64,000 nt of DNA from assembly GCA_000002435.2 (NCBI GenBank), contig CM018793.1, one strand, 5' to 3'. Below the pieces are notes generated by a model. It saw only the letters and a program-made list of their open reading frames with translations. It made no database searches and was not told the origin of the DNA. Positions 1 through 64,000 of this stretch are shown piece by piece; the first letter of the stretch is position 1, and every line of letters starts with the position of its first letter. This stretch comes from Giardia intestinalis (taxonomy: Eukaryota). A program made the translations under genes and the position numbers.

Positions 1-539
1 ATTACCTGTAGGGGCACCCAGAAATCCCAGGAGTAAGTCTCGCTCCTGTGGTCGTGTCCGGAGACGAGGGCTGGTTGTGGATGATATAACGAGGAGCTCC
101 TCTCTTTTAGTATATCTAAAACCTGGCACCTTCCCTGGTCGCTCCGCAGAGGTGTACTCGGTCCGAGTGTGCACGTCGGTCCTTTAGGGGTTCGGGTCCT
201 CTCGCAGACCCTCTGCTCTACCGGTGGCGCCTCTCCTTGGTCTCCCTTCACGGTGGGTGAAGCTCTGGTCGCCGTCCTTTTTAGATGCCCCGTCTGCCAT
301 CGGGCCCTCCGCTGGCTGGGCCCCTCGGTGTCCGTCCGGCTGTGTCCCGGGCAGTGCTCTACAGTCGCGGTCACCTGGGTTCCACAGCAGGCCGGCCGGT
401 GAGTGAGGTGGGGGGAGCTGGGGCGATGAGGGCTGGCCAGCTACCCTCGGTGAGCCCCCACGTCTGAGCAACCAGTGCTATCCGCGTCCCTCCACTTCCA
501 AGTACGACACACACACGTTTACGCTGCTGCCCTTCCCCG

Positions 540-634
540 TGGGGTGTGGTGCAGCGGGAGCACAGTGGCCTTTGATGGCATGGCTATCAACTACGTATGC
601 GGTTACGACCCGGGTTCGACTCCCGGCACTCCAA
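540..634 (+). tRNA. Putative tRNA-like element; isotype unresolved, with a probable intron or long extra arm.
   Basis: The T-arm is canonical: CCGGG-TTCGACT-CCCGG, matching the GGTTCGANTCC consensus. A 7-bp acceptor stem pairs tggggtg(540-546) with cactcca(627-633), including one G-U. U8 is followed by a D-arm GTGC-AGCGGGA-GCAC. A possible anticodon loop CTTTGAT (UUG, A37) sits on an imperfect stem. The total length of about 95 nt is too long for a standard tRNA, so an intron or insertion is needed. Confidence 0.3.
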
Positions 635-1045
635 GTTGCTGCCAGTGTTGTTTTCGCCGCTTAGTTTCCCTTGCTACCGCACGTCCACCATGCTGGCCGT
701 CCGTGCATGGTTGGGACGATGGGTGTGGCTGCATAGGGTGCTAATGCACGGGGGCAGCGGCTGCCCAGCCGGCTGGTCTGTAACCTCACCAACCATGGAA
801 CATGCGATCTTCTTTACACTAATAATAACATAGCATGAGCCCTTACTTTCCAGCCCCAGATTTAATGCAAAGGCACTCTGATATGCTCGACATTTCTTGT
901 CTCATAGCTGTGTTAGGAGCTATCATTAGCTAAAAGGTATTACCGCTTGAATACGCCTTTCTCCTGGAGTCTCTTGATATAGATTTAACCCGATCCAGTA
1001 CAGCCGTTCAAGTTGATAGTTGTATCAAATCAAAAAATTTTTACT

Positions 1046-2332
1046 ATGGATGCTTTTGCATTTGAGGATCTGGCATCGTTTGATCTCATTAAGGCTATTT
1101 ACAAATATGGTTTTGAAATACCGTCTCCAGTACAACAATACTCAATCCCAAAATTGATTCAAGGCCAAAGTATCAGTGTCAATGCACAAACTGGCAGCGG
1201 GAAAACTGCTGCCTTTGGAATCTCTTTGCTGTCATTAGTGAATCCACAAAAATCAATCTGTCAAGCAGTGATTATCTCGCCAACCAAGGAATTGTCCAAT
1301 CAGACATTAGAAGTAATAAATACTCTGGGTACTCGGTCAGGCATAAGGGGTGTGTGTCTCACAAGTGGAGTGATGGCGAAGGAACAGTTTGAGAAGATCA
1401 CAAAGGGTAGCGCTCACTTTGTCTGCGTGACCCCAAAACGTCTGAGTGGTTTATGTGCAGCCATACAGCTCTCAAAGCTCCAGTTAGTAATATTGGACGA
1501 GTGTGACAAGCTCCTAGAGGAGCAGAGCTATCGCGGGGTTGTCTCTTTTCTACGAGACCTGGCACCAGAGACAATCATAGGATGCTTTTCAGCGACCGCC
1601 ACCGATATATACAAACGAACAATTAAGGAGCTCTGCCCAGCAATCAACCACATCAGCATAGTACCAAAGCACAGCAGTGTAACAGCTATTCGCCATGTTT
1701 GTATCCGCATTTTCAACTACACAGATGCTGACGTTGAAAGGGCTGTCTCTCATAAGCAGAAACAAGACCAACTTAAGACTGAAGATAGCGATGACTGGCT
1801 AGAGCCTCGAATTAAACGTCGATCAAGACGGAAATCATACAAAGGATTGCAGGCTCTTGACGAAGACAAGAATGACATGGGCTCATCAAAAGAGGAAATT
1901 TATGCCGAAAAGGTTAGAGTATTGTCGAGTCTTCTGGAGTCAGTACCTATCGTTCAAGGTGTAATTTTCTGCAACTCCAAACACACCGTTGATTGGTTAC
2001 ATAACGCTCTTCGCAAGCAAAAGCACCCGTGCGAGCGGATACATGCGGATCTTCCTGCATTTGATCGTGAAACAACGGTTGCAAATTTCCGCGCAGGAAA
2101 GACACGACTGCTTATCAGTACAGACCTGCTTGCACGCGGATTTGACGTTCAACAGGTGACTTTTGTGTGCAACTATGACTTTCCTCGTGATCCACACTCT
2201 TATATGCATCGGGCTGGGCGGTGTGGCAGATTTGGTCGCAAAGGGTTGAGTGTCTCCCTACTTATAGCAGAGAATCAGAAGTGCATGGACGATGTGGTTC
2301 AGAAGTACAAGATCGAGGTAGAGACAATCTAG
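1046..2332 (+). CDS. DEAD-box ATP-dependent RNA helicase (DECD variant).
   Basis: The ORF shows motif I AQTGSGKT, motif Ia PTKELSNQ, motif II VILDECDKLL, SAT, and motif VI HRAGRCGRFGRKG. The ORF-track start at 1013 is TTG; the first in-frame ATG is 1046 (MDAFAFEDL). Confidence 0.85.
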   Translation: MDAFAFEDLASFDLIKAIYKYGFEIPSPVQQYSIPKLIQGQSISVNAQTGSGKTAAFGISLLSLVNPQKSICQAVIISPTKELSNQTLEVINTLGTRSGIRGVCLTSGVMAKEQFEKITKGSAHFVCVTPKRLSGLCAAIQLSKLQLVILDECDKLLEEQSYRGVVSFLRDLAPETIIGCFSATATDIYKRTIKELCPAINHISIVPKHSSVTAIRHVCIRIFNYTDADVERAVSHKQKQDQLKTEDSDDWLEPRIKRRSRRKSYKGLQALDEDKNDMGSSKEEIYAEKVRVLSSLLESVPIVQGVIFCNSKHTVDWLHNALRKQKHPCERIHADLPAFDRETTVANFRAGKTRLLISTDLLARGFDVQQVTFVCNYDFPRDPHSYMHRAGRCGRFGRKGLSVSLLIAENQKCMDDVVQKYKIEVETI

Positions 2333-2349
2333 ACAATGCTTTATAGACC

Positions 2350-2356
2350 AGTGAAC
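2350..2356 (+). promoter_or_regulatory. AGTGAAC, a Giardia AGTRAAY polyadenylation signal.
   Basis: AGTGAAC lies 18 nt downstream of the helicase TAG. An A-rich initiator (AAAAAAATCGATG) for the next gene follows. Confidence 0.5.
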
Positions 2357-2367
2357 TAAAAAAATCG

Positions 2368-5247
2368 ATGTATGTGAGGCCGCATAACCACGACGGAGGC
2401 TCTCACCAGGGATCCTCTATCAACGGAGACGGCCGATCATCCAAAACAACGTTCCAATATGGTAATATCAGCCATACTGATCGGAACTTGCGATATTATC
2501 TCACAATGATAATGAAGCGCCAAAAACTCTATGGCAAGTTAGACAAAGAACTCATACGGCTTATTTTGCGCGACGGACCGCAAGCAGAGTCGCAGAACAT
2601 GAGCTTAATCATCAAGACTCTTTGGAATGAAATTGGCATACAGCTAGCTGAACGAGAAGTAACAGCTCAGTACATAAGATCATCTTCGGCTGCAAAGCGA
2701 GCATATGCAGAGCGCTTAGCGTGGTTTCTCTTATTGCGGACCCGCTTTATCGGACTACTCTCTGCGCGAGATCAATATGTGCGCCGCATTCGCAGCATGG
2801 TGAATAGTGGAGGAATACTGCGTCGAAGCTTTATTACAAGCTTTGATGAGATACGCCTCATCACACTAGCGTTGATTGAGATCTGTTTAAAGATCTATAT
2901 ATGCACTGGAAAGAGGCATGAGCCGTACAAGCTTGGCTTCGATGCTCCCCGGGGCCAGGATATCCTGGGGGCCATTTTGGCTGAGGAGCTCTTCAATCCA
3001 GATATCATGACATATATCTCCGAGAAGTATATAGATAGACCTGATTTGATTGAGAAGTTTGTTATAACCGCTACCGACCGCTCCACTATTCCCGACGATA
3101 ATACTATGAACAAAACCCTCAATCTTAGTGATCTGTCGCCGCCTCCGCGGACGATGGCCTCTCCTTCCCAGAATCCTCGCGACAAACTGGTTGATTCTTA
3201 CCACATCCATGATATTTATGAGCTAGACCTATCATCCCACGATTCTCGAGCTGAGAAAACTGTAGCTATGCTTCTCAACGTTTCTGCAACATTGACTCAA
3301 CTGCTAGAACTTCCATGCACGATGGAAAGCTTAGCTTCGTTAATGTTTCTAACTGGGGCCAGGCCGGCCAATATACAGTCACACGTTGGATCAGACTTGA
3401 TACAGGTGTTCGGTAACCTTATGCCAGGAGCGCTGGTCGACCCGGCACGTTATATAGAGGCTTCTCCAGATCAGACAATAGACGCATTATTAGAGTATTT
3501 TTCAGGGCATAAGAGATTGACACGATATTTGATGCCATATCCGCATACATCTGAGTTTGTTCGGCGTCGAGCCGCGTCCTTAGACCAGTACTTTGTTTTC
3601 TCCTTGCTCATCTTTGATAAGTTCCGCCACAATGCAGAAGCAGAGTGTCAGCGGCGCATGAGCGACGCCCATGCAGCAATCTCTCCGCTGGATAAGTATC
3701 CCAAATCCCGGTCTAGTTCACGGCAGCATAAATCTGTTTATAGTCGAGCAATTTCTGCACATAAGAAGGAAAATAGTCTGCAGGTGCAGAACATGCTTAA
3801 CAATGAGCTGTTTTACTCCCAAAATCACGATGTCCACTCCACTCAGTCGTCCTTTATATCTCCCTCCATCAATGCTCAGCAGCAGCCAAAAAGAGCAGCA
3901 TCATCTTGCAAGCCCCGTACAAAGCAGCCTGCGAAGTCTTCACATAGGTCCCGTGCCCCCTTGCGGACTCAGGACACTGAGTCCCGTAGCGTTTCTACCC
4001 GTGTCTCGAAACAATATACACCCCAGTTAGGGACTCAAAATAAGCCACGGTCGACGACGCGATCAGCTTCTACTGCTAAAAAGCCCGCCCGGTCAGGCTC
4101 TACTCAGAGTGGTAAGGCCGGCAAGCGAAAGCTTCTCGAAGCTCGCCGGCCGTCTGCTGTTATAGCCGGCGAGTATGTCGGCACGTCCAACGCATATGTG
4201 GTGCATCCCCCTCCCAAGTACTATCCTATGAGTACCTCGAGATCTGGAAGTCCATCACTCAAAGGAGAGTCTCCCACAACCAAGAACCTTAAACTAGACG
4301 AGATTTCTCCGACAAGAAAGAGCGTTCAACACATGTCACTAGAAGAAGACCAACACGCTGATGCTTCTAGCAAAGATGTGCAAGATCACAACACTAACGA
4401 TACACCAGATGCACATTGTATTGATAAAACCCCCGGTCTTACAAATAGCCTAGTTAGTGATCATATATTCCCTGATTGTGCGCAGACGCCATCTGAGGAG
4501 TGTGCTCAGCAGACGCCTGCTGTTGGTAGTGTTGTTCATAATGCTGAACCTTTCCACAATGGAGAGGATCTTCAAGATCACTTGGATGTAGAACCTCAGA
4601 AACTTGCGGTAACTGATTTTCAGCCAGCGAAGGAGTATGAAGCTAATACGGTAGATTACGTAGCGTCTTCTATTCAGGAGTCTGCAGATGGCGCTGATTC
4701 TCTTCAGGTTCATAATCTAGAGATTTACCCGGACAACTTGCAGGATTTGGCTCCTCAAGATTTGATGGAAGCTGATGCACCGGAAGAGACATACGAGGTG
4801 CCTGCTGATTTCGAATCAACGGACGAACAGCCGCTGGAGCTGCAATGTGATGCTAAGGCTTCATCCGAGCAAGAATACGACTTGAACGACTTTGCTCAGG
4901 AGGCCCCGGGCTCTCTTGACATTGCTGTTGAAAGTGAGGAGAATGTGTTTGATGAGATAGGTGAGCCTGCAGAGGAGGCGATAGTGGAAGATGGCAGGCT
5001 GCGGCATACAGAAATGAATGTCAACGTAGTTATCGATGGGCGACCAGTCAGTCGTGGCATAGGACGATCTGTGACGCGGGCACAACCTGTTAGGAATCAG
5101 GATCAAACCGTTTCCCCTCCTGAGAAAACTGATAAAGAGGAAGAGCAATACCAAGATGATTTTTCTGATGGAAATGATGACGCCCCGGGAGTTTCCCTTG
5201 GGCTCAACGACACAGGTGCAGACTTTGACGATTTCGAGGCATTTTGA
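2368..5247 (+). CDS. Large hypothetical protein (959 aa) with an S/T-rich middle and an acidic D/E-rich C-terminus; no recognisable domain.
   Basis: This is a long uninterrupted ORF starting at ATG and tightly packed between neighbouring genes. It has low-complexity S/T/P segments and an acidic tail. Confidence 0.6.
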   Translation: MYVRPHNHDGGSHQGSSINGDGRSSKTTFQYGNISHTDRNLRYYLTMIMKRQKLYGKLDKELIRLILRDGPQAESQNMSLIIKTLWNEIGIQLAEREVTAQYIRSSSAAKRAYAERLAWFLLLRTRFIGLLSARDQYVRRIRSMVNSGGILRRSFITSFDEIRLITLALIEICLKIYICTGKRHEPYKLGFDAPRGQDILGAILAEELFNPDIMTYISEKYIDRPDLIEKFVITATDRSTIPDDNTMNKTLNLSDLSPPPRTMASPSQNPRDKLVDSYHIHDIYELDLSSHDSRAEKTVAMLLNVSATLTQLLELPCTMESLASLMFLTGARPANIQSHVGSDLIQVFGNLMPGALVDPARYIEASPDQTIDALLEYFSGHKRLTRYLMPYPHTSEFVRRRAASLDQYFVFSLLIFDKFRHNAEAECQRRMSDAHAAISPLDKYPKSRSSSRQHKSVYSRAISAHKKENSLQVQNMLNNELFYSQNHDVHSTQSSFISPSINAQQQPKRAASSCKPRTKQPAKSSHRSRAPLRTQDTESRSVSTRVSKQYTPQLGTQNKPRSTTRSASTAKKPARSGSTQSGKAGKRKLLEARRPSAVIAGEYVGTSNAYVVHPPPKYYPMSTSRSGSPSLKGESPTTKNLKLDEISPTRKSVQHMSLEEDQHADASSKDVQDHNTNDTPDAHCIDKTPGLTNSLVSDHIFPDCAQTPSEECAQQTPAVGSVVHNAEPFHNGEDLQDHLDVEPQKLAVTDFQPAKEYEANTVDYVASSIQESADGADSLQVHNLEIYPDNLQDLAPQDLMEADAPEETYEVPADFESTDEQPLELQCDAKASSEQEYDLNDFAQEAPGSLDIAVESEENVFDEIGEPAEEAIVEDGRLRHTEMNVNVVIDGRPVSRGIGRSVTRAQPVRNQDQTVSPPEKTDKEEEQYQDDFSDGNDDAPGVSLGLNDTGADFDDFEAF

Positions 5248-5295
5248 CGTAAATTTCAACCTGGCGTTGTTTACAGGACAGGTGCATTATAGAAG

Positions 5296-7809
5296 TCACT
5301 GCCCATAGTTTCTTATTAGAGACCAAATCTCGCTTGTCTTAGCATAATCAAGCGCAGTCTTTCCGGTGCCTGTTGTCATGTGGGCTTCCTGAGCAAGCAG
5401 CATTTGGACAGAAGCATACTTTCCATCAGCGGCCGCCATCATAAGGGCTGTCACGCCCTGGCCCATATTATGACGGTGATTGGTAGTCATGGTTGCTTCC
5501 TTTGGAGCAAGAAGCTCGACGATATTGGCGTGATCACTCTTTGCAGCCCACATAAGAGCAGTTCCGTTGTCGTTTTGCCGCATTCCACCTTCACGCTTCA
5601 ACAATAACCTTGCACAGTTAATGGCACCGTTGCGTGCAGCAGCCATAAGCGCCGAAAAGCCTGCTCCATGGGTGTCTTTGTCGTTGCTGCACATTCCTCC
5701 TTCGGTCTCCAAAAGGAGCTCTGCACAGGCTAGATGATCACGGCTACATGCATACATCAACGCAGTCCAACCGATCTTGTTCTGGATACCCGTCTCTTTC
5801 TCCATAAGCACCCGAACAATCTCTGTGTGGCCTTCCTGAGCTGCATACATTAAGGCCGTCCCCCCATCAGTTTTCTGGAAGCATGCTTCAGCTTCCAAAA
5901 GCAACTGTACAGAGTCTATGTGGTTATTCTGTGCTGCCCACATGAGCGCCGTGGAGCCCCAATTTGTGGAAATCCCTGCCTCCTTCTCTAGCAGAATACG
6001 CACAACCTCTCCGTGGCCCCTTTGAGCGGCAAACATGAGAGCAGTGCATCCTTCCTGATCGACAAGCCCGCCCTGTAGAGGAAGAAGGGACCAGACGCGA
6101 ACAATATTGTTTTCCTTGGCAGAGATCATTAGCTCGGTCATACATCTATTTTCTGTGCTTACGTCCTCTACACTGATACCCTCTACTCCGGTAAGCACCT
6201 CAGCAACAGAGAAGTATCCACGGAGTAGAGCAATCTCAAGTGCAGTACTACCATCTGGACGCTTCATCCCACCTTCGCGCTCGACAAGGTACCCGGTGAC
6301 TTCAACATTATTACACTCCGCGGCAATCATCAGCGCTGTCTCCCCGAAGTTGTTGATCATTCCGCCCTCCAATTCAAGTAATAGGCTCACAACGGGAACG
6401 CTGTTGGCCTCTGCAGCAAACATAAGCGCAGTCATACCATCGTTATTAGACATACGTGCCTGTGAAAGGAAGGACTTAGCAAGTTGGAGATCTCCTGCTG
6501 CAGCGGCCGTCATCAGCGGGGTCGTTCCAAATTCATCAAGCTCAGGTGGGGATGAGAGAATTTGTTCGATCCTCTGTGCTGACTCTGTCTGAATTAATGT
6601 TACACGCTCTGTGAGCTGTGTAACCTCGTTACGACTTATCGAGAGGTCCTCCATAAGTTCGTTCTTCTCTACTTCAAGACGGTGGAGTTTCTTCTCCAGT
6701 ACCAAGCGCTCTGCCTCATTAGAGTCAATTATACTGAGAAGTTCCTTCTCGTTGGACTCCAAACGTGTTTTTGCGTCCACGACCTCATCAAGAGTAGTCT
6801 TGTAGGCCCTGATATCTTCTTCTGCACGAGCTAGATATATTTTCAGTCTGGAAAGCTCTTCCTCGAGCTCTGGGGCCGACCTTCCTGTCTGAGACGTAAA
6901 TTGGTCGCGCTGAATCTTGGTCTGTGTCAGTTCTTGTGTTAAAACGAGGCTTTCTGTTTTCAGCTCCATGTTTTCTCGTTCGTAAAAAGCAAGCTGATCC
7001 TTCAAAGGCTGTATCTCTTGACAAATCTGTTCGTGCTCTTTCTTTAGGTCATCGTAACGCTTCTTGATTGTAGACACATCGGTGTCTAATTGCTTGAGCA
7101 CTACATTCAATTTTCTTATCTCGTTCTGCTGGCTGAGTACATTTTCGTCCCCTTTTTCTATCATAACTTTTAGAGATGCATTAGTGCTGCGTAACTCATC
7201 TAGCAGCTCAAGCTGTGCTACACAATTAAGACAATAGCGCACACCTGACTGGAGCCCGCTCTTAATTACAGAAAGAAAGGTAACGATGCGCTCATGATTA
7301 CAAGCAGACGCTAAGGATAGCGCCTTGGAAACATCGTCAACGGTAAGCCCTGCAGAGCGAGTTGCAATGAGCTTTACTGCATCAAGCTTGCCGCTGGCTG
7401 CTGCGTGATCCAAAGATGTATACCCGTTTCTGTCTCGTTCAAACCCAAAATGATTCAGTAATATAGTAAGGGACTCGACGCATCCTGCTTCTGCTGCCAG
7501 CATGAGGGCATTCCTTCCGTCTGGTAGAGTAATACCTTTCTCCAATGGAGCAAGGATGTCACAGGCTCCTGCGTTGTCTCGCAGGGCGGCCATCATGAGG
7601 GCGGTCTTATTATCCCTATTCGTTACCCCAGACTCCTCTGGAGCGAGTAAGCGGATCATTTCGAGATCATTGATGCGGCACGCTAGCATGAGACCTGTCT
7701 CTCCATCTCCGTCATCAGAACCCCTGAATCGCGGAAGTGCAGCACGGATCTCTGCGTACTGCCGGGATGCGATGGAGTCAAACCACTCCTTGCGGCTATT
7801 AACAGGCAT
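5296..7809 (-). CDS. Ankyrin-repeat / coiled-coil protein (Giardia 'Protein 21.1' family architecture).
   Basis: The N-terminus reads MPVNSRKEWF. There are many ankyrin-repeat cores (TALM.AA..GH..V..LL) at both ends and a central heptad-rich coiled coil. Start is ATG. Confidence 0.8.
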   Translation of the reverse strand: MPVNSRKEWFDSIASRQYAEIRAALPRFRGSDDGDGETGLMLACRINDLEMIRLLAPEESGVTNRDNKTALMMAALRDNAGACDILAPLEKGITLPDGRNALMLAAEAGCVESLTILLNHFGFERDRNGYTSLDHAAASGKLDAVKLIATRSAGLTVDDVSKALSLASACNHERIVTFLSVIKSGLQSGVRYCLNCVAQLELLDELRSTNASLKVMIEKGDENVLSQQNEIRKLNVVLKQLDTDVSTIKKRYDDLKKEHEQICQEIQPLKDQLAFYERENMELKTESLVLTQELTQTKIQRDQFTSQTGRSAPELEEELSRLKIYLARAEEDIRAYKTTLDEVVDAKTRLESNEKELLSIIDSNEAERLVLEKKLHRLEVEKNELMEDLSISRNEVTQLTERVTLIQTESAQRIEQILSSPPELDEFGTTPLMTAAAAGDLQLAKSFLSQARMSNNDGMTALMFAAEANSVPVVSLLLELEGGMINNFGETALMIAAECNNVEVTGYLVEREGGMKRPDGSTALEIALLRGYFSVAEVLTGVEGISVEDVSTENRCMTELMISAKENNIVRVWSLLPLQGGLVDQEGCTALMFAAQRGHGEVVRILLEKEAGISTNWGSTALMWAAQNNHIDSVQLLLEAEACFQKTDGGTALMYAAQEGHTEIVRVLMEKETGIQNKIGWTALMYACSRDHLACAELLLETEGGMCSNDKDTHGAGFSALMAAARNGAINCARLLLKREGGMRQNDNGTALMWAAKSDHANIVELLAPKEATMTTNHRHNMGQGVTALMMAAADGKYASVQMLLAQEAHMTTGTGKTALDYAKTSEIWSLIRNYGQ

Positions 7810-7840
7810 CCGGTGTTTGCTTTTCAGAATTTACATCAAA

Positions 7841-10753
7841 TCACAGTCTTATTCTGTTCTGCAGGTCCGTTAGGAAGTTCACAATCGATGCCTTTACCTC
7901 TTGGGGTATCTCTCCACCAAGAGAGGCGGCGATATCGATGGGGGACTCCCCTCTTACTGTGCAGATGCTATACTCGGCGAAAAAGAGAGCACCAACACAC
8001 GCTATGTGTCCACGCCTGATTGCCTTGATTAGGGCTGTCTCTCCAAGGCGATTAGACATACCTGCCTCGCCCTTCAGGATCTCGACAAGGTCTTGATACC
8101 CCAGTTCGGCTGCATACATAAGAGCAGTGTTTCCGTACTTATCTCGGCACTGCAACTGAATTGGCACTAAGAGTCGTGCTGCAGAACTAGCTCCGTTCAT
8201 AGCAGCGTACATCAGTGCCGTTCTTCCACTTTCATCGACAAGCCTTCCTTGGAGGCTTATAAGAAGATAGCAGGTGACAATGTCATCCTGTGCTGCCGCT
8301 TCCATCATTTCATTGAATCGATAGTTGAGGGTGGAAACGTCCCGTACATCAATACCCTCATATCTCGCCAGCATACGAGCTGCGACCTCATTGTTTGAAT
8401 TAATGGCGATGTAAAGAGCTGAAGTGCCGTCGGGCTTGGTGCACCGGGCCTCTTTCATGGCGAGCAGATTGACGCCTTCATGGTAGCCTGTCCTAACAGC
8501 TATCATGAGCGCTGTTTCACCGTCATTATTCTGCATCCCAGACTCTTGGGAGATAAGGTTGATAATGGCGTCCCTCTGCTTGTTTAGAGTTGCAAGCATG
8601 AGGGCGGTCATTCCGTTAGAGTTAATGCGCCGTATCTCGTGTGCCATTTGTTGTATGACACTCAAGTCTCCTGCGGCTGCTGCTTGCATCAGCAGTGTGT
8701 CATCTTGTGTCTGGCCTTTGTATGTAACTGTTCCCATTGACATACCTATACCGGGCTGTCCGTGTATTGCAGACACGGCGATTGGATTAAGCATCGAAGC
8801 TGTGAGGCTAGCATCCATCCGCCCTCGTGTATTCGTTCGAGGCCTGCTGGTCACGGCTGAGGCAGAAAGTGGTCTAGTTCTCCGGCTTCCAACTTGCACA
8901 TAAGTATCTGTGTTACCTCCAATAGATCGACGATTATTGTTATGAGTAAATGCAGGCTCTTCTTCATCACCGTCAAGATTGACCGAAATGTTGGACATAT
9001 TGGATGCGCTGAAGTTGCTCAAATGGCTCATATTGGTAGGCGGCAAAAATGCTTGTGCTGGATTGATGACTACGCTAGAGATGGGCATAGATAATTTAGA
9101 ACTTCTTGATTCGTGAAGTTGCTGATGAGACGATGCGGCTCCCAGCTCAGCTGTGCGTCCAACCTTCAGCTGAGCAAGCTCTGTGCTTTTTGCTCCAAGG
9201 ACATCATCTTTCAGCTTGATCTCCTCTACGTAAACCGCTACTTGTCCTTCCAGAATGGAGATCTTTGCCTTTAGATTTACCTTGTCTGCCTCAAGCTCTC
9301 TGATCGTGGCGGAAAGCCTCATGCTCTCCTCTGTTTTCTCCTGAATAATGCGAAGATACTCCTGCTCTGCTTCTCGCAATGCATTTACAGTCCCCTGTAA
9401 CTCCTCACATTCCCTTATGCTCTGATAAAGTTGGTTACTGGTTTCTAACGCTTCTCTTTGCATCTCTTTGTATTCCGGAGGGCCAGCTTCCAATATATTC
9501 ATGAATTCTGCCTTCTCTGTGGCAAGCTGGGTCACTGTAGTTGTCAGCGTGTTCAAGCTCTGTTCCTGACTTGCAACGGTACCGGCAAGCTGCTCGTTGC
9601 TCTCCTCCAAGACATGCAGGGATCCTTGCAACGACCTAACCTGAGATTCCAAGCTGTTACACTTTTCCTTCTCCAGGCTATGGATCCTCGCCAAGGCTGA
9701 ATTCGCCCTGGATTGCTCGGCCAATTGTGTGGATATGGTTAAAACTCTTTCGTCACGCAGATGAAGTTGTGCGCGGACGTTTTGGAGAGTAGCCTCAAGC
9801 GACAGGTTATCTGCTTGTAGACTCTCAATTTTTGTCGTTAGCTCCCGTATGATTCTGTCCATGTCTCTTACAGTGCGACCGTCGCCCGATATATACTGCT
9901 CGCGGATTTCTTGCATTTGAGTTTCTGCTTGTACAACGGCACGTTTCGACCGTTCGGACTCGCTTTTCAACAACCTGAGCTCACTATTGAGTGCATCCTG
10001 GATCTTTGTCTTCTCCTCCAGTTCAGCCTTGAATGCCCGCATAGCTGCTCGCGCAGCATCTAGCGGTGTGCCTTCTGATTGTAGGAGAACCCGCTTGATG
10101 TCTTCGCAGTAGCGCTGCTGCTTTCCTAGATCGCGCCTTGCTTCTTCCAATCGCTTCTTGAAATAGTTGCAATCCTTGCATCGAGAGATTGCTTCACGTT
10201 CTAAGCGCACCACTGCGCGGTCAATGAATGTGATGCTTTCTGAAAGACCTGTTTCTCGAAACTTCTCCTCCAAGTGATTAAGTTCTGAAAGATCTAAGGG
10301 AAATTGCCTTAATAAAACGCCAGCAGCATCGATCTGTGAGGAAAGCAACGCACTTTCCAGGGCTGTGTTTCCATTGCAGTCACACTCATTGGGAATCTTT
10401 GGTGCAACAGCTTCAAGTTCGCTTGCTAGTCCCCGCTCTGCAAGAATGTGAAGTATTGTCTTATTGCGGTTTGTCTTGATGTCTCCTTCAAACTGGTAAA
10501 GAAATTCCGCTGCCTCCCAATGGCCATTAATAACAGAGAGCATGTATGCAGTTAATCCATCTGGTGTTAAAATTCCCTTTTCGGTAGCAGCCAGTATGCG
10601 CACTATCCCAACATCGCCAATTTGGGCTGCCAAGTGAAGCCCCGTTAGTCCGTCTGAATTTACCGAACCCTTGTAGATTCCCAAGTCACTCTTAATCTTC
10701 TCGTAATCTCTGGCAAAGATGGCCGCAAACCAAGCGTCAGAGCTCCCCTCCAT
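7841..10753 (-). CDS. Ankyrin-repeat / coiled-coil protein (Protein 21.1-like), 970 aa.
   Basis: There is an N-terminal ANK block, a long coiled coil, an S/T-rich linker and a C-terminal ANK block (TALMYAAMNG, TALIKAIRRGH). Start is ATG. Confidence 0.8.
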   Translation of the reverse strand: MEGSSDAWFAAIFARDYEKIKSDLGIYKGSVNSDGLTGLHLAAQIGDVGIVRILAATEKGILTPDGLTAYMLSVINGHWEAAEFLYQFEGDIKTNRNKTILHILAERGLASELEAVAPKIPNECDCNGNTALESALLSSQIDAAGVLLRQFPLDLSELNHLEEKFRETGLSESITFIDRAVVRLEREAISRCKDCNYFKKRLEEARRDLGKQQRYCEDIKRVLLQSEGTPLDAARAAMRAFKAELEEKTKIQDALNSELRLLKSESERSKRAVVQAETQMQEIREQYISGDGRTVRDMDRIIRELTTKIESLQADNLSLEATLQNVRAQLHLRDERVLTISTQLAEQSRANSALARIHSLEKEKCNSLESQVRSLQGSLHVLEESNEQLAGTVASQEQSLNTLTTTVTQLATEKAEFMNILEAGPPEYKEMQREALETSNQLYQSIRECEELQGTVNALREAEQEYLRIIQEKTEESMRLSATIRELEADKVNLKAKISILEGQVAVYVEEIKLKDDVLGAKSTELAQLKVGRTAELGAASSHQQLHESRSSKLSMPISSVVINPAQAFLPPTNMSHLSNFSASNMSNISVNLDGDEEEPAFTHNNNRRSIGGNTDTYVQVGSRRTRPLSASAVTSRPRTNTRGRMDASLTASMLNPIAVSAIHGQPGIGMSMGTVTYKGQTQDDTLLMQAAAAGDLSVIQQMAHEIRRINSNGMTALMLATLNKQRDAIINLISQESGMQNNDGETALMIAVRTGYHEGVNLLAMKEARCTKPDGTSALYIAINSNNEVAARMLARYEGIDVRDVSTLNYRFNEMMEAAAQDDIVTCYLLISLQGRLVDESGRTALMYAAMNGASSAARLLVPIQLQCRDKYGNTALMYAAELGYQDLVEILKGEAGMSNRLGETALIKAIRRGHIACVGALFFAEYSICTVRGESPIDIAASLGGEIPQEVKASIVNFLTDLQNRIRL

Positions 10754-10940
10754 GAAAGCTATAACGTCTGCAGAACGATTTCCGATTTTTGCCTTTCTAG
10801 TTTACTAGTCCTTTACTGGCTCTTTTGGTTTCAGTCACAGGATAGTTTGTCCTATAGATGTAGATCTTGGTAACAAGATAATTGCATATAAGATCAGTGT
10901 GGACGCGGCACACCTGCACTACTCTCCAGCTGTGGCCGGG

Positions 10941-12197
10941 ATGTTCATCAGCCGGGAGGTTGTGGACGAGTGCTTCCACTGCCTGGACTTGCTGGGAACA
11001 AATAACTACATGACCTCCAGCGACTCAACCGCGTACATCGTCCAGCCGCTCTCGAGCCGCTTCGTCGCGGCCCTGTACAGAGGGACGGTCTACTCCCAGA
11101 CACACAGCATGGATCCGTGCAACCGCTACGCCATGTCCAACGCGGAGGCGCTGGTCTTCATGATGGCCTACGTGACCCATCTCTTCACCCTTCCCCTTAA
11201 CGAGTCCAAACAGGTTGAGTGGGACGTGCTGCGCGGGTGCCCCGTATGCCTCGTCAACGGGGGCTGCCGGTGCGTACGAGTGAGCTGGCCTGCCGTCAGG
11301 AGCCCCGACTCAAAGTCTGCCCCACAGAACTACGTGACCGTTCGGTGCCTGACGTCGGACTTCTTCTGGACATACGAGCAAAGCTCTAGCAGCTATGCTA
11401 GCCTTGAGGAGTACTTCGATAAGCATTACGTGGCCCAGGACCCCATCACAGCCGCAGTGTTTGAAAACGGCAGGCTGGTCAACGCCCACTTCAATCCCAA
11501 GAAGCGCTACGACGCGGTCCTGTTCAGACGAGCGGACAGGGCGGACAGAGAAGACAATAGCACAAACCCCGAGCCCCGGGCGAGCTCGTGTTACCCGGAA
11601 TTCATGCTTCCGTGCCTCTACAACCCGACCACGCGCATCAACTATCCCGGGTACCTATTCAGACAGTGCCTCTTCGACGCAGCGGGCTGCATGATCGGGC
11701 AGTCTGTCGCATCCCGGCTCATCGACATGCTCTTGTATCCGGCAGGGCCCCGGGTGCAGCAGAAGGAGGAAGCCGGCGATGCTTGCACTCCCGCTGCCTT
11801 AGAGTTGTTCAAGAGAGCAGCAGGGTTTGGAGAAGACATGCCACTGCTTATCCTTAACGCCATCAGCACGCTGCACGGTGTGAATCTCCTTAGGACTCTG
11901 CCGCCCTCTCAATTCGACAGCGAGGCAGAGATCGAGGCCCTGGCAGAGCACCAGAGGACGGCATCTTTCAAGGACGCACTGCTGGCAGCAACGCACAGCC
12001 ACAGCGAATACGTCAACGTTATGACGACGTTCTGCGAAGAGAATGTCACGCTGAAGGCGGGAATGAACGACAACGTGTGCAAGATGGAGCACAACATGGG
12101 GTACCTCATCCACGCGCGGTATGAGTCGTCCAACGACCAGGTTCGAGGAACGGTGCTGCGGTTCGCTGGATTTGTAATAGGTTACATGCCCAACTGA
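10941..12197 (+). CDS. Hypothetical protein (GC-rich gene).
   Basis: The 432-aa ORF has non-repetitive composition. The ORF-track start at 10899 is GTG; the first ATG is 10941 (MFISRE). It is convergent with the TatD-like gene, with a short 3' overlap. Confidence 0.45.
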   Translation: MFISREVVDECFHCLDLLGTNNYMTSSDSTAYIVQPLSSRFVAALYRGTVYSQTHSMDPCNRYAMSNAEALVFMMAYVTHLFTLPLNESKQVEWDVLRGCPVCLVNGGCRCVRVSWPAVRSPDSKSAPQNYVTVRCLTSDFFWTYEQSSSSYASLEEYFDKHYVAQDPITAAVFENGRLVNAHFNPKKRYDAVLFRRADRADREDNSTNPEPRASSCYPEFMLPCLYNPTTRINYPGYLFRQCLFDAAGCMIGQSVASRLIDMLLYPAGPRVQQKEEAGDACTPAALELFKRAAGFGEDMPLLILNAISTLHGVNLLRTLPPSQFDSEAEIEALAEHQRTASFKDALLAATHSHSEYVNVMTTFCEENVTLKAGMNDNVCKMEHNMGYLIHARYESSNDQVRGTVLRFAGFVIGYMPN

Positions 12198-13009
12198 GCA
12201 GCACTGAGACCAGGAGGCAGCAGCTCGTGCCGGCGCCAGTTGTCCCTCACAAGAGAAAGCGCCTCGTCCCTGGATAGGCTGCGCTCAGACGCAAGAACCT
12301 CAATCGCGGTCGCCATTGACCTGTCCCAGTCGTCCTGGTCCTCGCGGTACCAGTCCGTCTCCAGAAGCAGGCACTCCTTGTCAGACTTCCGTATGCACGC
12401 CCGGGTGGCCTTGTTTGCCTCTGTGAAGTGGGACACGGAAAGGAGCACGCGTCCGTGGCATGTAGAGACGGCAGCCTGCAGCTTGCGGAATGTCTCGTGG
12501 GTCCCGTTGTAGGAGTGCATTATAATGCTGCGATTGTAGCTGGCATACTTCCTGGCCATGGCCTCCAGCTGCTCCGTGAAGATAGGCCAGAGGCCAGGCT
12601 TACGAGAGATGATGTGGACGTTGCAGTCCCTGTTCATCTCGAAGGCCATCTCCAGCTGCGGGGAAAAGTAGCGGGTCTGTGTGTCCAGTGGAGAGTCAGC
12701 CAGCGCGGCCGGCCGAGTGTCCAGGCCTATCTCCCCCACAAACGCGGTCTGGTCCGCAGCCAGCCTTGCTCTGACTTCAGCCAGTGTCGCTGCAAGATCG
12801 GGGTGCATGTGCAGGTAGTACGGGTGCACTCCGTACCCGACTCGTACAGAGAGGGGATGGATCCTCCTGAACTCGGCAAGGTCTTCGAACTGAGTCGGAT
12901 CTGTGGCGTTCAGGAGATAGACGTGGTCCGGCCTGAACCAGGTGCCGATAAACGCCGGACTGAAGTGGCAATGGGCGTCAAGCATTTTAAGTGTCGCCCC
13001 TGGGGGCAT
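12182..13009 (-). CDS. TatD-family metal-dependent hydrolase/DNase.
   Basis: The N-terminal MLDAHCHF matches the D-x-H-x-H motif, and GEIGLD, HIISR and LLLETDWY are TatD signature blocks. Two ATG starts are possible (13009, or 12985 at MLDAHCHF). Confidence 0.75.
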   Translation of the reverse strand: MPPGATLKMLDAHCHFSPAFIGTWFRPDHVYLLNATDPTQFEDLAEFRRIHPLSVRVGYGVHPYYLHMHPDLAATLAEVRARLAADQTAFVGEIGLDTRPAALADSPLDTQTRYFSPQLEMAFEMNRDCNVHIISRKPGLWPIFTEQLEAMARKYASYNRSIIMHSYNGTHETFRKLQAAVSTCHGRVLLSVSHFTEANKATRACIRKSDKECLLLETDWYREDQDDWDRSMATAIEVLASERSLSRDEALSLVRDNWRRHELLPPGLSAAQLGM

Positions 13010-13250
13010 CGGAGAGATCAGCGTGGGTCTGGAAGAACTGTCGGACGTCCTCAGCAGTAGCAGGGGGCTCTTCGAGCTGGCCGCTCCGCTGGCGGTGGGC
13101 CTCGGACGACAGGTGTTGCACCAGGGTTAGGGAGTCCTTGAAGGCGAGATCGCACAGCGTGCACCTCAGACAACCGCTGGATGCACGCTTCCCGTCGTCG
13201 ATGACGGTCTGGGTGCCAGAGAGGGCGACCAGCTGCGCATACCTCGACAT
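12987..13250 (-). CDS. Small U1/matrin-type C2H2 zinc-finger protein (about 87 aa from the first ATG).
   Basis: The motif CLRCTLCDLAFKDSLTLVQHLSSEAHRQR fits the C-x2-C...F...L..H...H pattern. The ORF-track start at 13292 is GTG; the first ATG is about 13250 (MSRYAQ). It lies 2 nt downstream of the large-gene stop, in another frame. Confidence 0.4.
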   Translation of the reverse strand: MSRYAQLVALSGTQTVIDDGKRASSGCLRCTLCDLAFKDSLTLVQHLSSEAHRQRSGQLEEPPATAEDVRQFFQTHADLSDAPRGDT

Positions 13251-13294
13251 GCGGACGGTGTCCGTGCGGTCAATTTTCGTTGGTCCATTCACTC

Positions 13295-16200
13295 CTATAT
13301 CTCCGGACGCTTCACCGCGCCAGGACCCAGAGGGGCTCCGGAAACAATGCTCTTGGAAACTATCAGAGGCGGTAGTTTGGAGTTATTGGAAGAGCCCTGC
13401 AAGCTAACACCGTCCGCAAACGACCTCGTGTTAGGTGTGCTAATGTTTGAGTCTCCAAGGAACGAGTTGTTCCGGCTGAGCGGTAGCGTCTTCTTGTGCT
13501 CGTCCTCTGCGTGCTTTCCAAGAGAATTGTCGGGAACCTTTGTAGTGGACTTGCTCTTGCCTGGTGCGCGGAACTTGAACTTGTCCATTATGTTCTGAAT
13601 CCACTGTGGTCTCGGGTTCTTCTTGCGATATACTAGGAAGTACCAACATAGCACGCCGACAATCGCCCCAATGATGAGAACCGCAGCGATGCTGCCTCCT
13701 ATAGCTGCTCCAGACTGCTTTTTAGTCACTGCTCCTGGTCCAGGAGGGTTTGGCGGTACATCTGGATTAGGATTGGGCTGTGGATCAGGGACAGGATCCA
13801 ACGGCACATCCTCTTCATCATTGTCTCCGTAGATTGGGCCCGTATCAGTTATCGTATTATCAGCTTCTATTTCTGCATCAATCTTTTCTCGCACTTTGGG
13901 TGTATCATCAAGAGCCGCTTCCTCTGGAGTCTTGATGTTCAAAGAGACACAACCGTCGCCGTGCGTATTAACAATCTGGCCAGCCGGACATGTGGTGCAC
14001 TCGTTTGAGCCTGGCGCTGAGTACTCAGAGACTTTGCAAGGCGTGATAGTAACGTATGTGGAGTTGCTATTGGGTTGAGATGCGTCTCCAATATCAACGA
14101 CGTTTTCGTCAGACAGTGCACGGTTAAGCCTCACAGGACCGTTGCTCCATTTGGCGCGGAGCTGCTCCAAATGATGCAGGCGATCGAACGCACTGAACCT
14201 GTGGAACTTCTTCTCAAAGTGTGGAAGACCAAAAACAGGCGCTGCCCAGTGCAGGGAAAGAGTCTCAAGTACTTGCAGCAACTTTGCACGACGGAGAAGG
14301 CGTTGACCGGCAGGGGTCACCTCGCACTTGTGCCCTCGGGGACATTCGCGACACCCAACATTTGGTTCCTCGACTGCCCAGTATGAGAGGTGCTCCAGGC
14401 CTGGCCTCCTCCAGCGAGCATCGCCGGTGCTGGACTTGCCTGATACCATGATTGTGCCATCAGCACTCTTGATTGGACATGCTTGGAATGACAGAGGAAG
14501 GCAAACAGACATGCGATCGCGGTGCGAATAGTAATTTCCATAGCACGGGTACGCAACGCCGGAGATGCAACGGAATCCAGCTGGACACGGCTTGGGGTCC
14601 TCTCCAGAAAGGCAATAATAGCCTGTGCGAGGGCACGGGCGACACGTCTTCGTATCCTTGTCGTAATACATGTTTCCATTACAGGGATAGAGGCCCTTTG
14701 CAGTCCCGTCAGCGTTGTACTGGAAGTAGAAGGGCGCGTCGTATGTGAGCTCCTTTTCATTGGCTGCCGACGGCGAGTCGAAGCGGTCAATATTGGTATA
14801 AGGAGTCTTGCATACAGATGCACCATCTTCGGAGTAGTGCCCAAAGGGACAGCGACGCATCACACTGTCTTTGCAATAATACCCGGCGTGACACGGCTCA
14901 CAGGCATACGTCCCATTCGCATGAAGCCAGAGATACTTCCCATTCTCACAGCGAAGGTTAGTGTGCTGGAATCCGTCATCAGAGAATTGGTGCGGAGGAA
15001 CATGGACAAGCTGCTCCTGTTTGAGGCTTTCCGGAAGAGTCATCTGACACTCTGTATACGAAGTTTCAAAGTTACATACTGCACTTGACCTAGAAGACGG
15101 GGCAGCGTCAAACACAGTAACCTGGAATGGCTGATACATATACCCAGTGATATTGCGCCATGCCTCGCCCTTAAAGTTGGCTGAGCGGACCCTGAAGTTT
15201 ATAGTGCCATTCCTAAGATCCTGTTGCTTTCCATATCCGTTCATGACGTGGCGGACTCCGACAAGATACACATCCTTATTAAACGCAAAGCGAAGGGACG
15301 TGCTGGTTATCCCGCCTCGAATGCGGAACTCTGTGTCCTTATAGAGAATGCTGTAGTTAAAGCGAAGACTCGTAGAGATAAAGCGCTTATTCCCAGGCTG
15401 TGAGTTAATAGACTTCTGCACGACCTTCATCATGCGCGTATCAATAACGTGGGTCTTTTCAACCGTGTCAATGTAAACCACGAGGCCGCTAGGAAGGTCG
15501 CTATCAAAGTCAAGATAGAACTCGTAATTGGTATTGTCTTGGCCACGCGCATAGAGGTTGTGCCAGCGGTGTGCGCGATAAAGAGTTCTGCGGTTGATCT
15601 GAGACCAGCACTCCTGGTCAAGTGGTTGGCCCACTTTCAACGCTGCGGGGGTAAGCAAGAAAGTCCCAGCAGTGTAATTCATATGCGAGAACGCAACACG
15701 ATCGACGTCATTAATTGAGTTGGCGATTATCCTTGCCCATCCCCTGCGTGCGTTGGTTCCGTTGGCAAAGAACGCTGCCGAGGAAGCTGAAAAGCCGCAC
15801 TGGACGTTTGTCCACTCCACACGAAAGACGTCCGAGTGGGGTTCCATATCACGATCGGCAAGTGTCCTAGAGTTAGAGTCGTACACAATCTGCATCGGCA
15901 AAGCAGTCCAATCAGCACCAAAGACAGCTAAATACCCATTTGTGCCAAGAGATTGAAGGACATTGTTGTTAGTTCCGTCCCACCAGTAATAATACGGGAT
16001 AACGGTACGGTTATATGTAGACAGGCCTTTGAAGACATAGTATTGGTCGCCACGTCCTCCCGATTTGGCAGTTATATACTCAGTATAAAACTGATAAGCT
16101 TCCTCAAAGCTCGGGTTGACTATACTTCTGTCTTTCCACTGGAACTCGACGTCAATACCATACTCCCCAAGGCCGCCCATGCGATAGAGCCTGTGATCAG

Positions 16201-18280
16201 TGGTGCCCTGACTGGCAGTAGAACGGAGGGTGTACGTATATGTATTCTTTGTAACGACAAAATCATCGTAGAAGAAGCGCAGGGGACCCTGATCAAGACG
16301 CGAAGCTGCGTAAAACATACCAGCAAGCTCGCAATAAATATGATAACATGATAGTGTCACACTGCAAACTACTGTATCGACGCGAGGACTCTGAGATGAT
16401 TTTATGAAGCAATCTGTTCCATAAGTTGTCTGGATCTCCAGAGAGCGGAACTTGATTGCAGAATCGGGATGTGGCCCAGCGTATGGAGTGTTGGGTATAT
16501 AGGTGACTTCAACATCAAGAGAAGGAATCTTGGTGACATCGTGGTAAACAAATGGCGTGGTCATGTGTGTAATGTCATTCTTGTCAAAGATGCCAGTGTT
16601 AACGGCGGTGGCCCGTACAGTGAAGGTTCCGCGGTCGCAATCAGGGCAGACCCAGAGGCGTCCAAAAGCGATGTTGACGTTTGGAAGAGTGCGTGATTTC
16701 CATTTTCCTGCGTTGTCACGCTCAGATAGAAGATTCAAAGAAACAGAATGGAAGTCTCTGTTGCCTAGTCCCTTAAAGTATCCCGTGTTGATCTTGAAGG
16801 ACCCGCGATCATGGAAGATTCCATCCGCTATAGCAGCACGGTATTCAATGATGACAGAAGGCTCCTCCTTGTCCATAGTCGAGATGAAGGAATCAGCGGG
16901 GAGGAATAGCTCTACGCCAATAACATGCTGGCTGCGCTTGAGACCGTTATAGACGTCATCGGGATTGTATGTGTATGTCTGCCCAGTGTCATTGGCTGTG
17001 TATGTTGCATACCCGGTGGCAACGGGGACAGGGTCAGTCCTGACAATATCTAGGTCAGGGTAATAGTAGGACTTTGGCTGCTTTTCTATCACGTATGCCT
17101 GGGCATCGTTCATGAGGAACGGGCGAGAGTACTGAGAGTCAGCGGCCAGAAGCCTGTACTTGAATGTCCCGCTCGCCGAGGTGTCGTTGGGCATGTGAAT
17201 AGGCATCCAGCGATTTTCTACTGCCTGATACATGTACTTCATTCCCTTAGGAAGCGTCATGCCGGCCGGGAAGATCACTCCATTATCCCTTGTCACAGTG
17301 TGCTGATCATTGGCATTTCCATTCATCAAATACGTCTTGAAAAAGCTGTCCTTGGTGCCCTGTGTCCTATCCTGGACAGTACCAGTGTTCCTGAGGAAAA
17401 ACCAATACAGGTAGCGCTGATTTATCTCCTTATTCAAGTGCACAAGAACATGCACAGGCCCTGATTCGCAGGTCTTTCCACTACGCGTAAAGCCGTATTC
17501 AAGTTTCCCGACTCCTCGCAGAGATGCCCATTTGTCAAAAAGCTCAGCAGAGTAAAAAATCATAGTGGGATTCTGTACCATGCTTGTGAGCCAATCAGCA
17601 TGGCTTGTTTTAACAATTTCGAAGATCCTCTTTGGAACATCGTTTTCTGTAGCATAGTAGTTTGCAAACTCAACAAATTTTCCAGCAGGATTATACCAGG
17701 AAGTTGTGTTATCAATGTATACACGCCCGTTGGTCATCATCCGGATAAAGGCGTCAAGCTTTCTGACTCCATCGTCTCTAATTGTTTCTGGCACGTAGTC
17801 ATATCCCATCTCCGTTTTCGTCTTTGGAGAAAGCTCAATACTCAGACAATTGATGACGATGGGGATAGCCCTGTCCAGGAAAGAGTTTGTCAGGTTCGCC
17901 GAGAATCCCTCTTCAGCTCCCTTGAGAGCATTCCTTCTGTCTAAAGGAGCGTCGCGGAGAAGAAGCGGCTCCGAACCGGTATGGCGGCTAATGACTTTGC
18001 GGAACTCATGGTAGGTGGCAGTGTCATTTGCGTTAACGATATCCTCATGGGTGAACGCGCTTATCCAGGCCTCGCCACTTTCCTCGTCAAGCGCAAAGTG
18101 CGCGTGGCCGAAATTGGCTGCCACAAGGTCAGCATCTCCGCTGTCGACAACAACGTACTCCTTGCCGAGGTAATGGAGCGTCTGCTGACCCCGAGAGCCA
18201 GGGGCCACGAAGACCTGCGCAAAGCGCCAGGGCCCCTGCGCCGCCAGAGTCGCGGCAACAGCAACGAGCAGGGTAATCAT
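13295..18280 (-). CDS. Large type I membrane protein (1661 aa) with a signal peptide, a huge ectodomain, an EGF/furin-like cysteine-rich stalk, one TM helix and a 150-aa cytoplasmic tail.
   Basis: The N-terminal MITLLVAVAATLAAQG is a signal peptide. There is a Cys-rich module (CENGKYLWLHANGTYACEPCHAGYYCKDS...CRPCPRTGYYC...). The TM helix is AAIGGSIAAVLIIGAIVGVLCWYFLVY, followed by a basic tail. It has an ATG start with an AT-rich upstream region. It is not a VSP: there is no CRGKA tail. Confidence 0.75.
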   Translation of the reverse strand: MITLLVAVAATLAAQGPWRFAQVFVAPGSRGQQTLHYLGKEYVVVDSGDADLVAANFGHAHFALDEESGEAWISAFTHEDIVNANDTATYHEFRKVISRHTGSEPLLLRDAPLDRRNALKGAEEGFSANLTNSFLDRAIPIVINCLSIELSPKTKTEMGYDYVPETIRDDGVRKLDAFIRMMTNGRVYIDNTTSWYNPAGKFVEFANYYATENDVPKRIFEIVKTSHADWLTSMVQNPTMIFYSAELFDKWASLRGVGKLEYGFTRSGKTCESGPVHVLVHLNKEINQRYLYWFFLRNTGTVQDRTQGTKDSFFKTYLMNGNANDQHTVTRDNGVIFPAGMTLPKGMKYMYQAVENRWMPIHMPNDTSASGTFKYRLLAADSQYSRPFLMNDAQAYVIEKQPKSYYYPDLDIVRTDPVPVATGYATYTANDTGQTYTYNPDDVYNGLKRSQHVIGVELFLPADSFISTMDKEEPSVIIEYRAAIADGIFHDRGSFKINTGYFKGLGNRDFHSVSLNLLSERDNAGKWKSRTLPNVNIAFGRLWVCPDCDRGTFTVRATAVNTGIFDKNDITHMTTPFVYHDVTKIPSLDVEVTYIPNTPYAGPHPDSAIKFRSLEIQTTYGTDCFIKSSQSPRVDTVVCSVTLSCYHIYCELAGMFYAASRLDQGPLRFFYDDFVVTKNTYTYTLRSTASQGTTDHRLYRMGGLGEYGIDVEFQWKDRSIVNPSFEEAYQFYTEYITAKSGGRGDQYYVFKGLSTYNRTVIPYYYWWDGTNNNVLQSLGTNGYLAVFGADWTALPMQIVYDSNSRTLADRDMEPHSDVFRVEWTNVQCGFSASSAAFFANGTNARRGWARIIANSINDVDRVAFSHMNYTAGTFLLTPAALKVGQPLDQECWSQINRRTLYRAHRWHNLYARGQDNTNYEFYLDFDSDLPSGLVVYIDTVEKTHVIDTRMMKVVQKSINSQPGNKRFISTSLRFNYSILYKDTEFRIRGGITSTSLRFAFNKDVYLVGVRHVMNGYGKQQDLRNGTINFRVRSANFKGEAWRNITGYMYQPFQVTVFDAAPSSRSSAVCNFETSYTECQMTLPESLKQEQLVHVPPHQFSDDGFQHTNLRCENGKYLWLHANGTYACEPCHAGYYCKDSVMRRCPFGHYSEDGASVCKTPYTNIDRFDSPSAANEKELTYDAPFYFQYNADGTAKGLYPCNGNMYYDKDTKTCRPCPRTGYYCLSGEDPKPCPAGFRCISGVAYPCYGNYYSHRDRMSVCLPLSFQACPIKSADGTIMVSGKSSTGDARWRRPGLEHLSYWAVEEPNVGCRECPRGHKCEVTPAGQRLLRRAKLLQVLETLSLHWAAPVFGLPHFEKKFHRFSAFDRLHHLEQLRAKWSNGPVRLNRALSDENVVDIGDASQPNSNSTYVTITPCKVSEYSAPGSNECTTCPAGQIVNTHGDGCVSLNIKTPEEAALDDTPKVREKIDAEIEADNTITDTGPIYGDNDEEDVPLDPVPDPQPNPNPDVPPNPPGPGAVTKKQSGAAIGGSIAAVLIIGAIVGVLCWYFLVYRKKNPRPQWIQNIMDKFKFRAPGKSKSTTKVPDNSLGKHAEDEHKKTLPLSRNNSFLGDSNISTPNTRSFADGVSLQGSSNNSKLPPLIVSKSIVSGAPLGPGAVKRPEI

Positions 18281-19068
18281 TAAAATTTTTGGCTTCTATA
18301 ATGTTTATAAATACAGGTTATGATTACTGAGCCAACGAGAGCAACTTAAGCGACCCTCTGACGGCCCACTTAGGCACATTATGTTTTAGATTCTGGGAGC
18401 TACAGACCAAATTTTATGCAACGCTAATGAATTCATCAATTCGCGAAGAATATTCCCATAGACACGGCTGTCTAAAACGTGGCATGCTGGTGCACAGAAG
18501 TACAAACAATTCAAACTTTTTTGACAGATTCAGCCAAAAATACAATAATCTTCCTTTAGCAACAACCCGTGTGGAAGTGCTTTAGTCACCCACACTCTGT
18601 GTACTGTGCCGTGCAGACAGGAAGGCTGCCACCATACGTTCTGTTTCAGTATTTGAACCTGCCCGCGTAACGATCGCTCCTGTACGATCACTATCTTGAG
18701 TTTCAGTGGCAGTTGTGTATACAAAGATGTTGGTCATCTTAAGAGTAGCAGTACTTGTGTTCTGGAGGGGGTCTTTGTACCGCAACAGACACTAATATTG
18801 CCCCTCAGCTCTACATGTCAGTGACAGCTCCTCCTACCTATCAAACTGATCCTTTCTCATTTTCTCTAGCCGCGCACGGATTGATTGCTTTGCTTCTAGC
18901 TGGACCAAGCTACCCTCCTATTCTGCATTTCTTCCAAAGCGCTGTTTTACTTCTTCTTTGTCACCTCTGTCCAAGCATTCTTCAGAGCGTACATAGTCTG
19001 TACCATCTTATTCTAATTCTTTGGCTGTTTGAAGCACAAAATGAAGTGAACAAAAAACAGAAATCAGA

Positions 19069-19842
19069 ATGGAAGGACTCAATGAGACCCTGCTTCAGTC
19101 TCTATCTCGGTCGTTGACAGCTTCTGTGCGCCCCTATGACATCACTAAACCGGAGGTGTATATGGATGACCACTCCGGCCTGCTTCAGGCCGTCGCTCGA
19201 AAGAATACCTCGAAAGTTGGGGAACTACTTAGGTTTGCCAAGGCTTATGACAGCAACGGATTTACTGCCTTGATGTATGCCGCCCTTGATGGGTATGAGG
19301 ACGGGGTGCGCATGCTGATGGGACTGGAGCACGGAATGAGGGTGAGTGGCAGCTACTCTTACGGGGCATACACGTTTGTCGAGCCCACTGCAACTATGCT
19401 TGCGAGCATGCACGGACACCGTGGAGTTGTTGAGCTATTGAAGAGTCTAGAGGCCGGGCTGGCAGAGAGGGGGATGGGGGTAACCGCTTTGGTGATCTCC
19501 TCCATATTTAACAGAAGTGGGTGCGCAGAGGCTCTCCGTGATGTCGAGGCAGGGTGTATAGACGTGAATGGGCGCACTGCGCTCATGTGGGCAGCATATC
19601 GCGGGAACTCCATGCTTGTGAGGCTTCTCCATGACGCAGAAGCGGGTCTAGCAGATACAATAGGAAAGACCGCGCTGGTCTACGCTGCAGAATATGGAAA
19701 CCTGGCGTGTGTCAAAGACCTTGCGGATCTGGAAGGCAAGGCACACGGGTCCAGAGCCATCGCCGAATGCTGCAAGGGCTGGGGAGCTAGTTGCACTTTC
19801 AAGACAGCTATAGTCCAATTTTTAAGAACTTATAGTGAGTAG
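19069..19842 (+). CDS. Short ankyrin-repeat protein (257 aa).
   Basis: There are four to five ANK units (FTALMYAALDGYEDGV, TALMWAAYRGNSMLV, TALVYAAEYGNLACV). It starts at ATG (MEGLNETL). Confidence 0.7.
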   Translation: MEGLNETLLQSLSRSLTASVRPYDITKPEVYMDDHSGLLQAVARKNTSKVGELLRFAKAYDSNGFTALMYAALDGYEDGVRMLMGLEHGMRVSGSYSYGAYTFVEPTATMLASMHGHRGVVELLKSLEAGLAERGMGVTALVISSIFNRSGCAEALRDVEAGCIDVNGRTALMWAAYRGNSMLVRLLHDAEAGLADTIGKTALVYAAEYGNLACVKDLADLEGKAHGSRAIAECCKGWGASCTFKTAIVQFLRTYSE

Positions 19843-19878
19843 TGCTTAGAGCTATTTACATACGATGTGTTCTTTCGG

Positions 19879-22185
19879 TCAAAAGCGTTTAAGCAAGTTC
19901 AGTATCGCGTCGTTCTTTGCAAAGTCGGCAGCAGATTTTCCGCTTGAATGGCGCATAGAGTTTTCCATGTGGACTAGGAGGTGAACGATTTCCAGATGTC
20001 CCTCAATGGAGGCTGCCATGAGAGCAGTGAGCCCAGCACCCGCAGTAAACTTGCTATTGGTGCATAGTCCTGCCTCCCGGTCAACAAGGAGTTGAACAAT
20101 TTCTGGCTTATTGTTGCTGGAGGCTGTCATCAGAGCGGTCCACCCGTCGTATCGCTGCATCCCCGCCTCTCTGCTCAACAGGGCCCGCACGCAATCTACA
20201 TTCCCTATACAGGCAGCATCCATCAGAGCCGTCGATCCATCGTGTCTTTGAATTCCTCCTTCCTTTTCAGCCAAGACGCGTGCAACTGCACTGTTCCCAG
20301 CCTGCACGGCATACATTAGCGCAGTCGACCCGCTATGGTCTCGTATCCCCGCCTGAGTGTTCATTCTGTGCCAGACAGAAACTATGTCATTGCTTTCAGC
20401 TGCTATCATTAGCTCTGTTTTCTGACCCGACTGACTCTGAGGAGGCTGATGCCTACCTCGGGCATCTAGAGCTATTGTTGTATCCATATGTGTCATGAAT
20501 CGAGTAATATTACCCAAAGTCCCCCTCTTTCTTATAGGGGAGGGCATCTTCTCAGACATGACAAACTCAGATTTGCTTTCTGGATTCAAACTGCTCAAGC
20601 CCATGCTACTTGTGCCCGTTCTCGATCCCATGGCGTTGGGCCCTCTTCGACCTTCTGCTGCTGAGCTAGTCCGTGGACGCTGGCTGGCAGACCGACCTGA
20701 AATCCCAGGACTAGTGTGTGTGCTGAGTGTGGGCGTTCCACTTGTTCCACGGACAGCCGACTTGGAAGGACGAGTGGATCCTGCTCTCATCCCCGGTGCA
20801 GGTGCGGTACTTTCGCGCCTTGTGACTGAGGCAGGTCTTTTTGAAGTATCAAGGGCTCGGCTATCTGAAATACGACTGCTGGCTCGCACACTTGAGGTTC
20901 TTGATGGCTGAGATGCACTGCTCGCTCGACTGCCCTGGGGGCCTCTAGTGTCCGCAGCTGTTGAAGCAGATCTCGCAGGCCGCTTAACCCCACCAGTTGC
21001 GTGCGGCGGCAAAAGGCTAGGCATTAAGCTATCCTTATCTACGTCAAACTCGTATTTGAATAGATTATATCCCGAGCCATTACCTCCCGGACCCTTTGTC
21101 ATCACATTCTCATAACGAGACCCAGGATCGTGCAACCAATCCTGTTCTCGCTGTCTTTCTCGCTCTCGCTGCTGCTGAATCTCTGTAAGCTGTTCGCGTA
21201 GAGAGGCACACTCGTGACTCTTGCTATTGAGGCGTTGCTGGAGCTGCTCGATCGTGTCGGCGTCTTTCCGCCGTTCATACGTTGAGTCGGACTTGGCCAA
21301 CTCCAACTTTATGCGGCTATTTTCTTCTAGGGACACGCGGTACTTCTCATGCATCTTGTTTAGCTCATCCTCGAGGGAGTTGCACTTATTCGTTAGCGAG
21401 GCCTGGTGCTCCTTGTCATACTTTTGCGTTTCCTGGAGCTGTGTGTCCAACATCTCAACCTTCGCCAAGAGCTTCTTATTCTCATGTCTCAGCGTTGAAA
21501 TTTCTTCCTGAAGGGATGAGATCTGTCCTCGATACGTCCTACAGTTGGCACATCTATCTGTAGAAAAATGTCCTTCAGGGTCCTCGACATCTGTAGAAAA
21601 TCTTACTTTGGGCTTCATCTGCTGGTCAAGAAGGTCCGCGAGAGCGCTCTGCAAATATTTAGTCATGTCTTCCTCCCCTGCCTGGGTCGCTTTGGATATG
21701 GCCGAATGAAAGTCTTCTTGCGTGTGTTTGAGTTGGGCACAAAGGAGCTTTACTGCCTCCAGCTCGCTATTGAGAACTGCATGGTCCAAAGCAGTGAGCC
21801 CTGCGTTGTCTCGATCAACCTCTGACTCCTGAATGATGGCCCTCATAGCTTCAGTGCTCCCTGATATCGCTGCTATCATTAGAGCAGTGCGGCCGTCAGC
21901 TGTTCGGACATCAGCTTCATAAGGTCCTAGTATGGCGCAAACCTCGTAAAAGTCCCGCGCAGCAGCCAACATGAGCGCCGTCTGGCCTTCTGGGGAGGTC
22001 ATTCGAGACTCTTCGTGGACTAGAAGCTTAACCATCGCGGCGTCATTGGTGCGTGCTGCAGCCATTAGTGCCGTCTCTCCCCCGCCATCTCTGGACTTTT
22101 TATAGACCGAAAGTGACTCTTCCACATTAAGAAGGTCATGGTTGAGCACCGCCTTGAACCATTCCTTCCTGTTATGGAGCAGCAT
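19879..22185 (-). CDS. Ankyrin-repeat / coiled-coil protein (Protein 21.1-like) with a long S/T/R-rich disordered segment.
   Basis: The ORF-track start at 22236 is GTG. The family-typical start MLLHNRKEWF is the first ATG (about 22185). There is an N-terminal ANK block, a coiled coil, a Ser/Thr/Arg-rich region of about 170 aa and a C-terminal ANK block. Confidence 0.8.
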   Translation of the reverse strand: MLLHNRKEWFKAVLNHDLLNVEESLSVYKKSRDGGGETALMAAARTNDAAMVKLLVHEESRMTSPEGQTALMLAAARDFYEVCAILGPYEADVRTADGRTALMIAAISGSTEAMRAIIQESEVDRDNAGLTALDHAVLNSELEAVKLLCAQLKHTQEDFHSAISKATQAGEEDMTKYLQSALADLLDQQMKPKVRFSTDVEDPEGHFSTDRCANCRTYRGQISSLQEEISTLRHENKKLLAKVEMLDTQLQETQKYDKEHQASLTNKCNSLEDELNKMHEKYRVSLEENSRIKLELAKSDSTYERRKDADTIEQLQQRLNSKSHECASLREQLTEIQQQRERERQREQDWLHDPGSRYENVMTKGPGGNGSGYNLFKYEFDVDKDSLMPSLLPPHATGGVKRPARSASTAADTRGPQGSRASSASQPSRTSSVRASSRISDSRALDTSKRPASVTRRESTAPAPGMRAGSTRPSKSAVRGTSGTPTLSTHTSPGISGRSASQRPRTSSAAEGRRGPNAMGSRTGTSSMGLSSLNPESKSEFVMSEKMPSPIRKRGTLGNITRFMTHMDTTIALDARGRHQPPQSQSGQKTELMIAAESNDIVSVWHRMNTQAGIRDHSGSTALMYAVQAGNSAVARVLAEKEGGIQRHDGSTALMDAACIGNVDCVRALLSREAGMQRYDGWTALMTASSNNKPEIVQLLVDREAGLCTNSKFTAGAGLTALMAASIEGHLEIVHLLVHMENSMRHSSGKSAADFAKNDAILNLLKRF

Positions 22186-22245
22186 GCCGCTGTGATTGGT
22201 AAATTTTGTTAAAAAGCCTAATTTACACGGGTCCACACGCCGTGT

Positions 22246-24291
22246 TCACGCGCCCCAGTTGCTCAGGATGCGCTTGATCTCCTCGGTGCGTGCATAGTCA
22301 ATGGCGTTCTTTCCATTGGCGCAGCGCATAGACAGCTCCCTGTCTGCGAGCAGCCTAACGCACTCGACATGGCCTTCGTGAGCAGCGAGCATTAGCGCGG
22401 TGAGGCCCGCCCCAACGGTGTGTTTGGCGTTTGTGCACATACCGCCCTCACGATCGCAGAGAAGGCGGACCACGTTTGTATGACCGTTGCAGGCAGCATC
22501 CATGAGTGCGGTCGTTCCATACGGCGTCTGAATGCGGGCTTCCTTGTCCACTAGCAGGCGGACCATCTCCGTGTATCCCTTCTGGGCAGCATACATCATC
22601 GCAGTTCTTCCGTCCATGTCCTGCTCTCCGGCCCGCTGTGGAATAAGCTGCCAAACAGAGTGAATATCATTATTCAAAACCGCACTGATCAGCTCTGTGC
22701 GATGACCTGTAGTCGCCCCGGTGCTGCCGGCGAGGCCGTCGCGCTCGTTCAGCATCTTAGAAATATCGAGGTGCTTTGGAACCAGAGTCAAGTTGAGATG
22801 CTTAGTGTTTCCGCCCTTGATCATGGAAACGTCATCATCATAGATATCCTGTGTTGGCAGTGGGAGCCCAAGAAGCTCCCTAAGACCATCACAATCACCG
22901 TCAGCGATTGCGCGGAGGAGAGGAGTGAACCCGCGGGAATCTATATCAGAAATGCGAGCAGGGCCCTCAATGGATGCGGCACCCTGCTTGATGATCTGCA
23001 AAAGAGTCTTTGCTGATTGTAGCTCGTTGGTGAGTCTCGTGAGTGTCTCTTCGACCTCTTGTCGCTCATAAACGAGCTGCTCTGCCTCACGGTTGGATGT
23101 CTCGAGCTTAATTTCAAGCTCGCGATGCTCGCGCTCCTTATCGTACAGCTTCTGGCGCAGATCCTTGACGTCGTTGAGGAGGCGGGCGCGGTCCTTCTTG
23201 AGGTCCGACGCCTCCGAGCTCATGACGCGAGACTCCGAGATAACCTGATCTAGTGCATTCGAAACGTTGCGCAGATCCTCCTCGCGCGCCTTCACTTGCT
23301 CTCTCATTGTGTTCACAAGCTCGCTGACGCATTCCACAACATCACCCTCGCCTGTGTGGTTGATGACTTGCTTTAGGCGGCGGTCCATGTCACTGAGGTG
23401 TTTGTTCGTCTCTTTAAGGATATCGCGATCACTTGTGAGTTGGGCATTATTCTCCTTAAGGTTTTCCAGTGTAGTGCTTAGTTCGTCCATCACGTTGCGC
23501 ATCTCTAGATTCTCGCGAACCACCTTATTATATTGCTTACGCAGATTTCGGACGTCCACAACAATCTGCTCGTGCCACGACAGGGTGCGCCCACCCCCAG
23601 GCGAAAGGGAAGCCCCGTTTTCAAAGACCATGCGGAGGTCCTGGTCCTCCTTTAATAGTGCTGGTGGCATGCTTGAGACGCCCTGATTCTCCGCATGAAT
23701 ACACCCAACAGGAGTGTGGCAGGTAGGGCACTCTTCCACGCCGCGACTGCGAGATGCACTGAGGACCTCGCGCATTCCCGACGAACTGCGGCCTACACTG
23801 GCCATTGCAGATGCATAGTTCTCATCCGTGACGTTGTTCACCGAATTGATAAGTTGCGCGAAGTGGGGACGATCCGAGCGGACAGCGTAGTCAAGGGCGG
23901 TCAGATTATGGTTGTCCCGCTCCATACCGTAGTAATTCAACAGGAGCCGGACGCAGTCGATGCTCCCTGCCTCCACCGCAAGCATTAATGGCGTGCGCCC
24001 ATCCGGCAGAAACACGCCCTTTTCAAATGGAATGAGAATGCGGCATGCGTCCAAGTTGTCGCAGCACGCAGCAATCATGAGGGCAGTGTAGCCCTCCTTA
24101 TTTACCAGCGTTGCCTCCTGGATGCAGAGAATCTTGATCATTTCAACATCGTTTAGTCTTGCCGCGAGCATGAGCCCTGTTTCACCCATACCGTTGGCAG
24201 TCCCTGCAAAGCGTATCAAATAAGTCTTGACAAGGTCATATTCGTGCAGTGCGATCGCCTGAAGCCAGTCCCTTCGGTCATGGAGAGCCAT
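22246..24291 (-). CDS. Ankyrin-repeat / coiled-coil protein (Protein 21.1-like).
   Basis: The N-terminus reads MALHDRRDWLQAIA. ANK repeats sit at both ends (TALMIAACCDN, TALMLAAHEGH) around a central coiled coil. Start is ATG. Confidence 0.8.
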   Translation of the reverse strand: MALHDRRDWLQAIALHEYDLVKTYLIRFAGTANGMGETGLMLAARLNDVEMIKILCIQEATLVNKEGYTALMIAACCDNLDACRILIPFEKGVFLPDGRTPLMLAVEAGSIDCVRLLLNYYGMERDNHNLTALDYAVRSDRPHFAQLINSVNNVTDENYASAMASVGRSSSGMREVLSASRSRGVEECPTCHTPVGCIHAENQGVSSMPPALLKEDQDLRMVFENGASLSPGGGRTLSWHEQIVVDVRNLRKQYNKVVRENLEMRNVMDELSTTLENLKENNAQLTSDRDILKETNKHLSDMDRRLKQVINHTGEGDVVECVSELVNTMREQVKAREEDLRNVSNALDQVISESRVMSSEASDLKKDRARLLNDVKDLRQKLYDKEREHRELEIKLETSNREAEQLVYERQEVEETLTRLTNELQSAKTLLQIIKQGAASIEGPARISDIDSRGFTPLLRAIADGDCDGLRELLGLPLPTQDIYDDDVSMIKGGNTKHLNLTLVPKHLDISKMLNERDGLAGSTGATTGHRTELISAVLNNDIHSVWQLIPQRAGEQDMDGRTAMMYAAQKGYTEMVRLLVDKEARIQTPYGTTALMDAACNGHTNVVRLLCDREGGMCTNAKHTVGAGLTALMLAAHEGHVECVRLLADRELSMRCANGKNAIDYARTEEIKRILSNWGA

Positions 24292-24462
24292 AGGTTTTTT
24301 TGGAATGAGACAAATAAAAGGTGTTGGCGCTTTAAAGTTAGAACAGATGAGGACGCGAAGCGCGGAAAGAGCATAGCCAGCATTGGTGTGGCTCTTCCGA
24401 ATGCAGAGCAGCGATTTCCAAAAAGCGCGGAATTCCCAGCTAAAGCCCCTAATATCATATGT

Positions 24463-27400
24463 TTAAATTATTTTTACTGATCGGTACTTGTACAGCTCGC
24501 GGAGTGCACAGAAGCCCTCGCGAAGGTACCAAGCATTTAATTTTGTGGGAATTTGAAAGATGATACTATCTGGGACAGAAAACTCTGCAGCCAAGAGCTT
24601 GGCCCGAAGTAGCCGCTCGCGGGAAACAAGTATTCCACGGTTTGCGACCCAAGCTGCAATTTTAAGAAGGTAGTGCTCGTCTGCTATCCTCCTGAGCGTA
24701 AGTGCCCGGTTGGAGTCTTGTTGGTCTATATTGTACTTGCACGGATCGATAATCTTAGACTGGCCCACGAACGAGTTTAATCCCGGAAACTTTAGGTTTG
24801 GTTGGGCAGACGCGATGATAGCCTCTTCCTTGTCTATTTGCTCCACCAGCAGTAGGGCCTCCTTCCGCGTCTCTTCAGCTTGGAGCTGCTTAGCACGTTC
24901 CCGACGAATGTACGCATGATACCGCCATTCTAGAAAGCATGTTTCTTTGAGGAGATAGACGTGAAGTCTGTTGATTCGCCTGTAGCGTGTGGTTAGCATT
25001 TCAGTTCTAGTTGCCCACTCGTCGAAAACTCCTACTAGCAATCTCTTGCCAGGAAAAGCACGATAAAACTTCTTTGCTAGCTGCGCCTCGATGAAGTGTT
25101 GGCGCCAATAGCTGATGCATATGTGGCAGCTGACGCGCCTGTACCATATTTTTGCCTGCCGCAGCGTTGGATTGTTTGTATAGTGATGATCAAGTGTTAG
25201 TGAGATATCATTGTCAGAGTACACTGTCTTCATTTTTGGCTCATTTTGAGTAGCATCTTCCCGCCAAGAATCGTCAGCAAAGCGAATACTCTTCTTGCGT
25301 GTCTTTTCCTTTTGCTTTTCTATTGTGTGGTCTATCCTAATAAGCGCTTGGGTGCAGCACTCTCCGATGTCCCCGTCACAATCAGAGCCATCTGTCATGG
25401 TGGGTTCATTTGCTGCCATTTTGCCGTTACGCTCTAGTCTATCAAAGCGCCGTGCAACCTCATCTTTGAGCTGTGTCAGGTTCTCCTTGGATAAGACTTC
25501 TATGTGATGTGTAGGAAGGGGCTCGGCTACTCCGCTAACACGCTTTTCTTTCTGCTGAAGTTTAGCCAACTGGGGAACCACTTGGCGATACGCTTCCCGA
25601 AGCTCGGTGGCTGTTTGCGGAGAGTAGATAGACCAGTAGTCATCTCCTATATCTCCGAGGGTCAGATCTCCTTCCTTAGGCGCAGCTTCTGGCCCTTCAT
25701 AATCCTCATCATCACTGCTTTCTAGATCGAAATGAAGCGTCTTGTCCATGTCTACATGTCCATTAGTGTTGCCATCATAGGACCGCGTGTCAGTAGTAAA
25801 CTTTACCCTTGTCTGTGAATCTGAAAGATCCTCTAGAGACTCAGAGTCTGTATCTGACCAACCTTCGAAGTGGAGCGCTTTGCTGGACGGCTTGAGCGCT
25901 TTGGGTGCGTCTGTAAAGCCTGCTGTTTTAATAAAGGAACCACCAAACGTGAGCTCCTTCCAACTCGAAAAGATTGTCTTTAAGGTTTGAGTTCTGTAGG
26001 TACTCCCTCGGCGGTCTTCATCTTCCAACACTTCCTTCCACCGTAGAAGCGCTTGACTTACAACACTTCTCAGCACTTGCTTAAGTTTGCACTGATGACG
26101 TAGTGTGTGAAATGTTCGCTCTAATAGATCGGCATTCTGAACTTCTCTACATCTTCTTGATATTTCTGACTCAGCCAGGTTCTGTGCATGAAGGGTCAGT
26201 AAGGCGGCCAAAGCAGGACGTAGATAAAGCCGTTTTTCAATTTCACGCAATATGTGTGTCATCTGCTCCAATCTGCATCTCCGGTTTTGAACAAGAGCCA
26301 TCCAGTACTTCAGCTGCCTTCTCATGACGATGAATTTGAATAGATTGTCCGATCTGTTGTCCCATTCTTGCCCCTCGCGATCGATCTGCTTTTGCATTGC
26401 TCGAAATGCTGTACGCATTGTGAATCTAATGGAAAGCTCTCGGGCCATGTGGGTCTCACTGGCCTTCTGCAACATTATACAGTTCTGAAGCCTCCTCAAC
26501 ATGAAGATGGCAAATGACCGTCTGCCCAGGTACTTATTATAAAAAGAGGAAAGGAGGACCCTGTGTAGAATAAGCCGCATAGCCAGGAGTGCACGGGCTT
26601 GCAAAAACGCAAGACTAAAAAGTTCGGCAACCTCCAGGAGGGTGTATTCATTAATATTATTCGCTGCAGAAAAAGAGTCGATGTCAAACGTTTGGTACTT
26701 CACTAGCGCGCTCACTTGAGAGCTGCTCAGGTGGATAGGTACACACGAGGCCCCATAGAATAAAGTTTGTCCCCTATATAGCCTGTTTCTAATGAGGATG
26801 GTGGTGTCAAACAGCTTCTGAATCTGTGTGGAAGTTAAAAGAACTCTGTTAGAGCATTCTAATGATTGATCAGTGCCTCCAGTGGCCAGAAATGGAGTCA
26901 AGTAAGAGGCCTTGGCTGCAGCCCGTGCACTAGGCTTTGCGGTCAGTTGGTCTAATTGAGTAGAATCTCTGTTATACTGAATATACGCAGAATTAGTGTC
27001 CTTATGACCACTCAGTAAATGCGTATCAAAGGAATCGCTGGCCGTTCCGCAAGAAGACATACTAGTGAAGGCATCAAAGGACCTATCTTGAACCACTATA
27101 CGTTCAAATAGATTCGCCGTTCTCTTCCTGCCACTGATTGAGTAACTACCTTCTCCCTCATCTGGGGCTATTGCACTAAGGGTATCTAGATACGTAGGAT
27201 AAGGGGTCGTGCGCACTTCTGAATATGCTGCTTCTGAAGGCTGAGATAGGCCTTGGTTGGGCTCTGCTGGACAAGAGAAGTGATATGGCGGAAACAAGGG
27301 AAGAACTCGGTCATCCCAGAAGCGACGCTTCTCAGAAATAGCTTTGAGCATATGCTTATGCGTCAAACCCACCACCTGACTAGCGACACGCAGCAACTTT

Positions 27401-28473
27401 GCCGACGGACTCGCTATTTTCCGTAGATACTGCAGCACGCGTTTGTAGAGGCTTAATTTGACATACTCGTCTACGAATATAAGGCAGAGATGAGACTTAT
27501 AGTTAAATAGCATAAGCACAAGAGCTGTTCTGAGCGAAAGTGAACTGTCTAATCTTGCCAAGTCCTGCTCAGAGCGCCGTAGATGGAGGTACCGGTTCTT
27601 CAGGGACGAATAAGCTCGAGCAACAAGAGTCCGTGAATAGGTAGTAGCAAGGTCTTCTAAGGTGGTCTCGCCGTCAAAGCAGTAGGTATATTCATCGCTG
27701 ATTGAGTGCTGCCAGTCTCCGGAAGCCGGTAAAAGGTCTTCCGCTGATATCTTAGACTGGCTCTCCTCCGTTGCTGGTCTGAGCTTATAGAGAACAATCA
27801 GTGCTACTACCTTGCGATTAACCTCTGCTAGCGAGCGAAGCATGATTCTCCTGAGCCTCGCCAGCTTGCAATTGGACTGTAAGTACATAAAGATAACCTC
27901 CTTTGAGATTCTGACGATCGATCTACGTAATTGATGGAGATCCCTGTGCTGCTCTGGTGAAGCATTACTTTGTAGGAGCCTCAGGCTTTCTTCGTGAGTC
28001 CGCTTTCTATCTATCAGCTTTGTAATAGCCTCCTTGTACCGGTGGCTCTGAATCCGGAGGCAGTGTCGCGCTAGCCGCAGTCTGTAGATCTTGACATCGC
28101 AGACATACGGGATGGGACAAGGGAAGCCCTCATCAAAAGAGTGCACAGAGAGAATGCTACAGTCACAAAAAGCTAGCAGCTGATAAAGAGTGGTTATTGG
28201 GGGAAACTCCGGCTGGATCACGGCCATGCATTCTCGGACTGTAATCATAGACGGCAAAGGGCGCATAGAACCTTGCTGTAACGCAGTAGAGTGTGTCTTT
28301 GGTGTGCAGATAGATGATCTTGGAGGTAGTGCAGGCTTAGATGCCTTATTTGAAGATTGATCTTCATTGTCGACAGCGAGATCCAGAGCTTTCGAAGTGT
28401 CACAGAAACCGGTATCTGTCTGTGGAGGCAACTGAGCCATCATCTTTGCAATTATGCTACTCGCAAGTTGCAT
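24463..28473 (-). CDS. Large hypothetical protein (1336 aa), no recognisable domain.
   Basis: This is a long clean ORF with an ATG start and a tight fit between flanking genes. It has mixed composition without repeats. Confidence 0.65.
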   Translation of the reverse strand: MQLASSIIAKMMAQLPPQTDTGFCDTSKALDLAVDNEDQSSNKASKPALPPRSSICTPKTHSTALQQGSMRPLPSMITVRECMAVIQPEFPPITTLYQLLAFCDCSILSVHSFDEGFPCPIPYVCDVKIYRLRLARHCLRIQSHRYKEAITKLIDRKRTHEESLRLLQSNASPEQHRDLHQLRRSIVRISKEVIFMYLQSNCKLARLRRIMLRSLAEVNRKVVALIVLYKLRPATEESQSKISAEDLLPASGDWQHSISDEYTYCFDGETTLEDLATTYSRTLVARAYSSLKNRYLHLRRSEQDLARLDSSLSLRTALVLMLFNYKSHLCLIFVDEYVKLSLYKRVLQYLRKIASPSAKLLRVASQVVGLTHKHMLKAISEKRRFWDDRVLPLFPPYHFSCPAEPNQGLSQPSEAAYSEVRTTPYPTYLDTLSAIAPDEGEGSYSISGRKRTANLFERIVVQDRSFDAFTSMSSCGTASDSFDTHLLSGHKDTNSAYIQYNRDSTQLDQLTAKPSARAAAKASYLTPFLATGGTDQSLECSNRVLLTSTQIQKLFDTTILIRNRLYRGQTLFYGASCVPIHLSSSQVSALVKYQTFDIDSFSAANNINEYTLLEVAELFSLAFLQARALLAMRLILHRVLLSSFYNKYLGRRSFAIFMLRRLQNCIMLQKASETHMARELSIRFTMRTAFRAMQKQIDREGQEWDNRSDNLFKFIVMRRQLKYWMALVQNRRCRLEQMTHILREIEKRLYLRPALAALLTLHAQNLAESEISRRCREVQNADLLERTFHTLRHQCKLKQVLRSVVSQALLRWKEVLEDEDRRGSTYRTQTLKTIFSSWKELTFGGSFIKTAGFTDAPKALKPSSKALHFEGWSDTDSESLEDLSDSQTRVKFTTDTRSYDGNTNGHVDMDKTLHFDLESSDDEDYEGPEAAPKEGDLTLGDIGDDYWSIYSPQTATELREAYRQVVPQLAKLQQKEKRVSGVAEPLPTHHIEVLSKENLTQLKDEVARRFDRLERNGKMAANEPTMTDGSDCDGDIGECCTQALIRIDHTIEKQKEKTRKKSIRFADDSWREDATQNEPKMKTVYSDNDISLTLDHHYTNNPTLRQAKIWYRRVSCHICISYWRQHFIEAQLAKKFYRAFPGKRLLVGVFDEWATRTEMLTTRYRRINRLHVYLLKETCFLEWRYHAYIRRERAKQLQAEETRKEALLLVEQIDKEEAIIASAQPNLKFPGLNSFVGQSKIIDPCKYNIDQQDSNRALTLRRIADEHYLLKIAAWVANRGILVSRERLLRAKLLAAEFSVPDSIIFQIPTKLNAWYLREGFCALRELYKYRSVKII

Positions 28474-28554
28474 CTTTTGTCGTCAAGATTGTGTCACGGT
28501 TACGAAATTTTGAAAATTTAATTTACTAGGTTGCATGTGAGCCGGCGTCCTGAG

Positions 28555-31500
28555 TTAGGTTGCAATGCCTTTTAAGCAATTAGTCTGAAAGTTTAGCAGG
28601 CACTGACACACCCTGTGTATATAACACGAAGCACAAACCATACAGGGACGTTTCTGTATCTTTCCTAGATAAACTCCACACTGTGCGCACATAACACGTT
28701 CGCAACAGATACATGGCTGAGCTCCACCGATGAAGCGCTCGATTATATTGCTCTCCTGATTACACACATGACAGAGAGACCCTACGCCTGCATGGCGCAG
28801 GAGACTCCATTCACGAACCACATCCTTCACAGTTTTGTTGGTAACTATGCGATGCATGCTTGACGCCTTTGTGCTAACAAAATAGCAACGAACTAGGTTG
28901 TCTATGGGATTTGGGTCAACGACGAGCTGGAGCTTCAAGGGGGACTGTTCCAGAAGAGTCTGTATAATGTGGACATGTGCAGATGTGAACATGCTAGTGC
29001 CTGTATTATCAACCTTGAAGTTGGTCAATAGATTGATAAGTGATGGATTGAACACAGAGACTGTTAGAAGCATATGGAGTGCATTTATTGTAGCTGCAGG
29101 AGACGCACTGCTACCCGCAGCTTCAATTCGTTTTATGAGTTGCGCTTCTATCTTAGCTACCTTAGAAGTGAAAGGATTCAAGGAAGGAGGTTCCTCCGAT
29201 TGAGCGTTAAAGCAGCACCCGTAAAGCATAAGCAAGAGGAAGCTTGTCGGAGACCCACATCTAACTGCTAGTTCAAAGGGTGTTAGGTTGTGCTCGTCCT
29301 CATCTGCTACAGTGCCTGCCGAGATGTGGCCAATGGTCTCCAAGCGTATTAAGCAGAGAAGTTGAATGATTTTTATATCGTCATAAGAAAACTCTATAGA
29401 GCATCCACCAAGAACTCGCGATATTTTGGATATGCGCTCATATATGAATTCTAGTTTGTACCGCAGGGAGGCTGTCCACGCTATAACAGCCGTAGTGATG
29501 GCAAAACATATTGACGCTATGTTCGCTGTTCCATCCTCATAGATACGCGCCGAGTCATTTGAAGTAGAAAGAACCATCTCCTCCACAGACTCTACGTCTA
29601 CCATGCTTGATCCAAATGCTGGAGGTGGATTAGGAGGCTCTCCATTAATTACGTGGCGGTTGTACTTGTGGCCCTCAAACAGTTTCATGGTCTTGACCTT
29701 CCTAGCTTGTTTGGTAACTTCGTCCATTCGCATCATAAAGCTCCGGTCCCTGACTCGAAGTTGCAAGGCTTTGGCCGATGCGTATATGCTTAAGTTATTA
29801 GATAGGTGCTGCCCAATACCATATGTTGTCACAAGATTCTTTGTTGCACGCCTAAAAAGCTCTGGCACAGGATAGAGAGGTTCCGATCTGCTCAGAGGAT
29901 TGTAAGATTCGCTGGAGAAGTAATGCCAGGCAGACGTACCTTTCCTTGCCTTGCTAGGCTCCTCTATGTCAGGTGCGTATGAGATACCTAGTTGTGTAAA
30001 CGCCAGCACATACTTCAGGAGTCCCTGTCCGAAGTCTTGTCCGCGGATGATGAGTAGCGCAAGAAATGGGATTTGTCTAGGGCTCGAGCTAGTATTCAAG
30101 CCCAAACGCTTCGGTGTGTGAGAAAGCGTAGGAGTTTCTGGCTTTTTCCCTATAAGCCGTTCTTGTACAGTGACAATTAATGGCAGTATGCTTCGAACGG
30201 CCCCCTTTAAGCCGCAATCATCCAAGGATGTTGAAGAGCTCGAGAATGTAGATAAGTCCTTCAAAATGTTAGTTGAGCCAGCAATAATAGTGGTTTGCGC
30301 TATAGCGATTCTAGCTGCTGGCACAGATGCCAGATGGTCTAGGATAAATTCAATATATCGGTAAACACTTTTTTGGAGCCGTTTGTACTTGTCATTGACA
30401 GCAGACTCATGCTTTGATGAATTCTCAAATTGTGCAAGCGCTAATGTTCCCAGCAAAAAGAGCAAAACATCACAGCGGTAATGGGTTGCGGGCATAAGGC
30501 TACATAAAATGCAAAATATTCCGTAGTTATTAGTAAATATGGATACAATCACGGCATTCATAATCAGCTCTGCTCTCCAAAGGGTCTCGAAACTCAGATG
30601 AAGATCTGAAAATAGTTTTGACACTATCCCTTCGTCTGCCACATTTGGCCCTTCGGAGAGCAGGCTCCACACGCTGCTGTCGCAAGAGTCACAAGCAGAT
30701 CCGTTGCGCACTAAGCTAAGATAGCTTTCTAGTGAGGCTGCAATTCTGCTATTTCCATACTTAGCCCCTATTCTAGAAAGAACTTCTTCTCGAGCTATGT
30801 TTGATAAAAGCAGCATAAGGGCAATCTTGTTATTATAAATTACGGCGTCTACAATAACAGTAAGTAACGGAGGTGCCTCTAACACAGCATTGTAAACTTT
30901 GGCATACTCATCTAGAAAGTAGTGCGAGGTCAGTGTCTGCTCAGAGGTCTCGTATGTAAGGTTCTTAGATATGTTAGCTTGTTTGGGATAGTCTTGCAAT
31001 ACTGATAAGATAGAGGCATACTGATCCTCTATGGCCTTTACAGCATTTGGAGGATCCTCTACGAGAGGTTGTGGAGCAGCCATGTCTTTGTTGGTGCAAA
31101 CCTGCTTAACTGGTCTCATGATCAAGCAACCGTAGGACTTCAGTATTTGCAGAATGGCAGAGTAAATAGTTCTGTCCTTGCTAATGGCGGAAACGAGCTG
31201 ACTCTTGTCCTTTGCCATCATATTCAGAGTAGTCTGCTTCCACTCACGCAAATGCACAACAGCAACAGATTCCAAGGACGTGGCAATAACCTCATTAGGA
31301 TTTGCACGTGCAGAAAAATCCTTTAGTATTGAATAGGCATCCTGGGTGGTAAGATGCTCATCTGGGGTGATTTGAAAGACCCCTGTGGGAAACAGCAAAC
31401 AGTATATATCGATTGGAATACCATCATACCAGTTGAAGACCATTGAAAAGATTTCCTCGATAATGGCTTCATCACTTTCACTACTATCCGAACGGGCAAG

Positions 31501-33057
31501 CAATGCCATTCGTGAGGCGGAACCAGTGGCCTTAATCAATGAGCGAAGAGGACTCACCTGAAGCAAAAAGAGCAGAAGCGATTGCGAGTCAAGAAGTAAG
31601 ACGAGCTTGTTGTATTCCGTGATGAGTGCGTGTACTTGGTGAATGGTACGATTCCCTTTGAATATCATCGCAAAAGAGGTCACACCGTTGTAATCCTTCT
31701 CAGTAAGAAAGTCCAGGAGAAATGTGCTCTGATCTCCACTACTCTTTAGTAACAGCATTCGTGAAACGGCTCCCACCAGTTCTGAAACTGTGTGAAGCGA
31801 CCCACTGCGAATGGCACAGTGGAGGGTATTCCCAAGGGCCTGTGTGTACGCAGTGACATCACAAACAGTAGAGAGGAGCTTAATCTTGGATGCAGCCACG
31901 CCACTCATGCATGCTAATTGAAGTGGGCCCAAGCCAGCGTTGTCTGGGTGTGCAAAGTAATGAAACCCAACTCCACCTTCTACAGCCAAGAACGGAGAAA
32001 CCCCACAAAGTACTGCGCCCCCATTTGCAGAAGACCACTTCATTGTGGAGAGGCACGAGCCAGCTGTGCCTGCCTGGTAACACTGCTTGACCCGCACATG
32101 GACGTACGAAACAATGGTATAAAGGGACCTGTAGCTCCCCATGAAGGCAGCATAATGGAGAGGCGTTCGCCCCAATAAGTCGCATCTAAATAAGGCATCT
32201 ACGTTGATATCTTTTTCTGCCAACGTAGGCACAAAGTCCATGAGAAGCCAACGAATACACCGCTCGTAGTTTTCGTTTGTGACAAAAAGATCAGACGAAT
32301 ATTCTATTGCGACAGTGGACGATCTTGTAACGAGACCCATGTTAGCAGGAATAGTGCTGAGAGCCCTTTTTACTTCAGCCATGGAGGAATCATCAACCGG
32401 AAGGTCCTGTTTGGACACATGATCACATACGTGCTTCCTTTTAGAATCATAGAGGAATGAGACAGTATATGTTACATTCGGCGCCCCATTCTGACATATT
32501 ATCGGTGAATTAGATAGAGAAAGAAGATGCAGGATAGACACCCCCATAGCAGACACCGTCTCCAAGAGCCTTGGCTCCATGCTGAGCAGAAGCTGCATCA
32601 CATCAAGGTCTGCATTCACCGCCGAGTAGTGGAGAGCTGTCCAGCCAACAGAGTCTTGGATCAAAAAGTCAACTCCGCCTCTATAGACAACCCTGTTCAG
32701 ACTCTCACGGGCATTAAAGATGACAGCATAATGCAGAGCAGTCTGTCCACTCTCTGTTCTGCAATTGACATCTGCTCCATTCTCAAGCAAAGCATCTACA
32801 ACTTCCAAATTATCCTCTACCACTGCCAGATGCAAGGGTGTTTCTCCGGCCCTATTGCGTACATTGACGTCTAGACCGAGGGAATGTGCGAAGAAAATCG
32901 CCTCAGGGACACCTACGCTTGCTGCGATGTGTAGGACAGTATCACTCGTCTTTGGAGCTTGGAAGTCCTTGTATGTGCTCAGAGCAATAGAATTTGCGTG
33001 TCTTAACTCATGAAGTGAAGCTATTACATCCGTCACCGAGACCGACGCATTTTGCAT
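28555..33057 (-). CDS. Large protein (1500 aa) with N-terminal canonical ankyrin repeats and a C-terminal Cys-rich, zinc-binding-like cluster.
   Basis: The N-terminal ANK units read VLHIAASVG, GETPLHLAVVEDNLEVVDALLENGADVN and GQTALHYAVIFN. The C-terminal cluster is CHVCNQ...CICCERVMCAQCGVY...CMVCASCYIHRVCQC. Start is ATG. Confidence 0.7.
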   Translation of the reverse strand: MQNASVSVTDVIASLHELRHANSIALSTYKDFQAPKTSDTVLHIAASVGVPEAIFFAHSLGLDVNVRNRAGETPLHLAVVEDNLEVVDALLENGADVNCRTESGQTALHYAVIFNARESLNRVVYRGGVDFLIQDSVGWTALHYSAVNADLDVMQLLLSMEPRLLETVSAMGVSILHLLSLSNSPIICQNGAPNVTYTVSFLYDSKRKHVCDHVSKQDLPVDDSSMAEVKRALSTIPANMGLVTRSSTVAIEYSSDLFVTNENYERCIRWLLMDFVPTLAEKDINVDALFRCDLLGRTPLHYAAFMGSYRSLYTIVSYVHVRVKQCYQAGTAGSCLSTMKWSSANGGAVLCGVSPFLAVEGGVGFHYFAHPDNAGLGPLQLACMSGVAASKIKLLSTVCDVTAYTQALGNTLHCAIRSGSLHTVSELVGAVSRMLLLKSSGDQSTFLLDFLTEKDYNGVTSFAMIFKGNRTIHQVHALITEYNKLVLLLDSQSLLLFLLQVSPLRSLIKATGSASRMALLARSDSSESDEAIIEEIFSMVFNWYDGIPIDIYCLLFPTGVFQITPDEHLTTQDAYSILKDFSARANPNEVIATSLESVAVVHLREWKQTTLNMMAKDKSQLVSAISKDRTIYSAILQILKSYGCLIMRPVKQVCTNKDMAAPQPLVEDPPNAVKAIEDQYASILSVLQDYPKQANISKNLTYETSEQTLTSHYFLDEYAKVYNAVLEAPPLLTVIVDAVIYNNKIALMLLLSNIAREEVLSRIGAKYGNSRIAASLESYLSLVRNGSACDSCDSSVWSLLSEGPNVADEGIVSKLFSDLHLSFETLWRAELIMNAVIVSIFTNNYGIFCILCSLMPATHYRCDVLLFLLGTLALAQFENSSKHESAVNDKYKRLQKSVYRYIEFILDHLASVPAARIAIAQTTIIAGSTNILKDLSTFSSSSTSLDDCGLKGAVRSILPLIVTVQERLIGKKPETPTLSHTPKRLGLNTSSSPRQIPFLALLIIRGQDFGQGLLKYVLAFTQLGISYAPDIEEPSKARKGTSAWHYFSSESYNPLSRSEPLYPVPELFRRATKNLVTTYGIGQHLSNNLSIYASAKALQLRVRDRSFMMRMDEVTKQARKVKTMKLFEGHKYNRHVINGEPPNPPPAFGSSMVDVESVEEMVLSTSNDSARIYEDGTANIASICFAITTAVIAWTASLRYKLEFIYERISKISRVLGGCSIEFSYDDIKIIQLLCLIRLETIGHISAGTVADEDEHNLTPFELAVRCGSPTSFLLLMLYGCCFNAQSEEPPSLNPFTSKVAKIEAQLIKRIEAAGSSASPAATINALHMLLTVSVFNPSLINLLTNFKVDNTGTSMFTSAHVHIIQTLLEQSPLKLQLVVDPNPIDNLVRCYFVSTKASSMHRIVTNKTVKDVVREWSLLRHAGVGSLCHVCNQESNIIERFIGGAQPCICCERVMCAQCGVYLGKIQKRPCMVCASCYIHRVCQCLLNFQTNCLKGIAT

Positions 33058-33494
33058 TTTTCATGGTTTCGAAATTTCTCTTCTTTGTTAGCAAAAATTT
33101 GCACCTTGTCTCCAAACCATTAACATTCTCAGTACACTACTGCCTGAAGGCCGGTAGTGTTGCCCAACCTAAAGGTTTTACTGTGTCAATGGATCTAACT
33201 GCCATGTGGAACAAGCTATGTACCCCGTTGCCTATACATTAGGACCAGACAGATGCAGTCTACATTTAGCTAAAATCGTAGACAGTCCGACTATTGTTAA
33301 TTTGAGGCGAACTTTCTTAGTCTGGAACCCCCATTAACTAAGATAATTAACATGTACTGCGCTTGTGAAAATGGTTTCCTCGCCTGCATCTGTCTAGCGG
33401 CCTATTGCGCCCACCAGCTCCAACCTCCTGGGCATCCTACCATTTACTCTATATCTCAGATGTTTTCTTTCTCTTCTGAAAGGAAATTAGAAGG

Positions 33495-36400
33495 TCATTC
33501 GGAGGAGGATATATCGCCTGAAAGAATGAGTTTTATGTCAAGAAAATCGTAAGCGTCAGCATATTCAAGAGCTGAGATACCATCATGGTCTCTTATACCC
33601 CTTTCTCTTTCTGCAAGGAGTCTTACGGCATCTATGCTACCATTAGATACCGCATAAATGAGAGCAGTCCAACCAAAGCTATCTTTTATACCGCCTTCCA
33701 GGTCTAACAATAATTCCACACACTTGGGATAGTTATTAAATGCTGCACCCATAAGAGCAGTTCTACCGCTACCACTTCTCATGCCGCCCTCATATTTTAC
33801 TAATAATTTTACTAATTCCGTGTATCCGTATGCTGCAGCAATCATCAATGCTGTTCCTTCATATATTTCCCATCCATCTAATTCTACACATCCTGTGTTT
33901 CTTCTTGCCTGAAAAGGAAGTAGAAGCTCTACGCCTTCTATGTCACCCTTTTCCGCTGCCCTCATAAGGGCTGTGACACCTTCCCCATTAGTAGGAGCTT
34001 CATGAGGCATAATAATCTTGGCAGCCTTTAGATGTTCATTCTTGAGCGCATAATACAAAGCATTGCGATCCTGTTTGCTTTTCATCTCTTTCTCATGTTT
34101 AAGGATGATTCTTATGGCATTAATTGAGTTATTTTCAGCGGCATGCATAAGCGCTGTCATGCCGCTTCTATCTTGCATGCGTGCTTCCTTTTTTAGTAAT
34201 AACCTAATGCATTCCCCATTGTTGTTAGTCGCTGCACACATCAGAGCCGTCCAACCATCATCGTCTTGCATGCCCTTCTCTTTCTCCAATAATACTTCGA
34301 CACATTGAGGATGATTATTTTCTGCTGCACTCATTAGAGCAGTTCGTCCACAATTATCTTCCATGCATCCTTCTTTTTTCACCAGTAGCCTGACTATTTC
34401 AACATGCCCATATGCGGCTGCATACATAAGAGCTGTTTTCCCACCGATATCCTGACGGCCCACTTCATGAAGACTGTCTCTAACATCATCTATGTTATTA
34501 CAAATTGCAGCATAGATGAGAGTAGTCCAGCCAGAAGCATCGCTTTCATGTTGCACTAAGAGTTGTGCGCATTCCTGTTCATTACAAGATGCCGCCCACA
34601 TGAGAGCAGTCATATCACTATTATCTTTTATGCACTTTTCCATCATTAGTAAGAGCTTGACGCACTCTGGATTACCATTGTATGCTGCCCACATAAGAGC
34701 GGATCCGCCGTCGTTATCCTGCATGTTGCCTTCCTTTTTCAGTAGTTGTTTGATGCACTCAGGACAATTCTTCTGTGCTGCGATCATAAGAGCGGTCTCG
34801 CCACTGTTAGTTTGCATGCGGCCCTCCTTTTTTAGTAGGAGCTTAACACACTCTAGACTGTTATTGCACGCCGCATTCATAAGAGCAGTTCGACCATCAC
34901 TGCTTTTCATGCCACCCTCTTTTTCAAATAATAGTCTAGCACACTCTAAATTGTTATTAGATGCTGCAGCCATGAGACCAGTTCTGCCAGACTTATCGTA
35001 CATGCAACCTTCCCTTTCCAAAAGCAGCCGAACGCATCCTGCGTGACCCTTTTCTGCTGCCATTATGAGAGCAGTTTCGCCGTTGTTAGTTTGCATACCG
35101 CTTTCTTCTTCTAAGAGCAACCTTGTACACTCTAAATGGTTATTGCGCGCTGCACACATAAGAGCGGTCCATCCGTCATTGTCTTGCATGCATCGTTCTT
35201 TTTCTAGTAAAAGCATAGCGCATTCTAGCTTGTTGTTACAAACTGCGTGCATAAGAGCGGACCACCCGTCTTTATCCTGCATACCGCCTTCATGGTCCAG
35301 TAATATGTCGACGCAGTCTACACTATTGTTGAATACTGCTATCATAAGGGCACTCCGACCATTCTTATTTTGCATCTCAGCCTCCTTCTTTACTAATAAT
35401 GCAGCACACTCTATGCTGTTGCTATATGCTGCATACATGAGAGCGGTCCAGCCACTACTCTGTGTCATTCCGGCTTCTTCGTGTAACAGAATCTTAACGC
35501 ACTCAAGGTTGTTCCCTTGTGCTGCTCTCATGAGAGCTGTTTTACCGCACTCATCTTTCATACGACACTCGTGTTCTACTAACAGCTTTACCATTCCTGT
35601 GTGGCCATGCGCTGCTGCCCTCATCAATGCTGTGCCCTTAGTCATCCTCAATCCATCTGTTTCAGCCTCCCCTGCTGTTCTCTTTCTCTTCTGAAGAGGT
35701 ATAAGCGCCTTCACAGTATCTACGTCATTTCTGTCAACAGCCCTCATGAGTGCCGTGACGCCTTTGTCATCAGTAGGGTCTAAAAGCTCCACAATACCTT
35801 CGTGCCCCGCCCTCGCGGCTATGATTAGCGCAGTCTCGTCGTTGTTGTTCCTCTTGTCTTTGTCCGAGAGGTGTTCCTTGACCGCCTCGATGTCTCCGTC
35901 CGCAGCGGCGCACATGAGCGGGGTCCAGGAGAAATGTAGTATGGATCTAGGGAGGCTTGACAATGCTGTGATATTCACCAGCCCATGTGTTGATGTAGGA
36001 GGTGCAGGGACCTGTGCACACGAGTTCTGGGGGCTCTTGAAGGTCCTCGTAAACTGTTGTTCGAGGTCCCTAGCTTCGGTCCGAAGATTCTGCTCAAAAG
36101 AGGCTATTCTGGCGTTTGCCTTGTCCAGAGCATTCTCCAGCATCATAATCCATGGATTCCTCTTGGTAGCAGAAGCGTCGGATGCCTGGAGTAGATCACA
36201 GAGCTCTTTGGCTGTTGGCCTTTCTCCTGGATCCAGAACGAAGATTTTTTCGAGGATGCACTTCATAACACTATTCGTGATATCACCTAAGTCCGGTCTC
36301 CATCCAGAGATGAAGGTACTCTTTGGGTCGCCAGTTCTTGTGAAATTGGGTCTCTTCAGGGTGGCAAGCTCGTAGATGATCACTCCGAGTGCCCAGATAT

Positions 36401-37025
36401 CGGAGGCAGAGGTGATGTGGTTACGAAGAAGAGTCTCAGGGGCTGTATACGGTCTTGCTCCGACAAAAGCGTTTCCAGATCGCAGAACGTCCTTGCAGGG
36501 GCCAAAGCATGTGATGACGACGCGCTTCTTGTCTTCGCTGATAAGGATGCTGGCAGGCCTGAGGTCCCGGTGCACGATTCCACAGACGGTGCTTCCATTG
36601 GAATTTGTCATCTGGATGCCATGGAGATAGGCGAGGGCATCGGCGACCTGCTGCATGACAGAGAAGATCATTTCGTCGGAAACGTAAACATCCATCCGTT
36701 TGTGCTCAGTGATGAACCTATCAAGAGAACTGCTGTAGCGGTCCATGGTCACGTAGACAAGGCACCCGTCCTCAATGACCTGGTGGCATCTGAGGACCCC
36801 CGGATGCGAGAGTCTAAGGAGAGCAGCCAGCTCAGACTTGAAAATGCTGACGATACCCTCGTCTTGGTCGTCAATCTGGATCTCTTTTATAGCAAAATTA
36901 GGGTAGTCTTTAATAGAGTAAACAGCGCTGGAGGATCCCCTGCCAAGCAGGACATCTATGCACTTGTAAGCCTCGTTGGCTAGGAGCTTTGGTGCAGCGG
37001 AGCCCTCCACGGCAGAAGCGGACAT
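33495..37025 (-). CDS. NEK-family protein kinase with a long C-terminal ankyrin-repeat array.
   Basis: The kinase subdomains are present: GRGSSSAVY, AIKEI (Lys), HRDLRPASIL, YTAPE and DIWALGVIIYEL. The DFG motif is replaced by CFG. More than 20 ANK units follow. The ORF-track start at 37145 is GTG; the first ATG is MSASAVEGS at about 37025. Confidence 0.85.
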   Translation of the reverse strand: MSASAVEGSAAPKLLANEAYKCIDVLLGRGSSSAVYSIKDYPNFAIKEIQIDDQDEGIVSIFKSELAALLRLSHPGVLRCHQVIEDGCLVYVTMDRYSSSLDRFITEHKRMDVYVSDEMIFSVMQQVADALAYLHGIQMTNSNGSTVCGIVHRDLRPASILISEDKKRVVITCFGPCKDVLRSGNAFVGARPYTAPETLLRNHITSASDIWALGVIIYELATLKRPNFTRTGDPKSTFISGWRPDLGDITNSVMKCILEKIFVLDPGERPTAKELCDLLQASDASATKRNPWIMMLENALDKANARIASFEQNLRTEARDLEQQFTRTFKSPQNSCAQVPAPPTSTHGLVNITALSSLPRSILHFSWTPLMCAAADGDIEAVKEHLSDKDKRNNNDETALIIAARAGHEGIVELLDPTDDKGVTALMRAVDRNDVDTVKALIPLQKRKRTAGEAETDGLRMTKGTALMRAAAHGHTGMVKLLVEHECRMKDECGKTALMRAAQGNNLECVKILLHEEAGMTQSSGWTALMYAAYSNSIECAALLVKKEAEMQNKNGRSALMIAVFNNSVDCVDILLDHEGGMQDKDGWSALMHAVCNNKLECAMLLLEKERCMQDNDGWTALMCAARNNHLECTRLLLEEESGMQTNNGETALIMAAEKGHAGCVRLLLEREGCMYDKSGRTGLMAAASNNNLECARLLFEKEGGMKSSDGRTALMNAACNNSLECVKLLLKKEGRMQTNSGETALMIAAQKNCPECIKQLLKKEGNMQDNDGGSALMWAAYNGNPECVKLLLMMEKCIKDNSDMTALMWAASCNEQECAQLLVQHESDASGWTTLIYAAICNNIDDVRDSLHEVGRQDIGGKTALMYAAAYGHVEIVRLLVKKEGCMEDNCGRTALMSAAENNHPQCVEVLLEKEKGMQDDDGWTALMCAATNNNGECIRLLLKKEARMQDRSGMTALMHAAENNSINAIRIILKHEKEMKSKQDRNALYYALKNEHLKAAKIIMPHEAPTNGEGVTALMRAAEKGDIEGVELLLPFQARRNTGCVELDGWEIYEGTALMIAAAYGYTELVKLLVKYEGGMRSGSGRTALMGAAFNNYPKCVELLLDLEGGIKDSFGWTALIYAVSNGSIDAVRLLAERERGIRDHDGISALEYADAYDFLDIKLILSGDISSSE

Positions 37026-37165
37026 CCGATCGTCCTCGCTAACAATAGTGGTTTTTGGCCAATCCACGGCGACTGGATTGGATGGACGATCAGGAGCTGG
37101 GTTGAGGACCGCCCCACGGCACAGAAGCAGCGGGCGGATGCCCACTGAGTACTATTCATTGGCGC

Positions 37166-37180
37166 ATTTACTATCTAAGT
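37166..37180 (-). promoter_or_regulatory. VSP-type extended polyadenylation signal ACTTAGATAGTAAAT (consensus ACTYAGRTAGTRAAY).
   Basis: Read on the minus strand, TAG-atgt-ACTTAGATAGTAAAT lies 4 nt after the CRGKA stop codon. Confidence 0.6.
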
Positions 37181-37184
37181 ACAT

Positions 37185-40100
37185 CTACGCTTTGCCTCTG
37201 CATAGGAACCACCAACACAAGAAGCCAACAAGACCACCTACAATAACTATCACAGCCACGGCGATGCCTGCAATGGCGCCGGTAGAAAGGCCACTCTTAT
37301 TGACGCTTCCGCCGTTGTCAGTGCCATCCGTCTTGACGTAGCAGATGACAGAGCCACCATCGCCGCCAGCTGGAGGAGCACAGCTTACGCAATCTTTAAC
37401 TCCAGTGATAGGCTTATTACCGTTAGGATCGTTTGTGTCGCATCTTACACATTTGGTTCCAACCTGATAATATCCTACAACGCAAGATGAACATGTGTTT
37501 GCATCGTTTGCACTAGTGCACGTTTTGCAAGCGGAATCACACAAAGGGCATACTCCAGCCGCACTAGGCTGAAGACTATTGGCGCACGTCTCGCACTTGT
37601 CGCCCTGACTGGCTAGCGTGCATATCTGTATGCCAGGTTGTCTGTCAGTCTTATAGCAGCCGTTGTCCTGGCGGAAGTACCCACTGGCACACGTAGTGCA
37701 CCCTCCCTTGCCATCTTTCACCTTGCACGCAGCTGCGCGGGCATTGTCTGCTGTACAGACCCCGTTGACGGGGACCTCCGTGGATGTGCTGCACTTCGAG
37801 CAATACTTTGTCCCTCCGATGGTGGCTCCGCAGGTCTCGCATCCGCTAGCTCCACTCTGGGGCTTGCACCCGTCCACGCAAGTACCGCTTGATGGACTGT
37901 TCTCATCCGTGTATTTGAGCATCTTCCCAGCAGGACAGGCCGTACACTTATCAGCACCCTCACCCTTACACTCTGCGCACGCATCGTTGCACCTCTTGCA
38001 TGTCTTTTTGCCACTATCGTCTCCGTAGTAGCCCTTGAGGGTCGTGCAGTCAGATACGCACTGACTAGTTGGGGTGAGGTAATCGCCGTCATTACATTCA
38101 GTGCAGGCCTCGTTCTCGGCCTTCGGGTTTGTGCAGTCCCTGCAGTTGGGCGTGTTGCACTTCCTCTCGACGCACTGGCTCCCGCTCAGAACGTAGGCGG
38201 GGTCGCAGCCAGTGCAGGCCTCGTTCTCGGCCTTCGGGTTTGTGCAGTCCCTGCAGTTGGGCGTGTTGCACTTCCTCTCGACGCACTGGCTCCCGCTCAG
38301 AACGTAGGCGGGGTCGCAGCCAGTGCAGGCCTCGTTCTCGGCCTTCGGGTTTGTGCAGTCCCTGCAGTTGGGCGTGTTGCACTTCCTCTCGACGCACTGG
38401 CTCCCGCTCAGAACGTAGGCGGGGTCGCAGCCAGTGCAGGCCTCGTTCTCGGCCTTCGGGTTTGTGCAGTCCCTGCAGTTGGGCGTGTTGCACTTCCTCT
38501 CGACGCACTGGCTCCCGCTCAGAACGTAGGCGGGGTCGCAGCCAGTGCAGGCCTCGTTCTCGGCCTTCGGGTTTGTGCAGTCCCTGCAGTTGGGCGTGTT
38601 GCACTTCCTCTCGACGCACTGGCTCCCGCTCAGAACGTAGGCGGGGTCGCAGCCAGTGCAGGCCTCGTTCTCGGCCTTCGGGTTTGTGCAGTCCCTGCAG
38701 TTGGGCGTGTTGCACTTCCTCTCGACGCACTGGCTCCCGCTCAGAACGTAGGCGGGGTCGCAGCCAGTGCAGGCCTCGTTCTCGGCCTTCGGGTTTGTGC
38801 AGTCCCTGCAGTTGGGCGTGTTGCACTTCCTCTCGACGCACTGGCTCCCGCTCAGAACGTAGGCGGGGTCGCAGCCAGTGCAGGCCTCGTTCTCGGCCTT
38901 CGGGTTTGTGCAGTCCCTGCAGTTGGGCGTGTTGCACTTCCTCTCGACGCACTGGCTCCCGCTCAGAACGTAGGCGGGGTCGCAGCCAGTGCAGGCCTCG
39001 TTCTCGGCCTTCGGGTTTGTGCAGTCCCTGCAGTTGGGCGTGTTGCACTTCCTCTCGACGCACTGGCTCCCGCTCAGAACGTAGGCGGGGTCGCAGCCAG
39101 TGCAGGCCTCGTTCTCGGCCTTCGGGTTTGTGCAGTCCCTGCAGTTGGGCGTGTTGCACTTCCTCTCGACGCACTGGCTCCCGCTCAGAACGTAGGCGGG
39201 GTCGCAGCCAGTGCAGGCCTCGTTCTCGGCCTTCGGGTTTGTGCAGTCCCTGCAGTTGGGCGTGTTGCACTTCCTCTCGACGCACTGGCTCCCGCTCAGA
39301 ACGTAGGCGGGGTCGCAGCCAGTGCAGGCCTCGTTCTCGGCCTTCGGGTTTGTGCAGTCCCTGCAGTTGGGCGTGTTGCACTTCCTCTCGACGCACTGGC
39401 TCCCGCTCAGAACGTAGGCGGGGTCGCAGCCAGTGCAGGCCTCGTTCTCGGCCTTCGGGTTTGTGCAGTCCCTGCAGTTGGGCGTGTTGCACTTCCTCTC
39501 GACGCACTGGCTCCCGCTCAGAACGTAGGCGGGGTCGCAGCCAGTGCAGGCCTCGTTCTCGGCCTTCGGGTTTGTGCAGTCCCTGCAGTTGGGCGTGTTG
39601 CACTTCCTCTCGACGCACTGGCTCCCGCTCAGAACGTAGGCGGGGTCGCAGCCAGTGCAGGCCTCGTTCTCGGCCTTCGGGTTTGTGCAGTCCCTGCAGT
39701 TGGGCGTGTTGCACTTCCTCTCGACGCACTGGCTCCCGCTCAGAACGTAGGCGGGGTCGCAGCCAGTGCAGGCCTCGTTCTCGGCCTTCGGGTTTGTGCA
39801 GTCCCTGCAGTTGGGCGTGTTGCACTTCCTCTCGACGCACTGGCTCCCGCTCAGAACGTAGGCGGGGTCGCAGCCAGTGCAGGCCTCGTTCTCGGCCTTC
39901 GGGTTTGTGCAGTCCCTGCAGTTGGGCGTGTTGCACTTCCTCTCGACGCACTGGCTCCCGCTCAGAACGTAGGCGGGGTCGCAGCCAGTGCAGGCCTCGT
40001 TCTCGGCCTTCGGGTTTGTGCAGTCCCTGCAGTTGGGCGTGTTGCACTTCCTCTCGACGCACTGGCTCCCGCTCAGAACGTAGGCGGGGTCGCAGCCAGT

Positions 40101-40451
40101 GCAGGCCTCGTTCTCGGCCTTCGGGTTTGTGCAGTCCCTGCAGTTGGGCGTGTTGCACTTCCTCTCGACGCACTGGCTCCCGCTCAGAACGTAGGCGGGG
40201 TCGCAGCCAGTGCAGGCCTCGTTCTCGGCCTTCGGGTTTGTGCAGTCCCTGCAGTTGGGCGTGTTGCACTTCCTCTCGACGCACTGGCTCCCGCTCAGAA
40301 CGTAGGCGGGGTCGCAGCCAGTGCAGGCCTCGTTCTCGGCCTTCGGGTTTGTGCAGTCCCTGCAGTTGGGCGTGTTGCACTTTTCGCTGCCGTTCTGCCC
40401 GCTGCGCTTTGCCAGCACTGTTACACAAACTAGGAGAAATCCTACCAACAT
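37185..40451 (-). CDS. vsp: Variant-specific surface protein (VSP) with about 20 tandem 37-aa Cys-rich repeats.
   Basis: The N-terminal MLVGFLLVCVTVLA is a signal peptide. There are dozens of CXXC motifs. The C-terminal TM helix is followed by the invariant tail CRGKA-stop, and the VSP poly(A) signal lies downstream. Confidence 0.9.
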   Translation of the reverse strand: MLVGFLLVCVTVLAKRSGQNGSEKCNTPNCRDCTNPKAENEACTGCDPAYVLSGSQCVERKCNTPNCRDCTNPKAENEACTGCDPAYVLSGSQCVERKCNTPNCRDCTNPKAENEACTGCDPAYVLSGSQCVERKCNTPNCRDCTNPKAENEACTGCDPAYVLSGSQCVERKCNTPNCRDCTNPKAENEACTGCDPAYVLSGSQCVERKCNTPNCRDCTNPKAENEACTGCDPAYVLSGSQCVERKCNTPNCRDCTNPKAENEACTGCDPAYVLSGSQCVERKCNTPNCRDCTNPKAENEACTGCDPAYVLSGSQCVERKCNTPNCRDCTNPKAENEACTGCDPAYVLSGSQCVERKCNTPNCRDCTNPKAENEACTGCDPAYVLSGSQCVERKCNTPNCRDCTNPKAENEACTGCDPAYVLSGSQCVERKCNTPNCRDCTNPKAENEACTGCDPAYVLSGSQCVERKCNTPNCRDCTNPKAENEACTGCDPAYVLSGSQCVERKCNTPNCRDCTNPKAENEACTGCDPAYVLSGSQCVERKCNTPNCRDCTNPKAENEACTGCDPAYVLSGSQCVERKCNTPNCRDCTNPKAENEACTGCDPAYVLSGSQCVERKCNTPNCRDCTNPKAENEACTGCDPAYVLSGSQCVERKCNTPNCRDCTNPKAENEACTGCDPAYVLSGSQCVERKCNTPNCRDCTNPKAENEACTGCDPAYVLSGSQCVERKCNTPNCRDCTNPKAENEACTGCDPAYVLSGSQCVERKCNTPNCRDCTNPKAENEACTECNDGDYLTPTSQCVSDCTTLKGYYGDDSGKKTCKRCNDACAECKGEGADKCTACPAGKMLKYTDENSPSSGTCVDGCKPQSGASGCETCGATIGGTKYCSKCSTSTEVPVNGVCTADNARAAACKVKDGKGGCTTCASGYFRQDNGCYKTDRQPGIQICTLASQGDKCETCANSLQPSAAGVCPLCDSACKTCTSANDANTCSSCVVGYYQVGTKCVRCDTNDPNGNKPITGVKDCVSCAPPAGGDGGSVICYVKTDGTDNGGSVNKSGLSTGAIAGIAVAVIVIVGGLVGFLCWWFLCRGKA
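38100..40380 (-). repeat. Perfect tandem array of a 111-bp unit, about 20.5 copies, coding (unit KCNTPNCRDCTNPKAENEACTGCDPAYVLSGSQCVER).
   Basis: The period was measured directly (e.g. tcgttctcgg at 38110 and again at 38221). All copies appear nucleotide-identical. The period is divisible by 3, so all six frames stay open. Confidence 0.9.
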
Positions 40452-40829
40452 TAGCCGGGTTCGTATGCCACTGCTCTTCTGTCAGGCTGATGTGTTGCTG
40501 CGAGCAGTGAGAGACAGTCACTTTTGCTCCCTTAACCAGTTGGACCGGAGAAGGACAAGATAGGAGCACACCCACCGGAGGCCAACTGATAGTGCGGTTC
40601 CCCCTGGCTTCCATAGGAACAGGACCAGTAAGGACCAGACTCAGATCGCACCTCTCTTGTGGAGTGATTGTTCAGGGTGCACTCCTGTACATTGCTGTCA
40701 CTGTATCACTGGGCCCACCTGCAGGTGCGCTCAGAGGCCCCACGGGCAAGCCGCGCCCACTTCCCAACCACCGCGGAGGGTGTCCTGGGAGACGCTAGTA
40801 ACAGTGCAGTTAGCAGCTTTGCAGGGCCG

Positions 40830-41852
40830 ATGGGCGTTTGGGGAGCGTGCTCAGCAGGGGCCCTCAGCGTTATCTACTCTCTCAGGGGATGCCCCTACCT
40901 CGTCGTGAGAGAGATCCGGCTTGATGGCCTGGATCAGCACAGTGTAGATGCCATTCGGCGCAGGCTGACCGCTCTTCTAGGCACCCTTCACCCAGACGTT
41001 CTCAAATACCACCAGGTACTTACAGACGGCAACACGATCCTTGTTGTTACAGACCGCTGCTGTGGAGACCTCCGGCAGTTCATCACCGACTACAGGGACA
41101 TTCACGAACCTATTCCCAGCAAGCTGATGCTCTCCCTTCTGGGGCAGCTGGCTGGCGCCCTTGCCCACCTCCACGGGTTCAGCAGAGGTGCCCACAGCGG
41201 CCTGCCCTCTAGCGTTGTCCTCGAGCCCGACAACGTCCTGTTCGCTGGGGACGGGCGGCGTGTTGTTCTTGCAGACTTCGGGTTCTGCGAGGGCATATCG
41301 AGCGGAGCTGCGAAGGCTGGCGACCCCGCGTACATGGCCCCCGAGACACTCCTCTGCGGTGACATGACCCAAGCATCCGACGTCTGGAGCCTCGGGGCCA
41401 TCGCATACGAGCTCGCCACCCTGAGGAAGCCGGACTTCCTAGGGGACAGGGATCCTGCAGAGGTCTTCGTCGATGGGTGGAGGCCGGACCTGAGCGGTAT
41501 CGCAGACGACCTCGCAAGGAGCGTCCTTGAAAGAATGCTCGTCCTCGATCCCGCCGAGAGGCCGACTGCCAGAGAGCTCGCCCGTCTGCTTCAGATGGCC
41601 AGTGATTCTACTGATGAACAGGAGGCCCAAGACACAAGGCTAAAGGAGGTGCGCGCAGCCTTTGTAGAAGTCTTGAACGCTCATCTGCATTCGCTATTGC
41701 CTTGGGGGAACCACAAGGTCCTTATCTGTCAGAACTGGACGATATCCGACCTTCTGATTTCAGATTCTGGGTCTCAGCTGGTAAACGAGCGAGAGACTGC
41801 CGGCCTGGGGCGGCGGCGGCTCGCGTGGAGGACCTGTTCAGACAACAGCTGA
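40830..41852 (+). pseudogene. NEK-like kinase domain paralog with catalytic residues lost (pseudokinase or decaying gene).
   Basis: It is about 45-50% identical to the NEK kinase domain at 33495-37025 (YMAPETLL, DVWSLGAIAYELATL, GWRPDL, LVLDPAERPTARELARLLQ). The VAIK Lys is replaced by Arg (VVREI), and HRD is replaced by VLEPDNV; DFG is retained. The ORF-track start at 40668 is TTG; the first ATG is 40830 (MGVWGAC). Confidence 0.5.
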
Positions 41853-42068
41853 CAAACCAACCAGAGGAAGCAGAACGAATTCTTTTGTTCACAGCTTGCC
41901 TGACGCCACGGCCGAAGGTCACCCCACTGCGTCTTGTTACACACGTAGGGGCGACGGAAGGAATCCAAGGCGTGCAGTCCGCTTATGATGCGCTATCTGG
42001 ATGCGCTGCAAGAGGCCCAGGAATTGCAGGCGTGCTGCCACACGGGCTCTATGTGACCCGGAGTAAAA

Positions 42069-42971
42069 ATGTTGTCTATGGATGACTTAGATCAATTCCT
42101 TCAGGAGTGCGACTGCGCCTTACTCCTCATGTCTGAGAAGGACGCAAGTGAAGAGGGCGCAGGAAACCCAACTGAGTCTTCACAAACAGATGATGAAGGC
42201 AGCGTGGACGAGGACGGCGTCACCACACTTATGGAGGCAGCTAAGAGGAACGACGTGAAGGCGGTGAAGCGCTACATCCCTTATCAGGCAAGGATGGTGG
42301 CGAGGTTTGTTACGGCGGGGAGAGTAGAGATATACGATGGGACGGCCCTGATGGTCGCTGCGGTGCTTGGACACACCAGAGTGGTGAAGCTGCTGATGAG
42401 GTGCGAGGGCGGCATGAGGAGCAGTAATGAATGGACAGCCCTCATGTGGGCGGCACTTTTTGGCCGCACCGAGGTCGTGAGACTGCTCCTGGATGTTGAG
42501 GGAGGCATGCAGAAAAACAGAGGTTTCACTGCCCTCGTGCTTGCAGCAGAATGTGATCATCTGGACTGTGTCAAGTTGCTACTGGAGAAGGAGAGGGACA
42601 TAAGTGGCGTACTTGCCATCCATATGGCTAATAGATGGAATCACTCCGAGGTAGCATCTTTTCTCCAAAGTAAGGGTATTGTAGATCCATACTTACAGAT
42701 GCAGCCCAGGAAGCTTGTGAGTGAACTCGCCTACTTGCTGATCATATCACAATGTTTACCCTGTTTCACTGAGATTAGTTTGCTAGCTGCTGTCCAAGTA
42801 AATCCCCCATGCGAGTCACCGCCCTGGGCAAGCGGGTACCTCCCGCCCCTGCATCGGTTGAGATCCAGAATCCGAAATCTGAGATCGGATGTAGCGATTC
42901 CGGTGGGAGAAGAAGAAGGAACTTTGCTCTGCCTCTCGGGAGTCCCTGCCGCTCCTCGCGGTGCCCCCTAG
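42069..42971 (+). CDS. Short ankyrin-repeat ORF (300 aa), probably the detached ankyrin part of the decayed NEK paralog.
   Basis: It is in the same frame as the kinase-like ORF but separated by stops. The ANK units (VTTLMEAAKRNDVKAVKRYIPYQ, GTALMVAAVLGHTRVVKLLM, WTALMWAALFGRTEVVRLLL) parallel the first repeats of the NEK at 33495. The C-terminal 100 aa look non-coding. Confidence 0.45.
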   Translation: MLSMDDLDQFLQECDCALLLMSEKDASEEGAGNPTESSQTDDEGSVDEDGVTTLMEAAKRNDVKAVKRYIPYQARMVARFVTAGRVEIYDGTALMVAAVLGHTRVVKLLMRCEGGMRSSNEWTALMWAALFGRTEVVRLLLDVEGGMQKNRGFTALVLAAECDHLDCVKLLLEKERDISGVLAIHMANRWNHSEVASFLQSKGIVDPYLQMQPRKLVSELAYLLIISQCLPCFTEISLLAAVQVNPPCESPPWASGYLPPLHRLRSRIRNLRSDVAIPVGEEEGTLLCLSGVPAAPRGAP

Positions 42972-44506
42972 GACTCCCCCTTCCTTTGGCTAGCTTGGGT
43001 CAGCTCCGTCTGACATTTATTGAGCACCTGCTGTCTCGGGTCTTGCGTCAGTCGCGGCGATCTGGTCTCCACGTGGCCCGGGGCCCTGGTGTTCCGTGAC
43101 GAAGATCGCGCCCCACGACCCCGGGTGTCTACCCCGTTTCTTGGGGTGCCTCTTCGTCTTCTCATGAAGCGATCATCTGTCCCGAGCATGATCGGAGGGT
43201 GCGCTCCTTGTATGCCTCTATCTTGGGGTTGTGGTACGCATTCGTGGATGCCAGCGGAGTACTCCCATGCGTTGTGTCGGGGGAGAAGTATGGCCCTCTG
43301 CTCATGGATCACAGTGCACTCTTGTGGGTGGTCCGTCATCCAGTACGAGACCGCGTCGACGCTCACCCTGTGCAGTGTGTCTGGCTCAGTGACGTGTGGG
43401 CTGGTCCATCTGCACTGCACAGCACACCTGGGGGAATGATTCGGTCTGTCGAGGCATCAGTCCAGGGCCACCTCTCTGAGAGGCGTCGTCCGAAGCATCA
43501 GAAGCGATCAGGACCGGTTCACCGCTTGGTCGTCTCTCTACAACCGGCGCCTGTCCACTCAAGGATGTCAGGCACTGCCAGTTGCTGCAGCAGACACCCG
43601 GCAGGTGGCCCAGGTCACCACTCTTCGGTACGGTCAGGATCAATCCGCCTCTGTTAGCCAAGCACCCCAGGAGCCCCATCTCTTGTCGAGGGACTCACAC
43701 GGGTCACGTGTGGGTCCATCTCGACAAGCGGGGCGAGTGATTGGTGCCATCACTGGCTTGGGCCCTCCGTTGCCCTGGGAGCTCCTTGAGACCGGCCAGG
43801 AAGGAGGCCCCCTGCCCCTCAGTGCTCCTACACTTGTCAATGTTGACTGTCAAACCATATCGTTTCGCTAGGGCTGCCACCTCTGTGGCTATCCCCGTCG
43901 CGTCATTGTTGCTACTATGGAAGATGGGTGTGTCGTCGGCATGGGCAGTGAGTGGAGTATCTCCTTCAGCTCCTGGTGAGCAGGTTCTGTCCCCCGCAGC
44001 ACAGAAGCATGCTCAGGGCCCCGAGGGACCGAGTCCAGGGGTGCAGCGTGTTACAGCCGGAGGAAGGCCTCGACGCAACTCCTCGGACGAGGCACACTCG
44101 CCTGGCAGAGGCCGTCTACTGTTAGGGTGCTCGTTATGTCGAGCGAGGCCACCGTGGCCATCAGTCTGCATCTCCCTGCGCCATGCGAACACCACCATGT
44201 GCAGTCAGTAGAACGCAGTCTGCTCGATCTCGAGGAAGGCTAGTGTCTGGGTCTCCAGGGGACTCGGGACTACCTTGTGGAGCGCATCATGATCGTCCAC
44301 CGATTGCACTTGCCCTGCCTCGTCCTTGGGAAGAGGGAAGAACAAGAGTTCTTCTCCCGCCGGAGTCGCTTGACACTCACCTTCGAACTCTGGATCTGGA
44401 TCTCGGTTGGTGAACGAGCGAGGGACTTGCCCAGAGAGGCGATGACTCGCATGGGAAGATCACTCAGGTAACAGCACTGATAACAAAGTAAATTATCACG
44501 CCAGAG

Positions 44507-44794
44507 ATGCAATTGATTCGCCTAGTTCAAAAGCTTCAGGGGCAGCGTGTGCGGTTCGAGTTGAAAGCTGGCGGAATGATTGAGGGAACTGTCGCCCTGG
44601 TTGATGCGACCTTTGTTGTGCACCTTTCTCAAGCGTCCTACACTCCGCGGGGCGCAACGACCGCTATCTGTCATCCATTCGTCGTGCTACGTGGAGCAGC
44701 TATCTGTAGCCTCTCTCTTCCGGGCACGTTTGACACGGACACGCACCTTTGCGCCTTACGGACAGAGTACAATCGGGGTCCAAAAAATAGATGA
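44507..44794 (+). CDS. SmD1: Sm core protein SmD1 (snRNP).
   Basis: The ORF reads MQLIRLVQKL...VRFELKAGGMIEGTVALVDATFVVHL (Sm1) and ...FVVLRGAAICSLSLPGTFDTDTHL (Sm2). It aligns along its length with SmD1 (MKLVRFLMKL...IELKNG..V.GTI.GVD..MN.HL...LSIRGNNIRYFILPDSL). Start is ATG, with an AT-rich initiator upstream. Confidence 0.75.
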   Translation: MQLIRLVQKLQGQRVRFELKAGGMIEGTVALVDATFVVHLSQASYTPRGATTAICHPFVVLRGAAICSLSLPGTFDTDTHLCALRTEYNRGPKNR

Positions 44795-45159
44795 GCCAGG
44801 CCCGTTACGTCGGAATATTCCGGTGCAACAAGTGCAGTACTCCACTCTTTCTCGAAGAACATGTGCAACAACATGAGTCTGTCGCTAAGGTTGCGTTCCG
44901 GCGGCAACAGGTGCCCGAGGCCCGGTGCTCGTCGTATTTCCTTCCGAAGCTCCGGTGGATGGGGGACCTCCTGGGGAATCAGGGCAACCTCGCATGCCCC
45001 CAGTGCGCCCAGCGGGTGGGAGGCTGGTGCTGGAGCGGACGGGCATGCACGTGCGGCGGGCTCGTCGTCCCATACATCGCCGTCCACCGCAACAAGGTCG
45101 ACCGCGTCATGACAGAGGTCTCCGCCGGGGACGCACCTACTGCCGCAGGAGCCCCATGA
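44791..45159 (+). CDS. Yippee/Mis18-like zinc-binding protein.
   Basis: It has two CXXC pairs 53 aa apart (FRCNKCSTPLF ... CPQCAQRVGGW), matching the Yippee pattern (F.C..C.T.L ... C..C...LGW). Its ATG overlaps the SmD1 stop as ATGA. The gene is GC-rich. Confidence 0.5.
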   Translation: MSQARYVGIFRCNKCSTPLFLEEHVQQHESVAKVAFRRQQVPEARCSSYFLPKLRWMGDLLGNQGNLACPQCAQRVGGWCWSGRACTCGGLVVPYIAVHRNKVDRVMTEVSAGDAPTAAGAP

Positions 45160-45388
45160 CGTGACGTAACATAGCCTGCTGTGCATCCAACAGCAAACGG
45201 TCCAGCCTGCCTGTTGGAGTTTCTGGACCCGAGTCTTTTAGAAGCAATCCATTGAAAGTGAAAAGTGAACATGTGACTTTCAGTTGCCTCATCTATGCAA
45301 CAAGTAGATCATTAAAGCGCCAATGGGTGGTGGCTCACACAGCGTCCAACTTGATGCATCTGTGCAGGCAAGGCAACCCTTTAAAGAT

Positions 45389-46417
45389 CTATTTACTAGA
45401 CTCTTCTGCAAGATACTGCTTGTCTAACTGACCCATATAGAGTTCCATTGCTGTCGGGCGGCCCGGGACATGAAACCGCTTGCAAATCTCAATATCCTGT
45501 AGGTCTGTCGCCTCAAGTAATACTAGATCCCCGCTGCTAAAGCCTATTACATAATGACAGGCCTTGCAATCCTTGATAAACTTGAGCCTCCGAGAATCCT
45601 TTCCCAACTCCGGATCTCCGTCGCCTATTTCAAACTTTGCTATCACATTAAGCTGGTCTCCATCCCGCTGGAACACGCGTAATATTCCGTTCTCATCCCC
45701 CACAAGGATGACCGGAATGGTGTAGTCATCTCCCTTGGCCTTGTAGGGCCAGATACCAAAAGTGGCCGAAGAAACCTTATGACCAATCCCCGGAATAGTC
45801 CACACCGCCTTCGTAGGACTATCGCCAACAGTCAGGACCTGAATCCCGCTGGGGTGAACAATCAAAAGGTCCTGCTTGTTCCATTCGTGATGAAAACATG
45901 GATGGTCTGTGGTAATCCGTGCGGTTGAATTGCCAGTCGTTAAATCCCATATAACCAGGCCGTCCTTATCAAGGGAACTAGCACAGAAATTACTGGGATG
46001 GACTGCCACGGATGATATAGGGTGGCGGTGTCTACGAAGAGTCAGCATAGGTTCCCAATCACGGACACGCCAGAGGAAGAGCATTTTATCATCGCCGCCA
46101 GTGATGACATACTCCTCACTTCCGTCTGAGCTCTTAGACACAAGGCTAGCAGAACACCGTACAGACGATGTGTGCTTGTCGAGGACCGCCACATGCTTGT
46201 GTCGTCGTAGGTTATAGATCCTGATCATACAGTCGTTTGAGGTTGCAGTTAACAGCCCATTTGTCGTAAATGAAAGACTCCTGATAGCCTGACTAGAATC
46301 ATCAACAACAAACGTGCTCTGAAGAGAATATTCATCTTCGTCATCTTTCGACAACAGGAACCCGTAGAGCTTCCCATCATACGTTCCTACGACCAGTTCA
46401 CATGGGGTAAATGGCAT
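45389..46417 (-). CDS. WD40-repeat protein.
   Basis: WD-like blades are present: LTATSNDCMIRIYNL, VITGGDDKMLFLWRV and SSLDKDGLVIWDL. The ORF-track start at 46426 is TTG; the first ATG is MPFTPCE at about 46417. Confidence 0.7.
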   Translation of the reverse strand: MPFTPCELVVGTYDGKLYGFLLSKDDEDEYSLQSTFVVDDSSQAIRSLSFTTNGLLTATSNDCMIRIYNLRRHKHVAVLDKHTSSVRCSASLVSKSSDGSEEYVITGGDDKMLFLWRVRDWEPMLTLRRHRHPISSVAVHPSNFCASSLDKDGLVIWDLTTGNSTARITTDHPCFHHEWNKQDLLIVHPSGIQVLTVGDSPTKAVWTIPGIGHKVSSATFGIWPYKAKGDDYTIPVILVGDENGILRVFQRDGDQLNVIAKFEIGDGDPELGKDSRRLKFIKDCKACHYVIGFSSGDLVLLEATDLQDIEICKRFHVPGRPTAMELYMGQLDKQYLAEESSK

Positions 46418-46528
46418 GGAGTGCAACTTTTTATTAACTTAAAATCTTACATTGAGACAGACATGATATCCAGCATTCTGACAATATAATGTCCGTGCCT
46501 GGGTTTTTACCTACCTCACTACTAGAGT

Positions 46529-49156
46529 ATGGCTACTAACGTATACTTAGTCTCGCAGGCCGAAATTAAATTTCAGACCATGACTGAGTTTTTTCCAGCT
46601 GAAGAGCTAAATAACCTGGAAGGAATTACAGACCCAGACAACCTTTTCAATCCACCAATCATCCTGGTTCCCGGTGTGTGCGGATCATTGCTAGTAGCTG
46701 ATAATAATGAAGTAGCGTGGCTCAACGAAACACTTACTCCATATCCACAAGCATCGGCAAAGCTCATGCAGTACCTGTATGGATCTCGAGACTCAGTGAC
46801 CAACAAATTTGTCTCCTTTATAGAGCGCCAAGGCTTTTCTAGTGTCAAAGCCGTTCCCGGGCTTTCTGGTTGTTCGAGGCTCTTGAACCACAAGTTGACA
46901 AGACTACCTGGTATTGCCCAGAAGAAACTTGGTATCTACTATGAAACTTTTGCAGTCTATCTCGCTGAGAAATTCGGCTACAAAGAAGGCCTTAATCTCT
47001 TTGCGTTCACATACGACTGGCGCCAGGCTCTGCACATAGCATCAATACAGAGCGCTTTTGATGAACTTCTCAAAGCGGCATGTCAAACAACGGGGCAGCG
47101 ATGTATCGTTGTAGGACACTCTATGGGCGGCCTTCTGGTGACGACATATATGCGCCTACACCCGGACTGGAATGACTACATTGCAAAATTTGTAAGCCTC
47201 GGAGTTCCCTATGCTGGAAGTGGCGCTAGCGGCCTAATCGCCGCACCTTATGGCTATAACCTGCGAATGCCCTTTCGTCCCCGTGTGGCTCGCGGCATCC
47301 AAGGACCAGGAGGCTCCATGGCCTGTCTGAATCTCCCTGCGATAGACGCGTCCTTTAAGAGCTATATGTTCTTGCGAATAGTTGACACGCCTCAAGTACC
47401 ACTGATGGCCACAATCACTGCCCCTCAAGAGAAACAAGAGCAATCTAGAAGTATACCCCATAATATAAACCCTCACGAACCGCTTAAGCTGAATAGACAG
47501 TTGTATAGAAACAAAACCCCAGATATACCTGCATTGCTCCTCATGGAAATAGAGAACATGCCAAACTGCATTGGCGAAAATTTTGAGCAGGTAATCGCCT
47601 TATTAGCAAGGTACTGTGAGCCAGGATTTGTAATTCATCCGCCTCTCAAGTTTGTCAAGGAGAAGTATGTCCCATTTGAAGCTGCTCTTGATGCTCTGCC
47701 ATTTCCGTCTGAAACGGTCAATGAGCTGCCACCAGACACTAAAGTATCGTGGCGCTGGATGGTCTATTCACCAGGGATAGACATGTATCCCCGCAATGCT
47801 CCAATTCATGGGTTTCAGGACCTTACGACCATGCAAGAATATGAACAACAAGCCGATGAAATAGACTACGGGAGTATTCTAAAAGAGTCTGAAGTGCCAG
47901 GCCTGCGATCAATCATTGAAAGAGCCTCTTTACGCGATCAAAACATATCGCTGCGAAGTATAATCCTTCAACATTGCTTATCAGAGGTTGGCACGGGCAG
48001 AAAAATGCTCTCACATGCAGGAGACCTGGACGACCCGGACCATAATCCTTTAGATAACTTGGACACGCTGCTTTTGTCAGACGCTTCTGAAGAGACTCCA
48101 TCTATTGTATTAGGACACGTCACATCATACTCTTCTAATGCAGCTCTGCCATCTCATGCCAACCCCCTAGAAAGCGGATTGACAGCAGTTCCTATCTGCA
48201 ACCCACTAACAGGCATGACGCTAGAGGGACCGACTAAGCTTGTAGGGGATAATAACTTAACCATAAGAACCAGGGATAACACCCGTCTGCCACTTAATAC
48301 AGACTACATAGACATGCAGCCAGAGCCAGGGGCCAGCACAGAAGGCTTTATCAATTCAGTTGGCCATGCATTTACTCCCCCGCACTACTCGTATAGATCT
48401 CGCCTCCAAACAAGAGACAACTTTAAGAAGATGATAATAATTGTCAAGGACATGATCTCACAATACAAGAGCAACTTGAGACAGCATGCAGACAGCCAAA
48501 ATAGATCCATATCTATGATATCACAAGGAGCCCAGGGGTCAAGCACCACCAGCATGACATCAGATTCGACTGCCATCAGTGGTGCGTCGACTTCTAACAG
48601 ATTCCTCTATCGACCTCTTTCAACGCTCAACTTCAAGGAAATAGGTGGGCCAGAAATTCAGGAGCAATATTCGATACGATGTACCGCCCTCCTCAGCCAA
48701 GTAAGGGCTAAGCCGTATGCAGACCTTCTCGGTAGCTGTGTCAAACCATACTCCCTTGACGAACTCATCTATAAGCCATCTCTTGAGTACTGGAACCAAT
48801 CGAAAGAAATCTTATCCAGAGAAATCGTGTACCCTGAAGATACAGAGCTCTTCCGCTTCTACAGTCTTAATGGATCTAACCTTCAAACAGCTGTCCACGC
48901 ATACTACGACGAAATTTTGTCTTCTCTTTATGAACTGGCTTACAGAAAGCCCAAGTTCATTTTCACTATTGGAGATGGGACAGTCCCATTGATATCATCG
49001 CTGTCAGATCCTATTCCAGACAGATATGTAGATGATCGCGTGGCATTTCCTGAGATGGGCCACTTTGAGATGTTGCAATCTAAAGAAGTCTTTGAATTGT
49101 TAGTATCATTTATGGGCATCAGACCATGTACTGGTATCCACAAGTCCAAAAAGTAA
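46529..49156 (+). CDS. LCAT/PDAT-family phospholipase/acyltransferase (lecithin:cholesterol acyltransferase-like).
   Basis: The N-terminal LVPGVCGSLL matches the family block. The diagnostic YDWR motif (FAFTYDWRQA) is present, as is the GxSxG nucleophile elbow VVGHSMGGL. There is a long C-terminal extension. Start is ATG. Confidence 0.8.
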   Translation: MATNVYLVSQAEIKFQTMTEFFPAEELNNLEGITDPDNLFNPPIILVPGVCGSLLVADNNEVAWLNETLTPYPQASAKLMQYLYGSRDSVTNKFVSFIERQGFSSVKAVPGLSGCSRLLNHKLTRLPGIAQKKLGIYYETFAVYLAEKFGYKEGLNLFAFTYDWRQALHIASIQSAFDELLKAACQTTGQRCIVVGHSMGGLLVTTYMRLHPDWNDYIAKFVSLGVPYAGSGASGLIAAPYGYNLRMPFRPRVARGIQGPGGSMACLNLPAIDASFKSYMFLRIVDTPQVPLMATITAPQEKQEQSRSIPHNINPHEPLKLNRQLYRNKTPDIPALLLMEIENMPNCIGENFEQVIALLARYCEPGFVIHPPLKFVKEKYVPFEAALDALPFPSETVNELPPDTKVSWRWMVYSPGIDMYPRNAPIHGFQDLTTMQEYEQQADEIDYGSILKESEVPGLRSIIERASLRDQNISLRSIILQHCLSEVGTGRKMLSHAGDLDDPDHNPLDNLDTLLLSDASEETPSIVLGHVTSYSSNAALPSHANPLESGLTAVPICNPLTGMTLEGPTKLVGDNNLTIRTRDNTRLPLNTDYIDMQPEPGASTEGFINSVGHAFTPPHYSYRSRLQTRDNFKKMIIIVKDMISQYKSNLRQHADSQNRSISMISQGAQGSSTTSMTSDSTAISGASTSNRFLYRPLSTLNFKEIGGPEIQEQYSIRCTALLSQVRAKPYADLLGSCVKPYSLDELIYKPSLEYWNQSKEILSREIVYPEDTELFRFYSLNGSNLQTAVHAYYDEILSSLYELAYRKPKFIFTIGDGTVPLISSLSDPIPDRYVDDRVAFPEMGHFEMLQSKEVFELLVSFMGIRPCTGIHKSKK

Positions 49157-49173
49157 GCTAGGCCTGGTCAGAT

Positions 49174-50382
49174 TTATTTGTAAATAGCGTAGGAGCTCTC
49201 TATATTTTTTCTGCAGATGGGACACTGTCGCCTTGTCAGTGATCTGTCGCACACCCTGCACGTGCAGAAGTGACCGCAGGGGATGAACACGATACTAGCA
49301 TCGTTCTCCAGGCAGATGCAGCAGACCTCACTGTTGCCTGATCGACTTAGTCTCTCCTTGAGCTGCTCAATCTCCACCTTTTGTGAAGCTGCAAGTTCAC
49401 GAGTTCGCTGCAGCTGTAGTTCGTGTAATGAAAGCTCTGTTTTCAGCTGGCTAACAACAATAGTTGGCGAGCTGGGGAGTGGAGTGGCGTGTAGTGGTAA
49501 GATATAGATAGGGATCTTTAGCTTTAGTTGCTGTCCCTTATGCACAACCAACAGGCGTAGCACATAGTCGAGTGTAAGATATCCCGTCAGTATAGGTTTA
49601 GAATCAGTGCGACGAACTATGGGACTTGAAGAGGGAACAGAGTAGTCTAGACGAGACAGTTGAGTCAAGTCGAATTCAATGCATCCAGAACGCCTAGCCC
49701 CTTTACGCATCGGCATGCTTAAAAGTGACCTCTCCATGAGTGCTTCGCTGAGCTGCTTTGTCCTTCCGCCATCGCAACGCACAACTGCTTTCGCATGCAA
49801 TGACAGACTTAGCTCAGAAACCTTTGAAGAGGATTGATTGTCAACTGACCAATTAGCCCTTACAATATCAGTTTTGTCGAATGCAGACTGGACAGGTTTT
49901 AGTGCCAGTTTCACGTCGTGTCTCTCGAGGATCGTATCATAGCTGGCTATCGGTACAAAAACCGGAAGAATGGTGATGGAAGTGCTCCACCGGAAAATGA
50001 GATCGTTTTGAGCCACGATGGTAAAGGATAGGGAGGCTTTGCAGAAGTTATCGCTATCAATAGCCAACGATGGTGGAGCATCCGAGGGGATCTTCAATGA
50101 AAAAGGGAGATGTATAAGCCCTTTGGATAGGATGATAGGTGAATGAGTAGGAGATCTAGGCCGGAGAATGTGCTGAGTCAGAAGATAGTGGACTTTTTCG
50201 CCAGACCCCACCGTAAACCCGAGCCACCGGACTTTCGCCTTTTCTACTTGCGTTAGTATAATAGAAGCCCGGTCAATCTGCAGATTTCCAGCCATTGTTA
50301 TTGCCACTTTCCCAAAAATAACGGCCCCTGGCAGATAAGAGGAACGGTCGGGTAGAATGTCTACGACAGGTCTAGGAAGCAT
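49174..50382 (-). CDS. E3 ubiquitin ligase with a C-terminal C3HC4 RING finger and an arrestin-like N-terminal region.
   Basis: The C-terminus reads CCICLENDASIVFIPCGHFCTCRVCDRSLTRRQCPICRKNI, with a coiled coil preceding it. Start is ATG. It is convergent with the LCAT-like gene, with a 16-bp spacer. Confidence 0.75.
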   Translation of the reverse strand: MLPRPVVDILPDRSSYLPGAVIFGKVAITMAGNLQIDRASIILTQVEKAKVRWLGFTVGSGEKVHYLLTQHILRPRSPTHSPIILSKGLIHLPFSLKIPSDAPPSLAIDSDNFCKASLSFTIVAQNDLIFRWSTSITILPVFVPIASYDTILERHDVKLALKPVQSAFDKTDIVRANWSVDNQSSSKVSELSLSLHAKAVVRCDGGRTKQLSEALMERSLLSMPMRKGARRSGCIEFDLTQLSRLDYSVPSSSPIVRRTDSKPILTGYLTLDYVLRLLVVHKGQQLKLKIPIYILPLHATPLPSSPTIVVSQLKTELSLHELQLQRTRELAASQKVEIEQLKERLSRSGNSEVCCICLENDASIVFIPCGHFCTCRVCDRSLTRRQCPICRKNIESSYAIYK

Positions 50383-50466
50383 TAGAAGAGATTTGCAGGA
50401 ATTAGAAATTCATACTACTAAGGTACTAGTTGCTAACCCCTGGTGCTCTAGACTTATAAAATTACG

Positions 50467-51489
50467 ATGGAACTAGTAGTAATTGCCACGAAAAAGAAGT
50501 TAAATAAGGAGCCAATGCGACTTATGCTAAATGAGATGGCCAAACAATCCCAAATACGAAGACTTACCGTCATAGAGCTTGACGGCTTGAAGTCAGCAAA
50601 GCAACTTGAAAGAGCCATCGAAGACATCGATTTGGCCTCATCTATCCTCATCCATAAACCTCACGAGTTGTTTTCTTCTGCTAACAAACAGCTTTTGCAG
50701 GCCTACACAGAGATGGAGAACCACTTTTATTATGTGCAGGACAAACTAGAGTCTATCAAGAGGATACACTCTCGTCTAGATATGCACACCATTCTTTCCA
50801 CACTGGAGTTAGAAGGAATGCATACACCCTGTGTTTACTTGTTAGAAAGCCAGCTGACAGACGAAGCTTTGTTGTGGGCTGACACGCATTCACCCTTTTT
50901 GTTGAAGCCTAATGATAGCAATAATCATAATTTGTACCTCGTAAAGAGTGCTTCGTCCCTGTCTAAGCTCTATCCTGAGTTGCAGGATGAGGCAGAACGA
51001 CGCAAGGCACAGGAGGTCGGCGAGGCCTCTACCGCCGATGTCGATCTGCTGCACTGCAACAGCATCTATCTGATGGAGCAGTACATACCCCACAGTGCGG
51101 TGTTCAAACTATACACATATCGAGGCACGATTATCCATACAGACTTTCGTGCTCCACTTCGTCTCCCAGAAGCCTTTCATCCAGAGGGATTGTGCGAAGC
51201 ATACGGAGCTTGCGACACTTCGGAGGCTAGCTACCGGAAGATAAATTCACAAACGTGTCTGGAGATCCAGACCAGCATCGCATATGCTCCGACCCCCGTG
51301 GAATGGCGCCTGGTCCAGAGCGTTGCCCAGCTGATTTACGCCTCGCTGGGATTGTCCATACTGGGGATCGATGCACTGCTTACTCCAACTGGATTTTATA
51401 TAATCGATATAAATTATTTTTCTGGTCCAAAAAAAGCAGATTGGTTGAACCTTAAAAAATTACTTATTTTGGACCTACCGAATTGCTAA
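50467..51489 (+). CDS. ITPK1: Inositol-1,3,4-trisphosphate 5/6-kinase (ITPK1-like, ATP-grasp).
   Basis: The C-terminal LGIDALLTPTGFYIIDINYFSG matches ITPK1 LFGIDIIINNQTGQHAVIDINAFPG. The segment LIHKPHELFSS may correspond to the IHKLTD block. Start is ATG. Confidence 0.7.
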   Translation: MELVVIATKKKLNKEPMRLMLNEMAKQSQIRRLTVIELDGLKSAKQLERAIEDIDLASSILIHKPHELFSSANKQLLQAYTEMENHFYYVQDKLESIKRIHSRLDMHTILSTLELEGMHTPCVYLLESQLTDEALLWADTHSPFLLKPNDSNNHNLYLVKSASSLSKLYPELQDEAERRKAQEVGEASTADVDLLHCNSIYLMEQYIPHSAVFKLYTYRGTIIHTDFRAPLRLPEAFHPEGLCEAYGACDTSEASYRKINSQTCLEIQTSIAYAPTPVEWRLVQSVAQLIYASLGLSILGIDALLTPTGFYIIDINYFSGPKKADWLNLKKLLILDLPNC

Positions 51490-51511
51490 TTTTAATCTCG
51501 TAAATATAGTT

Positions 51512-54500
51512 ATGAAGGATGGCCAGTTAAAAATGAAACGATGCATCGTACGGCGAGAGCTTTTACCGGGGCCATTTCTGATTCCAGTTATAGCCTTTCC
51601 ATTTATTATCCTATTATCCTTATTGAAATTCTTTGGCTTGAACACCTCACAAAGGAAAATCCTACCGCTTAGCGCATACTTTTTACTTATGATTCTCATG
51701 AGCTTTGTGGAGCTTGGAGCCCTGTCCTTCGTCTTCGCTCTGCTCCATTACGCCTTTTGCCAAAAGCTTCCTTTGCCACCAATTTTCGTCAATCTTTTTT
51801 TGATTGTTATCTGCTTGGGGCTCTTTGTAGGAACTCTGTATGATCTTGAATCAGCGAGGGAATATCAAGGTATTCTCACGCTATCCATACTCCAAACCTA
51901 TGTCTTCCATGTTTCATATCCTTCCTGGCCACTTCCGGACAACTATATTGTTGGACGGAAAGCGCCGACTGGAGGAATTGAAGTTTTATTTGACAGTATC
52001 CGACTTCACTATCAACACTGGATTATTGTATTCGGTATCTTAGCTATTTTAACAGTAGCTGCTATTGTTGCATTGGTGATGAATTGGGACGCCTTCGTTT
52101 TTTCTCTCTTTTCACGGAGAACGCTTGTGGCCCAGCACAAGCGCATTCCCGCTCGAGCAGACCTTGCAGATAAGAGCTTACGGGTTCTAAACAGCATCAG
52201 TGGGTTCTCTGTGAAGGCGCCTCCAGCAATCCATCAACTTACCAAATCAGTCCTGTTCTACTCTGAGCAAGCGATTACAAGTCAGTCCATTGAAATGCAG
52301 AAAGTCCAGACACTGTCTTCAGTTTCTGGGCAGCACCAGAGCGAAGCCAGTGCCCTAGGGACGCGTATACTTGATGGAGTTGCAGTTTCAGAACGGCGAA
52401 AGTTCCCTGTCAAGCTCTACGATAACCTCTTCACTTCTCCAGAGTTCCTGGTTGCTGCCGTGTGCACTTTATTTTATATTATCATCTTGCTTGTGATGAT
52501 CGTCAGAAAGTCCGTACTCCCGACCTTCCTTGACAGGGGGGCTCCGATGTCGTACATATTTCTGAAGCAGATGGGGCCGTATCAAGCGTCGCTGTTCAGC
52601 ACTGAAGATACCTATACCGCTATGGTCCAACGCATCCGGTCACAGTACACGCTGTCTCCAGAGGAGTGCTGGCTTGACCAGCGGGAGCCCCCCGTTTATC
52701 CTCTTCTCTACGCGTCCCACGATGTCTGCTGTGCGTATAACCGTGCCGTTGAGGGCGTGGACTGCACTGCGCTAAGATCAGGTCCTGCTGACCTGAAGCA
52801 AAAGATAAGGTCCGACCCCGGGCTTCAGTCTGACCCCCCAAACGTCGTCATTCTTTTCTGGGAAAGCTTGAGTCTGAGTCCGTATTTCTACACAGACGCG
52901 TTCCTTCAGGGACAAGAGCAGCTCCTGCGCTCGGCAGATGGTATGCTGAAGGCAACTATCGTCCCTAACCTGCAGAGGTTCGTACAAGATGGCATTTCCT
53001 TTGTTAATTCGGCCTCCTTGGGACTCCCCACAGTTTCTGGATGGCACTCGCTGATGACTGGCCTGGTCCCCAACTTCTATGGGGTGAATATGATCACATC
53101 TGCCGTCACAGATGTTTATGGGCTACCACAATTCTTTTCAGATGCAGGATATAAGAACTTTTATATTAGCCCTAGCTCGTTTGCCTTCGACGGGAAAGAC
53201 GCCTGGGTGACTCGCCCAGGTTGGTTTACTGATGTTGTATACTATCATCCAACGGACGAGCAGGCCGAGGAGCTCGGAGTGGATCCAGAGAGTGTTCCTC
53301 AAACAAAGTCTTGGGTTGCAGATCGAATAACTAACCGACAGTTTATCACTACCTTCTCTGACGTTGCAGAGAAGGATCCGACCAAACCTATTCTGGGTGT
53401 TTACATGAACGTTGACACCCACACGCCCTTCACCGGGTTCGACAAGGAAGAGTTCTACTCCGACGAAGTACTGGATGGCATGATTGCATCCTGCCAAGCC
53501 GATCCGGAGACCCCCGAGTGCAGGTTCCTGTTGGATCCGTACATTGTGAAGTACGCTCGGGTCCTAAAGTACTCCGACAAGTACTTCCTCGGAAAGACCC
53601 TGGAGTTTCTAGAAGCTCATCATCCCAATACCATAGTCGTGATTGTCGGGGACCACGGCACGAGGGTCTCCATTGATAAGAAGCGTCTAAGAAAAGGCGT
53701 AAGTGATGCTTGGACATACAGCGAGGAGTGCCTTACAGCCGCATTTCTCGACGACAACGCCTTTGTTACGGGTGCATACCTACGCTACCTCGGCGGCCCA
53801 GGAAAAGGCACCTACAACGCACGAGTGTATGACTTCTTTGAAAAGTGGAGAGGGACTGCTTATATGGGCACCACAGACAACCGTGAAGCAGTGCACCTGG
53901 CCTATCTTCTCGCCGTGGACGAGAATCGACGCACAAAAGTGCCCAGCTACCGACTCACACGGAACCTGGCAGACGTCCTGCAGAACGCATCTCTGGGGCG
54001 TGTTCTCAGTCCGTGGCACAGTGTTTCTTCTATTGGTCTCGGGGTAGAGTACAGGACGGAGAGGACGCTCTATCGAACAAACAGTCAAGACCGATCTGGA
54101 GCGCTGCAATATGGGGATATTAAGGGCCTCACATGCATTGACATAATTGATAAGGGTTCAGGGCAAGCCCGCAAGGACCAGGTCAGAACAAGTCACACAC
54201 TCCGTGTGGTAGAAGATAGCGACATGTACAATCAGGCGATTGAACTTGTCCAATTCCATAACTTCCTCCTCACTAACGGCCGGGTATTCCACAAGTCGTT
54301 CTCCAACACAATGTGCGTCGATGAGTCGTATGCTGCAGGCACCGATGAGCCTAGGTGCTCGTTTCCAGCGCCTGATGGAAAGCGCACAGGCCAGTGGCTG
54401 TTCGGGGCGATTCTGGGCGTCATGGCTGTTATCGGTGCCGCAGTCGGTGGGGTACTCTCTTCAATAGCTTACTGTTGGCGTTACAAGCACCTACGCAAGT

Positions 54501-54541
54501 TGCTAAAGGAGAAAATTGCAGGCTCTACGCCAAACTTGTAG
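51512..54541 (+). CDS. Sulfatase/alkaline-phosphatase-superfamily integral membrane protein (LtaS/EptA/MdoB-like).
   Basis: There are about 5-6 N-terminal TM helices, then a soluble domain carrying PNVVILFWESLSL (the N-V-V-I..ES block) and TIVVIVGDHGTRVS (the metal-binding GDHG block), then a C-terminal TM helix. Start is ATG, 22 nt after the ITPK1 stop. Confidence 0.7.
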   Translation: MKDGQLKMKRCIVRRELLPGPFLIPVIAFPFIILLSLLKFFGLNTSQRKILPLSAYFLLMILMSFVELGALSFVFALLHYAFCQKLPLPPIFVNLFLIVICLGLFVGTLYDLESAREYQGILTLSILQTYVFHVSYPSWPLPDNYIVGRKAPTGGIEVLFDSIRLHYQHWIIVFGILAILTVAAIVALVMNWDAFVFSLFSRRTLVAQHKRIPARADLADKSLRVLNSISGFSVKAPPAIHQLTKSVLFYSEQAITSQSIEMQKVQTLSSVSGQHQSEASALGTRILDGVAVSERRKFPVKLYDNLFTSPEFLVAAVCTLFYIIILLVMIVRKSVLPTFLDRGAPMSYIFLKQMGPYQASLFSTEDTYTAMVQRIRSQYTLSPEECWLDQREPPVYPLLYASHDVCCAYNRAVEGVDCTALRSGPADLKQKIRSDPGLQSDPPNVVILFWESLSLSPYFYTDAFLQGQEQLLRSADGMLKATIVPNLQRFVQDGISFVNSASLGLPTVSGWHSLMTGLVPNFYGVNMITSAVTDVYGLPQFFSDAGYKNFYISPSSFAFDGKDAWVTRPGWFTDVVYYHPTDEQAEELGVDPESVPQTKSWVADRITNRQFITTFSDVAEKDPTKPILGVYMNVDTHTPFTGFDKEEFYSDEVLDGMIASCQADPETPECRFLLDPYIVKYARVLKYSDKYFLGKTLEFLEAHHPNTIVVIVGDHGTRVSIDKKRLRKGVSDAWTYSEECLTAAFLDDNAFVTGAYLRYLGGPGKGTYNARVYDFFEKWRGTAYMGTTDNREAVHLAYLLAVDENRRTKVPSYRLTRNLADVLQNASLGRVLSPWHSVSSIGLGVEYRTERTLYRTNSQDRSGALQYGDIKGLTCIDIIDKGSGQARKDQVRTSHTLRVVEDSDMYNQAIELVQFHNFLLTNGRVFHKSFSNTMCVDESYAAGTDEPRCSFPAPDGKRTGQWLFGAILGVMAVIGAAVGGVLSSIAYCWRYKHLRKLLKEKIAGSTPNL

Positions 54542-57500
54542 TGAGAAATGCGATCATATCAGCATTATTTAGTTCGATGGCTTGATCCAACGCCGTCTTT
54601 CCAGAAGCGTCTTTAATAGTTCCTTCTGCTGAAACTAGCAATCTAACAGCCTCAAATTGATTATTTGCAACAGCATTCATTAGCGCAGTTTGTCCACAGT
54701 CCGTACATAATTTTCCTTCTCTACGCAGCAATGTTTCTATTATAGAGCAGTGCCCAAATGATGCTGCATACATCATTGCAGTCCATCCATCTGGACGCGT
54801 GATACCAGCTTCTCTATAGTACAAAATCCGGGCCACCTCTGCATGGCCATGGAAAGATGCTATCATAAGAGCTGTCTCGCCATCGGTGGTTACGGCTCCT
54901 GTCTGCGTAGGAGCCAAGAAGCGGGCTGCTTCTAAATGGCCCATTTCCGCTGCAACCATCAGAGGCGTCCGCCCACTGGCATCCCTTATGCGTCCTTCAG
55001 AATAAAACAGTTGCCGGATCACATTCATGTTTCCCGTACTAGTGGCCATTAGCAACGCTGAGGTACCATCTAGAAGTAGCATACCACACTCCCGCTTTAG
55101 CAATATAGAGACAGACTTAGCGTCCTCTGCTAATGCAGCAAGCATTAGTGCCGTGAGACCCTCCGGTGTTGCGAGCCCTCCTTCAAGACTACATAAAAGC
55201 TCAACTATCTGGGGGCTGCCATTGCAAGCCGCTCGCATTAGCGCAGACAAGCCTGTGCTCGTCAAACGGTTTGCCTCTACACCTGCTAAAATGCTCACAC
55301 ACGCATGGTTTTCCCTTTCGACTGCGAACATGAGGGCTGTGTTTCCATCAGTATCTTGCAGCCCTCCCTCTGTAGCAACAAGAAGCCTTACTGCCGGGAC
55401 ATTGTTGTGGTATGCTGCGCGCATTAGTGCTGTGCGCCCATACTGATCCTGGACTCCTGCATATGCTAATAGCCCTTTCAGTGACTGATTCTTTGTGACA
55501 GCTAACATAAGAGGTGTGTCTCCTGGATTGCATTTGATCACTAGCTTGGGTATTTGAATATACTCTTTGTACTTGTTTAGGAGATGCTTAGATTGAGCAT
55601 TGTTATGACTACGCCAAGTAGATTTGCTCTTTTCCAATTCCAGTTGTCGCTCTGCCTCTTCCAGTGCTGCAGTACATTTATCTTTCTCTTGCATTATCAC
55701 CTGATTGGCTGTCATAAAGCTGTGCAGCTCTGACGATGTGTGACCTAGTTCCGTAGTGAGAGCATCTACTGTCTCTGTCAGCTTTGAGATTTCTAGTGCT
55801 TTTCCCTCGCACTCCTGGGCTTTGTCCCTTAATTGTAAGGTCATCAGATATATCTTTTCATTGAGTTCTGGTATAAGAGCGCCCCATTCTCTCAGCCGTG
55901 CTTTCTGGTCTGCCATAAGAGACTCATATGATTTTAGCTTAGCAGCCAAGCAGGCATTTTCGTCCAATGTAGCCTCGTACTGTGCAGTTAAAGTAGTATA
56001 CTTTTCACTGATTCTAGTCTTTTCTGACTCCACTGCTACCAGCTGTTGGCGTGTCTGGTTCAAGTCTAAGGTTAATGTATCATTGCAGTGTCTAGCCTCA
56101 CATACCTTGCGCTCACCAGAAGCAACGCTCTCTTTGAGAGACGCCACCTTATCAGAGAGAGCTTCTATCTGAGTTTCCTGTTCTGACACACGAGCTACCT
56201 GGGCAGAAAGCTCCTCTATTTCCAGACACATTTTTACTTTCTCTTCTTTCAGAGAAGACACCTGGCACCTCAATGCTTCCGATTCATCTCTGAGCTCTCC
56301 AAGCTCTGCATCCTTAGAGCTCAGAAGACATTCAAAATTAGTTATTGCTGCCTGCTGCGCATCTTTGTCTACCAATAAGGAGCTAATTTTTCGTTCCAAA
56401 GTGCTGATGTCCCGTGCTTTGTCATCCAGGTTCTTATTTAGTACCTTAATTTCTTCTTCGTGGGCAACAAGAATACCGTTGAGACTTTCCAGGGTACTGG
56501 CTAGAGAATCTATCTGCTCCGTTTGCTCCTTGATTTTTAATTGCCGTTCATTACTTGCCCTAACCTCCTCTTCATATGACTTAACAAGCTTCCTATTTTC
56601 TTCCTCAACGCGCTGAAGTGCTTCCGTGGTTGACTGGAGTTGCAACTCCATAGTAGAATTGATGCCTTTTGCATCAATAGCCTCCTTCTTTAAAGTCTCC
56701 ACCTGATTGTGGAGCTCAGATATGTCCGTAGCTGCCTTCTTTAAAGAGAGGTCTTTGCTTTTGATGTCAGTAATCAAGATATCTATATCCCTACTCTGTG
56801 CATCCAAAATAGTCTTGTGAACCCCTATGGCTCCAAATTTGGGCAGGCCTAAAAGATCCGCAGCTGATGGACGGGCATTAGGATCAACGCTGAGCATAAG
56901 GCTTACAGTATCGCGAAGTTCTTGGGAATATTCGTTCATGATAGGTTCATAACTGTTATGCATGATCACATCTACGAGGCTCTCTCCTTCTAGCTCAATA
57001 AACGGACGTCGTAGAGTACACAATTCGTAAACGACACAGCCGAGAGACCACACGTCTGCCTTCTCAGTGTATGGTAGCTGCTGCAGAATCTCTGGTGCGG
57101 TATAGAACGGGGATTCTGCGTCACGAATGAGAGAATTACTACCTAAGACTTGGTGTAGGCTGAAGTATCCTAACTTGATTAGATCTCCCTCCCCGACAAA
57201 TATATTGCTCGGGATAATGTTTCGATGGACTATGGAGCCCACATGAATTGCGTTTGGCTTTCTTACACTGTGGCAGTACTCCATGGCGATGAGAAGTTGA
57301 GCGAAGATTCTCCATATTCGATCTTCCTCGATCTGTGTGTGCTCCTTTCGGTAGAACCTAATGACATCGGCGAGATCTCCTAGTGTGAAGTGCTCCATAA
57401 GCAGATAGCTCATTTTAGCTTCATGGTCGTATACTGATTCTAAATAGCGCACTACGTGCTTGTGCACCAAGTGGGGAAGGATTTCTATTTCCCGTTTTAG

Positions 57501-57659
57501 TCTTATGCGCTCTTCTGTGGATATAATGCTATAGTCTATTTCCATGCAAGCGTAAACTTCCTCTGTTTCTTGAATACGCACTCGGTTTATCTTGCCAAAA
57601 AGCCCTCTCCCACACATCTCTAGGCTCTCAGCCGTGCCGCATTTGAATGCAACCTTCAT
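54525..57659 (-). CDS. NEK-like pseudokinase with a coiled coil and a C-terminal ankyrin array.
   Basis: The kinase fold blocks are present (GRGLFGK, HVGSIVHRNIIPSNIFV, YTAPEI, DVWSLGCVVYEL). The catalytic Lys is replaced by Met (YACMEI), HRD is replaced by HRN, and DFG is replaced by GYF. A 300-aa coiled coil and about 10 ANK repeats follow. Start is ATG. There is a 17-bp 3' overlap with the convergent upstream gene. Confidence 0.85.
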   Translation of the reverse strand: MKVAFKCGTAESLEMCGRGLFGKINRVRIQETEEVYACMEIDYSIISTEERIRLKREIEILPHLVHKHVVRYLESVYDHEAKMSYLLMEHFTLGDLADVIRFYRKEHTQIEEDRIWRIFAQLLIAMEYCHSVRKPNAIHVGSIVHRNIIPSNIFVGEGDLIKLGYFSLHQVLGSNSLIRDAESPFYTAPEILQQLPYTEKADVWSLGCVVYELCTLRRPFIELEGESLVDVIMHNSYEPIMNEYSQELRDTVSLMLSVDPNARPSAADLLGLPKFGAIGVHKTILDAQSRDIDILITDIKSKDLSLKKAATDISELHNQVETLKKEAIDAKGINSTMELQLQSTTEALQRVEEENRKLVKSYEEEVRASNERQLKIKEQTEQIDSLASTLESLNGILVAHEEEIKVLNKNLDDKARDISTLERKISSLLVDKDAQQAAITNFECLLSSKDAELGELRDESEALRCQVSSLKEEKVKMCLEIEELSAQVARVSEQETQIEALSDKVASLKESVASGERKVCEARHCNDTLTLDLNQTRQQLVAVESEKTRISEKYTTLTAQYEATLDENACLAAKLKSYESLMADQKARLREWGALIPELNEKIYLMTLQLRDKAQECEGKALEISKLTETVDALTTELGHTSSELHSFMTANQVIMQEKDKCTAALEEAERQLELEKSKSTWRSHNNAQSKHLLNKYKEYIQIPKLVIKCNPGDTPLMLAVTKNQSLKGLLAYAGVQDQYGRTALMRAAYHNNVPAVRLLVATEGGLQDTDGNTALMFAVERENHACVSILAGVEANRLTSTGLSALMRAACNGSPQIVELLCSLEGGLATPEGLTALMLAALAEDAKSVSILLKRECGMLLLDGTSALLMATSTGNMNVIRQLFYSEGRIRDASGRTPLMVAAEMGHLEAARFLAPTQTGAVTTDGETALMIASFHGHAEVARILYYREAGITRPDGWTAMMYAASFGHCSIIETLLRREGKLCTDCGQTALMNAVANNQFEAVRLLVSAEGTIKDASGKTALDQAIELNNADMIAFLTTSLA

Positions 57660-57765
57660 CAGACCTCCAATGTTTAATGGAAATTGTCATAAAACTAAAC
57701 CGGTGCGAACAAAAACTCCGCACAGAGTAGGCTCAGCACCATACTCATAAAGATTGAGACTAGAG

Positions 57766-58317
57766 ATGTCTGTGATCGAGGAGCACGAAGGAATAGTTTA
57801 TCGTTACTATCGTGACGAAGCAGACTTACGGACCGTCCAGAACCTATTCGCACGAGAGTTGTCCGAGCCGTATCAGATTTGGACGTATAGGTACTTTGTC
57901 GAGCCGTGGCCGACGCTCACCATCTTTGCAGAGTCCAATGAAGAAATTGTGGGGTGCTGCATGGCAAATATCGAGACCAGGTCTAAATCTGCTAAACTAG
58001 ATGGGGTAGCTAAGAATCCTGGTGTTTCTCATACAGACGCTGCTTCTACATATAAGCGGGGGTATATAGGTATGATCTCTGTAATAGATGCATACAAGAG
58101 GCGAAGGATAGGTCAGAGGCTCTATATGCTAGTGTTAAAAGAAATGAGGAATTTCGGGGTTACAGTCATTTCACTTGAGACAGAAAGTGATAATATAGGT
58201 GCGCTGCTTTTCTACGAGTCCCTTGGCTTCCGGAAGATGCGCCTCTTCTCGAACTATTACATGAACGGAAAGAACGCCTATAGGATGATGAAGTGGCTGG
58301 CCCCGAATATAGATTGA
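57766..58317 (+). CDS. NAA30: N-alpha-acetyltransferase Naa30/Mak3-like (NatC catalytic subunit, GNAT fold).
   Basis: LSEPYQIWTYRYFVEPWPTLTIFA aligns with Naa30 [24 protein letters not shown]. The GNAT acetyl-CoA motif is RRRIGQRLY. The ORF-track start at 57754 is TTG; the first ATG is MSVIEEH at about 57766. Confidence 0.8.
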   Translation: MSVIEEHEGIVYRYYRDEADLRTVQNLFARELSEPYQIWTYRYFVEPWPTLTIFAESNEEIVGCCMANIETRSKSAKLDGVAKNPGVSHTDAASTYKRGYIGMISVIDAYKRRRIGQRLYMLVLKEMRNFGVTVISLETESDNIGALLFYESLGFRKMRLFSNYYMNGKNAYRMMKWLAPNID

Positions 58318-59046
58318 ACCACAGAATGGTCAACTACCCAGCTGTTAAGCTTTACGAGGCCTCGCCACGTTTGGGAACTCCTCGTTGTATGATGGATCCC
58401 CAACTGTTAAACCAATCTAATTTAGATATAATCATAACATTAAAGGCAATCTCTATAAAATTTAAATTAAAACCGTAAGGTACATCAGAACTTGAAAGGT
58501 TTATTACAGGCCAATCTTCCAGTAATAGTCTGTAAACTTCTGTGCACTTGTGTATCTTGTGTTGATATGAGTACTAAACCCTCGAATATTGGGACCATGA
58601 GGCAAGCATTCACCCAAAGGTTTCCAGGGAGCTCTATCTTATTATCCTAATTTCCATACGATCCCACCTCTCAAAAGAGTGGGAGTAGACAGAGTCGTCA
58701 TAATTCATTCACTCTTTTTTCTAGATACTCAGGAGAGATCTTGATACCTAGAGAGATCAAGAACCACCATCTTTTGAGTACATGCACAAGGAGGAGATCT
58801 TAATAGGGTCTGTTCCCAGAGATTCCTGCCATTGGAAAGGCAGCTTCACCGCCTGGGCATTGCCCTGTACATAGCTATAGCTACTGCTTGGTGAGCATGA
58901 GTAAACAAGTAAGTAGGTAGTAGCTTACAAGTCTGTCGTAGAAAGGCAAAGATCCTACTGGCTGAAATTTGCATCCATAGATACAGCCTCACTGGGGTCG
59001 TGTTCTGGCGGCAGTAGACACTCGAGCTTCGGTGCCCGTTATCTAC

Positions 59047-59125
59047 CGCAGCAAGATCGATCGCGTCATGACAGAGGTCTCCACCAGGGACGCACCTACT
59101 GCCGCAGGAGCTCCATGATGTGCCC
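59047..59125 (+). repeat. Dispersed partial duplicate (about 90% identity over about 78 nt, weaker similarity about 60 nt further upstream) of the 3' end of the Yippee-like gene (45088-45166).
   Basis: cgcagcaagatcgatcgcgtcatgacagaggtctccaccagggacgcacctactgccgcaggagctccatga matches cgcaacaaggtcgaccgcgtcatgacagaggtctccgccggggacgcacctactgccgcaggagccccatga. It encodes the same C-terminal peptide ...RVMTEVS..DAPTAAGAP followed by a stop. Confidence 0.5.
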
Positions 59126-60421
59126 GTACACCCGATTACACACAACGACAAGCTTGCAAACAAAGCTGTTCCATTGCTCGGGTCCCGCTGCGGGGTGCAC
59201 GGGAGCGGCCCCATCGATGCTCGCCGTTCGATGATCGCCTTCGGGTGTTAGTATTATGTTCAGCTTCCGAAGCGCTTGTACATCGAGTACTGCTGAAGAG
59301 ACATAGAGGGGATTCAGAAGTAAAGGTTTCCGCTGGCCTGCGGTCTCAGTCTTATCCACCGTCAGCCCCAGCCCGTAGTGCTCACTAAGCATCTGACGGT
59401 TGCTGTGCATATTCAGTAGGTATCGACTGATCGTGATGGCACATGGGCACTCAAGCCCCAGGAAGATGTAGAGGTCGACAACGAAACCCAGTAGAGCCCC
59501 CAGCCCGAGGGAGAATGTATCCTTGTCTGCGCCCGTGAAGAGCTTCGCGTTCGCCGTCGGCTTCTCCCACACAAGTTCACAAACAGTCCTCCCTGCCCGC
59601 CGAAGTCCCCGGAGCTGGGGGTCTAGAGTCTGTTGAGAGACTGCCTGCAGGACAGACGTGGGAGCTCCGTCATGGTAGACTATAACTAATGGAGCAGGAA
59701 GAGCGGCAACTAGAATAGAGTAGAGCCTCGTAATGCGAACCCCTTCGGGTTCTGAGATTGCACCTTGGCGCGAAAACACAGAGCGATAGACGTCTCCAAA
59801 AGTTGCTTGATACAGCATCTGGATGCAGAGAGTCAGCTCTGCTAGCGCTGCATTAATGCCGTCCCTATTACGCAGGACTGGGAGGGCAGTACTAGGCGCA
59901 TCTGTAGCTTGAAGCGTGTCCCCAAGCTTCTCAGCATGAGCAGGATCTACTTGCAAAAGCGAGAACCCATTTACCGCAGATGCTGCTTCATTGAAGACAA
60001 ACAGTGGACGCATGCTCCCTTGCCGAGAGACACGCAGTTGGTGGCAATCATTGAGGCATGTAAAGGTGGGGATTTGTTTGTTGGGGTTCTGAAGTTTCAG
60101 CTGTTCCTCAAGCTCCTTGATCTTTTGCTCCTCTTCTTCTATCTCACTTTGTATATTGATAGAAGGAGCAGCGGCCTTCAAGCTTCCAGACAAGGCCCGC
60201 ATTCGCTTTCTACGCGCCATCTGCTTTTCAATGATGGCTGCGTCACGAGCATTCCGGTCCTTCTGCAGAAGAAGAGCCTGTCTAATTCGTTCATAACATG
60301 CCGAGCAAAGGAGGGAGACTGCTGTCAAATCAGGCATAGCTGGTAATGGTAATGCAGATGCAAGCGAGGAAGCGCAGTAATCTATTGGTTTAAAGTGAGA
60401 GTTACAGACGGAGCATAACAT
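59096..60421 (-). CDS. Hypothetical protein with an N-terminal CXXC...CXXC zinc-ribbon-like motif and a central coiled coil.
   Basis: The ORF-track start at 60496 is GTG. The first ATG (MLCSVCNSHF...CSACYERIRQ) is at about 60421, which removes the overlap with the mevalonate kinase gene. Confidence 0.6.
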   Translation of the reverse strand: MLCSVCNSHFKPIDYCASSLASALPLPAMPDLTAVSLLCSACYERIRQALLLQKDRNARDAAIIEKQMARRKRMRALSGSLKAAAPSINIQSEIEEEEQKIKELEEQLKLQNPNKQIPTFTCLNDCHQLRVSRQGSMRPLFVFNEAASAVNGFSLLQVDPAHAEKLGDTLQATDAPSTALPVLRNRDGINAALAELTLCIQMLYQATFGDVYRSVFSRQGAISEPEGVRITRLYSILVAALPAPLVIVYHDGAPTSVLQAVSQQTLDPQLRGLRRAGRTVCELVWEKPTANAKLFTGADKDTFSLGLGALLGFVVDLYIFLGLECPCAITISRYLLNMHSNRQMLSEHYGLGLTVDKTETAGQRKPLLLNPLYVSSAVLDVQALRKLNIILTPEGDHRTASIDGAAPVHPAAGPEQWNSFVCKLVVVCNRVYGHIMELLRQ

Positions 60422-60447
60422 GGCGACTTTTTTAAAGGGAAAAGGAA

Positions 60448-61473
60448 ATGCCTTCTTTGGGCCCGTGCCCCTTGGAGCTGTATGTACGGACCCCACTGAA
60501 AGCGATTCTCAGTGGTGAGCATTCGGTTGTCTACGGTCATCCCTGTATCGCTATGGCACTGGATTTGTACACAAGTGGGCATGCACGCGTAGCAAAAGAT
60601 CCCACTTGCCCGTCAAGCCTCCCTTTCCCTACACTTTTAGATATTAGAACAGGTGAGCGACTAGATCTTAGTAGTTCGATGACAGAAGCCATTCGCCTAA
60701 TTAACGAGGAGGTTCTTACTAGACTACCTACAATCAAACGGTCAGATGCTGCGTGTCATCACTGTGAATTTGTAGAAATCGCAGTCCATGGGTGGACTCT
60801 CGGTAAAGGACTAGGCTCTTCTGCAAGTATCCTTGTGACGCACACCGCCCTTCTCTTAGCCGCAAGTTCTAATTATTCTCCCTCCATGTTATTTGATATC
60901 GCCTTGCTGGGTGAGAGACATATACACGGAAGGACCACTGGCATGGATCTGAAGACCGTCATTTATGGGGGCATCCAGATCTACAGCCACGGTGCATTAT
61001 GCAACGCTAAGATATCTCCAGACATTTTCGCCGCTCGTATGATTCAAGTTCTTATTGCAGATTCTGGTATCGCAAAGTCCACAGCACAGGCCGTAGAGTT
61101 AGTAAGCCAAGGAGAAAACAACGACACGTTGGCACACATAGGAGAGACTTCGAAAGACCTCATTGAGCTGCTCTTGACTGCCAGTACCCCGGGTAAAATA
61201 AGCAATGACTCATTCTACTTAACGCTCTCCGCTCTTGTTCAGCGAAACCACGATCTTTTATGCTCATTGGGTGTTAGTGTGCCAGAAACAGAGCGCTCAA
61301 AGGAACTGCTCTACCACATGGGGTGCTTCACTGCAAAGCTCACGGGTGCTGGGTTAGGTGGCTGCTGCATCGGTTTCCGAACGCAGCATAACCTAGTAGT
61401 GGACAGCCCTGACAGACACGTAATAGCAGTCGGTATAGGAGAGGGTTTATTGATGACTGACACACCCCAGTAG
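60448..61473 (+). CDS. MVK: Mevalonate kinase (GHMP kinase family).
   Basis: The N-terminal PLKAILSGEHSVVYG matches K.IL.GEH.VV.G. The GHMP ATP motif is GKGLGSSAS, and the C-terminal block is KLTGAGLGGCCIGF. Start is ATG. Confidence 0.8.
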   Translation: MPSLGPCPLELYVRTPLKAILSGEHSVVYGHPCIAMALDLYTSGHARVAKDPTCPSSLPFPTLLDIRTGERLDLSSSMTEAIRLINEEVLTRLPTIKRSDAACHHCEFVEIAVHGWTLGKGLGSSASILVTHTALLLAASSNYSPSMLFDIALLGERHIHGRTTGMDLKTVIYGGIQIYSHGALCNAKISPDIFAARMIQVLIADSGIAKSTAQAVELVSQGENNDTLAHIGETSKDLIELLLTASTPGKISNDSFYLTLSALVQRNHDLLCSLGVSVPETERSKELLYHMGCFTAKLTGAGLGGCCIGFRTQHNLVVDSPDRHVIAVGIGEGLLMTDTPQ

Positions 61474-61475
61474 AT

Positions 61476-62816
61476 CTAGATCTTATTTACATAACGTATT
61501 CCATTATACCCAACGGGGAAAATGGAACCAAGGTTGGTAAAGAATAATGCTATCTGTGCAACAACAGCTCCAACGATGAGGCCCATAATCAGTGCTCCAA
61601 TTGGCATTTGTTTCTTTCTTGGTGCTTTCTCGGTTTCCTTTGATGGAGGTGGTGCTGCTGGTGCGGACTGGGCAGGTGGCATGACCGAGGTCATCCCAGC
61701 GGCTTGTGTCAATGGCTCAGATGGTAGTAGAGATGAAGAAGTCGATGGATTCGAGCAGGGTGCTGCAGAAATGAAAAAAGGAACCTGTGGCACTATGGGT
61801 TGCTGACCTTCAGAGGGTAGGGGCAAGACACTGACTCCATTGGGTGGAGGCTCTACTGGTAATATCTTCTCCTTCCTCTCTTCCTTCTCTCCTGCATTGT
61901 CTATCTTTAATCGCTTGCCGCCCCTGCCCTTTCCGTGCCGTACTGCACTTTCTGAGTACATTGGAATCATTTGGGGAGAGGCATTCAATTGCTCGGGCTC
62001 TAATGTCTGCGAGGGTGTGCATGTTTCTATCTGGGAAAATGTTGTCAATGACACTACAGGCTCCTCATTTCCGTAGGCTCCAAACATGTATGGTGCCTGC
62101 TGGTGATTTGGGGTGCTTTCCTCGTACTGTGTTGCATCGATGAAGGAGCTATTTATCACGGATGTATTGTGAGACTCCAAGGAGTTGTTAGCCCTGTGTA
62201 CGCTCAGCGAGTGTTCGCAATACTCCACAATGCTTCCTGAAAAAGTACAGCGACTATCATGACATTGAACTTTAGCATTTAGCAGACGCTCATAGTAAGC
62301 CACGCTCCACGTCACGTTTCGAAGCATTCCATTGCACCCAAAGCAGGGAATGGCTGTTGTTCTACCTTTTGCTTGGACCATACTGTCTAATAGATGGGTC
62401 TTGGCACACTTATAGCATGCAATGCATTTGCAATTTGTGTTTATAGTGAACCTAATAGCTACTCTAGCGCAGATAACACACATTGGGAGCCTGCGGATAG
62501 CGTCTTCAGGTGCTAGTAATCCCGTTGAGAAATCTGCTTGTAGAGGACAGAAAAGATCAGGGTCGAGTGCATATGGAAGCTTTTTGTGTATTTCAGGGCT
62601 TGATAGTTGTTTTAGTAACATCGAGAGCCATTTGCTTAAGACCGACGATGTATATCCTTTAGTGGATAGAGATGCTAAACCTGTACATGCTTCCACAAAC
62701 GACTCAGGTTGGAAGACTTCAAGGCTTTCCTTGGAGATGCTCTTTGTCTGGCTCCTAACTTTCTGCACAACGGCAGAGAGCCACTGCTGAAAGCTCTCCT
62801 CGGAATAGTTGTCCAT
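61476..62816 (-). CDS. Cys-rich (RING/IBR-like) zinc-finger protein with a C-terminal TM anchor.
   Basis: The motif CVICARVAIRF...CKCIACYKCAKTH...CFGCNG is present. The C-terminal hydrophobic helix is MPIGALIMGLIVGAVVAQIALFF. The ORF-track start at 62879 is GTG; the first ATG is MDNYSEE at about 62816. Confidence 0.6.
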   Translation of the reverse strand: MDNYSEESFQQWLSAVVQKVRSQTKSISKESLEVFQPESFVEACTGLASLSTKGYTSSVLSKWLSMLLKQLSSPEIHKKLPYALDPDLFCPLQADFSTGLLAPEDAIRRLPMCVICARVAIRFTINTNCKCIACYKCAKTHLLDSMVQAKGRTTAIPCFGCNGMLRNVTWSVAYYERLLNAKVQCHDSRCTFSGSIVEYCEHSLSVHRANNSLESHNTSVINSSFIDATQYEESTPNHQQAPYMFGAYGNEEPVVSLTTFSQIETCTPSQTLEPEQLNASPQMIPMYSESAVRHGKGRGGKRLKIDNAGEKEERKEKILPVEPPPNGVSVLPLPSEGQQPIVPQVPFFISAAPCSNPSTSSSLLPSEPLTQAAGMTSVMPPAQSAPAAPPPSKETEKAPRKKQMPIGALIMGLIVGAVVAQIALFFTNLGSIFPVGYNGIRYVNKI

Positions 62817-62866
62817 TGAAAGATTAGATAAGATTTTGAAAAAGATCCTGAAACAGACCAGTTTCA

Positions 62867-64000
62867 ATGGATGACTCACTTGGTATGACTCCCCTCATGG
62901 TATCTGCGGTGATCAATGATGTTGTGGGGGTAAGGACGTATCTAGATGAGCATATGAAACAGACAGATCAGTTAGGGCGGACTGCACTTATGTGGGCAGC
63001 GATGCATAATCATGGGGAAACCATCAAGATTCTTGCTAGCTTTGAGGCAGGGGTCCAAGATAAAGACGGCTACACGGCTTTGATGTATGCCGCCTCTAAG
63101 GGACACACCGATAGTGTACTCCAGCTTGTTGACGTAGAAGCGCGAATGAAGAATAAAAACGGAGTTACTGCTCTTATGTGTGCAGTGGAAAACCAGCATG
63201 TGGAGATTGCTACCATCCTTGCTGCTTATGAGGACAGACTTCAGGATAACAAGGGCTGGACCGCACTCATGCGGGCTGCAAAGAACAACACTCTCGCCAA
63301 GTTTCCTTTTCTTGTAGAGCTGGAGCATTCGATTGCAGACGGCAAGAAATGGACCTCAATGATGTATGCAGCATCTAAGGGTCATCTTGAGGTGGTTGAG
63401 GCCCTTCTCCCCTATGAAGGTATGTTGCAAGACTATGAAGGGAAGACAGCGCTCGTTATAGCTTCATTTTTGGGGCATAAGGCAATTGTAGAGAAGCTCT
63501 ACTCCATAGAAGGCAGCATTGCAGATCGCTTAGGGCTGACTCCTATGATGTGGGCCGCAGAGAAGGGATATCACGAAATAGTGCACTTTATGAGCGAAAC
63601 TCAGGCTCGGTGTCAAGACAATCGCGGTTGGACCGCCCTTATGCGAGGCGCACAGAATGGCTTTGAAAAGATTGTAGAGATATTAGCACCGCTGGAATCA
63701 CAGCAGATAGATACCAACGGTTTCACGGCCCTGATGTATGCTGCCATTAAGAATCAGCCTGCGTGTGCCAAGCTACTGGCTCCGTGGGAAAAGGGCTTTC
63801 GTAACACTGGGGGACTCACTGCCCTCATCATGGCGTCACAGTTTGACCACAACGACGTCATAGCTCTCCTAGCAGAGCATGAGGCTAGCATGTCCTGCTC
63901 CAATGGACGTACAGCATTGATGACTGCAGCTATGCACGGGAACGTAGAGGGCACGCGTATCCTCGCACCCTTCGAAGCGCGGGCTAGGGACAGCAACGGA
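62867..64000 (+). CDS. Ankyrin-repeat protein (Protein 21.1-like), 5' partial in this window; it runs off the window end.
   Basis: The ATG opens MDDSLGMTPLMVSAV, and the frame is open to position 64000. More than 10 consecutive ANK units follow (TALMWAAMHNHGETIKIL, TALMYAASKGHTDSVLQL, ...). The ORF is not in the track because no stop is reached. Confidence 0.75.
   Translation, partial: MDDSLGMTPLMVSAVINDVVGVRTYLDEHMKQTDQLGRTALMWAAMHNHGETIKILASFEAGVQDKDGYTALMYAASKGHTDSVLQLVDVEARMKNKNGVTALMCAVENQHVEIATILAAYEDRLQDNKGWTALMRAAKNNTLAKFPFLVELEHSIADGKKWTSMMYAASKGHLEVVEALLPYEGMLQDYEGKTALVIASFLGHKAIVEKLYSIEGSIADRLGLTPMMWAAEKGYHEIVHFMSETQARCQDNRGWTALMRGAQNGFEKIVEILAPLESQQIDTNGFTALMYAAIKNQPACAKLLAPWEKGFRNTGGLTALIMASQFDHNDVIALLAEHEASMSCSNGRTALMTAAMHGNVEGTRILAPFEARARDSNG

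Follow-up and report, generated by a model that had tools for sequence, protein, structure and literature searches.

A Nek-GL4 pseudokinase gene and a stand-alone ankyrin gene of different ancestry, probably joined by recombination in a VSP-associated region of Giardia intestinalis

In a 64,000-nucleotide stretch of chromosome 5 of Giardia intestinalis WB (hereafter the window), an open frame with kinase similarity (40668-41852) shares its frame (coordinates mod 3 = 0) with the ankyrin open reading frame that follows it (42069-42971). A first-pass annotation of this DNA saw here a Nek paralog in decay or fission, either one frameshifted pseudogene or two newly independent small genes. Our analysis indicates that these are very probably two separate transcription units of different ancestry that were joined by recombination in a variable island associated with VSP genes. 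The kinase part belongs to the Nek-GL4 subfamily and lacks catalytic residues that its whole clade has lost, the ankyrin part belongs to a family of small ankyrin-only proteins, and similarity to the one gives way to similarity to the other at a sharp breakpoint at 41677.

The locus and its two genes

VSP, Nek and TALM-ankyrin genes were recognized in the window with Pfam. The translations of the two ORFs match exactly the proteins KAE8306129.1/XP_001708477.1 (kinase) and KAE8306130.1/XP_001708476.1 (ankyrin) on a 4.02-Mb contig, and annotations from 2007 onward list them as two genes. Divergent from the kinase gene is a VSP gene on the minus strand (37185..40451; Pfam VSP E = 1e-92, CRGKA tail), in which a 111-bp (37-aa) unit is repeated perfectly 20.6 times at 38099-40382 (Tandem Repeats Finder, period 111, 100% matches). 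A dispersed repeat of about 130 bp is present in three copies that are 68-85% alike, at 41735..41860 (+), 42790-42915 (-) and 44349-44480 (+). Between the ankyrin ORF and an LSm gene (44507) lies a GC-rich stretch without a recognisable gene (42972..44400); it is 95-98% identical in other isolates (L016 and L017), and part of it is repeated 3' of the end of a VSP gene in isolate DH (77% identical to L002, 3218-3868). Since ankyrin-then-kinase pairs occur elsewhere, a decayed kinase was sought 3' of the ankyrin gene at 42972-44500; tblastn found nothing credible there, and the ORFs of this flank had no Pfam match. The L016 sequence is colinear with the window only down to 42764, where it passes into a helicase gene, and short-read (Logan) contigs obtained with the LCAT and WD40 genes of the flank end near 44400 or diverge at 42764; no positional ortholog of the locus was recovered from related isolates. 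A literature search by accessions gave no match, and the sole text match for 137676 was a partial repeat elsewhere.

The kinase gene, GL50803_137676, runs from an annotated ATG at 40830 to 41852 on the plus strand and encodes 340 aa (an exact match to P0001). The first-pass annotation had begun it at 40668; the frame is indeed open from there, but 40668 is a TTG and no start codon. The ORF matches Pfam Pkinase (E = 5.6e-21), its best solved-structure matches are NEK2, NEK7 and NEK1, and both fold and clustering place it in the Giardia Nek subfamily GL4. In the alignment to human NEK2, its VVREI corresponds to a change of Lys72 to Arg and its HRD is replaced by …PSSVVLEPDNV, with loss of Asp166, while DFG and APE are kept; the Lys72, Asp166, Asp184 set of an active kinase (PKA numbering) is incomplete, and no catalysis would be expected of the product. 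These losses had been taken as a sign of decay. The residues are absent, but the full-length paralogs carry the same Lys and HRD substitutions, and the loss is a trait of the clade and not decay of this copy.

Those paralogs are proteins of 486-586 aa with a kinase domain, a coiled coil and 3-8 ankyrin repeats. The module that GL50803_137676 has in common with them, at 40762..41677 (+; blastn and tblastn), is 90-91% identical in DNA to L002 and L003 over exactly 40762-41677, and in protein 82-88% identical to P0002 (GK145) and P0003-P0005, this similarity ending at 41678. For GK145, a WB paralog, protein similarity extends upstream to ~40668 (Manning 2011, Table S1). The one-ORF kinase-ankyrin architecture is not found at this locus, where the kinase ORF stops before the ankyrin ORF, and for this gene (GK143) Table S1 lists no ankyrin repeats or coils and Manning's table gives low SAGE tag counts. 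A 4-bp difference from L002 and L003 near 40843 might be read as a 5' frameshift; we rejected this reading because GK148, another WB paralog, has the same N-terminus and GK145 the same ATG. Pairwise dN/dS is ~0.4, and the lineage-specific changes (10 synonymous, 18 non-synonymous) are too few to call relaxation. The kinase remnant would be at best a kinase-only pseudokinase scaffold and is possibly a relic; decay applies to it in the limited sense of a Nek copy without the coiled coil and ankyrin tail of its closest paralogs.

The ankyrin ORF, annotated 'Ankyrin repeat protein 1', has Ank_2 (E = 3.3e-51) as its sole Pfam domain and is by content an ARP-1/Protein 21.1 protein. The 3-4 repeats noted earlier are four TALM-type repeats plus a cap (repeat starts TALM, TTLM and TALV). 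Their supposed match to the first repeats of the intact 1216-aa Nek neighbour proved generic (43-44%), the best match being to its last repeats (1049-1208). The family-conserved part of the gene is 42069..42731 (+; KAE8306130.1, XP_001708476.1), as defined by homologs and Pfam: about 35 homologs of 211-252 aa from assemblages A and E, 60-89% identical, cover residues 1-221 and have a common start Met. Protein identity to stand-alone genes of 221-252 aa is 83-89%, and DNA identity is 92.6% to L014 and 88% to L001; the ankyrin parts of P0002-P0005 are 34-42% identical. The dN/dS is 0.31-0.45. An A-rich sequence lies directly before the ATG, and the gene may be expressed from its own putative promoter.

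Besides the start Met and the four repeats with their cap, the small clade (about 221 aa) is marked by an acidic stretch at the N-terminus, and it normally ends at codon 221, after …VSE(R/H/L)A. L014 and L001 have TAA at the stop position; the window, L024 and L015 (an isolate P15 member) have TAC or TAT there instead. Because it is TAC in the window, the ORF reads through for 79 extra codons into flanking DNA (42732..42971, +) and reaches 300 aa instead of ~221. The tail sequence (AYLLIISQ…) matches, within the family, only other read-through members, in agreement with its earlier description as a junk-like tail. Just 5' of the usual family stop, a pattern scan found AGTGAAC (42720..42726, +), a candidate poly(A) signal that fits the Giardia consensus AGTRAAY, of which the window holds 30 occurrences against 30.1 expected, no excess over chance. 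At least seven other window genes have the motif at their stop or no more than 47 nt beyond it, and it is absent between 41852 and 42720. The ankyrin mRNA probably ends near codon 221.

The junction and the bridge

Similarity to the kinase paralogs reaches 41677, and similarity to a sequence of isolate DH (L024) starts at 41669, which places the recombination junction between kinase module and ankyrin cassette at 41669..41677. DNA similarity to L002 and L003 stops abruptly at 41677, with no indel there. Across the junction the two parental sequences share 7 of 9 bases (AGCCTYGRA), these parents being proxies from isolate DH and an ENA assembly and not DNA of the WB paralogs GK145, GK148 and P0057. 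Past 41677, similarity to the paralogs is absent in every frame before 42087 and is then only 34-42%.

The bridge from this point to the ankyrin ORF (41678..42068, +) is non-coding elsewhere; its counterpart in L024, 86-97% identical, is the intergenic DNA that precedes the ARP-1 gene. The kinase ORF takes its final 58 codons and its stop from this bridge (tail NAHLHSLLPWGNHK…RTCSDNS), which also holds three more in-frame stops and most of an open stretch in the +2 frame. In the kinase-tail region there are indels of 1, 7 and 3 bp relative to L024. The first-pass statement that a kinase-like and an ankyrin ORF stand in one frame with stops between them is borne out, with in-frame stops at 41850, 41901, 41946 and 42054; the shared frame carries little weight, because it is a 1-in-3 coincidence. 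The +2 ORF said to bridge the gap is likewise open (41702-42085), but as coding sequence it does not hold, since it contains no ATG and lies mostly in cassette flank. It is locally unremarkable; in the ORF-poor flank at 42972-44500, five stretches run for 127 codons or more without a stop. In none of its frames does 41678-42068 credibly resemble the linker of the kinase-ankyrin paralogs, 124 family proteins compared with 41660-42100 at E up to 10 gave noise-level matches only, and the bridge has no Pfam match and no Rfam match at E up to 0.1. Giardia introns are marked by a GTATGT 5' splice site and a CTRAC…AG 3' motif. Both are absent from 41500-42200, and an intron joining the two ORFs was rejected.

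The cassette itself is found apart from any kinase. L024 matches 41669-42950 at 90%, whole bridge included. Its cassette comprises a 390-bp 5' flank and one small ankyrin gene (ARP-1) that stands alone, with no kinase upstream. Stand-alone family members are found in assemblages A1, A2 and E; in L014 and L015 (assemblage E isolate P15) the gene is at a syntenic site beside a deoxynucleoside kinase gene, and in L001, L014 and L015 an ankyrin gene followed by a kinase-only Nek is a recurring pair. The first-pass annotation had set beforehand, as an observation against its own reading, that both ORFs might be independently conserved and expressed in related isolates; the ankyrin ORF is so conserved, through its gene family and a second cassette copy in DH. 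Fission at the window locus is not its origin, since the same cassette and 5' flank occur in DH without an upstream kinase. The reading as two small genes is nearly right, but they are not newly independent, the ankyrin family being older and stand-alone. The small ankyrin proteins and the linker-ankyrin halves of the GL4 Neks may nevertheless have a very old common origin, because their overall layout and 34-42% identity are common to both.

A proposed history and its alternatives

The parental Nek would have been a GL4 pseudokinase with a coiled coil and 3-8 ankyrin repeats, of the 486-586 aa type. Recombination would have cut a copy of it at 41677, keeping the whole kinase domain and ~25 linker residues. 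An unrelated cassette would have become attached there by its 5' flank, whereby the Nek copy acquired 58 codons of non-coding DNA and a chance stop. The cassette, extending from 41669 to ~42950 or beyond, would have brought with it a stand-alone small TALM-ankyrin gene with its own start Met; TAC at the family stop of the window copy gives the 79-codon read-through ORF. The join would have been a microhomology-assisted recombination. Because the junction parents are proxies and not WB paralog DNA, we only infer the direction of the event, in which either a full Nek was truncated or a cassette landed beside a Nek.

It is very unlikely that we are looking at a single Nek disabled in place by small indels, with the +2 ORF as its shifted linker and the ankyrin ORF as its own tail. 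Such a gene would have the observed common strand, common frame and kinase-then-ankyrin order, as in intact Neks, and the DH paralog L002 is truly split, a protein of the 487-aa type being divided between ORFs of 334 and 108 aa. In the window, however, identity to the same paralogs falls from 88% in the kinase to 34-42% in the ankyrin part, the breakpoint is abrupt, no frame of 41678-42068 resembles any linker, the bridge is the usual 5' flanking DNA of a cassette that stands alone, without an upstream kinase, and the +2 ORF has no ATG. Similarity to one parent does not continue across the frame changes, and the different ancestries, the sharp breakpoint at 41677 and the lack of linker homology argue against the frameshifted pseudogene of the first-pass annotation. 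A chimeric join of two repeat copies during assembly is likewise very unlikely: both modules are repeated elsewhere in the genome and the Logan short-read contigs all break near 44400, but the translation of the kinase ORF, which spans the junction and includes the tail, is the same in Manning's 2011 table (from a 2007-era assembly) and in the 2020 GenBank entry (a long-read assembly, beside which the RefSeq accession still stands at version.1). Because of this identity, the junction is no sequencing error.

A functional partnership of two genes, or an evolutionary intermediate that represents either fresh loss of the ankyrin part or a step toward fusion, seems to us distinctly unlikely; on this view Giardia Neks would acquire or shed ankyrin arrays through the placement of a kinase module beside an ARP-1 cassette. 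Deletion of the 216 nt that hold the four stops would join the ORFs in frame, and the small ankyrin proteins are laid out like the C-terminal half of the GL4 Neks; Manning et al. called ankyrin repeats 'evolutionarily mobile' among related Neks and suggested that Neks and Protein 21.1 'may form a single family'. Pairs of an ankyrin gene and a kinase-only Nek do recur in L001, L014 and L015, but they run ankyrin then kinase, opposite to the order in the window; the common frame has a 1-in-3 chance, and direction cannot be read from one locus. Our preferred reading remains recombination between separate units of different ancestry. Unlikely, too, is the further reading that the locus is a datable example, resolved to the base at its breakpoints, of ankyrin arrays being shuffled on and off Neks by short-homology recombination between mobile ARP-1 cassettes and Nek-GL4 genes in VSP islands, with the dispersed 130-bp repeat (41735, 42790, 44349) as a possible substrate; if it were true, a single deletion would turn the same-frame ORFs, 216 nt apart, into a new fused Nek.

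Comparison with known Nek and ankyrin proteins

Much of this setting was known. Both genes are annotated, and Manning et al. (2011, Genome Biol 12:R66, PMC3218828) include GK143/GL50803_137676 in their Nek alignment and catalogue it in Table S1 as 'Nek-GL4, Dead Nek - missing K72, D166'. Rapid gain, loss and fragmentation of Nek and ankyrin genes at VSP-rich synteny breaks is also familiar: Nek-GL4 shows rapid turnover, 29 pseudogenes and fragmentary gene models (PMC3218828), and VSPs, Neks and ARPs are over-represented at synteny breaks (PMC7000408; PMC3091692). What is added here is the breakpoint at 41677 and the possibility of refining two gene models, in which the 58 terminal codons of the kinase ORF and the 79 of the ankyrin ORF probably belong to no real protein. 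The significance outside annotation is slight, beyond one clean example of domain shuffling for the Nek and ARP families.

As a listed member of Nek-GL4, 82-88% identical to GK145 (P0002) and P0003-P0005, the window kinase differs from these closest paralogs in having neither coiled coil nor ankyrin repeats and in ending in 58 flank-derived codons; Manning 2011 gives it no pseudogene flag. Its best structure match is human NEK2 (PDB 2jav, 2w5a; E = 7e-18), with which it shares DFG, APE and a NEK2-like loop before the catalytic loop, whereas it has Arg in place of NEK2 Lys37, lacks HRD and has a degenerate glycine-rich loop (…CSAGALSV…). The ankyrin protein agrees with the definition of ARP-1 (ankyrin-only, formerly Protein 21.1; Xu et al. 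2020, Sci Data 7:38, PMC7000408) in being ankyrin-only and TALM-type, and it probably falls in a tight clade (211-252 aa) with a common N-terminus and a mostly common end, from which its 79 additional, non-conserved residues set it apart. The nearest parallel to the locus as a whole is the split Nek of isolate DH (DHA2_153964 and a 108-aa ankyrin ORF, L002), where a kinase ORF and, behind it on the same strand, a short ankyrin ORF likewise lie beside a VSP gene. The DH pieces, however, match consecutive parts of one 487-aa paralog type, and that locus looks like a true in-place disruption, whereas the two pieces in the window differ in ancestry.

Two annotated genes in a GC-rich island

The flagged region lies within a GC-rich island (57–64% G+C vs about 47% in the surroundings). 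Its kinase ORF (ATG at 40830 to 41852, plus strand) is an exact match to KAE8306129.1/XP_001708477.1 ("Kinase, NEK", 340 aa), and its ankyrin ORF (42069–42971, plus strand) to KAE8306130.1/XP_001708476.1 ("Ankyrin repeat protein 1", 300 aa), both of WB clone C6; the accession numbers are consecutive, so no gene is annotated between the two. The first-pass annotation had placed the open frame 40668–41852 and the ORF 42069–42971 in one frame separated by stops, and this is correct, with in-frame stops at 41850, 41901, 41946 and 42054. The frame is indeed open from 40668, but that position is a TTG and not the start codon, which is annotated at 40830.

To the left lies a minus-strand VSP gene (37185–40451; 1088-aa ORF, CRGKA end, Giardia VSP family match E = 1e-92), in which 38099–40382 holds 20.6 tandem copies of a 111-bp unit (37 aa, CxxC-rich) at 100% identity with zero indels; such perfection implies that the array expanded very recently or is still being homogenised. 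Beyond it, the 1216-aa Nek at 33495–37145 (minus) keeps its Lys and HRD, but its DFG position reads CFG (…VVITCFGPC…), so that by the three-residue rule this neighbor is probably catalytically dead too. To the right, a 95-aa LSm-domain ORF (44507–44794, plus) and a paired-CxxC ORF of 122 aa (44791–45159, plus) share 4 nt (ATGA), and the opposite-strand 171-aa ORF called here in several assemblies (44671–45186) is probably spurious.

The junction and the bridge

It had been proposed that a single NEK gene is caught here in frameshifted decay, or in fission into two newly independent small genes. The single-gene reading is wrong, since the kinase and ankyrin parts differ in ancestry, the junction between them is abrupt, and the bridge (41678–42068) is intergenic DNA elsewhere. 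The kinase ORF is 82–88% identical to P0002, P0004 and P0005, paralogs of 486–586 aa with a kinase domain, a coiled coil and 3–8 ankyrin repeats, solely up to position 41678; the ankyrin ORF is just 34–42% identical to the ankyrin parts of these same proteins. At the DNA level, 40762–41677 matches two paralogous loci, L002 (isolate DH) and L003 (ENA assembly), at 90–91%, and both are unalignable with the window beyond …GTAGAAGYCTTGAA. From the other side, the DH locus L024 is 90% identical over 41669–42950, the equivalent of its contig end, a match that takes in the ankyrin ORF with most of its tail as well as the complete bridge. The L024 sequence is intergenic over the 390 bp 5' of the ankyrin ATG, and no kinase-like sequence was seen upstream of the ankyrin cassette. 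Window and L024 differ by indels of 1, 7 and 3 bp within the part read as the tail of the kinase ORF, so the reading frame of this tail is not conserved; the last 58 residues of the ORF are almost certainly adventitious. At the join (41669–41677) the two proxy parents have 7 of 9 bases in common (AGCCTYGRA), which is compatible with short-homology recombination.

The bridge itself, compared in all frames with 124 family proteins, gave no resemblance above noise; no intron motifs were found in the junction/bridge region, nor any Rfam match in the bridge. The +2 frame ORF that was thought to span the gap is a genuine stop-free stretch (41702–42085), but it lacks any ATG codon and matches nothing in Pfam, and it is uninformative because the gene-poor flank at 42972–44500 alone contains five stop-free stretches as long or longer. 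As for an assembly or indel error, the printed sequence of this kinase (GK143) in Manning et al. (PMC3218828), upstream extension and tail …RTCSDNS included, equals the window translation exactly. Since the ORF spans the junction, the latter is present in both the 2007-era assembly and the 2020 long-read one, which argues against such an error. We consider it highly probable that a truncated, dead Nek-GL4 abuts an independent ARP-1 cassette, and that the open frames of the bridge and of both ORF tails are chance readings of non-coding flank.

The kinase ORF

The best solved-structure match of the kinase ORF is human NEK2 (E = 7e-18); in this alignment DFG and APE are kept, and the reported losses of the catalytic Lys (Lys to Arg in VVREI) and of HRD are both evident. 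These losses had been taken as decay of a single copy. However, the full-length paralogs P0002 and P0004 have the same dead site (LAVREI or LTVREI, plus VVLEPDN), and among the compared paralogs only P0003 keeps the Lys; on these alignments the dead site is a trait of the clade rather than decay of the window copy. In Table S1 of Manning et al. (PMC3218828), GL50803_137676 (GK143) is classed as "Other/Nek/Nek-GL4" with complex orthology and annotated "Dead Nek - missing K72, D166", with zero coils, zero ankyrin repeats, no pseudogene flag and expression tags of SAGE R 1.7 and a maximum tag share of 5.4 (percent x 1000). Every kinase pair has a dN/dS of about 0.4, and the window-specific changes (10 synonymous, 18 non-synonymous) are too few to judge. 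The 340-aa product may be either a working pseudokinase without further domains or a relic. A 4-bp difference from L002 and L003 near 40843 was considered as a 5' frameshift and dropped, as in Manning's alignment the WB paralog GK148 has the same N-terminus (MGVWGACSAG…) and GK145 starts at the same ATG.

Three other Neks (P0003, P0008 and P0009), whose identity to the window kinase is otherwise about 50%, share an N-terminal peptide, (M)LVTVQLAALQGRWA, at 87–93% conservation. The window encodes it at 40792–40839 in frame +1, a different frame from that of the kinase, and these genes may carry a conserved DNA element at their 5' ends that accounts for this.

The ankyrin cassette and its flank

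The ankyrin ORF has about 35 homologs of 211–252 aa (60–89% identity) in WB, DH, P15 (assemblage E) and other isolates, which align to its residues 1–221, share its start Met and mostly end right after …VSE(R/H)A. Pairwise dN/dS in this family is 0.31–0.45, and in loci L014 and L015 (P15, assemblage E) a small ARP-1 gene occupies one shared syntenic position next to a deoxynucleoside kinase gene. Judged by these comparisons, the ORF is an independent, older gene. The similarity noted earlier to the 1216-aa Nek's first repeats is of a generic kind (43–44% identity), the best match being that protein's last repeats. In L001, L014 and L015 the ankyrin gene precedes a kinase-only Nek, the reverse of the window order. 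This two-gene unit recurs (L001 3908–6036, L014 10001–12157, L015 10001–11914) as ARP-1, a gap of about 110–300 bp, and a Nek without ankyrin repeats, 386–396 aa where complete.

Immediately 5' of the ankyrin ATG is A-rich sequence, GAGTAAAAATG, in agreement with typical Giardia initiator regions. The Giardia poly(A) signal consensus is AGTRAAY, and AGTGAAC occurs at 42720–42726, six bases 5' of the family's stop position (42732); at least seven other window genes also have AGTRAAY at their stop or within 47 nt after it. A pattern scan found none between the kinase stop and this putative signal, consistent with loss of the kinase gene's own 3' end. The codon at the family's stop position is TAA in L014 and L001, against TAC or TAT in L024, L015 and the window, so the window ORF extends 79 codons further, across a dispersed repeat of about 130 bp in inverted orientation and into DNA that is plain flank in another isolate. 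If, as is probable, the mature transcript terminates near codon 221, this tail would not be real protein. Most of the tail, previously read as a gene dissolving into junk, falls inside the 90% L024 match. Between the WB and DH cassettes (41834–42971 vs L024 5775–6889) the flanks are better conserved than the coding sequence (97% upstream, 95% tail, 89% CDS), and the closest relative along the CDS in 60-bp bins alternates among L024, L014 and L001, a mosaic that suggests gene conversion among paralogs.

Colinearity of the window with locus L016 (ENA k141_115515; 95% identity) extends from 51081 to 42764 and breaks there, some 30 bp downstream of the family stop position; beyond the break L016 runs (8242–10991) into a superfamily-1 helicase-like gene, not ankyrin, Nek or VSP genes. 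The repeat copies, 68–85% alike, lie at 41735–41860 (plus), 42790–42915 (minus) and 44349–44480 (plus); they bracket the cassette and the gene-poor flank, one directly upstream of the LSm gene, and a related piece lies in DH (L002 3887–4064) downstream of a VSP gene 3' end. The flank (42972–44400) is about 1.4 kb of GC-rich DNA without a recognizable gene in an otherwise compact genome, and both strands contain many long stretches without stops. Conservation in two other isolates is 95–98%, and 43633–44333 is 77% identical to DH DNA (L002) downstream of a VSP gene 3' end.

It is plausible, on the basis of this one locus, that the junction exemplifies the gain and loss of ankyrin arrays by Neks through cassette recombination. 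WB has 198 Neks, 71% of them without catalytic residues; between related Neks the ankyrin repeats are described as "evolutionarily mobile", and a single family may unite Neks with Protein 21.1 (Manning et al., PMC3218828). Ankyrin-only proteins have been renamed ARP-1, cysteine-rich protein families (VSPs included), Neks and ARPs are enriched where synteny breaks occur, and VSP surroundings tend to be gene-poor (Xu et al., PMC7000408); the same association of synteny breaks was seen by Jerlström-Hultqvist et al. (PMC3091692). Thus, the locus is an ordinary instance of the published Nek/ARP/VSP pattern, at its annotated place in the reference genome.
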